From assembly GCF_003334305.1 (NCBI RefSeq), contig NZ_QOWS01000010.1: a stretch of 64,000 bases of DNA; one strand, given 5' to 3'. Source of the stretch: Escherichia coli. GTDB lineage: Bacteria; Pseudomonadota; Gammaproteobacteria; Enterobacterales; Enterobacteriaceae. This document shows positions 1-64,000 of this stretch, one piece after another. The translations under genes were made by a program, and so were the position numbers. Below the pieces are notes generated by a model. That model did not search any database, was not told the origin of the DNA, and worked only from the letters and a program-made list of their open reading frames with translations. Within the stretch, counting starts at the first letter, position 1; each line of letters opens with the position of its first letter.

Positions 1-15658: not shown

Positions 15659-16184
15659 AGAGATTACTCTGCCCATAGTCCTCTCCTGTAATTATCAGTC
15701 TGATATTACTTATCCTGGGCAAAAACAGTTTGATTGCGGTAACCCTGTTATCGATAAATTTGTACGCGCATCGCTAAAGAAAAGTGTGCGTAATAGCGAC
15801 TGTGCGGCTAAAGCACTTATTGACAGACAAAGTGGTGAACTGATCGGCATCTGTACTTTTACGGCATATTCGCTGGAAAAACAACGCGTTTCTGGCGTCC
15901 TTCAGGGTTCACAACCTTCAGAAATTGGTGTTGTCAGATTAGTCATGTTGGGGGTAGCACGGAAGTATCAAAAGCGGGGCTTTGGTCAGGACCTACTATG
16001 TGATTTTTTTGAACATGTAAAAATAATTCACCAGGCATTACCAATTAAAGGGGTTTATCTTGATGCTGACCCTGCCGCCATTAATTTTTATGCTCGTCTC
16101 GGCTTTGTTCAGCTTTCAGCGACACCAAATGCTTTTGGTGCTGTACCTATGTTTTTGGCGATTCAGCATATTCTCGCGGCTTAG
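15642..16184 (+). CDS. Putative GNAT-family N-acetyltransferase toxin (TacT/AtaT/ItaT/KacT-like)
   Basis: 180-aa ORF with N-terminal FDCG motif (KQFDCGNPVIDKF), acetyl-CoA motif QKRGFGQ (Q-x-x-G-x-G) and C-terminal NFYARLGF typical of GNAT toxins; SD AAGGA ~10 nt upstream. Confidence 0.85.
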   Translation: MVDKHEEITLPIVLSCNYQSDITYPGQKQFDCGNPVIDKFVRASLKKSVRNSDCAAKALIDRQSGELIGICTFTAYSLEKQRVSGVLQGSQPSEIGVVRLVMLGVARKYQKRGFGQDLLCDFFEHVKIIHQALPIKGVYLDADPAAINFYARLGFVQLSATPNAFGAVPMFLAIQHILAA

Positions 16185-16239
16185 ATTATTATCGCCACCC
16201 GCCAGGGCAAGTTTTGCCTCAGCCGGGGGCTGAGCAGCG

Positions 16240-17175
16240 TTACCACTTTTGTTCAATTGCCCCCGCTTTCAGCAACTCCACATCCTTGCCGTTAATGGTT
16301 GCCGTTGCGGCAACGATTGTGGTCCTTACAGTTGCACAAGATTTTCGCTCAAATTCCGGTTTATAAAGAATAAGAGACGAATTACTGGTAAATGAACCAA
16401 ATAGGTAATCAGTAAAGCTAATATTCAGCCGGTTTAAACCGAAAGGCGCGAAGCCAACCGTTTGGTTAATCTCCTTACCGGATGGGCGACGAATGCTGAA
16501 TGTCACGCGAAGATTGGCCACTTCGCCTAATTTATTGGTGGTGGCGAAGAGGCTATCCATGCAGGAAAAACCTTTATCTAAAAAATTATCTCGCATCCCA
16601 GAACGGGTAACCGTAATCACGGGTAACGTATCGTCAACCGTTTTTCTGTCAATCATGTCTTTTCGACAAGTAGCCAGAAAGTTTTCTGGGCCACCATAAA
16701 TGTGGACACCTTTATCAAGATATTCCTTCGCTTTCTTACAATCTACCTCAACATACTGACCATTGGCGTACATAATGCCCAACCTGGACCATGCTAAATT
16801 CACACCGTGCTGCGCGGCCTGATTAAATAGTGCATACGCTTTGGCATAATCCACCCGCACCTGCTCACCGTCGTAGTAGATACCCCCCAGCGCTAACGGA
16901 GCTTCTCTGTCACCTTGTTTAGCCGCTAACTCGAACCATTTAATCGCTTCCTGAACATCAGGTTTGGTATCATAACGAGGCTGATAATATTCCCAGCCTA
17001 ACAGGCTCTGCGCGTCGATATCTCCCGATTCAGCCATTTTATGCAGTGTATTTATAACATCGGGAGCAGGTTTACCACCGTATATGCTGTCATACAATTC
17101 ATGCGCTTTCTCGCTGGCCACCACGCTTGGTGAAACTATCAGCATTACAGAAAATAATATTCTTTTAGTTAACAT
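16240..17175 (-). CDS. Secreted Sel1-like repeat (SLR/TPR-like) protein with uncharacterised ~150-aa C-terminal domain
   Basis: Start taken at MLTKRILFSVMLIVSPSVVASEKA (signal-peptide-like) within the 331-aa ORF-track frame; Sel1 motifs (AIKWFELAAKQGDREAPLALGGIYYDGEQVRVDYAKAYALFNQAAQHGVNLAWSRLGIMYANGQ); C-terminal ~150 aa has no motif I recognise. Confidence 0.8.
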   Translation of the reverse strand: MLTKRILFSVMLIVSPSVVASEKAHELYDSIYGGKPAPDVINTLHKMAESGDIDAQSLLGWEYYQPRYDTKPDVQEAIKWFELAAKQGDREAPLALGGIYYDGEQVRVDYAKAYALFNQAAQHGVNLAWSRLGIMYANGQYVEVDCKKAKEYLDKGVHIYGGPENFLATCRKDMIDRKTVDDTLPVITVTRSGMRDNFLDKGFSCMDSLFATTNKLGEVANLRVTFSIRRPSGKEINQTVGFAPFGLNRLNISFTDYLFGSFTSNSSLILYKPEFERKSCATVRTTIVAATATINGKDVELLKAGAIEQKW

Positions 17176-17235
17176 GTATACCTTTATGTCCTCACTGTCA
17201 TATATTTCCATAATAATTAACCACCAAACATCCAT

Positions 17236-17576
17236 TTAATGAATAAATACAGTGCCATAAAGGTCCAAGTAATAAGCACACATTTAGCCTGAAACATTAT
17301 CATCCATGTCACCAAATCGTTTATTTAGTGAGATAAAACTAGCATATTCGTAAGATAAAAAATGCACATAGCAATCAAGAAATGATATTATTACTTTTTT
17401 GATGTAAAACTATTTAGTTTTAAAATTCATTTTTTCAACATATAGAGCATTCATTTTATGAATGCAAAAAAACATACCTGACACACAAATTACTCTCCTC
17501 TGTAATATTTTCTCATTAACACTCTGTTTACCCAACATGCGCTCCGCACTACACTATGTGGGCATTTTTTTAAGGG
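17236..17576. other. Very AT-rich intergenic tract (right flank of the islet; likely promoter region for the Sel1 gene and yajR)
   Basis: ~340 bp dominated by A/T runs, with perfect palindrome GCATTCAT-TTT-ATGAATGC at ~17447-17465. Confidence 0.5.
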
Positions 17577-17582
17577 GTGGTA

Positions 17583-18947
17583 ATGAACGATTATAAAATG
17601 ACGCCAGGTGAGAGGCGCGCGACCTGGGGTTTAGGGACCGTATTCTCGTTGCGCATGCTGGGCATGTTTATGGTTCTGCCGGTTCTGACCACGTACGGCA
17701 TGGCTCTGCAAGGTGCCAGCGAAGCATTAATCGGTATTGCCATTGGTATTTATGGTCTGACTCAGGCCGTTTTTCAGATTCCGTTTGGCCTGCTTTCCGA
17801 CCGCATTGGTCGCAAACCATTAATTGTCGGTGGGCTGGCGGTGTTTGCCGCCGGTAGCGTTATCGCTGCGCTTTCCGACTCCATCTGGGGAATTATTCTG
17901 GGCCGGGCGCTACAAGGCTCTGGAGCAATTGCCGCCGCCGTTATGGCGCTGCTTTCCGATCTCACGCGCGAACAAAACCGCACCAAAGCGATGGCGTTTA
18001 TCGGCGTGAGCTTTGGCATTACCTTTGCTATTGCGATGGTGCTTGGCCCGATCATCACTCACAAACTTGGGCTGCACGCGCTGTTCTGGATGATCGCTAT
18101 TCTGGCAACGACCGGCATTGCGTTGACCATTTGGGTTGTGCCCAACAGTAGCACTCACGTACTTAATCGTGAGTCCGGAATGGTGAAAGGCAGTTTCAGT
18201 AAAGTGCTGGCGGAACCGCGGCTGCTGAAACTCAACTTTGGCATTATGTGTCTGCATATTTTGCTGATGTCGACGTTTGTTGCCCTGCCCGGACAACTGG
18301 CTGATGCAGGGTTCCCGGCGGCTGAACACTGGAAGGTCTATCTGGCGACAATGCTAATCGCCTTTGGCTCGGTCGTGCCTTTCATTATCTACGCTGAAGT
18401 TAAGCGCAAAATGAAGCAAGTCTTTGTCTTCTGCGTCGGGTTGATCGTGGTTGCGGAAATTGTGTTGTGGAACGCGCAAACGCAGTTCTGGCAACTGGTG
18501 GTCGGCGTGCAGCTTTTCTTTGTGGCGTTTAATTTGATGGAAGCCCTCCTGCCCTCACTTATCAGTAAAGAGTCGCCAGCAGGTTACAAAGGTACGGCGA
18601 TGGGTGTTTACTCCACCAGCCAGTTTCTTGGCGTGGCGATTGGCGGTTCGCTGGGCGGCTGGATTGACGGCATGTTTGACGGTCAGGGGGTATTTCTCGC
18701 TGGCGCAATGCTGGCCGCAGTGTGGCTGACAGTCGCCAGTACCATGAAAGAACCGCCGTATGTCAGCAGTTTGCGCATTGAAATCCCGGCGAACATTGCC
18801 GCAAACGAGGCGTTAAAAGTGCGTTTGCTAGAAACTGAAGGCATCAAAGAAGTGTTGATTGCAGAAGAAGAACATTCAGCTTATGTGAAAATCGACAGCA
18901 AAGTGACGAATCGCTTTGAGATAGAACAGGCAATTCGTCAGGCATAA
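17583..18947 (+). CDS. yajR: MFS transporter YajR
   Basis: Start at MNDYKMTPGERRATWGLGTVFSLRMLGMFMVLPVL (454 aa); ORF-track frame begins 2 codons earlier at GTG. Confidence 0.95.
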   Translation: MNDYKMTPGERRATWGLGTVFSLRMLGMFMVLPVLTTYGMALQGASEALIGIAIGIYGLTQAVFQIPFGLLSDRIGRKPLIVGGLAVFAAGSVIAALSDSIWGIILGRALQGSGAIAAAVMALLSDLTREQNRTKAMAFIGVSFGITFAIAMVLGPIITHKLGLHALFWMIAILATTGIALTIWVVPNSSTHVLNRESGMVKGSFSKVLAEPRLLKLNFGIMCLHILLMSTFVALPGQLADAGFPAAEHWKVYLATMLIAFGSVVPFIIYAEVKRKMKQVFVFCVGLIVVAEIVLWNAQTQFWQLVVGVQLFFVAFNLMEALLPSLISKESPAGYKGTAMGVYSTSQFLGVAIGGSLGGWIDGMFDGQGVFLAGAMLAAVWLTVASTMKEPPYVSSLRIEIPANIAANEALKVRLLETEGIKEVLIAEEEHSAYVKIDSKVTNRFEIEQAIRQA

Positions 18948-18961
18948 AAAACGCGGCGAAT

Positions 18962-19050
18962 TGCCTGCTGCGCTACGCTTATCAGGCCTACAAAGTTTCT
19001 GAATTACAAACCTTTGTAGGCCGAATCAGGCGTTCATGCCGCATCTGACA
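18962..19050. repeat. REP/BIME element (two inverted REP units)
   Basis: GCCTGCTGCGCTACGCTTATCAGGCCTAC ... GTAGGCCGAATCAGGCGTTCATGCCGCATCTGAC between yajR and yajQ stops. Confidence 0.7.
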
Positions 19051-19074
19051 TGAACAAAACGCACATAGTCGCGA

Positions 19075-19566
19075 TTAATCGCGGAAGTTTTTGAACTGGA
19101 ACGGCTGACCGAGATCGCCACCACGTACCATCGCCATGACAGCCTGCAAATCATCACGAGATTTGCCCGTTACGCGGATTTCATCGCCCTGAATTTGCGC
19201 CTGCACTTTCAGTTTGCTGTCTTTGATCATCTTGACGATTTTCTTCTGGGTCGCGCTCTCAATGCCCTGTTTCAGTTTCGCTTCCACAAACCAGGTTTTA
19301 CCGCTATGAACGATATTTTCCGGTACATCCAGTGAACTGCCTTCAATGCCGCGCTTCAGCAGCTTGGCACGCAGAATATCCAGCAACTGATTGACCTGGA
19401 AGTCGGACTCGCTCAACACTTTGATGGTTTTGCTGGCGTCGTTCAGCTCAAATGAGGCTTCAACGTTACGGAAGTCAAAACGGGACTCCACTTCGCGACT
19501 CGCGTTATCGACCGCGTTACGTGCTTCCTGAAGATCAACTTCAGAGACAATATCGAAAGATGGCAT
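19075..19566 (-). CDS. yajQ: Nucleotide-binding protein YajQ
   Basis: Start at [32 protein letters not shown] (163 aa) within the 219-aa ORF-track frame. Confidence 0.93.
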
Positions 19567-19733
19567 CTTTTCCTCTCCCTTCATTTTTGATGCGAAGCAT
19601 AATACCTGCAAAGTTAAATAACCAACAGTCCTGCACCAGGACGTATCCCTTAATTGTGCATAGTCGCAACAGCATGCACAATTAAGGGATAGCCTTATTG
19701 AACACCCGGAGTGGTTGCGGGTGAGGAGGAACA

Positions 19734-21198
<1,465 letters not shown>

Positions 21199-21251
21199 TG
21201 TCGGATGCGGTAAGCGTCGCATCTGACCAGATGCGACGTTACAACCACAAA

Positions 21252-22700
21252 TTACGGGCGATATACCTTCACATTGTTAAAGCCCTGCTCGCGCAGATAG
21301 AGCGCCTGCAGACGGCTCATCACCCCGCGCTCACACCACAGTAGCCAGGTTCTGTTCTGGTCGAGATCGCCAAACTTGGTGCTCAGTTTATAGAACGGCA
21401 GAGAAACTACATCAATCCCTTCGACTTTCAGTGGCTTATCTTCCTGTTCATCGATAGAACGGATATCGAGGATCACGTCGTTCGGGCCGAAGCCATTGAC
21501 GGTTTCCACTTCCACCACTTCCTGCTCGGTCTGCTGGGCGATTTCGCGGATATCAACGTTATTCGCTTCTTCAACCACTTTATCGAGAATGCTGAAGTCG
21601 AATTTCTCTTCTTCCGCTTCAATCTTCGACTTAACCGCTTTCACCGTCGGGCTTTTGGAGATAACACCGCAATATTCCGGCATCGTGCGAGCAAAGTCTT
21701 CGGTGCCAATCTGGCGAGCCAGGTTGATGATGTGCTCTTTGTCGTAAGAAATCAGCGGACGCAGGATCAGCGTATCGGAGACGTTATCAATCAGGCGCAG
21801 GTTGGTCAGCGTCTGACTGGACACCTGGCCGAGCGCTTCGCCGGTGACCAGCGCCTGTACGCCGTAACGTTCAGCCACTTTAGACGCGGCACGCACCATC
21901 ATACGTTTGAGGATAACGCCCATCTGACCGTCGTCGATTTTCTCGAGAATTTCCCCGACGACCGGTTCGAAATTAATAGCGACAAAACGCACGCGGTGGG
22001 AGCTGCCAAAACGGTTCCACAGATAATGCGCCACCTGACGCACGCCAATTTCATGCGCCGCGCCGCCAAGGTTAAAGAAACAGTAATGCACGCGGCAGCC
22101 GCGACGCATCAACATATAACTGGAAACACCGGAGTCGAAACCACCGGAAATGAGCGACAGCACATCTTCCTGGGTGCCGATCGGGAAACCGCCAATACCT
22201 TCGTAGCGGCCTTTAATCAGCAGGAGACGATCGTCTTCCACTTCCAGATGGACAGTCACTTCCGGATTGGTCAGCTTCACGCGCGCGGACTCAATATGCT
22301 GATTTAAACCGCCGCCGACGTAACGTTCCACATCAATCGAGCTAAAATCATGTTTGCCACGGCGCTTCACGCGTACGCAGAAGGTTTTGCCTTCCAGCTG
22401 ATCGCGATACTGAACCAACGCTTTCTCAAAAATATCGTGCATGTCGGTAAACGGCACGTCTTCGACTTCGAGAATATGGTGGATACCCGGAATACGGGTC
22501 AGGGCGTCGCGAATAGCCAGACGCTGGTTTTCATCTTTTGCGCGAACTTCGATGTTATCCCAGTGGCGGACGACAGCGAGCGTCTCATCATAGTGCTTTA
22601 AAACGTTACGAATGTTCCCGGTAAGGATTTTTATAAAGCGCAAGCGCACAGATTGGCTTTTGATGGTGATTTCCGGGAACAATTTAATGATAAACTTCAT
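21252..22700 (-). CDS. thiI: tRNA 4-thiouridine synthase / sulfur carrier ThiI
   Basis: 482-aa [57 protein letters not shown]...; PP-loop SGGFDS. Confidence 0.98.
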
Positions 22701-22905
22701 GGCGGCAATGGTTCGTTGGCAAGCCTTAAGCGACTTGTATAGGGAAAAATACAGCAGCCCACACCTGCGGCTGCATCCAGGCGCGGAAGTATACCACTAA
22801 CATCGCTTTGCTGCGCACATCACCTTACCATTGCGCGTTATTTGCTATTTGCCCTGAGTCCGTTACCATGACGGGGCGAAAAATATTGAGAGTCAGACAT
22901 TCATT

Positions 22906-23148
22906 ATGCCGAAGAAAAATGAGGCTCCCGCCAGCTTTGAAAAGGCGCTGAGCGAGCTGGAACAGATTGTAACCCGTCTGGAAAGTGGCGACCTGCCGCT
23001 GGAAGAGGCGCTGAACGAGTTCGAACGCGGCGTGCAGCTGGCACGTCAGGGGCAGGCCAAATTACAACAAGCCGAACAGCGCGTACAAATTCTGCTGTCT
23101 GACAATGAAGACGCCTCTCTAACCCCTTTTACACCGGACAATGAGTAA
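22906..23148 (+). CDS. xseB: Exodeoxyribonuclease VII small subunit
   Basis: 80-aa [67 protein letters not shown]. Confidence 0.97.
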
Positions 23149-24047
23149 TGGACTTTCCGCAGCAACTCGAAGCCTGCGTTAAGCAGGCCAACCAGGCGCT
23201 GAGCCGTTTTATCGCCCCACTGCCCTTTCAGAACACTCCCGTGGTCGAAACCATGCAGTATGGCGCATTATTAGGTGGTAAGCGCCTGCGACCTTTTCTG
23301 GTTTATGCCACCGGTCATATGTTCGGCGTTAGCACAAACACGCTGGACGCACCCGCTGCCGCCGTAGAGTGTATCCACGCTTACTCATTAATTCATGATG
23401 ATTTACCGGCGATGGATGATGACGATCTGCGTCGCGGTTTGCCGACCTGCCATGTGAAGTTTGGCGAAGCAAACGCGATTCTCGCTGGCGACGCTTTACA
23501 AACGCTGGCGTTCTCGATTCTAAGCGATGCTGATATGCCGGAAGTGTCGGATCGCGACAGAATTTCGATGATTTCTGAACTGGCGAGCGCCAGCGGTATT
23601 GCCGGAATGTGCGGTGGTCAGGCATTAGATTTAGACGCGGAAGGCAAACACGTACCTCTGGACGCGCTTGAGCGTATTCATCGTCATAAAACCGGCGCAT
23701 TGATTCGCGCCGCCGTTCGCCTTGGTGCATTAAGCGCCGGAGATAAAGGGCGTCGTGCTCTGCCAGTACTCGACAAGTACGCAGAGAGCATCGGCCTTGC
23801 CTTCCAGGTTCAGGATGACATCCTGGATGTGGTAGGAGATACTGCAACGTTGGGAAAACGCCAGGGTGCCGACCAGCAACTTGGTAAAAGTACCTACCCT
23901 GCACTTCTGGGTCTTGAGCAAGCCCGGAAGAAAGCCCGGGATCTGATCGACGATGCCCGCCAGTCGCTGAAACAACTGGCTGAACAATCACTCGATACCT
24001 CGGCACTGGAAGCGCTAGCGGACTACATCATCCAGCGTAATAAATAA
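23148..24047 (+). CDS. ispA: Farnesyl diphosphate synthase
   Basis: 299-aa ORF with DDxxD motifs (LIHDDLPAMDDDDLRRG; FQVQDDILD); ATG overlaps xseB stop. Confidence 0.98.
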   Translation: MDFPQQLEACVKQANQALSRFIAPLPFQNTPVVETMQYGALLGGKRLRPFLVYATGHMFGVSTNTLDAPAAAVECIHAYSLIHDDLPAMDDDDLRRGLPTCHVKFGEANAILAGDALQTLAFSILSDADMPEVSDRDRISMISELASASGIAGMCGGQALDLDAEGKHVPLDALERIHRHKTGALIRAAVRLGALSAGDKGRRALPVLDKYAESIGLAFQVQDDILDVVGDTATLGKRQGADQQLGKSTYPALLGLEQARKKARDLIDDARQSLKQLAEQSLDTSALEALADYIIQRNK

Positions 24048-24071
24048 ACAATAAGTATTAATAGGCCCCTG

Positions 24072-25934
24072 ATGAGTTTTGATATTGCCAAATACCCGAC
24101 CCTGGCACTGGTCGACTCCACCCAGGAGTTACGACTGTTGCCGAAAGAGAGTTTACCGAAACTCTGCGACGAACTGCGCCGCTATTTACTCGACAGCGTG
24201 AGCCGTTCCAGCGGGCACTTCGCCTCCGGGCTGGGCACGGTCGAACTGACCGTGGCGCTGCACTATGTCTACAACACCCCGTTTGACCAATTGATTTGGG
24301 ATGTGGGGCATCAGGCTTATCCGCATAAAATTTTGACCGGACGCCGCGACAAAATCGGCACCATCCGTCAGAAAGGCGGCCTGCACCCGTTCCCGTGGCG
24401 CGGCGAAAGCGAATATGACGTATTAAGCGTCGGGCATTCATCAACCTCCATCAGTGCCGGAATTGGTATTGCGGTTGCTGCCGAGAAAGAAGGCAAAAAT
24501 CGCCGCACCGTCTGTGTCATTGGCGATGGCGCGATTACCGCTGGCATGGCGTTTGAAGCGATGAATCACGCGGGCGATATCCGTCCTGATATGCTGGTGG
24601 TCCTCAACGACAATGAAATGTCGATTTCCGAAAATGTCGGCGCGCTCAATAACCATCTGGCACAGCTGCTTTCCGGTAAGCTTTACTCTTCGCTGCGCGA
24701 AGGCGGGAAAAAAGTTTTCTCTGGCGTTCCGCCCATTAAAGAGCTGCTCAAACGTACCGAAGAACATATTAAAGGCATGGTAGTGCCTGGCACGTTGTTT
24801 GAAGAGCTGGGCTTTAACTACATCGGCCCGGTTGACGGTCACGATGTGCTGGGGCTTATCACCACGCTGAAGAACATGCGCGACCTGAAAGGCCCGCAGT
24901 TCCTGCATATCATGACCAAAAAAGGTCGTGGTTATGAACCGGCAGAAAAAGACCCCATCACTTTCCACGCCGTGCCTAAATTTGATCCCTCCAGCGGTTG
25001 TTTGCCGAAAAGTAGCGGCGGTTTGCCGAGCTATTCAAAAATCTTTGGCGACTGGTTGTGCGAAACGGCAGCGAAAGACAACAAGCTGATGGCGATTACT
25101 CCGGCGATGCGTGAAGGTTCCGGCATGGTCGAGTTTTCACGTAAATTCCCGGATCGTTACTTCGACGTGGCAATCGCCGAGCAACACGCGGTGACCTTTG
25201 CCGCCGGTCTGGCGATTGGTGGGTACAAACCCATTGTCGCGATTTACTCCACTTTCCTGCAACGCGCCTATGATCAGGTGCTGCATGACGTGGCGATTCA
25301 AAAGCTCCCGGTCCTGTTCGCCATCGACCGCGCGGGCATTGTTGGTGCTGACGGTCAAACCCATCAGGGCGCTTTTGACCTCTCTTACCTGCGCTGTATA
25401 CCGGAAATGGTCATTATGACCCCGAGCGATGAAAACGAATGTCGCCAGATGCTCTATACCGGCTATCACTATAACGACGGCCCGTCCGCGGTGCGCTACC
25501 CGCGCGGTAACGCGGTTGGCGTGGAACTGACGCCGCTGGAAAAACTGCCAATTGGCAAAGGCATTGTGAAGCGTCGTGGCGAGAAACTGGCGATCCTTAA
25601 CTTTGGTACGCTGATGCCAGACGCGGCGAAAGTCGCTGAATCGCTGAACGCTACGCTGGTCGATATGCGTTTTGTGAAACCGCTTGATGAAGCGTTAATT
25701 CTGGAAATGGCCGCCAGCCATGAAGCGCTGGTCACCGTAGAAGAAAACGCCATTATGGGCGGCGCAGGCAGCGGCGTGAACGAAGTGCTAATGGCCCATC
25801 GTAAACCAGTACCCGTGCTGAACATTGGCCTGCCTGACTTCTTTATTCCACAAGGAACTCAGGAAGAAATGCGCGCCGAACTCGGCCTCGATGCCGCCGG
25901 TATGGAAGCCAAAATCAAGGCCTGGCTGGCATAA
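24072..25934 (+). CDS. dxs: 1-deoxy-D-xylulose-5-phosphate synthase
   Basis: 620-aa [58 protein letters not shown]; TPP-dependent transketolase-like. Confidence 0.98.
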
Positions 25935-25988
25935 TCCCTACTCCACTCCTGCTATGCTTAAGAAATTATTCATGGCAGGAGTGGCAGC

Positions 25989-26963
25989 ATGCAATACAAC
26001 CCCTTAGGAAAAACCGACCTTCGCGTTTCCCGACTTTGCCTCGGCTGTATGACCTTTGGCGAGCCAGATCGTGGTAATCACGCATGGACACTGCCGGAAG
26101 AGAGTAGCCGTCCCATCATTAAACGCGCGCTGGAAGGCGGCATAAATTTCTTTGATACCGCCAATAGCTATTCCGATGGCAGCAGCGAAGAGATCGTTGG
26201 TCGCGCACTGCGGGATTTCGCCCGTCGTGAAGACGTGGTCGTTGCCACCAAAGTGTTCCATCGCGTTGGTGATTTACCGGAAGGATTATCCCGTGCACAA
26301 ATTTTGCGCTCTATCGACGGCAGCCTGCGACGTCTCGGCATGGATTATGTCGATATCCTGCAAATTCATCGCTGGGATTACAACACGCCGATCGAAGAGA
26401 CGCTGGAAGCTCTGAACGACGTGGTAAAAGCCGGGAAAGCGCGTTATATCGGCGCGTCATCCATGCACGCTTCGCAGTTTGCTCAGGCCCTGAAGCTACA
26501 AAAACAGCACGGCTGGGCGCAGTTTGTCAGTATGCAGGATCACTACAATCTGATTTATCGCGAAGAAGAGCGCGAGATGCTGCCACTGTGTTATCAGGAG
26601 GGCGTGGCGGTGATTCCGTGGAGCCCGCTGGCGCGGGGGCGACTGACGCGTCCGTGGGGAGAAACTACCGCACGACTGGTGTCTGATGAGGTGGGGAAAA
26701 ATCTCTATAAAGAAAGCGATGAAAATGACGCGCAGATCGCAGAGCGGTTAACGGGCGTCAGTGAAGAACTCGGTGCAACACGAGCACAAGTTGCGCTGGC
26801 CTGGTTGTTGAGTAAACCGGGCATTGCCGCACCGATTATCGGTACATCGCGGGAAGAACAGCTTGATGAGCTATTGAACGCGGTGGATATCACTTTGAAG
26901 CCGGAACAGATTGCCGAACTGGAAACGCCGTATAAACCGCATCCGGTAGTAGGATTTAAATAA
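25989..26963 (+). CDS. yajO: Aldo-keto reductase YajO
   Basis: 324-aa ORF MQYNPLGKTDLRVSRLCLGCMTFGEPDRGNHAWTLPEESSRPIIKRALEGGINFFDTANSYSDG. Confidence 0.97.
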   Translation: MQYNPLGKTDLRVSRLCLGCMTFGEPDRGNHAWTLPEESSRPIIKRALEGGINFFDTANSYSDGSSEEIVGRALRDFARREDVVVATKVFHRVGDLPEGLSRAQILRSIDGSLRRLGMDYVDILQIHRWDYNTPIEETLEALNDVVKAGKARYIGASSMHASQFAQALKLQKQHGWAQFVSMQDHYNLIYREEEREMLPLCYQEGVAVIPWSPLARGRLTRPWGETTARLVSDEVGKNLYKESDENDAQIAERLTGVSEELGATRAQVALAWLLSKPGIAAPIIGTSREEQLDELLNAVDITLKPEQIAELETPYKPHPVVGFK

Positions 26964-26968
26964 GAGTC

Positions 26969-27008
26969 CAGGCCTGATGAGACGCAACAAGCGTCACATC
27001 AGGCATCG
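26969..27008. repeat. REP-like palindromic element
   Basis: GCCTGATGAGACGC...GCGTCACATCAGGC between the convergent yajO and pgpA stops. Confidence 0.6.
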
Positions 27009-27016
27009 GTGCACAA

Positions 27017-27535
27017 CTACGACAGAATGCCCAGCGGCCAGTGATGACCAATAAAGTACAGGATGCCAGCGGAGATCACCCCGGCGACAATATCATCTAT
27101 CATGATCCCCATGCCGCCATGCACATTGCGATCAAACCAGCGGATCGGCCACGGTTTCCACATATCCAGAATACGGAAAATCACAAACCCGGCGGCAACC
27201 CACTGCCAGTCATTGGTCGGCAGCGCCATGAGCGTGATCCACATACCAATAAATTCGTCCCAGACAATGCTGCCGTGATCGTGCACGCCCATATCTTTTG
27301 CGGTCTGATGACAAAGATAGACGCCGATACAGATCCCCAGCATCACCACCAGCGAGTAGAGCTGCCAGGGCAAAAAGGTCATCAGATACCAGAACGGAAT
27401 CGCTGCCAGCGAGCCCATCGTCCCAGGAACGATCGGGCTTAATCCACTTCCGAATCCGACAGCAAGCAGATGCCACGGATTACTCATCTTCAGGCGACTT
27501 TTCGCGACATCTTTATGGCGTGGCAAAATGGTCAT
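27017..27535 (-). CDS. pgpA: Phosphatidylglycerophosphatase A
   Basis: Start at [34 protein letters not shown] (172 aa) within the 184-aa ORF-track frame. Confidence 0.92.
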
Positions 27536-28490
27536 ATCCTTTCCAGTCAAACGTGACTGGTTCGCCGTCACGAATAAAACAAAGCCCTTCGATATCGGCG
27601 GTCATTTGCCCGATACAGGTAAACGGTACGCCAAGGTGTCCGAGAGCAACATCCAGCGCGCCACGGTTCAGTTCCGGCACCGTGAAACACAACTCGTAAT
27701 CTTCACCGCCAGAGAGCGCCCAGCGCAGCGCCTGTTCCGGTTCAACATGGCGAGAAAGCGCATCAGAAAACGGCAGCAATGCCAGGTCAATACGTGCGCC
27801 GCAGTCGCTGGCTTTCACGATATGCCCGAGATCGGAAATCAGACCGTCAGAGAGATCGATAGCTGAATTTGCCAGATCGCGCAGTGCCTGCCCCTGTAAA
27901 ATACGCGGCGATGGACGGAGATGACGTTTGATCAAGTAGTCAGCATCTTTAGCATCGGCAACCTGCAAACGGTTTTGCAAAATCGCCAGCCCGGCGGCGC
28001 TATCGCCCGGTGTACCGGTCACATAGATCCAGTCACCCGGTTTCGCCCCAGAGCGCGTTAAGGCTCGTCCCATCGGAACAAAGCCGTGGATACCCAACGT
28101 CATTGATAATGGCCCACGCGTGGTATCGCCGCCAATGAGTTGCATATCGTAATAATTGAGAAGATCAAACAAACTGTCGCTGAAGGACTCAAGCCACGCT
28201 TCGTCTACGTCCGGTAAGGTTAATGCCAGCGTCAGCCAGGCCGGATCGGCCCCCATCGCTGCCAGATCGCTTAGGTTCACCGCCAGTGCTTTATACGCCA
28301 GATCAGCAGGATCGATATCATGGAGGAAGTGGTTGCCCGCCACCAGCGTATCAGTGCTGATCGCCAGGGCCTGTTTCTCGGGGATATTGAGAAGAGCGCA
28401 ATCGTCGCCGATGCCCAGTTCGACATCAAGACGAGAACTTCTTACACGGTCAAAATAACGGGCAATCAGGGAGAACTCGCCACATGCCAT
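27513..28490 (-). CDS. thiL: Thiamine-monophosphate kinase
   Basis: 325-aa [58 protein letters not shown]. Confidence 0.97.
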
Positions 28491-28567
28491 ACGTTATGCC
28501 TCAGCAGGTAAAAAAGAAAAGGCCGGCGATCGCGGAACGGTCTTCCGTGAATCTACCGGCCTGGATA

Positions 28568-28987
28568 TCACTTTTTGTTAGGGCGAATCACAGGTGCTGC
28601 TTTATCGAGTACGCCGTTGACGAACTTATGGCTGTCTTCTGCGCCGAACGATTTCGCCAGTTCGATCGCTTCGTTAATGGCCACTTTGTATGGCACATCG
28701 CTACGTTTAGACAGCTCGTACAGCGCAATGCGCAGTACTGCTTTTTCTACCTGTCCCAGTTCTTCCAGCAGGCGGGACAGGTATGGCTTCATCAGTCCGT
28801 CGAGGTATGCGGTGTTAGTCGCCACCCCGGCCAGCAGCTCACGGAAGTACAGGACGTCAACGTCTTTTACATCCTGTTCAGCCAGGAACTGGTATTCAAC
28901 ATCAGCGATGTCGTTCTGGGACAACTGCCAGGAGTAGAGCGCCTGGACGGCACACTCACGAGCGCGGCGACGAGCAGCAGGTTTCAC
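28568..28987 (-). CDS. nusB: Transcription antitermination factor NusB
   Basis: 139-aa [58 protein letters not shown]. Confidence 0.98.
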
Positions 28988-29006
28988 GGATTTCCCCTTA
29001 CTAATT

Positions 29007-29477
29007 TCAGGCCTTGATGGCTTTCAATACATTAATCATTTCAAGCGCGGTCAGTGCAGCTTCTGCACCTTTGTTGCCAGCTTTGGTGCCAGCACGTTCG
29101 ATCGCTTGTTCAATGCTTTCAGTGGTCAGAACCCCAAAAGCAACCGGAATTTCGCTGTCCTGGGCAACATGCGCCAGGCCGTTGCTTGCACCACCAGCGA
29201 CATATTCAAAGTGGGCAGTGCCACCACGAATAACCGTACCCAGCGCAATCACCGCGTCGTATTTACCGGTTTTAGCCAGTGCACCCGCCGCCAGCGGCAG
29301 CTCATAGGCACCAGGCACCCAAACAACGGTAATGTTTTCATCTTTTACCTGACCGATACGTTTCAGTGCGTCAATTGCACCTTCCAGCAGGCTGTCATTG
29401 ATAAAGTTGTTGAAACGCGCGATGGTGATGGCGACGCGAGCGTCCGGGGTAGCAACGTTAGCTTCAATAATGTTCAT
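29007..29477 (-). CDS. ribE: 6,7-dimethyl-8-ribityllumazine synthase (ribE; ribH in some nomenclatures)
   Basis: Start at [61 protein letters not shown] (156 aa) within the 188-aa ORF-track frame. Confidence 0.93.
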
Positions 29478-29565
29478 TTTCTTCCTTCGGGTTCGAGTAT
29501 GGCCCCGCAGGGGGGCGGATTTTAGCATAATATTTCGTGCGCTGCTTCCCTTTCGAGCCGGGAGA

Positions 29566-30669
29566 TCATGCACCCACTAAATGCAGGCAAACATCCGGGC
29601 CTACATGACGTATCTCTTTGAATTTAAATTGGGGGGCGTCGGCTAATTTCTCAAGCCCTGGCAGCGTGCATAATCCGCGGGCGTCGCTGCCTAATAGTTT
29701 AGGTGCGATATAGACAATCAGCTCATCGACTAAACCCGCCTGCAGCAATGCGCCAGCGAGCGTTGGCCCCGCTTCCACCCAGATGCTGTTAATTTGCTGT
29801 TTACCCAGTTGCATCATCAGTACAACCAGATCCAGATGACCTTTATGCTCTGGAATCAGCAAGGTACGCACCGTTTCCGGCCACTCACTAGAATCTTCCT
29901 GCGTACGCGCGAACCAGGTTTCGCCGGGCTGCTGCACAATGCGATGTTCCGGCGTCACGCGATTTTGGCTATCAATCACAATACGTACTGGCTGGCGGAG
30001 ATTTTGTTGCGGGTAGAGCGCCTGAGTTTGTTCATCCAGTTCAGACCAACGCACTGTTAAGGCTGGATCATCCGCCAGCACCGTGGCGCTGCTGGTTAAA
30101 ATGGCATGACTTTGTGCGCGCTGTCGTTGTACGTCGCGCCGCGCCTGAGGCGAAGTGATCCACTGGCTTTCGCCGCTCGCCATCGCCGTGCGGCCATCAA
30201 GCGATGCGCCAAGTTTTAACTGAATATAAGGAAAGCCGGTGCGCATCCGCTTGAGAAAGCCTTTATTCAATTGCTCGGCTTCACTCATCATCAGCCCGTG
30301 GCTGACGTCAATGCCAGCCTGTTGCAGACGGTAAAGTCCACGCCCAGCGACCTGCGGGTTAGGATCTTGCATCGAGGCAACCACGCGCGCTACGCCAGCG
30401 GCGATGAGTGCGTCACAGCACGGTGGCGTACGACCATGATGGCTACAGGGTTCGAGTGTGACATAGGCGGTCGCACCTTTGGCTTTTTCACCCGCCATAC
30501 GCAACGCGTGTACTTCGGCATGTGGTTCACCCGCACGTTGGTGGTAACCTTCACCGACAATTTCGCCATCTTTGACAATGACGCACCCGACATTCGGGTT
30601 GGGATGCGTGGTAAAACGTCCTCGTTGCGCCAGCTTTAGCGCCCGCGCCATGTAATACTCGTCCTGCAC
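29566..30669 (-). CDS. ribD: Bifunctional riboflavin biosynthesis deaminase/reductase RibD
   Basis: 367-aa [59 protein letters not shown]; CMP/dCMP deaminase zinc motif HAE...[11 protein letters not shown]. Confidence 0.97.
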
Positions 30670-30672
30670 GGC

Positions 30673-31158
<486 letters not shown>

Positions 31159-31272
31159 TTACCCTGAACTGACGATACAACAAAGGCGCAACGCTTTTGA
31201 GATAAAGGATCGATGCTTTCGCTGCTTTTACCCTCTACCATTAGGCTAATTGCGACGAGAAAGGGACGACCT

Positions 31273-31812
31273 ATGAATACTAACGTTTTTCGACTGCTCC
31301 TGCTGGGAAGCCTGTTCAGCCTTAGCGCCTGTGTGCAGCAGAGCGAAGTGCGACAGATGAAACACAGCGTCAGCACGCTGAACCAGGAGATGACGCAACT
31401 CAATAAAGAAACGGTCAAAATCACTCAGCAAAACAGGCTGAATGCAAAATCCAGCAGTGGGGTTTACCTTCTGCCTGGAGCGAAAACACCGGCAAGACTG
31501 GAAAGCCAGATCGGTACTTTACGTATGTCGCTGGTGAATATTACGCCTGATGCAGATGGCACCACCCTGACGCTACGTATTCAGGGCGAGTCGAATGATC
31601 CCTTGCCCGCATTCAGCGGAACTGTTGAATATGGGCAAATTCAGGGAACAATAGACAACTTTCAGGAAATCAATGTGCAGAATCAATTGATTAATGCCCC
31701 TGCCAGCGTCCTCGCCCCCAGCGATGTTGATATTCCGTTACAGTTAAAGGGTATTTCTGTAGAACAGTTAGACTTCGTACGTATCCACGATATTCAACCT
31801 GTTATGCAGTAA
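31273..31812 (+). CDS. yajI: Lipoprotein YajI
   Basis: Start at MNTNVFRLLLLGSLFSLSACVQQSEV (lipobox LSAC) within the 199-aa ORF-track frame. Confidence 0.88.
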   Translation: MNTNVFRLLLLGSLFSLSACVQQSEVRQMKHSVSTLNQEMTQLNKETVKITQQNRLNAKSSSGVYLLPGAKTPARLESQIGTLRMSLVNITPDADGTTLTLRIQGESNDPLPAFSGTVEYGQIQGTIDNFQEINVQNQLINAPASVLAPSDVDIPLQLKGISVEQLDFVRIHDIQPVMQ

Positions 31813-31929
31813 ACGTATTTCGGGGCGATTTTGTGCGTCCCGCAACATCTTTCCCCGTCATTTTGTTACTCCGCTTACATCACCCAGATTGATAGTAAAA
31901 GTTTGCAACAAGGGTGAAAGTCAGTACAA

Positions 31930-32040
31930 TCCCTGCCCGAATGTGTGTAAACGTGAACGCAATCGATTACGTAAATGATAGAACTGTGAAACGAAACATA
32001 TTTTTGTGAGCAATGATTTTTATAATAGGCTCCTCTGTAT
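31930..32040 (+). promoter_or_regulatory. tsx promoter region with CRP/CytR-type TGTGA half-sites and a TATAAT -10 element
   Basis: Several TGTGA / TGTAAACG motifs and TTATAATAGG upstream of tsx; known class of CRP/CytR-regulated promoter (assignment approximate). Confidence 0.4.
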
Positions 32041-32110
32041 ACGAAATATTTAGAAACGCAATTTGCGCCTTTTTCACTCCCGCAAGGGATTTTCAAACAG
32101 TGGCATACAT

Positions 32111-32995
32111 ATGAAAAAAACATTACTGGCAGCCGGTGCGGTACTGGCGCTCTCTTCGTCTTTTACTGTCAACGCAGCTGAAAACGACAAACCGCAGTAT
32201 CTTTCCGACTGGTGGCACCAGAGCGTTAACGTTGTCGGAAGCTATCACACCCGTTTTGGACCGCAGATCCGCAACGATACCTACCTTGAGTACGAAGCAT
32301 TCGCTAAAAAAGACTGGTTCGACTTCTATGGTTATGCGGATGCGCCGGTATTCTTCGGCGGTAACTCCGATGCCAAAGGTATCTGGAACCACGGCTCTCC
32401 GCTGTTTATGGAAATCGAACCACGTTTCTCCATCGACAAGCTGACCAATACTGACCTTAGCTTCGGTCCGTTCAAAGAGTGGTACTTCGCGAACAACTAC
32501 ATTTACGACATGGGTCGTAATAAAGATGGTCGCCAGAGCACCTGGTATATGGGTCTGGGTACCGACATCGATACTGGTCTGCCGATGAGCCTGTCCATGA
32601 ACGTCTATGCGAAATACCAGTGGCAGAACTATGGCGCAGCGAACGAAAACGAGTGGGACGGTTACCGTTTCAAAATTAAATACTTTGTGCCGATTACCGA
32701 TCTGTGGGGCGGTCAGCTGAGCTACATCGGCTTCACCAACTTCGACTGGGGTTCCGATTTAGGGGATGACAGCGGTAACGCAATCAACGGTATTAAGACC
32801 CGTACTAATAACTCTATCGCTTCCAGCCATATTCTGGCTCTGAACTACGATCACTGGCACTACTCTGTCGTAGCTCGTTACTGGCACGACGGTGGTCAGT
32901 GGAACGACGATGCAGAACTGAACTTCGGCAACGGCAACTTCAACGTTCGCTCTACCGGCTGGGGTGGTTACCTGGTTGTAGGTTACAACTTCTGA
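32111..32995 (+). CDS. tsx: Nucleoside-specific outer-membrane channel Tsx
   Basis: Start at [49 protein letters not shown] (294 aa); C-terminal ...GYLVVGYNF beta-barrel ending. Confidence 0.95.
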
Positions 32996-33003
32996 TTATG
33001 AAA

Positions 33004-33030
33004 ATGCCGGGATTTATTCCCGGCATTTCA
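33004..33030 (+). terminator. Rho-independent terminator downstream of tsx
   Basis: AATGCCGGGA-TTTATT-CCCGGCATTT hairpin 9 bp after tsx stop. Confidence 0.6.
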
Positions 33031-33057
33031 GATTGTTAACAACGTGCGCTTTGTTCA

Positions 33058-33158
33058 TGCCGGATGCGGCGTAAACGCTTTGTCCGACCCACAAAAGCAC
33101 GTAAATTCAATATATTGCTGAAATAACGTAGTCCTGATAAGCGTAGCGCATCAGGCAA
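33058..33158. repeat. REP elements (two units) between tsx and yajD
   Basis: GCCGGATGCGGCGTAAACGCTTTGTCCGACC and GTCCTGATAAGCGTAGCGCATCAGGCA match the REP consensus family. Confidence 0.6.
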
Positions 33159-33171
33159 TTTTACGTTTTAA

Positions 33172-33519
33172 TCACTTCTTCTTGTTCATCATCGCTTTCA
33201 GGTCAGCGAATGGGTTGTACTTCGCTTCACCGACATCTTTCTGCGCATCTTCCCCTGCGATAACGGTCGTACCATACTGATCCGCTTCGGTATATTTCGA
33301 ATGCTCATGATCGTGGCAATAGAGACAAAGCAATTCCCAGTTACTGCCATCTTCCGGGTTATTGGTATGGTCGTGATCAATGTGGTGAACAGTAAGTTCA
33401 CGCAGGTTGGAATAGACAAACTCGCGGGAACAGCGACCGCAGACCCACGGATAGATTTTTAATGCTTTTTCGCGATAGCCGCTTTCTAACCGCGCATAGT
33501 TTTTTGGGATGATAGCCAT
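33172..33519 (-). CDS. yajD: HNH-nuclease-family protein YajD
   Basis: 115-aa ORF MAIIPKNYARLESGYREKALKIYPWVCGRCSREFVYSNLRELTVHHIDHDHTNN (HNH motif). Confidence 0.95.
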   Translation of the reverse strand: MAIIPKNYARLESGYREKALKIYPWVCGRCSREFVYSNLRELTVHHIDHDHTNNPEDGSNWELLCLYCHDHEHSKYTEADQYGTTVIAGEDAQKDVGEAKYNPFADLKAMMNKKK

Positions 33520-33647
33520 GAAAAGTTACCTGGATGAAATGTAGGGTTACGCGCAGTTTCCCAAGATGCGGGGATTTTCGCAATCTCCATACATCAAAAA
33601 AAATCCCGATCTTCTGACCGGGATTTTCAACATCAACGGGAACTTGA

Positions 33648-34619
33648 TTAAGGCAGAATTGACGGCTGATCCGCCCCTTCTTTTTCCACTTTCTGCTGCA
33701 ACATGTGTTCGCGCTTCATACCCAGTTTCAGAGCCAACGCAGATGCCACATAGATGGAAGATGCAGTACCGATGGAAACACCGATAAGCATGGTCAGCGA
33801 GAAGCCTTCCAGTACCGGACCACCGAAGAGGTACAGCATCAGGATAACCATCAAGGTAGTACCGGATGTGATCAAGGTACGGTGCAGCGTCTGGGTCAAG
33901 GACACGTTAAAGATTTCGTAAGGCGTACCGCGACGGATCTTGCGGAAGTTTTCACGAATACGGTCCGATACCACGATACTGTCGTTAAGCGAGTAACCGA
34001 TAACCGACATCAACGATGCCACAATGGTCAGGTCAATCTCGATATGGAATAACGACAAAATACCCAGCGTAATGATAACGTCGTGCGCCAGCGCAATAAC
34101 AACCCCTGCCGCCAGTCGCCACTCAAAGCGAAAACCTACGTACACAAGGATAGACAGCAGCGCCGCCATCAACGCCATCGCACCGGTTTGCGCAAGGTCT
34201 GCCCCCACGCTCGGACCGACGAACTCAATACGCTTCACTGCTGCATTCTGATTGGTGGATTCGTTAATCACCTTCAGAACCTGGCTGCCCAGCACCTGAC
34301 CGCCGGTTTCGCCTTCAGCAGGCGGCATACGGACCATGATGTCGTGGCTGCTACCAAAGTTTTGCAGCATTGGCTCTTCAAAACCGGCTTTTTGCAATGC
34401 ATCACGCATTACGTCAATTTCAGCCGGTTTTTCGAGCGTAATTTCGATAACCGTACCACCGGTAAAATCCAGCCCCCAGTTAAAGCCGCGCACGCCCATA
34501 ATAACGATAGCAGCGATTAACAGCAGACCAGAGATGCCGAAAGCCCAGTAGTCCCAGCGCATAAAGTCATAGACTTTACGGCCGTGGTTTAGTTGTTCAA
34601 CAGTATATTCCTGTGCCAC
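33648..34619 (-). CDS. secF: Protein translocase subunit SecF
   Basis: Start at GTG giving [31 protein letters not shown] (323 aa) inside the 338-aa ORF-track frame. Confidence 0.93.
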
Positions 34620-34629
34620 ATCGCACTCC

Positions 34630-36477
34630 TCAGATTGACAGCTTCTTGACGCGCTTGCCGCCATATAGCAGGTTTACGATGGCACGCGTACCGACAATCG
34701 CGGTAAACATCGACGTCGCCACACCGATACCGGTAGTAATCGCGAACCCTTTAATTGCCCCGGTACCCACTGCGTACAGGATGATGACTTTAATCAGCGT
34801 GGTGATGTTCGCATCGAAGATAGAACTGAATGCGCCACGATAACCTTCATCAATTGCCTGTTGAACAGTACGTCCGTTGCTCAACTCTTCTTTAATACGT
34901 TCGTTGATCAGTACGTTCGCATCGACCGCCACCGCAAGGGTTAAGACGATACCCGCGATACCTGGCATACTCAGCGTTGCGCCTGGCAACAGCGACATAA
35001 TGCCGACGATTAAGATCAAGTTGGCAATCAGAGCACTGGTCGCAATCAGACCAAACTTCTTATAGAAGATGATCATGAACAGAATAGAAACCAGCAGACC
35101 GGCAAGGCAAGCCTCCAGCCCCTGTTCAATGTTCTGCATACCCAGGGTTGGGCCAATGGTACGTTCTTCAACAATCTGAATCGGCGCGATCAACGCACCG
35201 GCACGCAGCAGCAGTGACAGCTGACGGGCTTCGTTCGGGTTGTTGATGCCGGTGATACGGAAGCTGTTACCCAGACGAGACTGGATGTTGGCGATGTTAA
35301 TCACCTCTTCCTGTTTCACCAGAACCGCACGACCATTTGCATCTTTCTTACCGCTGTCTTTGTACTCCACAAACAGGGTTGCCATCGGTTTGCCGATGTT
35401 GTCCTTAGTGAAGTTAGACATGATGTTACCACCAGCGCTATCGAGCGAGATGTTAACCTGCGGTTGGTTGTATTCGTCCTGGCTGGAAGTGGAGTCGGTG
35501 ATATGGTCACCGGTCAGAATTACGCGTTTGTACAGCACAACTGGCTGACCTTCGCGGGTCTGTTTCACTTCAGAGTCGCCCGGTACGCGACCGGATGCCG
35601 CAGCGGCCTGGTCAACGTTGGTGTTTACCAGACGGAATTCCAGCGTTGCCGTCGCACCCAGAATCTCTTTCGCACGCGCAGTGTCCTGAATACCTGGCAG
35701 TTCAACAACGATACGGTCAGCACCCTGACGCTGAACCACCGGCTCCGCCACGCCAAGTTGGTTTACACGGTTACGCAGGATATTGATGTTCTGCTGCACC
35801 GCATATTCACGCGCTTCACTCAGACGAGCATCGCTCATTACCGCACGCAGCTGGTTGCTGCCCTGGCTACTAATCACCAGGTCCGGATGGCGCTTGCTCA
35901 GATACGCAATGGCTTCATCACGAGCTTTAGCATCGCGGAAAGTAATGCTCAGGCCGTAGTTGTTTTCTTTACGAACGGTGGTATACGGGATGCCCTTTTC
36001 ACGCAGATCGCTGCGCAGGCTATCGATATTTTGTTCCTGGAGTTTGCCAAGCGCGGTGTCCATATCCACTTCCATCAGGAAGTGAACGCCGCCACGCAGG
36101 TCAAGGCCGAGCTTCATCGGCTCAGCGTGAATAGCTGCCAGCCAGCGCGGCGTTGCCGGGGCAAGGTTAAGCGCCACGACGTATTTGTCACCCATAACGC
36201 CCATTAATGCTTCACGAGCGCGCAGCTGGGTGTCAGTGGAGTCGAAGCGCGCAAGAATAGCGCCCTCTTCCAGTGCCACAGACTTAGCAGTTATTTTTTC
36301 TTCTTGTAACGTTTTCTGGACCTGGATCAGCGTTTGCTCACTGGCGGCGACTCCGCGCGCACCAGTGATCTGAACAGCCGGATCCTCACCAAACAGGTTG
36401 GGAAGCGCATACAGCAGACCGATGACAATCACCACGATCAGCATGACGTACTTCCACAAAGGATAACGGTTTAACAC
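34630..36477 (-). CDS. secD: Protein translocase subunit SecD
   Basis: 615-aa [45 protein letters not shown]. Confidence 0.98.
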
Positions 36478-36504
36478 GGCAATTCCCTTAGGGAAAAATT
36501 TTAA

Positions 36505-36837
36505 TTACAGCGCCTTCATGGTGCCTTTCGGCAGGACGGCAGCTACGAAGTCACGTTTAATAACTACTTCAGTGGTGTCATTCAGCGCGATAGCAATGTA
36601 GCCGTTTTCCGCTACTTTGGTTACGCGACCAACCAGGCCACCGTTCGTCAGAACTTCATCACCTTTGGCAATGGAGTCCATCAGCTTTTTGTGTTCTTTG
36701 GTGCGCTTCTGCTGTGGACGCAGGATCATGAAATAGAAAATCAGACCGAATACCACCAGCATCAAAATCAAAGACATCGGGCTACCTTGCGCCGGTGCAC
36801 CCGTTGCCGCTACCGCATCAGAAATAAAAAAGCTCAT
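36505..36837 (-). CDS. yajC: Sec translocon accessory subunit YajC
   Basis: Start at MSFFISDAVAATGAPAQGSPMSLILMLVVFGLIFYFMILRPQQKR (110 aa) inside the 120-aa frame. Confidence 0.93.
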   Translation of the reverse strand: MSFFISDAVAATGAPAQGSPMSLILMLVVFGLIFYFMILRPQQKRTKEHKKLMDSIAKGDEVLTNGGLVGRVTKVAENGYIAIALNDTTEVVIKRDFVAAVLPKGTMKAL

Positions 36838-36859
36838 TAAATTTCCCTCATTATTAATA

Positions 36860-38002
<1,143 letters not shown>

Positions 38003-38042
38003 TCAGAAAAACAGTCCAACGTTTTAAACCAGCGCCGCGGAA

Positions 38043-39113
38043 TTACTCCCCGACGCGCTCATTAATTGCCTGCGGATTGTACGTGATAAACATCGCATCA
38101 CCGTAACTAAAAAAGCGATATTTCTCTTCTACCGCTGCTTTATAGGCATTCATGGTGTGTTGATAACCGGCAAAGGCCGAAACCAGCATAATCAGCGTCG
38201 ATTCCGGCAGGTGGAAGTTTGTCACCAGCGCATCGACCACTTTGTACTGGAAGCCCGGATAGATAAAGATTTGGGTATCGTCAAAGAACGGTTCGATAAG
38301 ATCGTTTTTCGCCGCCTGAGCCGCGCTTTCCAGCGAACGTACTGAGGTGGTGCCAACCGCAATCACCCGGTTACCGCGCGCTTTCGCCGCCAGTACCGCG
38401 TCTACCACATCCTGCGGCACTTCAGCGTATTCCGAGTGCATGATGTGATCTTCAATGGTGTCGACGCGCACCGGCTGGAAGGTGCCCGCACCAACGTGCA
38501 ACGTCACAAACGCCATCTCCACGCCTTTGGCGCGTAATTTTTCCAGCAAAGGTTCGTCAAAATGCAGACCTGCGGTCGGGGCTGCAACCGCGCCCGGTTT
38601 TTCGCTATAAACGGTTTGATAAAGTTCGCGGTCAGCGTCTTCGTCCGGACGGTCGATATACGGCGGCAGCGGCATATGGCCGATGCTGTTGAGAATATCC
38701 AGCACCGAGCGTTCATCATTAAATTCGACTTCAAACAGTGCGCCGTGGCGCGCGGTCATTGTTGCGTTAATACTTTCGTCATCGCCCAGCAGCAGTTCTG
38801 CGCCAGGTTTTGGCGCTTTCGAGGCGCGAATATGCGCAAGAATGCGTTTGTCGTCGAGCATCCGTTCAACCAGCACTTCAATCTTGCCGCCGCTGGCTTT
38901 ACGCCCAAACAGGCGCGCCGGGATCACGCGGGTATTATTAAAAACCAGAAGATCGCCGGGGTTGAGCTTATCAAGTAAATCGGTGAAAGTACCGTGCGTC
39001 AGCGCGCCCGTCGGCCCGTCCAGCGACAGTAAACGACAGCTACTGCGTTCAGGCATGGGATAGTGGGCAATCAGGGATTCGGGCAATTCAAAGGAGAAAT
39101 CGGTAACGCGCAT
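38043..39113 (-). CDS. queA: S-adenosylmethionine:tRNA ribosyltransferase-isomerase
   Basis: 356-aa [53 protein letters not shown]. Confidence 0.98.
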
Positions 39114-39205
39114 GACACTGACTCAGACTAAAATAAGAGGCGGGTAGTCTAGTGCCGGGGCGCTCTCCCTGCAACCTTTACCCCCTTTTGGATAGAATAT
39201 AATCG

Positions 39206-39787
39206 ATGAATTTTTTAGCTCACCTGCATTTAGCCCATCTCGCGGAAAGCTCGCTTTCCGGCAATTTACTGGCTGATTTCGTACGCGGAAATCCTGAAGA
39301 AAGTTTTCCGCCCGACGTCGTGGCTGGCATTCATATGCATCGACGTATCGACGTATTAACCGACAATCTGCCGGAAGTCCGCGAAGCACGGGAATGGTTT
39401 CGTAGTGAAACTCGCCGCGTTGCGCCTATTACGCTGGATGTCATGTGGGATCACTTTCTTTCCCGCCACTGGTCGCAGCTGTCGCCGGACTTTCCGCTAC
39501 AGGAATTTGTCTGTTATGCCCGCGAGCAAGTGATGACGATTTTGCCGGACTCACCGCCACGTTTTATCAATCTGAACAATTACTTGTGGTCAGAGCAGTG
39601 GCTGGTGCGCTATCGCGATATGGATTTCATCCAGAACGTGTTAAACGGCATGGCAAGCCGCCGCCCACGTCTGGATGCCCTGCGTGACTCCTGGTACGAT
39701 TTAGACGCTCATTATGACGCCCTCGAAACCCGCTTCTGGCAGTTTTATCCGCGGATGATGGCGCAGGCGTCACACAAGGCGTTATAA
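39206..39787 (+). CDS. acpH: Acyl carrier protein phosphodiesterase
   Basis: 193-aa [56 protein letters not shown]. Confidence 0.97.
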
Positions 39788-39791
39788 AACG

Positions 39792-41606
39792 TTAGTTCAT
39801 CCATACCGTAGCCGAAATGGCAGGCAAAGCCAGAATCCCGTTTGTCAGTTGCCCATGGCCTTCTTTGCGTTGCCATTGCGCGACATTAAGAAACGGTGAC
39901 GCGGGGAGCACCACTTCACAGGCCTCGCCACGGTTGATTGCCACCAGTACACGTTGCTGATTCAGCACGCGGACAAATACCACTACGTTATCTTCCGCAT
40001 ACAGCACCTGACAGCCGCCACGACGCAGCGCCTGACTTTTCTTACGCAGCGCAATCATTCGCTGGTACAGCGCGAATAACGCCGTATCCTGCTTTTCCAC
40101 CTGCCAGGGGAACGGTTTACGGCAAAACGGATCGTTTTTGCCATCCAGTCCTACTTCATCACCGTAATAAATGCACGGTACACCAGGCCAGGTGAACAGC
40201 CAGACCACCGCCAGCGGCAGGCGCGCAATATCCCGACCGAGCAGCGTTTTAAATCGCGCAGTATCGTGGCTGTCGAGCTGATTAAACATACGTAATTGTT
40301 GTTGATGAGAAAGCCCTGCGCGGTAATTATCCATCCAGGCCATACAGGTTTGGGCATCAATTTGCTGCGGATCGTAAGAGATATCGGTATTGGCAAGAAA
40401 TCCCCACAACGGGAATGTGAAGCCACGATAGTTCATGGCGGCATCTTCCACATCGGCCTGTAACCATTGCCGTGCATCGCCAAAATGTTCGCCGACAATA
40501 TACGCTTCCGGCTGGGTTTCTTTCGCCGCTTCGGTGATCCCAGCAACGTGCTGCATATTATTGCGCGCCCCACCCGCCTCCCCCAGCATATGCACCACAT
40601 CCAGCCGCCAGCCGTCCATACTCCACGGCGCTTTCAGCCAATGGCGGACAATACTGTCTTCCCCGCGATAAATTTCATTCACCAGACTTTCCGACTGATA
40701 ATCCAGCTTCGGCAAGCTGGCATAGCCAAGCCAGTCGAGCGCCGTGCCATCATCACTAAACGAGTACCAGTCGCGCCAGGGCGATTCAGGGTTGTGACAA
40801 GCTCCCCCCGTGCCACGATTGTGCCTGTCAAACCAGGCATGGGAATCGCCACTGTGGTTAAACACGCCATCCAGCACCAGCCGCATTCCCAGCTGCTGCG
40901 TATTGTGGCGTAAGCGCAGCAACGCCCCATCACCGCCAAACTGCGGATCGACATGGCGATAATCCTCGGTATCGTATTTATGTACGCTGGGAGCTTTAAA
41001 CACCGGATTGAGATACAGCGCCGTCACGCCAAGCTTTTTCAGATACGGCAGTTTTTCGCTTATTCCGTCCAGATCGCCGCCATAGAACGTTGATCCGCCC
41101 GCCTGCGCCGTGACCGGTTCATCCCAGTCACGCAAGATGATCTCTTGTCCGGCTGCATGATGGTAATAGACATGATCCTGTTCAGCTTCACGAGGAAGAC
41201 TACGCGCAAAACGATCAGGGAAGATCTGATAAAAAATCTGATCCGCAGCCCATTGTGGGCCGATATCCGGTACATCGACGGCAAACTGCTCCAGTCGTGC
41301 CGGCGGCATTCGGCTGAAGCCCTGCGGTGTAAACCAACGCTGGCGATCGTGCCACAGCAGTTTGAAACTGTAACGCCGCCGGGGTTGTCCGCTGGAGAGA
41401 TCAATCGCCGCACGCCATGCGGTGACGCCAGGCTGCTGCTGACTGCGCTGCTTATGCATCGATACTGACATTTCTTCGTTATCGTGTTCTGTACGCAGCA
41501 TAATGCGCTGCGGTGGGTCTTCGCCCGTCAGCCACAGTGTAATGAGCAGTTGATCTTTGCTTTGTTTAACAAATGGGGGCACCGGCAGGTGCCATGCATT
41601 TAACAT
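39792..41606 (-). CDS. malZ: Maltodextrin glucosidase
   Basis: Start at [32 protein letters not shown] (604 aa); ORF-track frame has one extra upstream Met; GH13 alpha-amylase family. Confidence 0.95.
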
Positions 41607-41679
41607 CATAATTCCCCTGTGATGAAAATCTGATCACCTTGCCATAGCCTAATGCAGGATCACTCATCATCTGAAGGAT

Positions 41680-41745
41680 ATTTGGGGGAGGAGGACGGGG
41701 GCGGATAACTTTCGGAATAGCCGGATCAGGATTTCCTCCTGAACC
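41680..41745 (-). promoter_or_regulatory. malZ promoter region with MalT-box-like GGAGGA repeats
   Basis: GGGGGAGGAGGACGGGGG and TCCTCCTGA between malZ start and proY stop resemble MalT boxes (GGGGA(T/G)GAGG). Confidence 0.4.
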
Positions 41746-41764
41746 GGCTTACAGAACGCAAGGA

Positions 41765-43138
41765 TTACTGGTTTTCAGCCAGCTGACGATCGTGGCGGCG
41801 TTTAAACATCCAGCCAATCAACAGCACAACAATCCACGCGAAACCGACATACAGCGAGATACGCGTATCCGGGTGATAACCAATCAACCCGATAATAAAG
41901 AGCAGGAAAATCAAACCGCCGATGGTCGTTGCTACCCCACCCGGCACTTTAAATTTCAGCGCCTTAACTTCTTCTGGCGGCAAACGGCGACGGAAGGCAA
42001 TTTGCGACAGCAGGATCATAATCCACACCCACACCGTGGCGAAGGTTGCCAGCGAAGCGATCACCAGGAAGACGTTTTCCGGCATGATGTAGTTCAGATA
42101 CACCGCAAACAGCAGCGCGGTAGTCATCACCAGCACCGTAACCCACGGAATACCGCGACGCGACGTTTTGCTGAAAATTTTCGGTGCGCTGCCCTGCTCT
42201 GCCATACCGTGGAGCATACGGCCTACGCCAAATACGTCACTGTTAATTGCCGACAGCGAAGCGGTCAGCACAACAAAGTTAAGAATGCTGGCGGCAAAGG
42301 TAATGCCCATATGCTGGAACGTCAGCACGAACGGGCTACCGGCAGTGCCAACCTGATTCCACGGGTAAATAGACATAATGACGAACAGCGTACCGACGTA
42401 GAACACCAGAATACGCATCGGCACGGAGTTAATCGCACGCGGAATCGATTTCTCAGGATCTTTCGCTTCACCGGCGGTAATCCCGATAATTTCGATCCCA
42501 CCATAAGCAAACATCACCATTTGCAACGACATCACCATCCCAAGCCAGCCGTTACTGAAGAAGCCGCCGTTGCTCCACAGATTATGAATACCGGTCGGTT
42601 GCCCACCGTTGCCAATCCCCCAGATGATGATGCCGAAACCGGCGACAATCATGATGATGATGGTGGCGACTTTAAAGAACGAGAACCAGAATTCCAGCTC
42701 ACCGAATACCTTCACGCTCATCAGGTTTACGGCGCAAATGATCAGCACCACACTCAGTACCCAAATCCAGTGCGGCACCGTCGGGAACCAGACACCCATA
42801 TAGATACCAAAAGCGGTCACATCGGCGATGGCGACAATAAGGATTTCAAAGCAGTAGGTCCAGCCGGTAATGTAACCTGCCAGCGGGCCGAGGTTTTCCT
42901 GCGCATAACGCGAGAAAGAGCTGGCGGCCGGGTTATGTACCGACATTTCCCCCAGCGCACGCATAATGATATACGCCGCGATACCACCGATAATATAGGC
43001 CAACAACACGCTCGGACCGGCCATTTTGATGGCGTCTGCCGAACCGTAAAACAGCCCGGTGCCAATTGCTGAACCCAGTGCCATAAAGCGTATGTGGCGG
43101 GTACTTAGCCCACGCTTTAGCTTGTTCTTACTTTCCAT
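41765..43138 (-). CDS. proY: Proline-specific permease ProY (APC family)
   Basis: Start at [48 protein letters not shown] (457 aa). Confidence 0.95.
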
Positions 43139-43213
43139 CAATTCCTAACCCATCAACACAATAAAAAACCACGGGGCATCGCAGCCCCGTGGTTAAAACA
43201 AATGTTCAGTGAT

Positions 43214-44533
43214 TTAGTGAGCGCTGGAGGTCACCTGACGACCTGCCGCGCGATCCCAGATAATGGCCAGAACCACCATCACCACTGTTGGCATTAACCA
43301 CGCCAGACCTTGTTCGGCCAGCGGTAAACGCTGCGCCCAGGACGGTAAGATATCGCTGAATGCAGATGCTTTGATCCCGTCGAGAATACCAAAAAGCAGG
43401 CTGATAAACATCGGCGGAGCAATCACGCGGGACGAATTATGCCACCATGAGCGTGTAAAACTTAATACAACCAGTGCGATACACGGCGGATAAATAGCGG
43501 TCAGCACCGGTACGGAGATCTGGATCAGCTGGCTTAAGCCGAGGTTAGAAACCACCATCGAGAAGCCGCCGAGGATAAACACCAGCGTACGATAAGAGAG
43601 CGGTACGTACTGGGCAAAGAATTCTGCACAAGCACAGGTCAGGCCAACTGCCGTTACCAGGCAGGCGATGAAGATTAACGCCGCCAGCAGGAAGCTACCG
43701 CCGCCGCCAAAGGTGTGCTGAACGTAAGCATGCAGAATAGCAGCGCCGTTTGCAGACTGATCGACCAGCGACGCGCTGTCTGAACCCAGACGGAACAGCG
43801 CCAGGTACAGCAGAGTCAGACCAACACCCGCCATCAGGCCAGCCCAGACGGTATAACGGGTCAGCAGACGCGCTTCGGTAACGCCACGAGAACGCGCCGC
43901 GTTAACAATAACGATACCAAACACCATTGCGCCCAGCGTATCCATGGTCAGATAGCCGTTAACGAAGCCGTTAGAAAACGCAGCGTTTTGATAAGCCTCA
44001 GTCGCCGTGCTGATAGAACCCGCCGGCCAAACAATCGCGGCAACAGACAGGATGACCAGCGCGATAATTTTCAGCGGCGCAAGGAAGTTGCCCACGGTAT
44101 CCAGCAGCTTGCCCGGATAGAGCGAAACCAGAATAACGATAGCGAAATAGACCAGGCTGTAGATAAACAGCGGCAGCGCGGAATCACCAGTCAGCGGCGC
44201 AATCCCCACTTCAAAGGAAACGGTAGCTGTACGCGGCGTAGCGAAAAGCGGCCCCACCGCCAGGTAACAAACCGTTGCCAGCAGCACGCCAGCGACTTTA
44301 CCGATTGGCGTGCTGAGGCTGTCAACACCGCCGCCAACTTTTGCCAGCGCCACTACCGTTAATACCGGCAGGCCAACGGCAGTAATGAGGAAGCCGAATG
44401 CCGCAGTCCAGACGTGTTCGCCTGCCTGCAAGCCGACCATTGGAGGGAAAATAATGTTACCTGCGCCGACGAACAACGCAAATGTCATAAAGCCCAGAGC
44501 GATGATATCGCGCGATCTTAATTGATGGGTCAT
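43214..44533 (-). CDS. brnQ: Branched-chain amino acid transporter BrnQ (LIVCS family)
   Basis: 439-aa [60 protein letters not shown]. Confidence 0.97.
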
Positions 44534-44939
44534 AAATCATACTGCCTGTGGATGTGGTGTTGTAACGTTAAATTTTTGTGCCAATCCCTGGGGATGATAC
44601 AGCGGTATATTTAAACAATTTTAGCGGGAAATACTCCCAACCAGGCGCGGCGAAGAATAGTTTTTCGATTTACCGCGTTAATGCAGTCAGTATGACAGCA
44701 CCTGAAGCGCAATTTAAACGCTTATAACGTTTTAAAGCAAGGAGGGATCTAAAAACCAGAGGTATATAGCGATAAGAAATCACCAACCAGTATAAAACAC
44801 TATTTCCGTGAAAAAGACATGGCTAATCATGCGAACAAAAAATCACCAACCGTTGTAAAATCTAACGCCCGTATTTTGACTGCAAAGAAAATAAGCCAGC
44901 ATCGGCTGGCTTATGGCAATAAAAGATGACAAAGGCGGA

Positions 44940-46235
44940 TTAATCGCTGTTTTTGGCAATTAAACGTTCCGGGATAACAAAACTGAAACGTGTTCCTTTT
45001 CCTACTGTACTCTCAATATTCAGGCGACTTTCGTGATGATTCACAGCATGTTTCACGATCGCTAACCCTAATCCGCTACCGCCGGTTTGCCGGGAACGCG
45101 CTTTATCAACGCGATAAAAACGCTCGGTCAGGCGCGGAATATGCTCCGCTGCAATGCCCGGTCCGTTATCTTCAACGCTAAATTCGGCACCGTGCGGCAC
45201 TCGCTGCCAGCGTACGGTGATATGCGTGCCTTCTGGAGTATGATTCACGGCGTTATAGACCAGGTTCGAAATCGCACTGCGTAGCTGATCTTCGTTGCCA
45301 GACACTTTGAGGCCGTTATCTATCTCAAAGGTAAATGTCTGTTTTTTCTGACTCAGAGTCTGAGCCTCACGCTCAACAACGCGCAGCATCATCGGCACAT
45401 CAACCTTTTCATTGAGCAAATGCGTCGGTGCGGCTTCTATTTTCGACAGCGTCAGCAACTGCTTCACCAGCCCTTCCATCCGCTGGGTCTGCTCGCGCAT
45501 GGTGTGCAACGCTTTTTCGCGTACCGCGCCTTCCAGCGGCTGCTCATCCATCATCTCCAGGTAACCCTGTAACACGGTCAATGGCGTACGTAACTCATGG
45601 CTCACGTTGGCAAAAAAGTTACGCCGCGCCCCTTCCAGTTGATGCATTTGCGTGACATCACGCGCCACCATCAGCAACTGTTTGTGGGTATAAGGCATGA
45701 CGCGAATTTCCAGATGCCGCCCGGTGTTGAGCACCAGATTGAGCGGGCGAGAAAAATCACGCGTTTTCAGATATTGCGTAAACTCCGGGTAACGCAGCAG
45801 GTTAAGGATGTTCTGCCCGTTATCTTCCGGCCAGCGCAAACCAAGAATCTGTTGCGCCAGACCGTTACACCAGAAAATACCGCCCTCTTCCGTGGTCAGC
45901 ACCACTGCGTCGGGCAGCGACTCCGCGCCGCTACGAAAGCGTTTAATCAGATTGCCCAGTTCACGGCGGCGTTTTTTATTTCGCAGCTGCATCTGGTGTA
46001 AGCCGTATAGTAGCGGTTCCCAGCTACCACGCCCCGGTGGCGGGGTCATACTACGATCCACCCACAGCCACCATGAAAGGCGCAATAAATTCCAGAAATG
46101 CCAGATAAGCAGTCCCGTTACCGATGCCAGCAAAAACCAGGGCAGGTAACCAAAAAATGCACCCAGGATGAAAGCCGGGAGGCAGCAAAGTAACAGCTCC
46201 AGCACCAGCCTTTTCCACGACAGCCGTTCCAGCAC
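44940..46235 (-). CDS. phoR: Phosphate-regulon sensor histidine kinase PhoR
   Basis: 431-aa [61 protein letters not shown]; H-box SHELRTPL. Confidence 0.98.
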
Positions 46236-46292
46236 GTAAGATACTCCAGTTAAGAAATCATAAGCCCTGCTCTGCGTCCGATGAGCAAGGCG

Positions 46293-46982
46293 TTAAAAGC
46301 GGGTTGAAAAACGATATCCTGTACCGCGCACGGTCTGCACCATGCGGTCATGCCCGCCGGGCTCCAGTGCTTTACGCAGGCGACGAATGTGGACATCGAC
46401 CGTGCGGTCTTCCACATACACGTTAGTTCCCCAGACGTGGTTTAACAGCTGCTCGCGGCTGTACACGCGCTCAGGATGCGTCATAAAAAAGTGCAGCAGT
46501 TTAAATTCTGTCGGCCCCATCTCCAGCGGCTCTTCGCCCGCCATCACCCGGTGAGATGTCGGGTCGAGACTTAATCCCTGCATCTCAATCACCTCTTCCA
46601 CCGCCATTGGCGAAATACGGCGCATTACCGCTTTGATTCGCGCCACCAGCTCCTTCGGCGAAAACGGCTTGGTGATATAGTCATCCGCGCCGGTTTCAAG
46701 GCCGCGCACGCGATCTTCTTCTTCCCCTCTGGCGGTCAACATCACCACTGGAATATCCCGGGTCATCGACTCGCGCTTGAGGTGTTTGATGAACTGGATA
46801 CCGGAGCCGCCAGGTAACATCCAGTCAAGGAGAATTAAATCCGGCCAGGGTTCATTCAGTTGATTCACAGCACTGTCATAATCTTCCGCTTCGACCGGCT
46901 GAAAGCCATTTTGTTCGAGCACGAAGCAGACCATTTCGCGAATTGGAGCTTCATCTTCTACGACCAGAATACGTCTCGCCAT
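46293..46982 (-). CDS. phoB: Phosphate-regulon response regulator PhoB
   Basis: 229-aa [64 protein letters not shown]. Confidence 0.98.
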
Positions 46983-47029
46983 GATTTGCCCTGTTGTAAT
47001 AAATAGGTTGCGATCATTAATGCGACGTC

Positions 47030-47064
47030 ATTATGCGTCAGATTTATGACAGATTTATGAAAAG
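47030..47064 (-). promoter_or_regulatory. Pho box (PhoB binding site) of the phoB promoter
   Basis: Minus strand reads TTTTCATAAATCTGTCATAAATCTGACGCATAATGACG, tandem CTGTCATA(A/T)A(T/A)CTGT-type repeats ~50-80 bp upstream of phoB. Confidence 0.7.
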
Positions 47065-47171
47065 CTCGTCGCACATATCTTCAGGTTATTGATTTCCGTG
47101 GCGCAGAAAAAAGCAAATGGCACATCTGTTTGGGTATAATCGCGCCCATGCTTTTTCGCCAGGGAATCGTT

Positions 47172-48374
47172 ATGCGCATCCTTCACACCTCAGACTGGCA
47201 TCTCGGCCAGAACTTCTACAGTAAAAGCCGCGAAGCTGAACATCAGGCTTTTCTTGACTGGCTGCTGGAAACAGCACAAACCCATCAGGTGGATGCGATT
47301 ATTGTTGCTGGTGATGTTTTCGATACCGGCTCGCCGCCCAGTTACGCCCGCACGTTATACAACCGTTTTGTTGTCAATTTACAGCAAACTGGCTGTCATC
47401 TGGTGGTACTGGCAGGAAACCATGACTCGGTCGCCACGCTGAATGAATCGCGCGATATCATGGCGTTCCTCAATACGACCGTGGTCGCCAGCGCCGGACA
47501 TGCGCCGCAAATCTTGCCTCGTCGCGACGGGACGCCAGGCGCAGTGCTGTGCCCCATTCCGTTTTTACGTCCGCGTGACATTATTACCAGCCAGGCGGGG
47601 CTTAACGGTATTGAAAAACAGCAGCATTTACTGGCAGCGATTACCGATTATTACCAACAACAATATGCCGATGCCTGCAAACTGCGCGGCGATCAGCCTC
47701 TGCCCATCATCGCCACGGGACACTTAACGACCGTGGGTGCCAGTAAAAGTGACGCCGTGCGTGACATTTATATTGGCACGCTGGACGCGTTTCCAGCACA
47801 AAACTTTCCACCAGCCGACTACATCGCGCTCGGGCATATTCACCGCGCACAGATTATTGGCGGCATGGAACATGTTCGCTATTGCGGCTCTCCCATTCCA
47901 CTGAGTTTTGATGAATGCGGAAAGAGTAAATATGTCCATCTGGTGACATTTTCAAACGGCAAATTAGAGAGCGTGGAAAACCTGAACGTACCGGTAACGC
48001 AACCCATGGCGGTGCTGAAAGGCGATCTGGCGTCGATTACCGCACAGCTGGAACAGTGGCGCGATGTATCACAGGAGCCGCCTGTCTGGCTGGATATCGA
48101 AATCACTACTGATGAGTATCTGCATGATATTCAGCGCAAAATCCAGGCATTAACCGAATCATTGCCTGTTGAAGTATTGCTGGTACGCCGGAGTCGTGAA
48201 CAGCGCGAGCGTGTGTTAGCCAGCCAACAGCGTGAAACCCTCAGCGAACTCAGCGTCGAAGAGGTGTTCAATCGCCGTCTGGCACTGGAAGAACTGGATG
48301 AATCGCAGCAGCAACGTCTGCAGCATCTTTTCACCACGACGTTGCATACCCTCGCCGGAGAACACGAAGCATGA
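47172..48374 (+). CDS. sbcD: Nuclease SbcCD subunit D (Mre11-like)
   Basis: Start at [51 protein letters not shown] (400 aa) within the 414-aa frame. Confidence 0.93.
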
Positions 48375-51300
48375 AAATTCTCAGCCTGCGCCTGAAAAAC
48401 CTGAACTCATTAAAAGGCGAATGGAAGATTGATTTCACCCGCGAGCCGTTCGCCAGCAACGGGCTGTTTGCTATTACCGGCCCAACAGGTGCGGGGAAAA
48501 CCACCCTGCTGGACGCCATTTGTCTGGCGCTGTATCACGAAACTCCGCGTCTCTCTAACGTTTCACAATCGCAAAATGATCTCATGACCCGCGATACCGC
48601 CGAATGTCTGGCGGAGGTGGAGTTTGAAGTGAAAGGTGAAGCGTACCGTGCATTCTGGAGCCAGAATCGGGCGCGTAACCAACCCGACGGTAATTTGCAG
48701 GTGCCACGCGTAGAGCTGGCGCGCTGCGCCGACGGCAAAATTCTCGCCGACAAAGTGAAAGATAAGCTGGAACTGACAGCGACGTTAACCGGGCTGGATT
48801 ACGGGCGCTTCACCCGTTCGATGCTGCTTTCGCAGGGGCAATTTGCTGCCTTCCTGAATGCCAAACCCAAAGAACGCGCGGAATTGCTCGAGGAGTTAAC
48901 CGGCACTGAAATCTACGGGCAAATCTCGGCGATGGTTTTTGAGCAGCACAAATCGGCCCGCACAGAGCTGGAGAAGCTGCAAGCGCAGGCCAGCGGCGTC
49001 GCGTTGCTCACGCCGGAACAAGTGCAATCGCTGACAGCGAGTTTGCAGGTACTTACTGACGAAGAAAAACAGTTACTTACCGCGCAGCAGCAAGAACAAC
49101 AATCACTAAACTGGTTAACGCGTCTGGACGAATTGCAGCAAGAAGCCAGCCGCCGTCAGCAGGCCTTGCAACAGGCGTTAGCCGAAGAAGAAAAAGCGCA
49201 ACCTCAACTGGCGGCGCTCAGTCTGGCACAACCGGCACGAAATCTTCGTCCGCACTGGGAACGCATCGCAGAACACAGCGCGGCGCTGGCGCATACTCGC
49301 CAGCAGATTGAAGAAGTAAATACTCGCTTACAGAGCACAATGGCGCTTCGCGCGAGCATTCGCCACCACGCGGCGAATCAGTCAGCAGAATTACAGCAGC
49401 AGCAACAAAGCCTGAATACCTGGTTACAGGAACACGACCGCTTCCGTCAGTGGAACAACGAACTGGCGGGTTGGCGTGCGCAGTTCTCCCAACAAACCAG
49501 CGATCGCGAGCATCTGCGGCAATGGCAGCAACAGTTAACCCATGCTGAGCAAAAACTTAATACGCTTGCGGCGATCACGTTGACGTTAACCGCCGATGAA
49601 GTTGCTAGCGCCCTGGCGCAACATGCCGAGCAACGCCCACTGCGTCAGCGCCTGGTCGCGCTGCATGGGCAGATTGTTCCCCAACAAAAACGTCTGGCGC
49701 AGTTAATGGTCACTATCCAGAATGTCACTCTGGAACAGACGCAACGTAATGTCGCACTTAACGAAATGCGCCAGCGTTATAAAGAAAAGACGCAGCAACT
49801 TGCCGATGTGAAAACCATTTGCGAGCAGGAAGCGCGCATCAAAACGCTGGAAGCCCAGCGTGCACAGTTACAGGCGGGTCAGCCTTGTCCACTTTGTGGT
49901 TCCACCAGCCATCCGGCGGTCGAGGCGTATCAGGCGCTGGAGCCTGGCGTTAATCAGTCTCGATTACTGGCGCTGGAAAACGAAGTTAAAAAGCTCGGCG
50001 AAGAAGGTGCGGCGCTGCGCGGGCAACTGGATGCATTAACGAAGCAGCTTCAGCGCGATGAAAACGAAGCGCAAAGCCTCCGACAAGATGAGCAAGCACT
50101 TACTCAACAATGGCAAGCCGTCACGGCCAGCCTCAATATCACCTTGCAGCCACAGGACGATATTCAACCGTGGCTGGATGCACAAGATAAGCACGAACGC
50201 CAGCTGCGGTTACTCAGCCAACGACATGAATTACAAGGGCAGATTGCCGCGCATAATCAGCAAATTATCCAGTATCAACAGCAAATTGAACAACGCCAGC
50301 AGCAGCTCTTAACGGCATTGGCGGGTTATGCACTGACATTGCCACAGGAAGATGAAGAAGAGAGCTGGTTGGCGACACGTCAGCAAGAAGCGCAGAGCTG
50401 GCAGCAACGCCAGAACGAATTAACCGCGCTGCAAAACCGTATTCAGCAGCTGACGCCGATTCTGGAAACGTTGCCGCAAAGTGATGATCTCCCGCACAGC
50501 GAAGAAACTGTGGCGCTGGATAACTGGCGGCAGGTTCATGAACAATGTCTCGCATTACACAGCCAGCAGCAGACGTTACAGCAACAGGATGTTCTGGCGG
50601 CGCAAAGTCTGCAAAAAGCCCAGGCGCAGTTTGACACCGCGCTACAGGCCAGCGTCTTTGACGATCAGCAGGCGTTCCTTGCGGCGCTAATGGATGAACA
50701 AACACTAACGCAGCTGGAACAGCTCAAGCAGAATCTGGAAAACCAGCGCCGTCAGGCGCAAACGCTGGTCACTCAGACAGCAGAAACGCTGGCACAGCAT
50801 CAACAACACCGACCTGACGGGTTGGCTCTCACTGTGACGGTGGAGCAGATTCAGCAAGAGTTAGCGCAAACTCACCAAAAGTTGCGTGAAAACACCACGA
50901 GTCAAGGCGAGATTCGCCAGCAGCTGAAGCAGGATGCAGATAACCGTCAGCAACAACAAACCTTAATGCAGCAAATTGCTCAAATGACGCAGCAGGTTGA
51001 GGACTGGGGATATCTGAATTCGCTAATAGGTTCCAAAGAGGGCGATAAATTCCGCAAGTTTGCCCAGGGGCTGACGCTGGATAATTTAGTCCATCTCGCT
51101 AATCAGCAACTTACCCGGCTGCACGGGCGCTATCTGTTACAGCGCAAAGCCAGCGAGGCGCTGGAAGTCGAGGTTGTTGATACCTGGCAGGCAGATGCGG
51201 TACGCGATACCCGTACCCTTTCCGGCGGCGAAAGTTTCCTCGTTAGTCTGGCGCTGGCGCTGGCGCTTTCGGATCTGGTCAGCCATAAAACACGTATTGA

Positions 51301-51514
51301 CTCGCTGTTCCTTGATGAAGGTTTTGGCACGCTGGATAGCGAAACGCTGGATACCGCCCTTGATGCGCTGGATGCCCTGAACGCCAGTGGCAAAACCATC
51401 GGTGTGATTAGCCACGTAGAAGCGATGAAAGAGCGTATTCCGGTGCAGATCAAAGTGAAAAAGATCAACGGCCTGGGCTACAGCAAACTGGAAAGTACGT
51501 TTGCAGTGAAATAA
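48371..51514 (+). CDS. sbcC: Nuclease SbcCD subunit C (Rad50-like SMC ATPase)
   Basis: 1047-aa [64 protein letters not shown]; long Q-rich coiled coil, CPLC zinc hook, C-terminal [18 protein letters not shown]; ATGA overlap with sbcD. Confidence 0.97.
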
Positions 51515-51639
51515 CTATTCAGCAGGATAATGAATACAGAGGGGCGAATTATCTCTTGGCCTTGCTGGTCGTTATCCTGCAAGCTATCACTTTATTGGCT
51601 ACGGTGATTGGTAGCCGTTCTGGTGGTTGTGATGGTGGT

Positions 51640-52824
51640 ATGAAAAAAGTCATTTTATCTTTGGCTCTGGGCACGTTTGGTTTGGGGATGGCCGAATTTG
51701 GCATTATGGGCGTGCTCACGGAGCTGGCGCATAACGTAGGAATTTCGATTCCTGCTGCCGGGCATATGATCTCGTATTATGCACTGGGGGTGGTGGTCGG
51801 TGCGCCAATCATCGCACTCTTTTCCAGCCGCTACTCACTCAAACATATCTTGTTGTTTCTGGTGGCGTTGTGCGTCATTGGCAACGCCATGTTCACGCTC
51901 TCTTCGTCTTACCTGATGCTCGCCATTGGTCGGCTGGTATCCGGCTTTCCGCATGGCGCATTTTTTGGCGTCGGAGCGATCGTGTTATCAAAAATTATCA
52001 AACCCGGAAAAGTCACCGCCGCCGTGGCGGGGATGGTTTCCGGGATGACAGTCGCCAATTTGCTGGGCATTCCGCTGGGAACGTATTTAAGTCAGGAATT
52101 TAGCTGGCGTTACACCTTTTTATTGATCGCTGTTTTTAATATTGCGGTGATGGCATCGGTCTATTTTTGGGTGCCGGATATTCGCGACGAGGCGAAAGGA
52201 AAGCTGCGCGAACAATTTCACTTTTTGCGCAGCCCGGCCCCGTGGTTAATTTTCGCCGCCACCATGTTTGGCAACGCAGGTGTGTTTGCCTGGTTCAGCT
52301 ACGTAAAGCCATACATGATGTTTATTTCCGGTTTTTCGGAAACGGCGATGACCTTTATTATGATGTTAGTTGGGCTAGGGATGGTGCTGGGAAATATGCT
52401 AAGTGGCAGGATTTCAGGACGTTATTCACCACTGCGCATTGCAGCAGTGACTGACTTTATAATTGTACTGGCACTGCTGATGCTCTTTTTCTGCGGCGGC
52501 ATGAAAACAACGTCGCTTATTTTTGCTTTTATTTGTTGCGCGGGATTATTTGCCCTTTCAGCACCGCTACAAATATTGTTACTACAAAACGCCAAAGGCG
52601 GAGAGTTATTAGGTGCCGCAGGTGGGCAAATAGCGTTTAACCTCGGTAGCGCCGTCGGCGCATATTGCGGTGGTATGATGCTGACGCTGGGGCTGGCATA
52701 TAATTACGTGGCGCTGCCTGCCGCCCTGCTTTCGTTTGCTGCGATGTCGTCGTTGCTGCTGTATGGTCGCTATAAGCGCCAGCAAGCGGCGGATAGTCCG
52801 GTGCTGGCGAAACCACTGGGGTAG
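51640..52824 (+). CDS. araJ: MFS transporter AraJ
   Basis: Start at MKKVILSLALGTFGLGMAEFGIMGVLTELAHNVGISIPAAGHMISYYALG (394 aa) within the 422-aa frame. Confidence 0.9.
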   Translation: MKKVILSLALGTFGLGMAEFGIMGVLTELAHNVGISIPAAGHMISYYALGVVVGAPIIALFSSRYSLKHILLFLVALCVIGNAMFTLSSSYLMLAIGRLVSGFPHGAFFGVGAIVLSKIIKPGKVTAAVAGMVSGMTVANLLGIPLGTYLSQEFSWRYTFLLIAVFNIAVMASVYFWVPDIRDEAKGKLREQFHFLRSPAPWLIFAATMFGNAGVFAWFSYVKPYMMFISGFSETAMTFIMMLVGLGMVLGNMLSGRISGRYSPLRIAAVTDFIIVLALLMLFFCGGMKTTSLIFAFICCAGLFALSAPLQILLLQNAKGGELLGAAGGQIAFNLGSAVGAYCGGMMLTLGLAYNYVALPAALLSFAAMSSLLLYGRYKRQQAADSPVLAKPLG

Positions 52825-52849
52825 GTTATAGTCTCGGTGCTCATTACTT

Positions 52850-52945
52850 ATTGCCGGATGCGGCGTGAACGCCTTATCCGCCCTACGCGGTTCTGGCACA
52901 TTTTGCAGGCCTGATAAGACGCGGCAAGCGTCGCATCAGGCATGA
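52850..52945. repeat. REP/BIME element (two inverted REP units)
   Basis: TGCCGGATGCGGCGTGAACGCCTTATCCGCCCTAC ... GCAGGCCTGATAAGACGCGGCAAGCGTCGCATCAGGCATG between araJ and mak stops. Confidence 0.7.
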
Positions 52946-52966
52946 TGCGCCAATTGCCTACGTTTT

Positions 52967-64000: not shown

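Follow-up and report, generated by a model that had tools for sequence, protein, structure and literature searches.

The closest described relatives of the element analysed here are stem-loops at bacterial transcript ends. At 143 of 144 Rho-dependent 3' ends in Escherichia coli, the end lies just past a stem-loop of terminator-like energy; such stem-loops have reduced U, no upstream A-tract and a mild excess of C over G downstream, and they protect against PNPase and RNase II (PMC6061677). REPs act as mRNA stabilisers and in part as Rho-dependent attenuators (bioRxiv 10.64898/2026.03.23.713779). Regarding convergent genes, a further preprint describes E. coli pairs that end at overlapping sites, with a stem-loop in the nascent RNA required for positioning polymerase collisions (bioRxiv 10.1101/2022.10.23.513370). 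A study of E. coli HS described ItaT, a GNAT toxin that acetylates Ile-tRNAIle, mentioned its occurrence in BL21(DE3), and also covered the itaRT promoter and its autorepression by the ItaR-ItaT complex (PMC6125619). A search of that study's text by term returned no mention of a terminator, and a literature search with the locus tags of itaT and the adjacent gene yielded that study only. Here we compare with these systems the short spacer between itaT and a convergent Sel1-repeat gene in the window, that is, the whole stretch of 64,000 nucleotides of E. coli DNA that was analysed.

The itaRT-Sel1 island

The genes and the spacer between them are located as follows.

15347-15658, + strand: itaR antitoxin gene, DUF1778/TacA family (RefSeq annotation of the identical BL21 locus; PMC6125619)
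15642-16184, + strand: itaT GNAT toxin gene, TAG stop at 16182-16184 (ORF list, match to PDB 7byy, PMC6125619)
16185-16239: spacer of 55 bp between the convergent itaT and Sel1 stops (sequence, ORFs, RefSeq, genome survey)
16240-17175, - strand: Sel1/TPR-repeat gene with the RefSeq start, TAA stop at 16240-16242 (ORF list, RefSeq, Pfam PF08238)

Here itaR and itaT are the itaRT toxin-antitoxin module published for E. coli HS/BL21: the toxin is identical to ItaT (PDB 7byy) at 179 of 180 residues (E = 4e-118), an overlapping DUF1778 antitoxin gene precedes it, and the chromosomal place is that found in BL21. Together with the Sel1 gene, whose open frame runs on to 17235 beyond the RefSeq start, itaR and itaT make up a 2.3-kb accessory island between cyoE and yajR, with cyoC, cyoD and cyoE (ending at 15162) upstream and the yajR start at 17577. 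Among 5426 complete E. coli genomes, 1368 (25%) carry the island. Its bearers include BL21(DE3), where the spacer corresponds to NC_012971.2 413420-413474, as well as REL606 and HS; it is absent from O157:H7 and from K-12, in which the published high-resolution 3'-end maps were made. In E. coli, itaRT and the Sel1 gene are always co-inherited (1368-1369 genomes). Three PLSDB "plasmids" of 1.2-4.8 Mb (NZ_OL790696.1, CP061270.1 and CP099174.1; H141-H143) carry this chromosomal locus at 99.9-100% identity and look like chromosomes or chromosome fragments misfiled as plasmids.

Several observations concern the surroundings of the three genes. Two 19-bp palindromes upstream of itaR, ATACGGCTAATAACCGTAT (15220-15238) and ATACGGTTGATAGCCGTAT (15275-15293), stand on either side of the best promoter match (TTGACA at 15242; TAAATT, with its end at 15270) and are both kept in Pseudocitrobacter (locus L004, about 2568-2650); they are likely the ItaR-ItaT operator sites. 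Between the divergent Sel1 and yajR genes, the DNA (17236-17576) is very AT-rich, with 26-31% GC, as is typical of horizontally acquired sequence that H-NS may silence. A second Sel1-repeat paralogue of about 480-500 aa lies directly upstream of the 311-aa gene in L015, L017, L018 and L019 (1-1490), L004 (4528-6012) and L023 (42-1478), carriers that belong to cryptic Escherichia clades and Pseudocitrobacter. At its place yajR immediately adjoins in the window and in L001, L002, L012, L016, L020, L021 and L026.

The spacer palindrome and its competing folds

Three structures were delimited within the spacer.

16218-16234, both strands: small hairpin CTCAGCC-GGG-GGCTGAG (sequence, folding)
16205-16219: central mini-hairpin GGGCAA-GTT-TTGCCT, -5.4 kcal/mol (folding)
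16194-16230: extended imperfect palindrome, arms 16194-16204 and 16220-16230 (folding)

An earlier, sequence-only reading of this DNA had reported the small hairpin, its position and the 55-bp spacer, and all three are exact according to the ORF list and to RefSeq of the identical BL21(DE3) locus. The hairpin has a perfect 7-bp stem (16218-16224 paired with 16228-16234) and a 3-nt GGG loop, with -10.0 kcal/mol on either strand. Its delimitation as a 17-nt element did not stand: folding outlines a GC-rich palindrome of 37-47 nt that fills the spacer and is extendable to 16193-16239 on the - strand, and the 17-nt hairpin is predicted not to form on the itaT-sense RNA. In the window allele, the extended palindrome reaches -18.8 (+) and -20.4 (-) kcal/mol, and the whole-spacer fold -19 to -22 kcal/mol across strands. 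For the isolated 61-nt 3' UTR, the minimum free energy (MFE), the extended fold and the tandem small hairpins have values of -22.3, -20.0 and -12.9 kcal/mol on the - strand, and -20.4, -15.6 and -12.2 kcal/mol on the + strand. Since the 3' arm of the extended fold overlaps the small hairpin, the two structures are mutually exclusive. With the natural upstream context, the pair probability of the small hairpin is about 0.8 in the Sel1-sense (-) RNA and about 0-0.04 in the itaT-sense (+) RNA, where the mini-hairpin (0.9-1.0) and a bulged outer stem form instead; these strand-specific folds are thermodynamic predictions, which ribosomes and the order of transcription would shift.

The folds of the window allele have z values of -1.3 for 91 nt (both strands) and of -0.8 to -1.1 for the 47-nt core. 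The small stem is mildly unusual, since a perfect 7-bp hairpin arises in just 1.8% of the dinucleotide-shuffled 55-mers. Across the window there are 52 such hairpins, as compared to 27 +/- 6 in shuffles, which corresponds to 0.045 per 55 bp. An Rfam covariance-model scan of 15000-17800 returned nothing at E <= 1.

The same reading had noted that no T-run accompanies the hairpin, and on neither strand do the 12 nt 3' of the stem contain one. The 8 nt that follow the small stem are CAGCGTTA (+) and GCAAAACT (-), and the tails of the extended hairpin are TGAGCAGC (+) and GATAATAA (-). A TTTT at 16212-16215 lies 5' of the small stem on the + strand, hence an A-run 3' of the stem on the - strand, and CTTTTGTT at 16246-16253 is found 12 nt 3' of the small stem within the Sel1 ORF; as the A-tract and T-tract of a shared hairpin, TTTT thus has the wrong polarity on both strands and CTTTTGTT is 12 nt off. 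T-tail scores of the spacer hairpins range from 0.05 to 1.95, compared to 4.98 for the cyoE terminator. The terminator scan called none in the spacer and did call the cyoE control at 15178-15201. Similarly, d-scores of all spacer hairpin variants are -40 to -59, as against +17.7 for cyoE (+ strand) and +13 to +25 for the terminators behind relatives of ItaT; these scores, from the formula of d'Aubenton-Carafa et al. 1990 combined with modern energy parameters, serve for comparison with the controls only. The GC-rich stem-loop of a canonical terminator is therefore present and the U-tract of about 7-8 nt after the stem is absent. Because this U-tract is missing 3' of the stem in both directions, the palindrome does not qualify as a canonical terminator, be it intrinsic or bidirectional; in line with the earlier remark that the hairpin has no clear U-tract, the scan and the d-scores place no canonical intrinsic terminator on either strand.

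Origin and variation of the spacer

To the left, the island adjoins the terminator of cyoE, and the following features delimit the junctions of the itaRT segment.

15178-15201, bidirectional: cyoE intrinsic terminator AAAAAGGTGC-TACG-GCACCTTTTT (terminator scan, positive control)
15203-15206: left ATTG at the junction, read in the window as TTTTTTATTG/TCTGAG (15197-15212)
16256-16259: right ATTG at the junction, read in the window as GTTCAATTG/CCCCCG (16251-16265)

The ATTG-bounded itaRT segment (15207-16259, 1,053 bp) comprises itaR, itaT, the spacer and the end of the Sel1 gene, namely its last 17 nt (16243-16259) and its stop codon. Homology to the Sel1 genes of itaRT-less Escherichia starts at 16256 (ATTGCCCCC). 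In Escherichia sp. E4930 (L017), which is devoid of itaRT, the exact empty site is found as an uninterrupted TTTTTTATTGCCCCC (L017 2440-2464), and the Sel1 stop is located in the loop of the bidirectional terminator of cyoE, within the sequence ...GCGGGTTTTTTATTGCCCCC... The junction analysis thus explains the missing U-tract: the itaRT segment parts the Sel1 stop from the cyoE terminator. In the window, antisense itaRT sequence of 1 kb stands between the Sel1 gene and a canonical terminator, and the next one for Sel1 read-through on the - strand (15201-15178) lies past the whole itaRT operon. Across Escherichia lineages, including E. albertii (L016) and the E. coli-like L021, three different sequences abut the ATTG/CCCCC point, and the Sel1 protein has three C-termini (...EQKW, ...HPKP and ...KNPPE). 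No direct repeats longer than ATTG were detected at the segment ends, where a local alignment scored no better than those of shuffles. Whether the history was one of insertion or of deletion, sequence comparison across the junction places the palindrome on the itaRT side.

In Pseudocitrobacter (L004), cyoE, itaRT and Sel1 occur at the same site (ItaT 91% and Sel1 59% identical), with a 36-bp spacer of unrelated sequence that contains a REP-like palindrome with an 11-bp stem and no U-tract. In L023-L025, itaRT-less or toxin-less relatives of Pseudocitrobacter, REP or REP-like elements directly follow the Sel1 stop. It should be noted that in L023 and L024 (2428-2732), from a Pseudocitrobacter-like metagenomic lineage, itaR was called with no toxin gene before Sel1; the gap of roughly 300 bp between itaR and Sel1 suggests a deleted or decayed itaT. 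Relatives of ItaT at about 70% protein identity occupy other genomic places. Canonical terminators stand behind those of L005, L006 and L009 and behind the plasmid relative L027, L028 has a comparable hairpin whose T tail is merely weak, and a U-less hairpin precedes the convergent chaA in L008. The sole related context with no hairpin after the ItaT relative is L007, where iclR is convergent. A hairpin at this position is therefore the rule in related contexts, with a U-tract where the downstream neighbour is not tightly convergent.

The possibility that the palindrome travels with itaRT was rejected, as the homology of plasmid-borne and other-genus relatives (65-72% identity) ends with the stop codon, and these have terminators of their own. 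A dispersed repeat was likewise dismissed: sensitive BLAST of the 61-mer identified one place per genome, hence a single copy of the spacer in each of 1369 genomes. REP identity was discarded on the same single-copy result and on the consensus tail ...CTTATCCGGCCTAC, which occurs at 6 window sites and at none in the spacer. Elsewhere in the window, two opposed REP-like sequences (a BIME-type pair, 18978-19029) are located in the 128-bp spacer of the convergent yajR and yajQ genes, which provides an internal comparison for the itaT/Sel1 spacer.

Comparison of 165 bp in the 1369 genomes assigned 1252 of them to an allele at least 99% identical to the window, about 99 to the CUVET19 type and about 18 to the MFDS1019527 type; further alleles comprise three from cryptic Escherichia clades and one rare E. 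coli variant (FDAARGOS_944). All the non-major lineages have T at - strand position 16229 and GGCCGGAGG at 16203-16195, and judged from these outgroups the window allele is probably derived at 16197, 16200 and 16229. These three changes are all in stems, and the MFE of the - strand was kept at -22 kcal/mol through a shifted register. Of the natural variants, G16229A weakens the small hairpin, and A16197T with C16200G strengthens the long one. The stem of the small hairpin is substituted in every lineage except the major allele, which leaves it at -7.3 (-) and -3.8 (+) kcal/mol in about 100 genomes and at -5.7 (-) and -2.2 (+) kcal/mol in about 18. The extended hairpin is kept or better in the non-major alleles, with -27.3 kcal/mol on the - strand in MFDS1019527/L020, and the MFDS, L020 and L018 alleles have fold z values of -3.5 to -5.1 on that strand.

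Pairing and covariation were analysed in a sample of 7 alleles. On the Sel1-sense strand, pairing is retained in 97% of cells for the tandem small hairpins and in 92% for the extended one, as compared to 90% and 77% on the itaT-sense strand; the better values of the former strand arise because C/U transitions leave G.U pairs. Only one-sided G-C/G-U changes were found in these alleles, with 0 pairs showing two-sided (compensatory) changes in either candidate structure, and the shuffle controls of this test were uninformative. G.U-preserving changes favoured the - strand in 4 of 5 events, which is not significant. With so few events and no pair changed on both sides, statistical proof of selection is lacking. 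The spacer is also the most variable part of the region (7/55 differences in the most divergent allele, versus 4-5/55 in flanking coding sequence). Evidence for selection on the palindrome is thus weak. Furthermore, the Sel1 gene has been independently inactivated by IS3 insertion, frameshift, internal stop or truncation (L026 GB089, L002 CUVET19-1704, L012 MFDS1019527 and P0014 Shigella sonnei), so that selection on its 3' UTR may be negligible; itaRT is intact in all three annotated strains with a broken Sel1 gene (GB089, CUVET19-1704 and MFDS1019527).

How the two transcripts may end

As the two stops are only 55 bp apart, both 3' UTRs are obliged to share sequence, and the overlap at the 3' side that the sequence-only reading had proposed is likely. 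Rho-dependent termination, its other suggestion, would be the most plausible route to the transcript ends. We tentatively favour, at a little less than an even chance, a U-less 3'-end stem-loop with Rho-dependent termination downstream. RNA polymerase would read through the palindrome, and Rho would terminate some hundreds of nucleotides downstream, on C-rich antisense RNA that is not translated, with head-on polymerase collisions possibly aiding it; 3'-5' exonucleases would then trim to the stem base, so that the 3' ends of both mRNAs would be defined and protected and the mature 3' UTRs of itaT and Sel1 would have about 35-45 nt in common. The anatomy, the lack of terminator features, the junctions, the range of alleles and the stretches richer in C than in G were observed in the sequences, whereas we infer that Rho acts here, that the stem stops exonucleases and whatever effect there may be on expression. 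Two stretches could load Rho by their composition, the 95th percentile of the C/G background in the window being 1.67.

16679-16821, + strand (itaT read-through): C-rich, G-poor stretch, candidate rut, C/G 2.3-2.9
15889-16018, - strand (Sel1 read-through, antisense to itaT): C-rich, G-poor stretch, candidate rut, C/G 2.1-2.4

The stable stem-loops on both strands and the hairpin in nearly all related contexts count for this 3'-end stem-loop, as do the older-looking alleles, which fold far better than their shuffles, and the pairing retained on the Sel1-sense strand. Just past the palindrome, C/G is 1.3-1.7 on the + strand; on the - strand it stays at about 0.9-1.0 for 200 nt and the strong stretch starts from about 220 nt downstream, which was counted against it. 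The same is true of the fold of the window allele, carried by more than 1,230 genomes and no better than shuffled (z about -1), and of expression, as itaRT and the Sel1 gene are probably weakly transcribed because itaRT represses itself (PMC6125619) and the DNA around the Sel1 promoter has 26-31% GC.

That the palindrome is functionless GC-rich sequence left at the edge of the itaRT segment, drifting neutrally while the 3' ends lie elsewhere or are diffuse, appears rather unlikely. The z value of the dominant allele, the highest substitution density of the region, the lack of compensatory covariation, the substitution of the small stem in every non-major lineage, the repeated decay of Sel1 and the absence of homology past the stop in distant itaRT relatives are all consistent with drift. 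Neutrality accounts less well for the presence of a hairpin here in nearly every related locus, for the z values of -3.5 to -5.1 in the MFDS, L020 and L018 alleles, and for three derived changes that all fell in stems and left the - strand MFE at -22 kcal/mol; besides, a stable 3' stem-loop blocks exonucleases whether selected for or not. If the hairpin instead made polymerases arriving from both sides pause, collision-driven or weak intrinsic bidirectional termination could occur, with head-on and trailing collisions releasing them between the genes without Rho. We consider this improbable: the palindrome does fold on both strands, and in the preprint on convergent E. coli pairs a stem-loop positions the collisions (bioRxiv 10.1101/2022.10.23.513370), but the sites described there have A- and U-tracts, of which the spacer has neither, and the tail of the - strand stem, GAUAAUAAUCU, is AU-rich yet U-poor. 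The collision mode moreover suits highly expressed pairs, whereas itaRT is autorepressed and Sel1 adjoins very AT-rich DNA.

With no terminator either way, the next on the - strand being 1 kb off beyond itaRT, Sel1 read-through across itaT and itaR, or the reverse, might tune the expression of the toxin or of Sel1, and the constant co-inheritance of the two modules in E. coli would agree with such antisense coupling, which the sequence-only reading had raised. It is nonetheless quite improbable, as stretches with more C than G suited to Rho loading occur within 220-640 nt on both read-through RNAs, Sel1 exists without itaRT in other Escherichia lineages (L016, L017 and L021), itaRT stays intact where Sel1 is split by IS3, frameshifted or stopped, and the ItaR-ItaT repressor complex already regulates itaRT (PMC6125619). 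A role at the DNA level, as a recombination or insertion signal of a mobile itaRT cassette, is very unlikely. It would fit the ATTG on both sides of the segment, the exact empty site and the three different sequences at one ATTG/CCCCC point; however, the repeat is just 4 bp with none longer detectable, the island has no recombinase gene, the palindrome is single-copy and is missing beside the itaRT relatives of plasmids and other genera, and Pseudocitrobacter itaRT occupies the same site with an unrelated spacer. Equally doubtful is a model, built on the predicted folds, in which the spacer would be a bistable 3'-UTR element that can adopt either one long hairpin (16194-16230) or two tandem ones (16218-16234 and 16205-16219) and whose fold would differ between the strands, the small hairpin forming only on the Sel1-sense RNA. 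The derived changes at 16197, 16200 and 16229 would favour the small hairpin and thereby tune either Sel1 antisense transcription into itaT or the termination of Sel1 translation. An effect on translation is reported for REPs that lie no more than about 15 nt from a stop codon, in 2015 work by Liang, Rudd and Deutscher. The Sel1-sense stem begins 5 nt past the Sel1 stop codon, and an effect on Sel1 translation termination was for this reason kept as part of the model.

Taken together, the hairpin is real but ordinary, a U-less 3'-end stem-loop at the edge of an inserted toxin-antitoxin cassette; it is ordinary because U-less stem-loops are common in short convergent spacers of E. coli, and 3'-end protection after Rho termination is already well supported. 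When itaRT is cloned or deleted, its 3' flank should be borne in mind, as it supplies the last codons of Sel1, its stop codon and its only 3' stem-loop. The related loci also form a natural series for the 3' end of one gene, with Sel1 ending inside the cyoE terminator, before a REP or before this palindrome, which allows termination regimes to be compared.

In bioRxiv 10.1101/2022.10.23.513370, which cites SEnd-seq work, overlapping bidirectional terminators share with this locus the use of one hairpin by two convergent genes; they differ from it in their A-tract/U-tract pair, which the spacer does not have, and the true local example of that class is the cyoE terminator (15178-15201), used by Sel1 in E4930. 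REP/BIME elements resemble the palindrome as U-less structures in short convergent spacers and are found at exactly the corresponding place after the Sel1 stop in L023-L025 and in the yajR/yajQ spacer, but the spacer has no REP consensus and is present in one copy per genome. The palindrome is also like the U-less Rho-dependent 3' stem-loops (Dar & Sorek 2018, PMC6061677): a stable stem-loop right after the stop, of terminator-like energy, with low U and no A-tract. It departs from that class in that one palindrome would serve two convergent transcripts and in that, on the - strand, the clear excess of C over G sets in only about 220 nt downstream.

Follow-up and report, generated by a model that had tools for sequence, protein, structure and literature searches.

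The AT-rich sel1B–yajR tract of Escherichia coli as a probable divergent control region of yajR and an old Sel1 operon

The closest described counterparts of the locus analysed here are H-NS-bound accessory regulatory regions such as proU, bgl and the LEE and SPI promoters, the variable hotspot spacers of Enterobacteriaceae, and operator palindromes in divergent promoters, among them the LysR-type T-N11-A sites and the TacA sites of TacAT modules. A stretch of 315 bp with a GC content of about 27% is the kind of DNA that H-NS binds, and the protein is said to nucleate with high affinity at the motif tCGATAAATT. We analysed the tract between the Sel1-repeat gene sel1B and the core gene yajR in a stretch of Escherichia coli DNA of 64,000 nucleotides, which as a whole is called the window. 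Similar to the H-NS-bound regions, a tract of ~27% GC lies upstream of an accessory secreted-protein gene in a genome of 51% GC, and it is divergent with a core gene. Its AT-rich DNA is extended and far below average in GC content, with 27.6% over 315 bp against 51.3% for the window. H-NS binding to the tract is plausible as a prediction from this AT-richness. In contrast to the described regions, the H-NS 10-mer is absent within 17176-17582 at up to one mismatch and is not enriched. The locus furthermore looks old, and nearby core spacers are similarly AT-rich. The sole perfect copy of the 10-mer, TCGATAAATT, in the window is located at 15751-15760, inside tacT.

Like other variable hotspot spacers of Enterobacteriaceae, the cyoE–yajR spacer contains cargo that differs by genus, with Sel1 genes with or without TacAT in Escherichia and Salmonella. 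The difference is that here the promoter-proximal part of the core gene yajR seems to have been swapped, too. With the operator palindromes the tract shares an interrupted dyad in a divergent intergenic region. Our literature search returned nothing on the cyoE–yajR islet, no transcription start, ChIP or reporter data for the locus, no mapped yajR transcription start site, and neither ChIP nor expression data on H-NS at yajR or at this locus.

The tract and the Sel1 locus

According to the open reading frames and the RefSeq annotation of BL21 and other strains, the gene-free tract between sel1B and yajR comprises 17176-17582 (407 bp, 30.7% GC). A first-pass annotation of the window had reported the AT-rich span as 17236-17582. 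This span is AT-rich with 30.5% GC compared to 51.3% for all 64,000 nt, but its left edge should be placed at 17176. The Sel1 protein starts with the ATG at 17175 (311 aa, MLTKRILF...) in RefSeq and in all homologues, which have 308-313 aa, and the gene-free tract therefore begins at 17176. An in-frame upstream ATG at 17235 would extend Sel1 by 20 codons, and this frame is not maintained in relatives. The features of the locus are the following.

Ends at 15162: cyoE, with a terminator at 15178-15201
15203..17490, no strand: segment without K-12 counterpart (tacA, tacT, sel1B and most of the AT-rich tract), from alignments to K-12; right limit approximate
15347-15658, plus strand: tacA
15642-16184, plus strand: tacT, GNAT toxin
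16240..17175, minus strand: sel1B, Sel1-repeat protein of 311 aa with a signal-peptide-like N-terminus, probably served by the left half of the tract
17176..17582, no strand: sel1B–yajR intergenic tract, probable divergent control region, from open reading frames, RefSeq annotation and composition
17176..17205 (limits approximate), minus strand: putative remnant of the sel1A 3' end, sel1A–sel1B intercistronic spacer and sel1B ribosome-binding site, from by-eye comparison with E4694
17225..17340, minus strand: best-conserved islet-specific stretch in the conservation profile of six Escherichia lineages, candidate core promoter and leader of the sel1 operon
ATG at 17583, plus strand: yajR

The tract had also been described as by far the most AT-rich DNA of the window. 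The minimum-GC stretch of 347 bp in all 64 kb (17146-17492, 26.5%) does overlap the tract, and the left part of the tract, about 17176-17490 (315 bp), has 27.6% GC. The description is overstated nevertheless, as two core-genome spacers come close and are likewise among the most AT-rich stretches of the window: ddlA–iraP (62601-62947) with 28.8% GC and ampG–cyoA (9902-10248) with 31.7% GC. Since these core promoter regions are comparable, AT-richness at this level is no mark of foreign DNA in the window, and the earlier use of AT-richness as diagnostic of foreign DNA was probably wrong.

The islet between cyoE and yajR is carried by 1368 of 5426 complete E. coli genomes (25%), including BL21(DE3) and HS. 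In K-12 the islet is absent and the cyoE–yajR spacer measures 148 bp. The flanks are nearly identical to K-12 up to the spacer: the left flank differs at 14 of 1603 bp, lastly at 14961, and the right flank at 2 of 1618 bp. All close Sel1 homologues are located between cyoE and yajR. The Sel1 locus occupies the same site in E. albertii (tract of 410 bp, 85% identical), in Escherichia sp. MOD1-EC7003 (tract 87% identical), in the cryptic lineages Escherichia sp. E4694 and E4930, in the divergent E. coli strain 100248, where sel1 is a pseudogene, and in a metagenomic relative from another genus, whose cyoE and yajR are 85% and 78% identical. E4694, E4930 and the metagenomic locus contain two genes, sel1A (478-499 aa) and, after about 10-22 bp, sel1B. 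Salmonella carries two Sel1 genes divergent from yajR, and its 503-aa protein is 42% identical over the full length to Sel1A of E4694.

Between the E. coli tract and the yajR–sel1A spacer of E4694 and E4930, identity is 76% across an alignment of ~390 bp. The ~30 bp directly before the sel1B start codon look, by eye, like the sel1A 3' end and the intercistronic spacer of E4694. This alignment and the 3' remnant of sel1A point to the tract as the control region of an old sel1A–sel1B operon minus sel1A. The left part of the tract (about 17176-17490) would then be the former upstream region of the two-gene operon, which now abuts sel1B because sel1A appears to have been deleted in E. coli, and a short remnant of the sel1A 3' end would persist beside sel1B. 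The right ~90 bp would represent a separate yajR promoter allele that travels with the Sel1 locus and shares its TTTACC and TACACT hexamers with the K-12 allele. From these sequence comparisons we conclude that the tract is probably the divergent control region of yajR and of an old, variably retained Sel1 operon, with a distinct yajR promoter allele in its right ~90 bp. Our confidence here covers what the tract is and the assignment of the yajR promoter; the possible operator role of the palindrome described below is graded apart from it. In functional terms, the tract is a real but ordinary feature: an AT-rich region from which an uncharacterised accessory operon and the neighbouring core gene yajR would be controlled divergently.

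On the sel1 side, E4694 and E4930 have the equivalent of the best-conserved stretch 17225-17340 at a distance of 20-130 nt ahead of the sel1A start codon, which is consistent with a core promoter and leader. No consensus sigma-70 promoter could be assigned to sel1, as the scan returned 7 promoter-like sites where 6.2 are expected.

The remaining cargo of the site is variable. Between sel1B and cyoE, MOD1-EC7003 contains an M20 amidohydrolase truncated at its 5' end and the C-terminal piece of a LysR-family regulator instead of TacAT, and E. albertii has a 325-aa protein without Pfam match in the TacAT place. Further cargo in the cyoE–yajR spacer comprises two DUF1493 genes (one Citrobacter), hok/gef (Kluyvera) or nothing at all (C. 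farmeri, K-12). This variety of cargo across genera suggests that the cyoE–yajR site is a long-standing cargo hotspot. It is more likely that the Sel1 locus is old and has been repeatedly lost or replaced than that it was newly inserted, where an ancestral locus that was later lost is deduced from the distribution alone and repeated recombinational exchange would give the same pattern. For annotation, the logic changes accordingly: the "islet" of E. coli would be what decay has left of an old Sel1 operon, together with a TacAT module.

Decay of the islet can be observed within E. coli. A sel1B pseudogene with a frameshift or internal stop is annotated in several strains, and Shigella sonnei contains partial copies; sel1B is thus decaying in parts of the species. 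In TR01, an E. coli labelled O157:H7, position 15238 is joined to 17514, leaving a 2275-bp deletion scar of the islet in which the yajR promoter of the islet type is retained along with a single TacA-operator-like palindrome. No more than 2 of 5426 genomes contain a match to the greater part of this scar spacer, of which TR01 alone was examined, and the scar is a rare secondary loss of the islet. Other O157:H7 genomes show the K-12-type spacer.

The yajR promoter and its alleles

The right end of the tract contains the two features that matter for yajR.

17501..17522, plus strand: A/T-rich conserved element TGTAATATTTTCTCATTAACAC, about -61 to -40 of the predicted yajR start
17527..17555, plus strand: predicted sigma-70 core promoter of yajR, with -35 TTTACC (17527-17532), a 17-bp spacer and -10 TACACT (17550-17555); start predicted near 17562

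The promoter was derived from an alignment of yajR upstream sequences from E. coli (both alleles), E. albertii, the genus of the metagenomic relative, Salmonella, two Citrobacter and Kluyvera. All 8 sequences, from five genera, have TTTACCC and CCGC..TACACTA at the same spacing, and the spacer and the leader diverge. It is this invariance of hexamers and spacing amid divergence that places the yajR sigma-70 promoter at 17527-17555 with a start near 17562. TTTACC-N17-TACACT matches the sigma-70 consensus in 8 of 12 positions. The expectation of the first-pass annotation that the tract houses a promoter of yajR is in agreement with this footprinted, predicted promoter. Directly upstream, the TGTAATATTTTCTCATTAACAC element is invariant in six Escherichia lineages, recognisable in the metagenomic relative, Salmonella and Kluyvera, and partly so in K-12. 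From its sequence and position it may be UP-element-like or an activator site. At the edge of this element, at about 17491-17499, a tandem duplication of 9 bp (TCTGTAATA) is present in BL21(DE3) and some further strains.

Comparison with K-12 shows how far the two E. coli alleles have diverged. Identity of the entire tract with the K-12 sequence upstream of yajR had been named as the outcome that would refute the first-pass reading; the tract is not that K-12 region, in which the spacer is 148 bp in length. In local alignments against shuffled sequences, homology to the K-12 spacer is significant for ~17525-17570 only (P<1/2000), and 17440-17511 gives P=0.33. A homology of the palindrome region to K-12 AGCATTAGAAACATA, tempting by eye, was rejected on this latter value, which is no better than that of shuffles. 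Within the homologous part, the window and K-12 share TTTACC, the 17-bp spacer, TACACT and the Shine-Dalgarno/ATG region, and little else. From the -35 hexamer to the ATG, the following identities are obtained.

Window and K-12: 62%
Window and E. albertii: 84%
Window and the genus of the metagenomic relative: 77%
K-12 and Citrobacter: 88%
Salmonella and Kluyvera: 88%

The earlier suggestion that control sequences of yajR differ between strains with and without the islet is borne out by the 62% identity. The islet-type proximal yajR sequence is restricted to 1374 genomes that contain the islet or an islet scar. Three classes of yajR promoter can be distinguished that are incongruent with the species tree, which suggests that the promoter has been exchanged together with the cargo. 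With 88% identity to Citrobacter in the promoter, it is the K-12 allele that looks like the foreign one.

Two further scenarios can be formulated, both of which we regard as rather unlikely. In the first, cassette-like exchange of the spacer would have taken the yajR promoter along, and the "empty" K-12 allele would be a Citrobacter-like import that replaced an ancestral Sel1 locus. In the second, the palindrome would be the operator of a regulator that coordinates the secreted Sel1 protein with yajR. If cassette exchange were true, E. coli strains would bear two deeply diverged yajR promoters, possibly with different regulation. The difference between the yajR promoters of K-12 and BL21 is relevant where yajR is used as an integration site and for comparisons of expression between B and K-12 strains. 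The biological value is modest: the spacer of core genes serves as a cargo hotspot, and the neighbouring core promoter appears to be swapped with the cargo.

The palindrome between the two promoter zones

The middle of the tract contains the palindrome and two neighbouring features.

17405..17422, no strand: second perfect 8-bp-arm palindrome TAAAACTA-TT-TAGTTTTA, nearly all A/T, not conserved
17447..17465, no strand: palindrome GCATTCAT-TTT-ATGAATGC with perfect 8-bp arms
17466..17472, plus strand: A7 run directly after the palindrome, strain-variable in length and sequence

The palindrome followed by an A-run, as first described, was confirmed exactly at 17447-17465, with AAAAAAA at 17466-17472. 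Its centre is located ~106 bp upstream of the predicted yajR start and 281 bp upstream of the sel1B ATG. It falls into the less conserved middle of the tract between the two promoter zones and is separated by over 100 bp from the conserved zone near sel1. It is present as a single copy per genome and in the window, and an identical 40-mer is found in 1211 of 1351 genomes. Nothing shows a specific function of the palindrome. Given its place in the poorly conserved spacer between two promoters, it would be either an operator or a neutral by-product of AT-rich sequence.

The palindrome may quite possibly be an inverted repeat without function, arisen by chance or drifting neutrally in low-complexity AT-rich DNA. 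Of composition-matched random tracts of 407 bp, 13-14% contain one or more perfect inverted repeats with 8-bp arms and a loop of 0-10 nt, and the second, non-conserved palindrome is found 25 bp away. In E4694 and E4930, which are lineages with an intact sel1A–sel1B operon, the palindrome is degenerate (TATTCTT-GCC-ATTAATA). It matches none of the transcription-factor motifs compared with it and no Rfam family, and the window and the genome contain no other copy. What does not fit drift is the conservation of the arms: all 16 of 16 arm positions are invariant in E. coli, E. albertii and MOD1-EC7003, three lineages with 13-15% tract divergence, and the loop (TTT or TTA) and both flanks have changed. 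Variable columns make up 23% of the tract in this trio, and an equal degree of conservation is reached by 9% of 19-column windows only. The chance that all 16 arm columns are invariant is ~0.014 (the range for arm conservation is P~0.014-0.09). In E. coli 100248, where the arms are not intact, one change from C:G to T:A is compensatory and likewise speaks for constraint. The half-site hexamer ATTCAT/ATGAAT furthermore occurs 4 times in the tract versus 0.8 expected (P=0.008), in a test that was made post hoc.

The conservation of the arms would be accounted for if the palindrome were an operator for a dimeric DNA-binding protein in the lineage of E. coli and E. albertii, a reading that we put forward tentatively and with some doubt. 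The palindrome contains T-N11-A by construction and has, in common with operator palindromes, arms that are conserved in E. coli, E. albertii and MOD1-EC7003 around a variable loop. It differs from them in the lack of an adjacent regulator gene and in being degenerate in relatives with an intact operon, and it lies further upstream than LysR-type sites typically do. Our search for a cognate regulator found no regulator gene adjacent to the palindrome and no further sites in the window or per genome. Of the motifs compared, those of ArgR, Fur, MetR, RcsB, EvgA, PhoP, Fis and IHF, none fits in half-site orientation or spacing. Taken together, the locus is only mildly unusual, in its yajR promoter classes that cross genera against the tree and in the modest conservation of the palindrome arms.

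The islet contains other palindromes of operator type. Just upstream of tacA, the interval 15220-15293 holds a promoter close to consensus (TTGACA, 17 bp, TAAATT) with a 19-bp palindrome on either side, ATACGGCTAATAACCGTAT and ATACGGTTGATAGCCGTAT, the two being nearly identical. From their sequence and arrangement the pair ATACGGCTAATAACCGTAT/ATACGGTTGATAGCCGTAT look like TacA operators for autoregulation of the toxin–antitoxin pair. These TacA-type operators, at 15220-15238 and 15275-15293, differ in sequence from the palindrome of the tract, and the palindrome was rejected as a TacA operator on this difference from ATACGGCTAATAACCGTAT.

Recent insertion and RNA structure

The first-pass annotation had taken the tract for the edge of horizontally acquired DNA at an insertion junction. 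A horizontally acquired islet, inserted between cyoE and yajR with an AT-rich foreign edge that is silenced by H-NS and with rewired yajR regulation, seems improbable to us. The presence/absence polymorphism at a fixed site, with 25% of E. coli genomes as carriers, is what insertion predicts, but the same site is occupied in the sister species and, in orthologous form, in Salmonella. A recent junction is contradicted by the Sel1 locus at this site in E. albertii, in three cryptic Escherichia lineages and in another genus, together with the 42% identity of the Salmonella protein to Sel1A. The divergence of the locus between lineages equals or exceeds that of the flanking core genes. The GC content of the islet (42.7% overall, 27.6% in the tract) is below that of the flanks (53%), but core spacers elsewhere in the window come close to the tract in AT content. 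A toxin–antitoxin pair is typical accessory cargo. The only islet genes are tacA, tacT and sel1B, and at the borders we found no direct repeats or target-site duplications, no tRNA, no integrase or transposase and no other mobility genes. Insertion as the direction of the event is probably wrong. Carriers and non-carriers differ in the yajR promoter allele, but the Citrobacter-like promoter is that of the K-12 type. The link of the tract to the islet held up, with only ~17525-17570 demonstrably homologous to the K-12 spacer. An old Sel1 operon with its divergent control region accordingly remains the preferred reading of the locus.

Highly improbable is an RNA hairpin on either strand, as intrinsic terminator or as leader structure: the palindrome has RNA folding energies of -8.7 kcal/mol (plus strand, z-score -4.0) and -8.4 kcal/mol (minus strand, z-score -3.0), it is among the terminator-like sites that a permissive scan gives for the minus strand, and it has in common with Rho-independent terminators a short stable hairpin beside a homopolymer run, but this run is on the wrong side on either strand (A7 and no U after the plus-strand stem; on the minus strand a U7 run 5' of the stem and UCUAUAUGUU 3' of it), the GC-poor 8-bp stem holds 3 G:C pairs only, Rfam gives no match, and no gene ends at the palindrome, as sel1B (minus) and yajR (plus) both point away. 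The palindrome as an intrinsic terminator was rejected on the position of the U-tract and because it is not at the 3' end of a transcription unit.

Other RNA-level and coding candidates were rejected as well. A terminator-like hairpin with T7 over the yajR -10 (17543-17570), considered as an insulator against read-through, has a non-significant z-score of -0.7 and is not conserved in E. albertii. For a putative structured leader RNA upstream of sel1, the RNAalifold consensus of six lineages has -7.3 kcal/mol over 130 nt with negligible covariation. The Rfam scan of 15000-18000 at E≤1 returned no match. A 44-aa open reading frame at 17462-17596, which starts in the right arm of the palindrome, is frameshifted in other strains by an indel in the A-run.

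Two records show minor variants of the region. Strain GB089 (NZ_CP013663.1), otherwise 100% identical, contains an IS3-family element within the cyoE–yajR region. One record labelled as a plasmid bears the tract together with the palindrome, and may be a misassigned replicon or an assembly error.

Follow-up and report, generated by a model that had tools for sequence, protein, structure and literature searches.

A partly decayed and fixed REP pair between the convergent genes yajR and yajQ of Escherichia coli

The spacer between the convergent genes yajR and yajQ of Escherichia coli holds a pair of REP units that I read as an old, vertically inherited and partly decayed atypical BIME, in which a Z2 unit and a Y unit stand head to head. 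This reading, which comprises the identity of the element, its class, its decay, its fixation and its targeting by IS621, I hold to be nearly certain, with a probability of roughly 0.85. The element is a known kind of E. coli repeat, identical in sequence to that of the reference strain, and there is nothing new in it. Being fixed, decayed and unique in sequence, it serves as a clean case of a fossil BIME, with little importance beyond annotation.

Results and Discussion

The Junction

The DNA considered in this study, a 64-kb stretch of the E. coli chromosome that I will call the window, runs through lon-clpXP-tig ... cyoABCDE, yajR, yajQ, panE ... dxs ... tsx ... secDF ... phoBR, sbcCD ... 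ddlA, in an orientation reversed with respect to MG1655. The limits of the yajR/yajQ spacer (Table 1) were taken from the RefSeq annotation of identical sequence. All 127 nt of the spacer were compared with K-12 MG1655, where the junction occupies coordinates 445175-445301, and the two are 100% identical. The REP pair is extragenic, lying wholly inside the spacer, and the limits given for it in a preliminary description made from the sequence (18962-19050) are exact.

The MG1655 RefSeq annotation, in the copy examined, has no repeat_region features, and yajQ and yajR have no entries in those parts of the supplements of PMC3333891, PMC11208160, PMC12306157 and PMC6379681 that were available. 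At the gathering threshold no Rfam family matches the spacer. The sole such match in the window is the small RNA sraA, at 3161-3256 between clpX and lon.

Class and Orientation of the Two Units

The REP class consensus sequences (Y, Z1 and Z2) were those given as query sequences in the Methods of PMC11208160; the Y consensus is also given in PMC12306157. Unit a, on the yajR side, matches the Z2 consensus at 29/30 positions (Y, 27/35; Z1, 28/37), its sole change being GCCTGATG to GCCTGCTG, which breaks a stem pair. Unit b, on the yajQ side, matches Y at 30/35 positions (Z1, 25/37; Z2, 25/30). Both retain the REP tetranucleotide, as CTAC at 18988-18991 (GTAG on the minus strand) and as GTAG at 19016-19019, and these ends face each other across a linker of 24 nt. 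The two inverted REP units proposed earlier are therefore present, and the alignment to REP classes suggested as a check finds a class for each.

The possibility that the pair is a chance palindrome, belonging to no repeat family, can for practical purposes be dismissed. The local alignment scores are 55 for unit a and 45 for unit b, against at most 29 when the whole 64-kb window was shuffled 25 times with dinucleotides preserved; GTAG/CTAC is present in both units; and the window contains seven further units of the same classes.

Table 1. Positions of the yajR/yajQ element, its parts and predicted folds, and the other REP sites in the window.
Feature	Position	Strand	Description
yajR stop codon	18945-18947	+	RefSeq annotation of identical sequence
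yajQ stop codon	19075-19077	-	RefSeq annotation of identical sequence
yajR/yajQ spacer	18948-19074		127 nt, between convergent genes
REP unit a, class Z2	18962-18991	- (GTAG on - strand)	TGCCTGCTGCGCTACGCTTATCAGGCCTAC; on the + strand an iREP ending in CTAC
Linker between CTAC and GTAG ends	18992-19015		AAAGTTTCTGAATTACAAACCTTT, 24 nt
REP unit b, decayed class Y	19016-19050	+ (GTAG on + strand)	GTAGGCCGAATCAGGCGTTCATGCCGCATCTGACA
IS621 natural target, exact	18981-18991	+	ATCAGGCCTAC, 11 nt, core CT, within unit a
Predicted hairpin spanning the yajR stop codon	18927-18967	+	13 bp, core an 11-nt perfect inverted repeat; RNA MFE
Predicted central inter-unit hairpin or cruciform core	18985-19022		GGCCTACAAAG ... 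CTTTGTAGGCC, 11-bp perfect; MFE of both RNA strands and of ssDNA; arms in the transcripts GGCCUACAAAG/CUUUGUAGGCC
Predicted 7-bp hairpin	19033-19056		GTTCATG/CATGAAC; loop of unit b and flank motif TGAACAAA
Weak REP-like palindrome, yajL/thiI	21195-21238	+	GTAG-preceded 10-bp stem GTCGGATGCG...CGCATCTGAC, then a partial repeat
Single Z1 REP, yajO/pgpA	26968-27005	+	Z1 33/37; CTAC changed to CTGG (CCAG on + for GTAG); hairpin -23 to -25 kcal/mol
BIME, tsx/yajD	33058-33157		Y (30/35), 35-nt linker, Z2 (29/30)
BIME, araJ/mak	52852-52942		Y (52852-52886, 34/35), 18-nt linker, Z1 (52905-52942, 35/37)
Single Z1/Y hybrid REP, downstream of rdgC	54930-54967	-	Z1 33/37, Y 30/35; CTAC changed to GTAC; hairpin -23 kcal/mol

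Linker and Type of BIME

In a BIME, by definition, a linker stands between a REP and an inverted REP; the yajR/yajQ element, an iREP and a REP 24 nt apart, is such a case. BIME-1 combines Z1 and Y around a long L linker with an IHF site and occurs in single copy; BIME-2 combines Z2 and Y, with a short S linker, in tandem arrays that vary; and atypical BIMEs, in the nomenclature of Bachellier and Gilson, are chimeric, with motifs from both BIME-1 and BIME-2 (all PMC3333891). The yajR/yajQ pair has neither the Z1 unit nor the long, IHF-bearing L linker of the first type. Its units, Z2 and Y, are those of the second, without the tandem, strain-variable copies or the short S linker: there is one pair, in a spacer whose length is 127 nt in all the genomes and alleles sampled.

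Aligned with the other pairs in the window, it proves to share its whole architecture with the BIME between tsx and yajD: the flank TTTGTTCATG, then Y, linker, Z2 and CAATT. Aligned with the 35-nt linker of tsx-yajD, the yajR/yajQ linker has an 11-nt gap that removes ATTCAATATAT, an IHF-like core. From this comparison within the window I take these linkers to be of the L type. On its sequence, then, the yajR/yajQ element is classed as an atypical BIME with a shortened L-type linker, neither a BIME-1/RIB nor a tandem BIME-2.

The same comparison bears on an earlier suggestion, that the element acts as an IHF site. An IHF-binding BIME (RIB/RIP, similar to BIME-1) would bend the DNA at the gene ends, and in its favor is the flank-Y-linker-Z2 layout of tsx-yajD, whose linker contains, within the stretch opposite the gap, ATTCAATATATTG, with one mismatch to the IHF consensus WATCAANNNNTTR. 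In the yajR/yajQ spacer, however, no match to WATCAANNNNTTR with one mismatch or fewer was found; the best have two and lie partly inside the REP units, the 11 nt with the core are missing, and Z2 is present where BIME-1 has Z1. The claim of an IHF function is therefore not borne out, and I regard it as extremely improbable.

DNA gyrase, the other protein proposed to act here, might use the pair as a BIME-2-type site to relieve positive supercoiling between the converging genes. The Y and Z2 composition and the position of the pair would suit such a role, and BIME-2 elements have an excess of gyrase cleavage sites, located for the most part in Y units (PMC6379681). But yajR/yajQ has a single pair and no tandem array, its linker and flanks belong to the L-type family rather than S, and decay has gone furthest in the Y unit, the one that gyrase favors; moreover, neither gene is named in the available part of the supplementary text of PMC6379681. 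A gyrase site is improbable on this evidence.

Distribution and Age within E. coli

The distribution of the element was assessed with a 601-nt query across the yajR/yajQ junction, compared to a population set of 5426 complete E. coli genomes. The query is covered to at least 80% in 5285 of them (97.4%), and the roughly 100 rows sampled are all of exact query length, with the 127-nt spacer. The spacer alone is found, at the median, in one place per genome and therefore has no close paralogues.

Alleles were fetched from 11 genomes, including K-12-like strains, BL21, CFT073, ST131, O145:H28 and O157:H7. All 11 have the 127-nt spacer, the same architecture and identical substitutions away from the unit consensus. 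Because every allele carries the same decay substitutions, the decay must predate the divergence of the sampled lineages. A comparison of REP copy number between strains, proposed earlier for the REP loci of the window, found no variation at yajR/yajQ among the sampled genomes and the 11 alleles; it is araJ-mak and tsx-yajD that vary. For the age of the element within Escherichia the sole bound is its occurrence in every E. coli allele sampled, the scan of genera having provided no usable junction from Salmonella, Shigella, E. fergusonii or E. albertii (in the last, the locus is cut inside yajQ).

Among alleles, the units show 0.02-0.04 differences per site, as the flanking coding sequence does, and the linker and spacers 0.08-0.11, the linker (0.114) being the fastest-evolving part. 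The slow divergence of the units argues weakly for constraint; gene conversion, or the small size and non-independence of the sample, could explain it too.

Two kinds of insertion or replacement, in 139 genomes, account for the approximately 140 genomes in which the junction query is not covered. Twelve have IS621 in unit a (see below). The other 127 of the 5426 have, in place of the BIME, an islet of 4 kb encoding two SEL1/TPR-repeat proteins between yajR and yajQ. The islet has its own terminator-like hairpins, and the C-terminus of YajR differs (...EIERVINEVSY). In the example of NZ_CP148366.1 (extracted locus 746-4892) it replaces window positions 18927-19074, and no REP is found at either of its junctions.

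Depending on the strain, variable Sel1/TPR islets lie on one side of yajR or the other. In the window, the region between cyoE and yajR (15281-17235) encodes a DUF1778 and GNAT toxin-antitoxin pair and a 311-aa Sel1/TPR-repeat protein, all absent from MG1655, and window positions 10000-20000 are covered to at least 80% in only 1370 of the 5426 genomes.

Decay of the Units and Predicted Folds

The hairpins that the two units could form on their own are weakened: -9.5/-10.3 kcal/mol for unit a, compared to -13 for the Z2 consensus, and -5.5/-8.2 kcal/mol for unit b, compared to -21 for the Y consensus, most of the stem being lost. Of the stem-loop with an internal mismatch that a REP, as an imperfect palindrome of 30-40 nt, should form, unit a thus retains the ability to fold, and unit b has little left. 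The other REPs of the window are mostly at -21 to -25 kcal/mol. The MFE folds of both RNA strands and of single-stranded DNA lack the two canonical REP hairpins and have instead the central and the 7-bp hairpins listed in Table 1 and, on the yajR strand, the 13-bp hairpin around the stop codon. The preliminary description had spoken of a long palindrome. An 11-bp perfect core and 21 nt at 81% complementarity between the units justify the term in part, but the rest does not pair, because the units belong to different classes.

The predicted hairpins are well conserved in the 11 alleles. The central stem is near-invariant, with one position broken in two alleles; an uncompensated A to T change at 18993 breaks a position of this stem in the CFT073, ST131, O145 and O157 alleles. 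The 7-bp hairpin is invariant. The 13-bp hairpin that spans the yajR stop codon has its 5' arm in the last yajR codons, and its 3' arm extends over the initial 6 nt of unit a. All 11 alleles retain this hairpin, with a G-U pair becoming G-C in the CFT073-type alleles; it is absent in Citrobacter. The composite fold lies well below shuffled sequences, with a z of -5.3 in the yajR sense of the RNA and of -3.9 in the yajQ sense. RNAalifold detected no covariation in the 11 alleles (term +0.18), the hairpins being invariant rather than compensated, and so no structural claim is drawn from the substitutions.

The last codons of yajR (CAGGCAATTCGTCAGGCA) were considered as REP tails and rejected, since the C-terminus that they encode, ...EQAIRQA, has homologues in Citrobacter (...EQAISQA) and Enterobacter (...EQALKA).

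The position of these structures raises the question of whether the element acts mainly on the translation of yajR, with structure near the stop codon stalling terminating ribosomes and lowering the amount of YajR. Ribosome stalling with lowered output is reported for REPs lying no more than 15 nt from a stop codon (a 15-nt rule summarized in PMC12306157). The stem of unit a begins 15 nt after the yajR stop, and the 13-bp hairpin encloses the stop codon itself in all sampled E. coli alleles. On the other side, 15 nt is at the edge of the rule, the hairpin of unit a is weakened, and the stop-spanning hairpin, besides being absent from Citrobacter, shows only one-sided changes. A main effect on yajR translation seems unlikely.

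A Live Target of IS621

The natural target sequence of IS621, with its CT core, has been described (PMC11208160). It is found intact within unit a, and the exact sequence ATCAGGCCTAC occurs just once in the 64-kb window. The suggestion that REP elements such as this one serve as targets of insertion sequences is upheld at this very unit: in 12 natural genomes of the 5426 (strain cS108a and 11 others), unit a is occupied by IS621, a REP-specific insertion sequence. The junctions read ...ATCAGGC-CT-IS621-CT-AC..., with CT on both sides of the element. With its ATCAGGCCTAC intact, the Z2 unit is thus a live IS621 target, and the locus shows IS621 inserted in nature at precisely the base that the bridge-RNA target predicts. 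The BL21-type allele of the target, ACCAGGCCTAC, has one mismatch.

An example of the insertion can be seen in NZ_CM176581.1 (extracted locus 2222-3500). In the genomes bearing IS621 many other Z2 REPs are occupied as well, and a query made from a REP/IS621 junction finds a place covered to at least 80% in 1285 genomes, with up to 27 places per genome.

Other REP Sites in the Window

Three further REP or BIME sites had been reported in the window, and all three are real, aligning to the REP classes at 26968-27005, 52852-52942 and 54930-54967. The list was incomplete, however, missing both the pair between tsx and yajD and the weak palindrome between yajL and thiI, the class alignments of which (23-26 matches) fall below the shuffle null. 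The 3' intergenic position ascribed to these elements is confirmed throughout: by the gene map, all six REP or REP-like sites lie between convergent genes, at their 3' ends. A hand count from the same map gives three other convergent junctions, with spacers of at most 55 nt and no REP.

Two of these sites vary between strains. The tsx-yajD BIME, which directly follows the tsx terminator at 33001-33028, is part of a query covered to less than 80% in about 1600 genomes; in those sampled, the BIME is absent and the spacer is 139 nt shorter. At araJ-mak, the locus is longer than the allele of the window by 102 nt in K-12 and by 126 nt in ST131, gains consistent with extra REP units, and the near-consensus units of this BIME match at least 38 places per genome. 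Within 64 kb, then, a fossil BIME stands beside two dynamic ones, one variable in copy number (araJ-mak) and the other in presence or absence (tsx-yajD).

The Junction in Other Genera and the Question of a Terminator

A scan for YajQ in species-representative genomes finds the junction, with yajR and yajQ convergent, conserved across Enterobacterales. Enterobacter, Leclercia, Lelliottia, Siccibacter, Shimwellia and others have a spacer of about 30 nt, made up of one A-run, GC-rich hairpin and T-run (in Enterobacter, AAAAAAGCCCGGTTAAACCGGGCTTTTTC), which to judge from its sequence resembles a bidirectional intrinsic terminator. At the junction of Citrobacter werkmanii, C. youngae and Pseudocitrobacter there is no terminator but a REP pair of their own, in the same CTAC-linker-GTAG orientation. 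BIMEs therefore occupy this junction repeatedly across genera. The Citrobacter pair may not be orthologous to that of E. coli, as the classes differ on each side.

With such relatives, one may ask whether the E. coli spacer is itself a bidirectional intrinsic terminator that merely resembles REPs. A T-run does follow a weak hairpin at 19069-19092 on the plus strand, and the minus strand has a run of six U's (18948-18953). But the plus-strand hairpin reaches only -6.9 kcal/mol and is separated by a gap of 3 nt, and the minus strand has none, which leaves both U-runs lacking a strong GC hairpin immediately before them. A terminator scan found no convincing intrinsic terminator in the spacer, giving no more sites than in shuffled sequences, and the sequence aligns to the REP classes as described (29/30 and 30/35). 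A terminator in disguise is very improbable. The A-run and CGCGGCG after the yajR stop were considered as the left half of an ancestral terminator; a matching right half was not found.

With a terminator in other genera and a REP pair in E. coli, the junction could become a small test case of whether BIMEs take over the function of a terminator.

A Possible Role at the 3' Ends of Both Genes

Under the preferred reading, that of an old and decayed atypical BIME, the history and effect of the element might be pictured as follows. By analogy with its family, it would have arisen as the sort of REP/BIME DNA on which TnpAREP, the REP-associated Y1 transposase, acts; no RAYT gene is found among the annotated genes at window positions 8000-64000. 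In its present state the copy number no longer changes, and both units have stem-breaking substitutions common to all alleles sampled. It stands at a junction where related genera keep what looks like a single bidirectional intrinsic terminator.

The likeliest effect today would be that both convergent transcripts carry at the 3' end a stable block of stem-loops, made up not of canonical REP hairpins but of the central inter-unit hairpin and the two flanking hairpins of the predicted folds. Such a 3' block would impede 3'-5' exonucleases and perhaps read-through. Considering the family and the position of the element, I would give even odds to a role of this kind, which is also the stabilization of mRNA that had been proposed for the REP elements of the window.

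A more specific version supposes that the BIME displaced the ancestral terminator in the Escherichia lineage and was then domesticated. The composite fold, consisting of the stop-spanning 13-bp hairpin, the central hairpin and the GUUCAUG hairpin, would form the 3' ends of both genes, the decayed units would have been kept, evolving no faster than coding sequence, because it does so, and the stop-spanning hairpin would couple the translation of yajR to the folding of the Z2 arm. I consider this version quite doubtful.

Comparison with Known Elements

The yajR/yajQ element is most like the atypical BIMEs. It has an inverted Y and Z2 with GTAG/CTAC ends facing the linker, it is extragenic at the 3' ends of genes, and its flank and linker are related to those of the L-type BIME at tsx-yajD. 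It differs in that its linker is 11 nt shorter and both its units are decayed, and also in being a single invariant pair, where atypical BIMEs and BIME-2, as described, have multiple copies and vary. With BIME-2 it shares the Y and Z2 composition, but it is neither tandem nor variable, and its linker is not of the short S type. With BIME-1 (RIB/RIP) it shares the single-copy pair, the Y unit, the L-like linker ends and the flank TTTGTTCATG, but Z2 takes the place of Z1 and the IHF core is absent.

REPINs, the REP doublets that form one long hairpin and are associated with RAYTs in Pseudomonas and E. coli, offer another comparison. The yajR/yajQ pair is likewise an inverted doublet whose dominant predicted fold is a hairpin between units; in contrast, its units are of two classes, only 11-21 nt of them pair, and there is no sign of recent mobility. 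Finally, as a target of IS621, a member of the IS110 family, unit a is the same as other REP targets, with the exact 11-nt ATCAGGCCTAC and an insertion bordered by CT on both sides, and in this respect there is nothing unusual about it.

Follow-up and report, generated by a model that had tools for sequence, protein, structure and literature searches.

The window analysed here, a 64,000-nucleotide (64-kb) stretch of Escherichia coli DNA, contains the genes dxs and yajO, which are adjacent and co-oriented and lie 54 nt apart; all genes, arms and promoters described below are on the plus strand unless stated otherwise. The coding sequence of dxs runs from 24072 to 25934 and ends in the stop codon TAA at 25932-25934, as placed by the ORF list and by RefSeq annotation of E. 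coli sequences identical to it; its product carries out the first step in the synthesis of isoprenoid precursors, a step that controls flux. yajO (25989-26963, ATG at 25989-25991) encodes an aldo/keto reductase, for which RefSeq uses the name '1-deoxyxylulose-5-phosphate synthase YajO'. An earlier note on this DNA had drawn attention to a perfect 10-bp inverted repeat in the spacer between the two genes and proposed that it hides the Shine-Dalgarno (SD) sequence of yajO in dxs read-through transcripts. The arms are as described, with CCACTCCTGC (25943-25952) being the exact reverse complement of GCAGGAGTGG (25975-25984) and 22 nt between them, and the AGGAG of yajO (25977-25981) does lie inside the 3' arm, with a gap of 7 nt to the ATG. 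The repeat is also longer than first described, as an inverted-repeat search returned 19-nt arms with 84% complementarity.

Folding the spacer as RNA (RNAfold) bears out the predicted stem, which is also kept in a 201-nt context. The hairpin occupies positions 25941-25987 and is built on a 16-bp stem in which the 5' arm, or anti-SD strand (25941-25956), pairs with the 3' arm (25971-25987) with one bulged C and one G-U pair; the two halves of the repeat form the perfect core of the arms. A 3-bp apical stem sits on top of it (the hairpin is elsewhere counted as 16+2 bp), and the apical region and loop (25957-25970) are AU-rich and vary in sequence and length between species. The minimum free energy is -28.1 kcal/mol with an ensemble frequency of 62% and z = -5.93, none of 200 shuffled sequences folds equally well, and AGGAG is wholly paired (P(unpaired) = 0.000). 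The hairpin occurs once per genome and is not a member of a dispersed ERIC/REP family. An Rfam scan of 22500-27500 (E <= 1) gave no match on it; the sole hit in that interval was a weak naRNA4/REP-like match downstream of yajO. A simple promoter/terminator scan also returned nothing at the hairpin site, where the -35 hexamer and T-run that such a scan needs are both absent.

A single perfect repeat of this kind says little by itself. The window has 26 k-mer hits, or 14 distinct hairpins, for perfect 10-mer inverted repeats whose loops span 3-40 nt, and about 3.6 hits (3.6 +/- 2.0) are expected per 64 kb in first-order Markov simulations, so that a functionless chance repeat has to be considered. 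Taken alone, one such repeat is not significant, and the reality of the hairpin rests on its conservation. Given a folding z of -5.9, conservation and covariation in 76 species and mapped RNA ends that fall on the hairpin, the chance explanation is effectively refuted.

Conservation was examined in 76 Enterobacteriaceae spacers, with pair counts taken over 69 distinct sequences and column identities over 81 sequences; a search for protein homologues brought up close relatives only. A hairpin is predicted in 76/76 spacers with stabilities of -19 to -35 kcal/mol, and each pair of an 11-bp core is formed in 59-69 of the 69 distinct sequences. Two outer pairs covary (alignment columns 12-64: CG 47, UA 10, UG 8; columns 14-62: GU 29, GC 27, AU 8, UA 2). 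Over a 13-bp helix, pairing reaches 91.8% and falls to 29-55% when the partner is slid by 1-3 columns. The seven pairs at the core, between CTCCTGC and GCAGGAG, show little or no variation; across the 76 spacers the GGAG within GCAGGAG never changes and the full heptamer almost never does. Such mutual invariance is the outcome expected from selection for pairing with the SD. These observations confirm that the inverted repeat is a real RNA hairpin which buries the yajO SD and which is conserved across the Enterobacteriaceae.

Pairing is not the whole explanation for what is conserved. Within the 5' arm a 16-nt block, CTCCTGCTATGCTTAA, is almost invariant, while neighbouring synonymous (third codon) sites are 59-68% identical. 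The segment TATGCTTAA is invariant despite a variable pairing partner, with pairs 23-25 being unpaired in 31-40 of the 69 sequences. RNA pairing accounts for only half of the block, and the other half, GCTATGCTTAA (25951-25961), is a match to the extended -10 element of sigma-S promoters. Its columns are each 91-100% identical (81 sequences) vs. 59-68% at the flanking third codon positions. We also considered and rejected a mini-ORF that opens with the ATG at 25955 and has 17 codons in the window and 4-7 in other genera, as it has no SD, its third positions are invariant and it lies upstream of the start of this promoter.

GCTATGCTTAA agrees at 11/11 positions, including C at -13, with KCTAYRCTTAA, the sigma-S extended -10 consensus of Weber et al. 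(2005) as quoted in later papers. This is the single match to that consensus in the 64-kb window, where 0.21 are expected. The candidate promoter, referred to here as P2, has TG at 25950-25951, C at -13 at 25952 and the hexamer TATGCT at 25953-25958 followed by TAA, and it has no usable -35 element. A start for it has been mapped in K-12, an allele in which an ERIC element fills the hairpin loop: the Class I transcription start site (TSS) 'RVS_(I)-437510, 437509-437510' (U00096.2), or 438285-438286 in NC_000913.3, falls 5-6 nt past the P2 hexamer and inside the loop (Romero 2014, supplement). By coordinate mapping, this corresponds to A25963/A25964 in the window. The distance of 5-6 nt is under the usual 7. 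In principle, the 5' end could alternatively arise by processing within the AU-rich loop, yet it is Class I in differential RNA-seq. In exponentially growing K-12 the sRNA ecr0419, 158 nt long, begins at the same position and ends at the start of yajO, so P2 transcripts can also be shortened.

Expression data from Salmonella are consistent with the use of sigma-S. In RNA-seq, yajO had 439 reads in the wild type vs. 45 in an rpoS mutant (0.10-fold, padj 1.3e-13), and YajO protein was also reduced in the mutant. This dependence is separate from that of the upstream genes, which were called unchanged (wild type vs. mutant: dxs 104 vs. 152, ispA 123 vs. 123, xseB 15 vs. 13). Peano 2015 lists yajO as sigma-S-dependent, citing Weber 2005. 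The E-sigma-S ChIP peak assigned to yajO in that work (437329-437469 in U00096.2; 438105-438245 in.3 coordinates) ends 46 bp before reaching the P2 hexamer; its centre lies on a K-12-specific antisense promoter, which it fits better. A chemostat study of E. coli (Franchini 2015) was dropped as support for sigma-S, as its yajO value of 3.7 sits in the column for cAMP dependence and not RpoS. Most likely, the 5' arm of the hairpin carries a sigma-S promoter whose transcripts, beginning in the loop, are free of the SD block.

It could be argued that the repeat is a feature of the DNA, either a bidirectional promoter with mirror -10 elements or the operator of a dimeric regulator, and that RNA pairing is incidental. 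On the opposite strand, the mirror sequence TGcTATACT is indeed active in K-12 (Class I antisense TSS 438162), and FliZ has been reported to bind sequences resembling sigma-S extended -10 elements. The antisense -10 is not conserved, however: hexamer position 2 is paired with its opposite base in only 29/69 sequences, the window itself reads CCTGCCATGAAT, and the mirror -10 is retained in a minority of species, by which we discarded a conserved antisense promoter. A dimeric-operator palindrome was likewise discarded, because the spacing between the arms ranges from 22 to about 40 nt between species, and the covarying pairs fall outside the promoter core. Overall, a purely DNA-level role is very improbable.

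The two roles would have different consequences depending on where a transcript begins. In the window, opening the SD (AGGAGU) is calculated to cost 17.4 kcal/mol in read-through RNA, and 4.2 kcal/mol in RNA from P2. The same contrast is seen over the 76 species (medians of 16.3 kcal/mol for read-through RNA vs. 2.9 for P2 RNA) and in K-12 with its ERIC (16.2 vs. 2.7 kcal/mol). Sequestration of the SD, as proposed in the earlier note, is thus upheld by the cost of opening it in read-through RNA, which is 12.5-20.2 kcal/mol across 76/76 species, and by the compensatory changes in the stem.

A second candidate promoter, P1, was also considered. It consists of an extended -10, TGgCATAAT, at 25927-25935 that overlaps the dxs stop codon, and transcription from it would begin on the second base of the 5' arm, T25942. 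The yajO primer used to clone the 'entire 5' UTR' in Adams et al. (2021), the one source for this start position, begins TCCACTCC, which corresponds to K-12 438307 and to window 25942. It should be noted that this primer points to a 5' end further upstream, in RNA with an SD that would stay masked, and this counts against the explanation that we prefer. SD opening would cost 17.3 kcal/mol in P1 RNA from the window and 16.9 kcal/mol in that from K-12. One may therefore suppose that yajO mRNA comes from P1 and carries a 5'-terminal hairpin that stabilizes and silences it until opened by RNase III, an sRNA or temperature. Besides the primer, the geometry of TGgCATAAT is correct for a start at T25942, only three of the p19-captured RNase III dsRNA clusters in coding genes are more abundant than that of the K-12 locus, and there are precedents in RNase III cleavage at adhE and sRNA action at rpoS. 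On the other hand, the P1 9-mer is found in only 24/80 species while the hairpin and the P2 motif are universal, the table of Romero 2014 has no TSS at the P1 start position, and P1 lacks sigma-S features, as its -13 position is G instead of C and its discriminator is rich in GC. The stem is also short for RNase III, with 16+2 imperfect pairs against a substrate criterion of >= 20 bp (about two helical turns), and the K-12 dsRNA cluster is explained by an ERIC hairpin and an antisense RNA from 438162, of which the window has neither. We consider a P1-borne, conditionally opened message to be quite unlikely. The single mention of 'yajO' in a study of RNase III sites (Gordon 2017) is by context a slip for yajQ and was discarded.

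The ERIC element deserves separate comment. An ERIC of about 125 bp fills the loop of the hairpin in 52% of complete E. coli genomes, K-12 MG1655 among them; comparison with E. coli genomes places the insertion site at 25973-25974 in the window, where it is empty, as it also is in CFT073. The K-12-type ERIC at this site is a typical member of the ERIC (IRU) repeats: it matches the ERIC2 primer at 21/22 positions, it is flanked by a TA duplication, and genomes contain about 6 places each that match (median). The arms of the hairpin are locus-specific flanks and not part of the ERIC. With the insertion, the K-12 allele forms a much longer helix than the window hairpin and yields abundant p19-captured dsRNA. 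ERIC in the loop would produce a mirror-image version of the promoter and drive antisense RNA. In favour of the promoter reading, the -10-plus-7 rule had already pointed to 438162 as the antisense start in K-12, and a published Class I TSS then turned out to lie at exactly that position. What has been recorded here in K-12, namely the antisense RNA, the dsRNA cluster and ecr0419, is shaped by an element that is missing from about half of E. coli genomes. A different insertion is seen in strain O177:H21, in which an IS10-like element, with a 9-bp duplication (GGCCTGGCT), interrupts the final codons of dxs, outside the hairpin.

The fate of read-through RNA is informed by published transcript-end data, which come from K-12, with its ERIC within the hairpin, or from Salmonella; the window represents an ERIC-free allele of E. 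coli. The dominant K-12 Term-seq 3' end, at 438135 with a read count of 38352, is the A of the yajO ATG, 2 nt beyond the last paired base (Adams et al., 2021); its equivalent in the window is 25989. This end has a Rho score of 2.89 and an intrinsic-terminator score of 1.03, below the threshold of 3.0 (Adams et al., 2021). As the earlier note had argued, the structure is not an intrinsic terminator: it is followed by GGCAGCAUGCAAUACAAC rather than a U-run, and the terminator scan is empty at the site. A significant Rho termination region lies at 438058, about 77 nt into yajO (window ~26066), BCM-dependent read-through past the 3' end at the hairpin base is seen in K-12, and a lacZ fusion containing the hairpin rises >2-fold in rhoR66S (Adams et al., 2021). 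The 3' end at the stem base, its Rho score and the rhoR66S effect also support the earlier proposal that the hairpin acts on dxs read-through RNA. A Rho-linked 3' end at the start of yajO is the polarity signature expected of an untranslated start.

These same data could be read more simply, with the hairpin being only a 3'-end structure of dxs mRNA, a barrier to exonucleases after Rho termination, and its overlap with the SD a side effect of the short spacer. The dominant Term-seq end 2 nt past the stem, the Rho dependence of the termination region and a stem that is stable in every species all suit such a role. A pure cap need not take in both the SD and the promoter in 76/76 species, however, the mutual invariance of CTCCTGC and GCAGGAG fits selection for SD pairing, and Rho termination right at the start of the ORF is best explained by blocked translation. 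As the whole story a cap is unlikely, but as one step it is compatible with the dual-use model set out below.

We regard it as likely that the spacer holds a dual-use element by which the SD is masked in read-through RNA and free in RNA from the sigma-S promoter. Computed here were the hairpin with its conservation and covariation, the invariant promoter motif and the energetic contrast between transcripts; the TSS, sigma-S dependence, 3' end and Rho dependence are taken from published data. As DNA, GCTATGCTTAA would supply the extended -10 for a yajO promoter that depends on sigma-S and starts at A25963/A25964. As RNA, CTCCTGC and its flanks in xseB-ispA-dxs read-through transcripts would pair with GCAGGAG and its flanks, including the yajO SD, and in the model ribosomes would not load on yajO. 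The untranslated RNA would be subject to Rho termination in the first ~80 nt of yajO, with the block to translation being the probable trigger, and would then be trimmed back to the hairpin, which may cap the 3' end of the dxs message. RNA from the sigma-S promoter would lack the 5' arm; its leader would be 25-26 nt long and its SD open, and this RNA would be translated. In this way yajO would no longer follow the dxs operon, which is constitutive and essential, and would instead be linked to stationary phase and stress.

Such a design is already known from phage T4 gene e, and here it would occur in a chromosomal operon. In T4 gene e, soc, 49 and I-TevI a late promoter lies within the DNA for the 5' strand of a hairpin that sequesters the ribosome-binding site (McPheeters et al., 1986; review PMC3014915). 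At yajO, too, the SD lies in the stem, there is a promoter in the DNA of the 5' strand, and upstream transcripts run through the hairpin (the last from K-12 literature data). By analogy, the yajO SD would be masked like that of the long, upstream-started T4 RNA, in which SD and AUG are hidden and translation is poor, and both systems place an alternative-sigma promoter in the region of the 5' strand, giving a short RNA without that strand that is well translated in T4. They differ in that the yajO element lies at a chromosomal operon junction and uses host sigma-S, whereas T4 is a phage that uses gp55, and in that the yajO read-through RNA is additionally Rho-terminated and hairpin-capped, with a block to yajO translation that we infer. 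A related strategy is the fold-back inhibition of the IS10 and IS50 transposases, reportedly described by Davis, Simons and Kleckner in 1985 and by Schulz and Reznikoff in 1991, in which upstream sequence in external transcripts is said to pair with the ribosome-binding site. Native transcripts reportedly start downstream of the pairing sequence, and the purpose is said to be the shielding of the mobile element from outside promoters. At dxs-yajO, in contrast, two cellular genes of one operon-like array are insulated from each other. With respect to known sigma-S promoters, as represented by the quoted consensus of Weber et al. (2005), P2 shares a perfect motif, C at -13, TAA after the hexamer, the lack of a -35 and rpoS-dependent expression (in Salmonella), but its bases -19 to -13 would, judging from the sequence, double as the anti-SD in read-through RNA. 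The locus also resembles other members of the set of E. coli 5' UTRs and ORF starts with premature Rho termination in Adams et al. (2021), in which yajO is listed, as it is BCM- and rhoR66S-sensitive, terminates early in yajO and has a processed 3' end at a stable structure. No mechanism is given for yajO in that study; the one proposed here is SD masking that is specific to read-through RNA.

Taken together, we lean towards a joint reading in which the invariant 16-nt block is at once a -10 element in DNA and an anti-SD in RNA, yajO is translated only from its stress promoter, dxs read-through is converted into Rho-terminated, hairpin-capped ends, the whole is a family-wide chromosomal counterpart of T4 gene e, and the mirror promoter created by ERIC launches antisense RNA. 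Such an element would explain how adjacent genes can follow separate programmes, with dxs serving growth and yajO serving stationary phase and stress. It offers a mechanism for the Rho-dependent Term-seq 3' end at the start of yajO, which was reported without explanation, and is a compact case of one sequence constrained as both DNA and RNA. If true, it may represent a general means of insulating internal promoters in operons.

On the + strand of the window, xseB, ispA, dxs and yajO are all found, and many E. coli chromosomes carry the identical sequence with the same four genes annotated. A spacer of 54 nt separates the dxs stop codon (25932-25934, + strand) from the yajO start (25989, + strand), and an earlier note had drawn attention to a 10-bp inverted repeat within it. 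Indeed, CCACTCCTGC (25943-25952) is the perfect reverse complement of GCAGGAGTGG (25975-25984), the 3' arm holding the AGGAG (25977-25981) of the yajO Shine-Dalgarno sequence (SD). The stem forms when the spacer RNA is folded and exceeds the noted 10 bp, pairing 25941-25956 with 25971-25987 through 16 pairs plus 2 beyond a bulged C, including 1 G-U pair, topped by a 3-bp apical stem (RNAfold). Its minimum free energy is -28.1 kcal/mol (z = -5.93; 0/200 shuffles fold equally well), and it is kept in a 201-nt context. As the note also held, this is not an intrinsic terminator, with no U-run downstream of the stem and none called at the site by a terminator scan. The hairpin has no family match in an Rfam scan, and its identity as a REP or ERIC element was rejected. 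A perfect 10-mer inverted repeat alone is too common for significance (26 k-mer hits and 14 hairpins in the 64-kb window, with approximately 3.6 expected), therefore the reality of the hairpin rests on cross-species comparison. Other perfect inverted repeats of at least 10 nt lie at 19644-19691 (perfect 18-nt arms, TATCCCTTAATTGTGCAT...), 18927-18967, 18985-19022, 14701-14759, 33002-33028 and 43167-43194. Just past the yajO stop (26971-27032, - strand) lies a probable REP-type element, a weak, sub-threshold match to Rfam naRNA4 (30.3 bits; gathering score, 59.5). Two database proteins 94-97% identical to YajO but far longer than its 324 aa (P0001, 559 aa; P0002, 385 aa) are probably gene-call or assembly fusions.

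Scanning one genome per species gave 80 Enterobacteriaceae loci in which yajO immediately follows dxs, and those spacers free of large insertions (75 species and the window) formed a 76-sequence alignment, A1. All 76 are predicted to form a hairpin, with energies of -19 to -35 kcal/mol. The seven central pairs, CTCCTGC/GCAGGAG, show nearly no change across species, the outer pairs covary through compensatory changes (pair 12-64: CG 47, UA 10, UG 8; pair 14-62: GU 29, GC 27, AU 8, UA 2), and the loop shows free variation in sequence as well as length. Overall pairing is 91.8%, and shifting the 3' partner by 1-3 columns lowers it to 29-55%. Across 81 sequences, each column of the 16-nt block CTCCTGCTATGCTTAA has 91-100% identity; at third codon positions, identity is only 59% for the last 30 dxs codons and 68% for the first 31 yajO codons. 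Within the alignment TATGCTTAA is invariant despite a varying would-be partner, pairs 23-25 being unpaired in 31-40 of 69 sequences, and is therefore constrained as sequence rather than structure.

The 5' arm also carries a proposed sigma-S promoter, P2. Here GCTATGCTTAA (25951-25961) is a perfect match, including the C at -13 and the TAA past the hexamer, to KCTAYRCTTAA, the extended -10 consensus of sigma-S-dependent promoters (Weber, 2005, as quoted by other papers), and is the sole match in the 64-kb window (0.21 expected). The spacer holds no -35-like hexamer for P2, which is usual in this promoter class. The invariance of the block suggests that the promoter fixes TGC and the SD fixes GGAG, while selection for pairing fixes the complement of each. 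For published start sites we take the offset from U00096.2 to NC_000913.3 to be 776 nt, from the U00096.2 coordinates of dxs and ffs set against the NC_000913.3 annotation. In differential RNA-seq of K-12, a Class I transcription start site (TSS) in the yajO orientation was placed at U00096.2 positions 437509-437510 (Romero et al., 2014), hence 438285-438286 in NC_000913.3, or A25963/A25964 of the window. This lies within the loop, 5-6 nt beyond TATGCT and thus 1-2 nt nearer the hexamer than usual, and was measured on an allele carrying an ERIC repeat, the window allele being ERIC-free. The 158-nt RNA ecr0419 has its 5' end at the same position and its 3' end at the yajO start. In a Salmonella Typhimurium rpoS mutant, yajO mRNA is down 10-fold (439 vs. 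45 reads, padj 1.3e-13) with dxs, ispA and xseB unchanged, and YajO protein is also lower; the locus in this species has no ERIC. Peano et al. (2015) include yajO among sigma-S-dependent genes, with reference to Weber (2005), and report a ChIP-seq peak of E-sigma-S here that ends 46 bp short of the P2 hexamer. One chemostat study found yajO to be cAMP-dependent and did not report RpoS dependence.

The energy needed to open AGGAGU varies strongly with the transcript start. For dxs read-through RNA of the window it is 17.4 kcal/mol, in line with the SD sequestration that the note had predicted for such transcripts, and for P2 RNA it is 4.2 kcal/mol; across the 76 species the medians are 16.3 (range 12.5-20.2) and 2.9 (0.4-7.8) kcal/mol, respectively. 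The P2 RNA modeled starts at 25965, a start predicted before the published TSS was found. A further yajO 5' end, at 438307 (window 25942), is implied by the cloning primer of Adams et al. (2021); a plausible extended -10 for it, TGgCATAAT, overlaps the dxs stop. This candidate promoter, P1, is present in only 24/80 species, and the Romero list has no TSS at 438307. RNA from 25942 would keep the SD masked (modeled cost 17.3 kcal/mol). In the K-12 allele with ERIC the costs are 16.2 (read-through), 16.9 (P1) and 2.7 kcal/mol (P2). The hairpin, its conservation, the promoter motif and this energetic contrast are established by the present analysis.

The fate of read-through RNA can be followed in Term-seq and lacZ fusion data from K-12, which has the ERIC-filled allele. 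The dominant 3' end falls on the first base of the yajO start codon (the A at 438135; Adams et al., 2021), 2 nt past the last paired base of the hairpin, and has a Rho score of 2.89 and an intrinsic-terminator score of only 1.03. A significant Rho termination region lies approximately 77 nt into yajO, and a lacZ fusion starting at TCCACTCC, with the whole hairpin included, is up more than 2-fold in rhoR66S (Adams et al., 2021). Together, the 3' end and the Rho data bear the mark of polarity acting on an ORF that is not translated, with the RNA then trimmed to a stable stem; Adams et al. (2021) place yajO among Rho-attenuated genes and give no mechanism. The stretch from the dxs stop to the 5' arm (25935-25942; the equivalent 9-25 nt in loci L004-L083) is pyrimidine-rich in every genus, e.g., CCCTCCCCTTTCC, varying between genera in sequence and length, and may contribute to a Rho loading site or just be the -35 region of a promoter without a -35 element.

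The ERIC repeat (approximately 125 bp; 21/22 positions of its core match the ERIC2 primer) occurs in 2844/5426 complete E. coli genomes (52%), including MG1655. It lies within the hairpin, immediately 5' to the 3' arm, between ...TTCATA and GCAGGAG (empty site at window 25973-25974; ERICs or remnants at 426-550 of L001, in L002, at 438150-438274 of MG1655 (L084), and in L005, L031, L032, L041 and L039). Around the inserted ERIC the arms remain paired, forming the base of its hairpin (-80.4 kcal/mol, z = -9.4). A longer form with a nested insert of approximately 66 bp is found in some E. coli strains and E. albertii. ERICs or remnants lie at nearly the same position in Phytobacter and Kosakonia sp. 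S29, adjoining the 3' arm at almost the same nucleotide, and in one Enterobacteriaceae MAG (L039, termini only). This shared position may reflect either several insertions targeted to the same TA or a single ancient insertion that was precisely lost many times. In E. coli O177:H21 (L003 175-1510), an IS10-like element (annotated ISVsa5 family) lies in the last dxs codons with a 9-bp duplication, GGCCTGGCT, and splits dxs from an intact hairpin and yajO.

In K-12, the opposite strand of the 3' arm and ERIC end reads CCTGCTATACT, a mirror copy of the promoter, with the antisense -10 of ERIC-filled alleles, TGcTATACT (L084 241-263, + strand of the record; NC_000913.3 438140-438162), and a predicted start at 438162. 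A Class I antisense TSS at 437386 in U00096.2 (Romero et al., 2014) converts to exactly this position, and the p19 dsRNA cluster S-43 begins 7 nt after it. This start accounts for antisense RNA at the K-12 locus and for S-43, a very abundant RNase III dsRNA cluster (Huang et al., 2020), and probably explains the position of the ChIP peak. An antisense 3' end within the dxs 3' end, at NC_000913.3 438373 (approximately window 25876; Adams et al., 2021), is presumably that of the ERIC-junction RNA. The window reads CCTGCCATGAAT instead and lacks the antisense promoter.

The TSS, rpoS dependence, 3' end and Rho dependence are published K-12 or Salmonella observations; the translational block by the hairpin and its causal link to Rho are inferred. 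The arrangement resembles that of phage T4 genes e, soc, 49 and I-TevI, where a late promoter lies within the DNA for the 5' strand of a helix masking the ribosome-binding site, and the fold-back inhibition of read-through transcripts in IS10 and IS50; we found no literature description of it for yajO. In dxs read-through transcripts the yajO SD would be masked, leaving yajO untranslated and Rho-terminated, and the RNA would end at the hairpin, which would cap the dxs message. Sigma-S-initiated transcripts would begin in the loop, without the anti-SD strand, and be translated. This arrangement is readily testable.

Follow-up and report, generated by a model that had tools for sequence, protein, structure and literature searches.

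The pgpA start codon inside thiL of Escherichia coli: an annotated 23-nt overlap, its origin in the ThiL C-terminus and its plausible role in translation

The thiL-pgpA junction

In the window, i.e., the whole 64,000-nucleotide stretch of Escherichia (E.) coli DNA analysed here, two genes meet on the minus strand. The first, thiL (27513..28490), encodes thiamine-phosphate kinase (325 aa) and ends with the stop codon TAA at 27515-27513, and the second, pgpA (27017..27535), encodes phosphatidylglycerophosphatase A (172 aa) and begins with an ATG at 27535-27533. The thiL gene was assigned from the list of open reading frames, the NCBIfam profile NF004350 and the RefSeq annotation, while pgpA was assigned from its translation, the profile NF008288, the domain PF04608 and RefSeq. 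ThiL scores 645 bits against NF004350 (cut-off 441) over residues 1-324 and PgpA 331 bits against NF008288 (cut-off 226), i.e., both proteins are recognized at the equivalog level; ThiL also scores 397 bits against TIGR01379, and PF04608 was found in all PgpA homologues listed.

The order of the cluster that had been proposed from the sequence, nrdR-ribD-ribH (also named ribE)-nusB-thiL-pgpA, is the one annotated in strains A7 and K-12, and the thiL-pgpA pair is reported to belong to one operon. A scan of the window found neither a terminator nor a consensus promoter between the two genes. A ThiL-PgpA fusion produced by frameshifting was considered and dropped, because there is no convincing slippery site and no homologue longer than 223 aa among the 120 listed. 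On the distal side of pgpA, a 53-nt spacer (26964-27016) separates this gene from the convergent yajO and contains the inverted repeat GCCTGATG...CATCAGGC, which could terminate transcription in both directions or represent a REP-like element.

On the minus strand the 3′ end of thiL reads ...AAA GGA TAT GAC CAT TTT GCC ACG CCA TAA, and the 5′ end of pgpA reads ATG ACC ATT TTG CCA CGC CAT AAA GAT... The 23 nt at 27513..27535 (minus strand) are thus read in two frames, as (Y)DHFATP* in thiL and as MTILPRH(K) in pgpA, where the pgpA frame is one base off that of thiL and the pgpA ATG takes its AT from the end of the thiL Tyr codon and its G from the beginning of the Asp codon. The original prediction, i.e., that pgpA starts 23 nt inside thiL in another frame, is borne out by the sequence, by the translations and by the RefSeq coordinates of A7 and K-12. 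In the RefSeq record of strain A7, which is 100% identical to the window over 26900-28600, thiL is found at locus positions 3611-4588 and pgpA at 4566-5084, which are equivalent to the coordinates in the window. In K-12 (NC_000913.3), thiL (b0417) occupies 435634-436611 and pgpA (b0418) 436589-437107, also with a 23-nt overlap, so that the pair in the window has the strand as well as the start and stop positions of the annotated E. coli thiL/pgpA pair. The identical pgpA start is annotated in three more E. coli records and in one O157:H7 record. In O157:H7 E32511, pgpA is annotated as 516 nt compared to 519 nt elsewhere; because the start is unchanged, this difference in length sits downstream.

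Of 5426 complete E. coli genomes, 5425 contain the stretch 26900-28600, and the 23 nt themselves are identical in seven E. coli sequences, with a single change in E. albertii. The overlap has also been stated explicitly in the literature (PMC11143247), where it is noted that the Keio pgpA deletion takes out the last 20 nt of thiL (27513-27532 of the window, minus strand). The 23-nt overlap is, in other words, an ordinary junction that is already known, both from annotation and from the literature.

The start codon of pgpA

The in-frame start candidates for pgpA in the window are GTG 27571, TTG 27550, ATG 27535, TTG 27526 (codon 4) and ATG 27487 (Met17). The last of these (27485..27487, minus strand) lies 25 nt past the thiL stop, and if pgpA started here the annotation would be wrong, there would be no overlap and thiL would be followed by a 25-nt spacer. 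This codon is an ATG beyond the end of thiL, and Met is found at the site in 19 of the 37 Enterobacterales compared; however, the remaining 18 species carry a Leu, which in 13 of them is encoded by a non-start codon. Furthermore, the seven codons D9-L15 of pgpA (DVAKSRL; 27491..27511, minus strand), which precede Met17 and lie outside thiL, are conserved as protein. Among the 37 Enterobacterales, A11 and R14 are invariant (37/37), K12 and L15 are found in 36/37, and the codons of these four residues vary at their third positions only (GCC, GCG, GCA and GCT for A11; CGC, CGT and CGG for R14; CTG, TTA, CTT, CTC and CTA for L15). The first position of the NCBIfam PgpA profile corresponds to residue 7 of the E. 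coli protein, the AlphaFold2 model of PgpA (mean pLDDT 81.6) has a helix at residues 5-13, with only residues 1-4 below a pLDDT of 50, and Met17 is not preceded by a Shine-Dalgarno (SD) sequence (duplex −0.4 kcal/mol). The conservation at the protein level before Met17, together with the variability of Met17 itself, places the start of translation upstream of residue 9 and removes Met17 as a general start, which is why this codon was rejected; initiation there is very improbable. A downstream start of pgpA, which was named in the original prediction as the observation that would overturn it, is largely excluded by the conserved D9-L15 segment before Met17 and by the 13 species with a non-start Leu codon at this site.

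At the other extreme, pgpA could be longer in the window strain and begin at TTG 27550 or GTG 27571, with an overlap of 38 or 59 nt, respectively. In K-12 and O157 the triplet that overlaps the in-frame TTG at 27548..27550 (minus strand) is instead a TAG (tTAGac), which is found 15 nt upstream of the ATG and closes the pgpA frame. In the window, a Leu>Phe change in ThiL (TTA>TTT, 27547-27550) removes this TAG and the pgpA frame is open to GTG 27571; the same TTT allele is found in ~31% of E. coli genomes. However, the in-frame TAG is present in ~60% of E. coli genomes, and any extension of pgpA is therefore dispensable. The protein sequence encoded upstream of the ATG is also unconserved in other genera, where stops occur in this region in several cases, and pairing with the anti-SD sequence is weak at both codons, with duplexes of −4.5 and −2.1 kcal/mol at a distance of 11-12 nt. 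We consider an extended pgpA to be an exceedingly remote prospect.

Because the TAG leaves K-12 and O157 with only ATG(1) and TTG(4) as starts before residue 9, the overlap in these strains is at least 14 nt whichever of the two is used. More generally, every E. coli start upstream of the conserved N-terminal motif of PgpA falls inside thiL, and it is almost certain that the thiL-pgpA overlap is real and at least 14 nt long.

The choice between ATG 27535 and the TTG at codon 4 (Leu4; 27524..27526, minus strand), for which the overlap would be 14 nt, involves the SD-like sequence GGAAAGGA (27537..27544, minus strand). Its AAGGA is separated from the ATG by 1 nt but from the TTG by 8-9 nt, and forms an anti-SD duplex of −5.4 kcal/mol with a spacing of ~0 to the ATG and 9 to the TTG. 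The AAGGA is thus more canonically placed for the TTG, of which it would be the normally spaced SD sequence, and therefore the TTG could be the true start. A TTG is found at the codon-4 position in many Enterobacterales, and the annotated PgpA proteins of Erwinia and Pantoea (MAR..., MTR..., MTL...) appear, as read off the alignment, to begin at this codon. However, TTG is seldom used as a start codon in E. coli and is a weak one, and in this case there is an in-frame ATG 9 nt upstream. In addition, the TTG arises incidentally from the thiL codons TTT-Gxx and is missing in five taxa that keep the ATG (Siccibacter, Pectobacterium, Brenneria, Mangrovibacter and the enterobacterial metagenome-assembled genome (MAG) L018). 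The INRI-seq tables, in which the pgpA transcript is present at 57.6 CPM, list no alternative, non-annotated initiation site for this gene (PMC9825163), which also argues against the TTG. Brenneria and MAG L018 have no candidate start other than the homologous ATG, and Mangrovibacter has just one besides it, with both inside thiL; these cases, together with the retention of the ATG in Siccibacter and Pectobacterium, which lack the TTG, favour the ATG. We conclude that ATG 27535 is likely to be the main start of pgpA, and that a start at TTG 27526 is quite unlikely.

A search of the literature for direct N-terminal or initiation-site data on PgpA returned none. The accessible portion of the TRAINSPOTTER N-terminomics supplementary tables lists the N-terminus of ThiL and not that of PgpA, and a 2026 study of PgpA, in which an N-terminally His-tagged construct was used, is silent on the native start.

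Conservation and origin of the overlap

The pgpA loci of 80 species were compared, from Escherichia to distant Gammaproteobacteria, together with one Aquificaceae MAG; the set includes the 37 Enterobacterales referred to above. In 74 of these 80 species, the Aquificaceae MAG among them, thiL is found directly upstream of pgpA, which is more than would be expected by chance, and in 35 of the 74 all candidate pgpA starts overlap thiL. Conservation of the overlap across genomes had been suggested as a check on the original prediction, and this comparison supports a pgpA start located inside thiL.

Both the SD-like AAGGA and the pgpA ATG are derived from the thiL codons AAA GGA TAT GAC (K-G-Y-D; 27531..27542, minus strand). 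These codons belong to a C-terminal motif, G[YF]xHF, which is found in 68 of the 74 ThiL C-termini and is usually preceded by K in Enterobacterales. The combination TAT-GAx yields an in-frame, open pgpA ATG in 19 species, where the length of the overlap (17, 20, 23, 26, 29 or 38 nt) tracks the ThiL tail after the motif; it is 23 nt in E. coli because the residues A-T-P and the stop codon come after DHF. In 12 of the 19 the overlap measures exactly 23 nt; these include Escherichia, E. albertii, Citrobacter, Pseudescherichia, Enterobacter, Mangrovibacter and a MAG, as well as the distant Marichromatium and a tubeworm symbiont. Because the ATG and the AAGGA are made of conserved ThiL codons, it is mainly selection on the ThiL protein that keeps the junction in place.

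Where the ThiL Tyr is replaced by a Phe or is encoded by TAC, this ATG is missing and other starts are needed, i.e., the pgpA start has moved in evolution. In Yersinia, Photorhabdus, Arsenophonus and Serratia, PgpA has the N-terminus M-D-E-A-K-R-R-L, which begins where E. coli PgpA has K8, and the gene either overlaps thiL by 8 nt (ATGGATGA) or follows it after 0-3 nt. In Kluyvera, Pseudocitrobacter, Pantoea and Erwinia, all candidate starts are TTG or GTG. In Gammaproteobacteria outside the Enterobacterales, thiL and pgpA are often joined as ATGA, TGATG or ATGNNTGA (−4, −1 and −8 nt). The thiL-pgpA linkage is thus old and tight, with the 23-nt form lineage-specific and partly recurrent.

Expression of pgpA and its relation to thiL translation

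In K-12, transcription of pgpA also starts within thiL. A primary 5′ end was mapped by dRNA-seq to position 435804 (U00096.2), with support from TAP-dependent RLM-RT-PCR (PMC4681348), and by Cappable-seq to position 435805, with a relative score of 47 compared to 1.8-2.6 for the neighbouring positions (PMC4782308). With the K-12 pgpA ATG at 435813 in this numbering, the mRNA has a leader of 8-9 nt (GAAAGGAU-AUG). Romero et al. (2014, PMC4681348) list pgpA among leaderless and short-leader mRNAs, and like lambda cI and rhlB the K-12 gene has a primary 5′ end beside its ATG. It differs from these leaderless mRNAs in that the 8-9-nt leader contains the AAGGA and the 5′ end is not found at the A of the start codon. 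Because the primary start is located 8-9 nt before the ATG, at least part of the pgpA expression in K-12 is not coupled to translation of thiL.

As the −10 element of this promoter, TAgAcT was put forward in the dRNA-seq study (PMC4681348), but this sequence is located only 1-2 nt from the mapped start. We prefer TGtTACATT, which occupies exactly −15 to −7, in agreement with an extended −10, and infer that the internal promoter in K-12 uses this element. A simple sigma-70 consensus scan of the window and of K-12 found no promoter, but such a scan needs a −35 element and is therefore blind to an extended −10. In K-12-like strains, a promoter of this kind within thiL would yield extra pgpA mRNA with the 8-9-nt leader, which would be translated independently of thiL.

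The corresponding site in the window is AGTCACGTT (27550..27558, minus strand), homologous to K-12 TGTTACATT, and the K-12 transcription start is homologous to window position 27543. Within 27543-27558 (K-12 locus 6567-6582) the −10 site reads TGtTACATT in K-12, TGtCACGTT in most E. coli and AGtCACGTT in the window; ahead of the ATG there are four differences between the window (CCA GTC ACG TTT) and K-12 (CCT GTT ACA TTA). Among the 5426 genomes, the K-12-type allele CCT GTT ACA TTA is found in 1091 (20%) and is the only carrier of TGtTACATT. The allele CCT GTC ACG TTA is found in 2178 genomes (at least 3269 for the TTA alleles together), CCT GTC ACG TTT in at least 1658 and the haplotype of the window, CCA GTC ACG TTT, in a single one. 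Because E. albertii and Citrobacter carry GTC ACG, the K-12 form is derived. The ancestral −10 alleles are present in ~70% of genomes, and the window strain in addition lacks the TG. The best-fitting −10, TGtTACATT, would thus be degraded to AGtCACGTT in the window strain, where the internal pgpA promoter is, from its sequence, probably weaker or absent. A tentative and rather doubtful extension of these observations is that the expression of pgpA is wired differently among strains, with a promoter created by two synonymous thiL changes, GTC>GTT and ACG>ACA, that uncouples pgpA from thiL in the 20% of genomes of the K-12 type, and with reliance on the operon mRNA and on initiation linked to thiL elsewhere; a functional link between PgpA and thiamine phosphate metabolism might add to the conservation of the junction.

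One way in which translation of thiL could control pgpA is by unfolding of an mRNA structure that hides the pgpA start. The AUG is predicted to be unpaired with a probability of 0.69-0.92, and no sequestered initiation region that would be melted by upstream ribosomes was identified. No conserved RNA structure hiding the start was found among 17 species, for which the z-scores of the folds range from −1.8 to +1.8 and the folds differ between genera. In the window a 76-nt fold has z = −2.7, and a perfect 7-bp hairpin, CCAGUCA-CGUU-UGACUGG (27543..27560, minus strand), is found just upstream of the pgpA start; it is unconserved in other genera. The hairpin is completed by a synonymous thiL change, CCT>CCA, in a 90-nt haplotype found in one of the 5426 genomes (strain A7). 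Because the strong fold in the window depends on this private change, it lends no support to a conserved hiding structure, and the hairpin is probably incidental. Coupling of the unfolding type is not supported by these predictions.

The other form of coupling is re-initiation. In its strict form, pgpA would be translated mainly by ribosomes that have just terminated at the UAA of thiL and step backwards over ~20 nt to reach the AUG, and the output of PgpA would be tied to that of ThiL. This view is consistent with two co-directional, overlapping genes that are reported in one operon, and with the common occurrence of thiL-pgpA junctions of −1, −4 and −8 nt in other Gammaproteobacteria. It also agrees with a poor ribosome-binding site. 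Independent initiation at the pgpA start appears to be weak, as the AAGGA ends 1 nt from the ATG and no initiation peaks have been recorded. With INRI-seq, the isolated pgpA initiation region (−30 to ~+120) yielded no retapamulin-trapped peak in vitro in 5/5 replicates, and no pgpA initiation peak was seen in vivo with Ribo-RET (PMC9825163). Because the transcript was present, the missing peak suggests that the site is intrinsically weak, but this is weak evidence because ~40% of the genes in the accessible portion of the table also have no peak. A precedent for backward movement is found in phage fr, where re-initiation over the 34-nt coat-lysis overlap was demonstrated by mutagenesis (Adhin and van Duin 1990, as cited in PMC10666635). 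The lysis start resembles that of pgpA in being located tens of nucleotides before the upstream stop and in having a weak ribosome-binding site; it differs in that it is repressed unless coat translation terminates, and no equivalent block is seen at pgpA.

Other data argue against the strict form. The spacings that are enriched in genomes and support termination-reinitiation are −4, −1 and −8 (PMC10666635, PMC12548453), and the −23 spacing of thiL-pgpA is found outside these as well as outside the re-initiation window of about −8 to +6. In native E. coli pairs re-initiation is very sensitive to distance and falls steeply with it (PMC10666635), and in one series of synthetic operons, reviewed in PMC12548453, coupling weakened as the spacing went from −4 to −25, where none was left. 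The E. coli pair shares with coupled pairs such as trpB-trpA, and hyfH-hyfI, ydbH-ynbE and menD-menH (PMC10666635), the co-directional arrangement and a downstream start at or before the upstream stop. In spacing, it is the thiL-pgpA junctions of other Gammaproteobacteria (ATGA, TGATG, ATGNNTGA) that match the −4/−1/−8 pairs, while the E. coli pair, at −23, differs. Finally, a strong primary transcript that begins 8-9 nt before the AUG, as in K-12, cannot be coupled. Strict coupling is accordingly judged unlikely.

The overlap had been taken to imply translational coupling within the cluster. With a −23 spacing, no conserved structure and an internal transcription start in K-12, this implication is not warranted; coupling between thiL and pgpA is plausible, and we rate a measurable dependence of pgpA translation on that of thiL as possible, at somewhat less than even odds. 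The explanation that we find best supported, with a probability of roughly 0.7, combines an ordinary junction, a pgpA start inside thiL, weak initiation and, in K-12, an extra promoter. In the window strain, ribosomes would initiate weakly at ATG 27535 on the (nrdR-ribD-)ribH-nusB-thiL-pgpA mRNA, with help, probably modest, from ribosomes that finish thiL 20 nt downstream, i.e., by short-range re-initiation.

From these considerations, a 23-nt overlap alone should not count as evidence of translational coupling. The junction itself is housekeeping, with a standard annotation and little wider importance, yet it offers a tidy example of a conserved protein motif that seeds an overlapping start and an SD-like element. 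It also offers clean handles on the pgpA start, because changes that are silent in thiL remove the ATG (TAT>TAC) or the TTG (TTT>TTC). Small leads are the apparent variation of the internal pgpA promoter among strains and the Leu/Phe polymorphism in ThiL, which switches an in-frame stop upstream of pgpA on or off. Because the Keio pgpA deletion clips 20 nt of thiL, the phenotypes of that strain may include thiL effects. Deletion of pgpA lowers the TPP levels even with an intact thiL, and plasmid-borne pgpA rescues this effect (PMC11143247). Together with the wide thiL-pgpA linkage, the effect of pgpA on TPP hints at a functional link between the two genes beyond their co-location.
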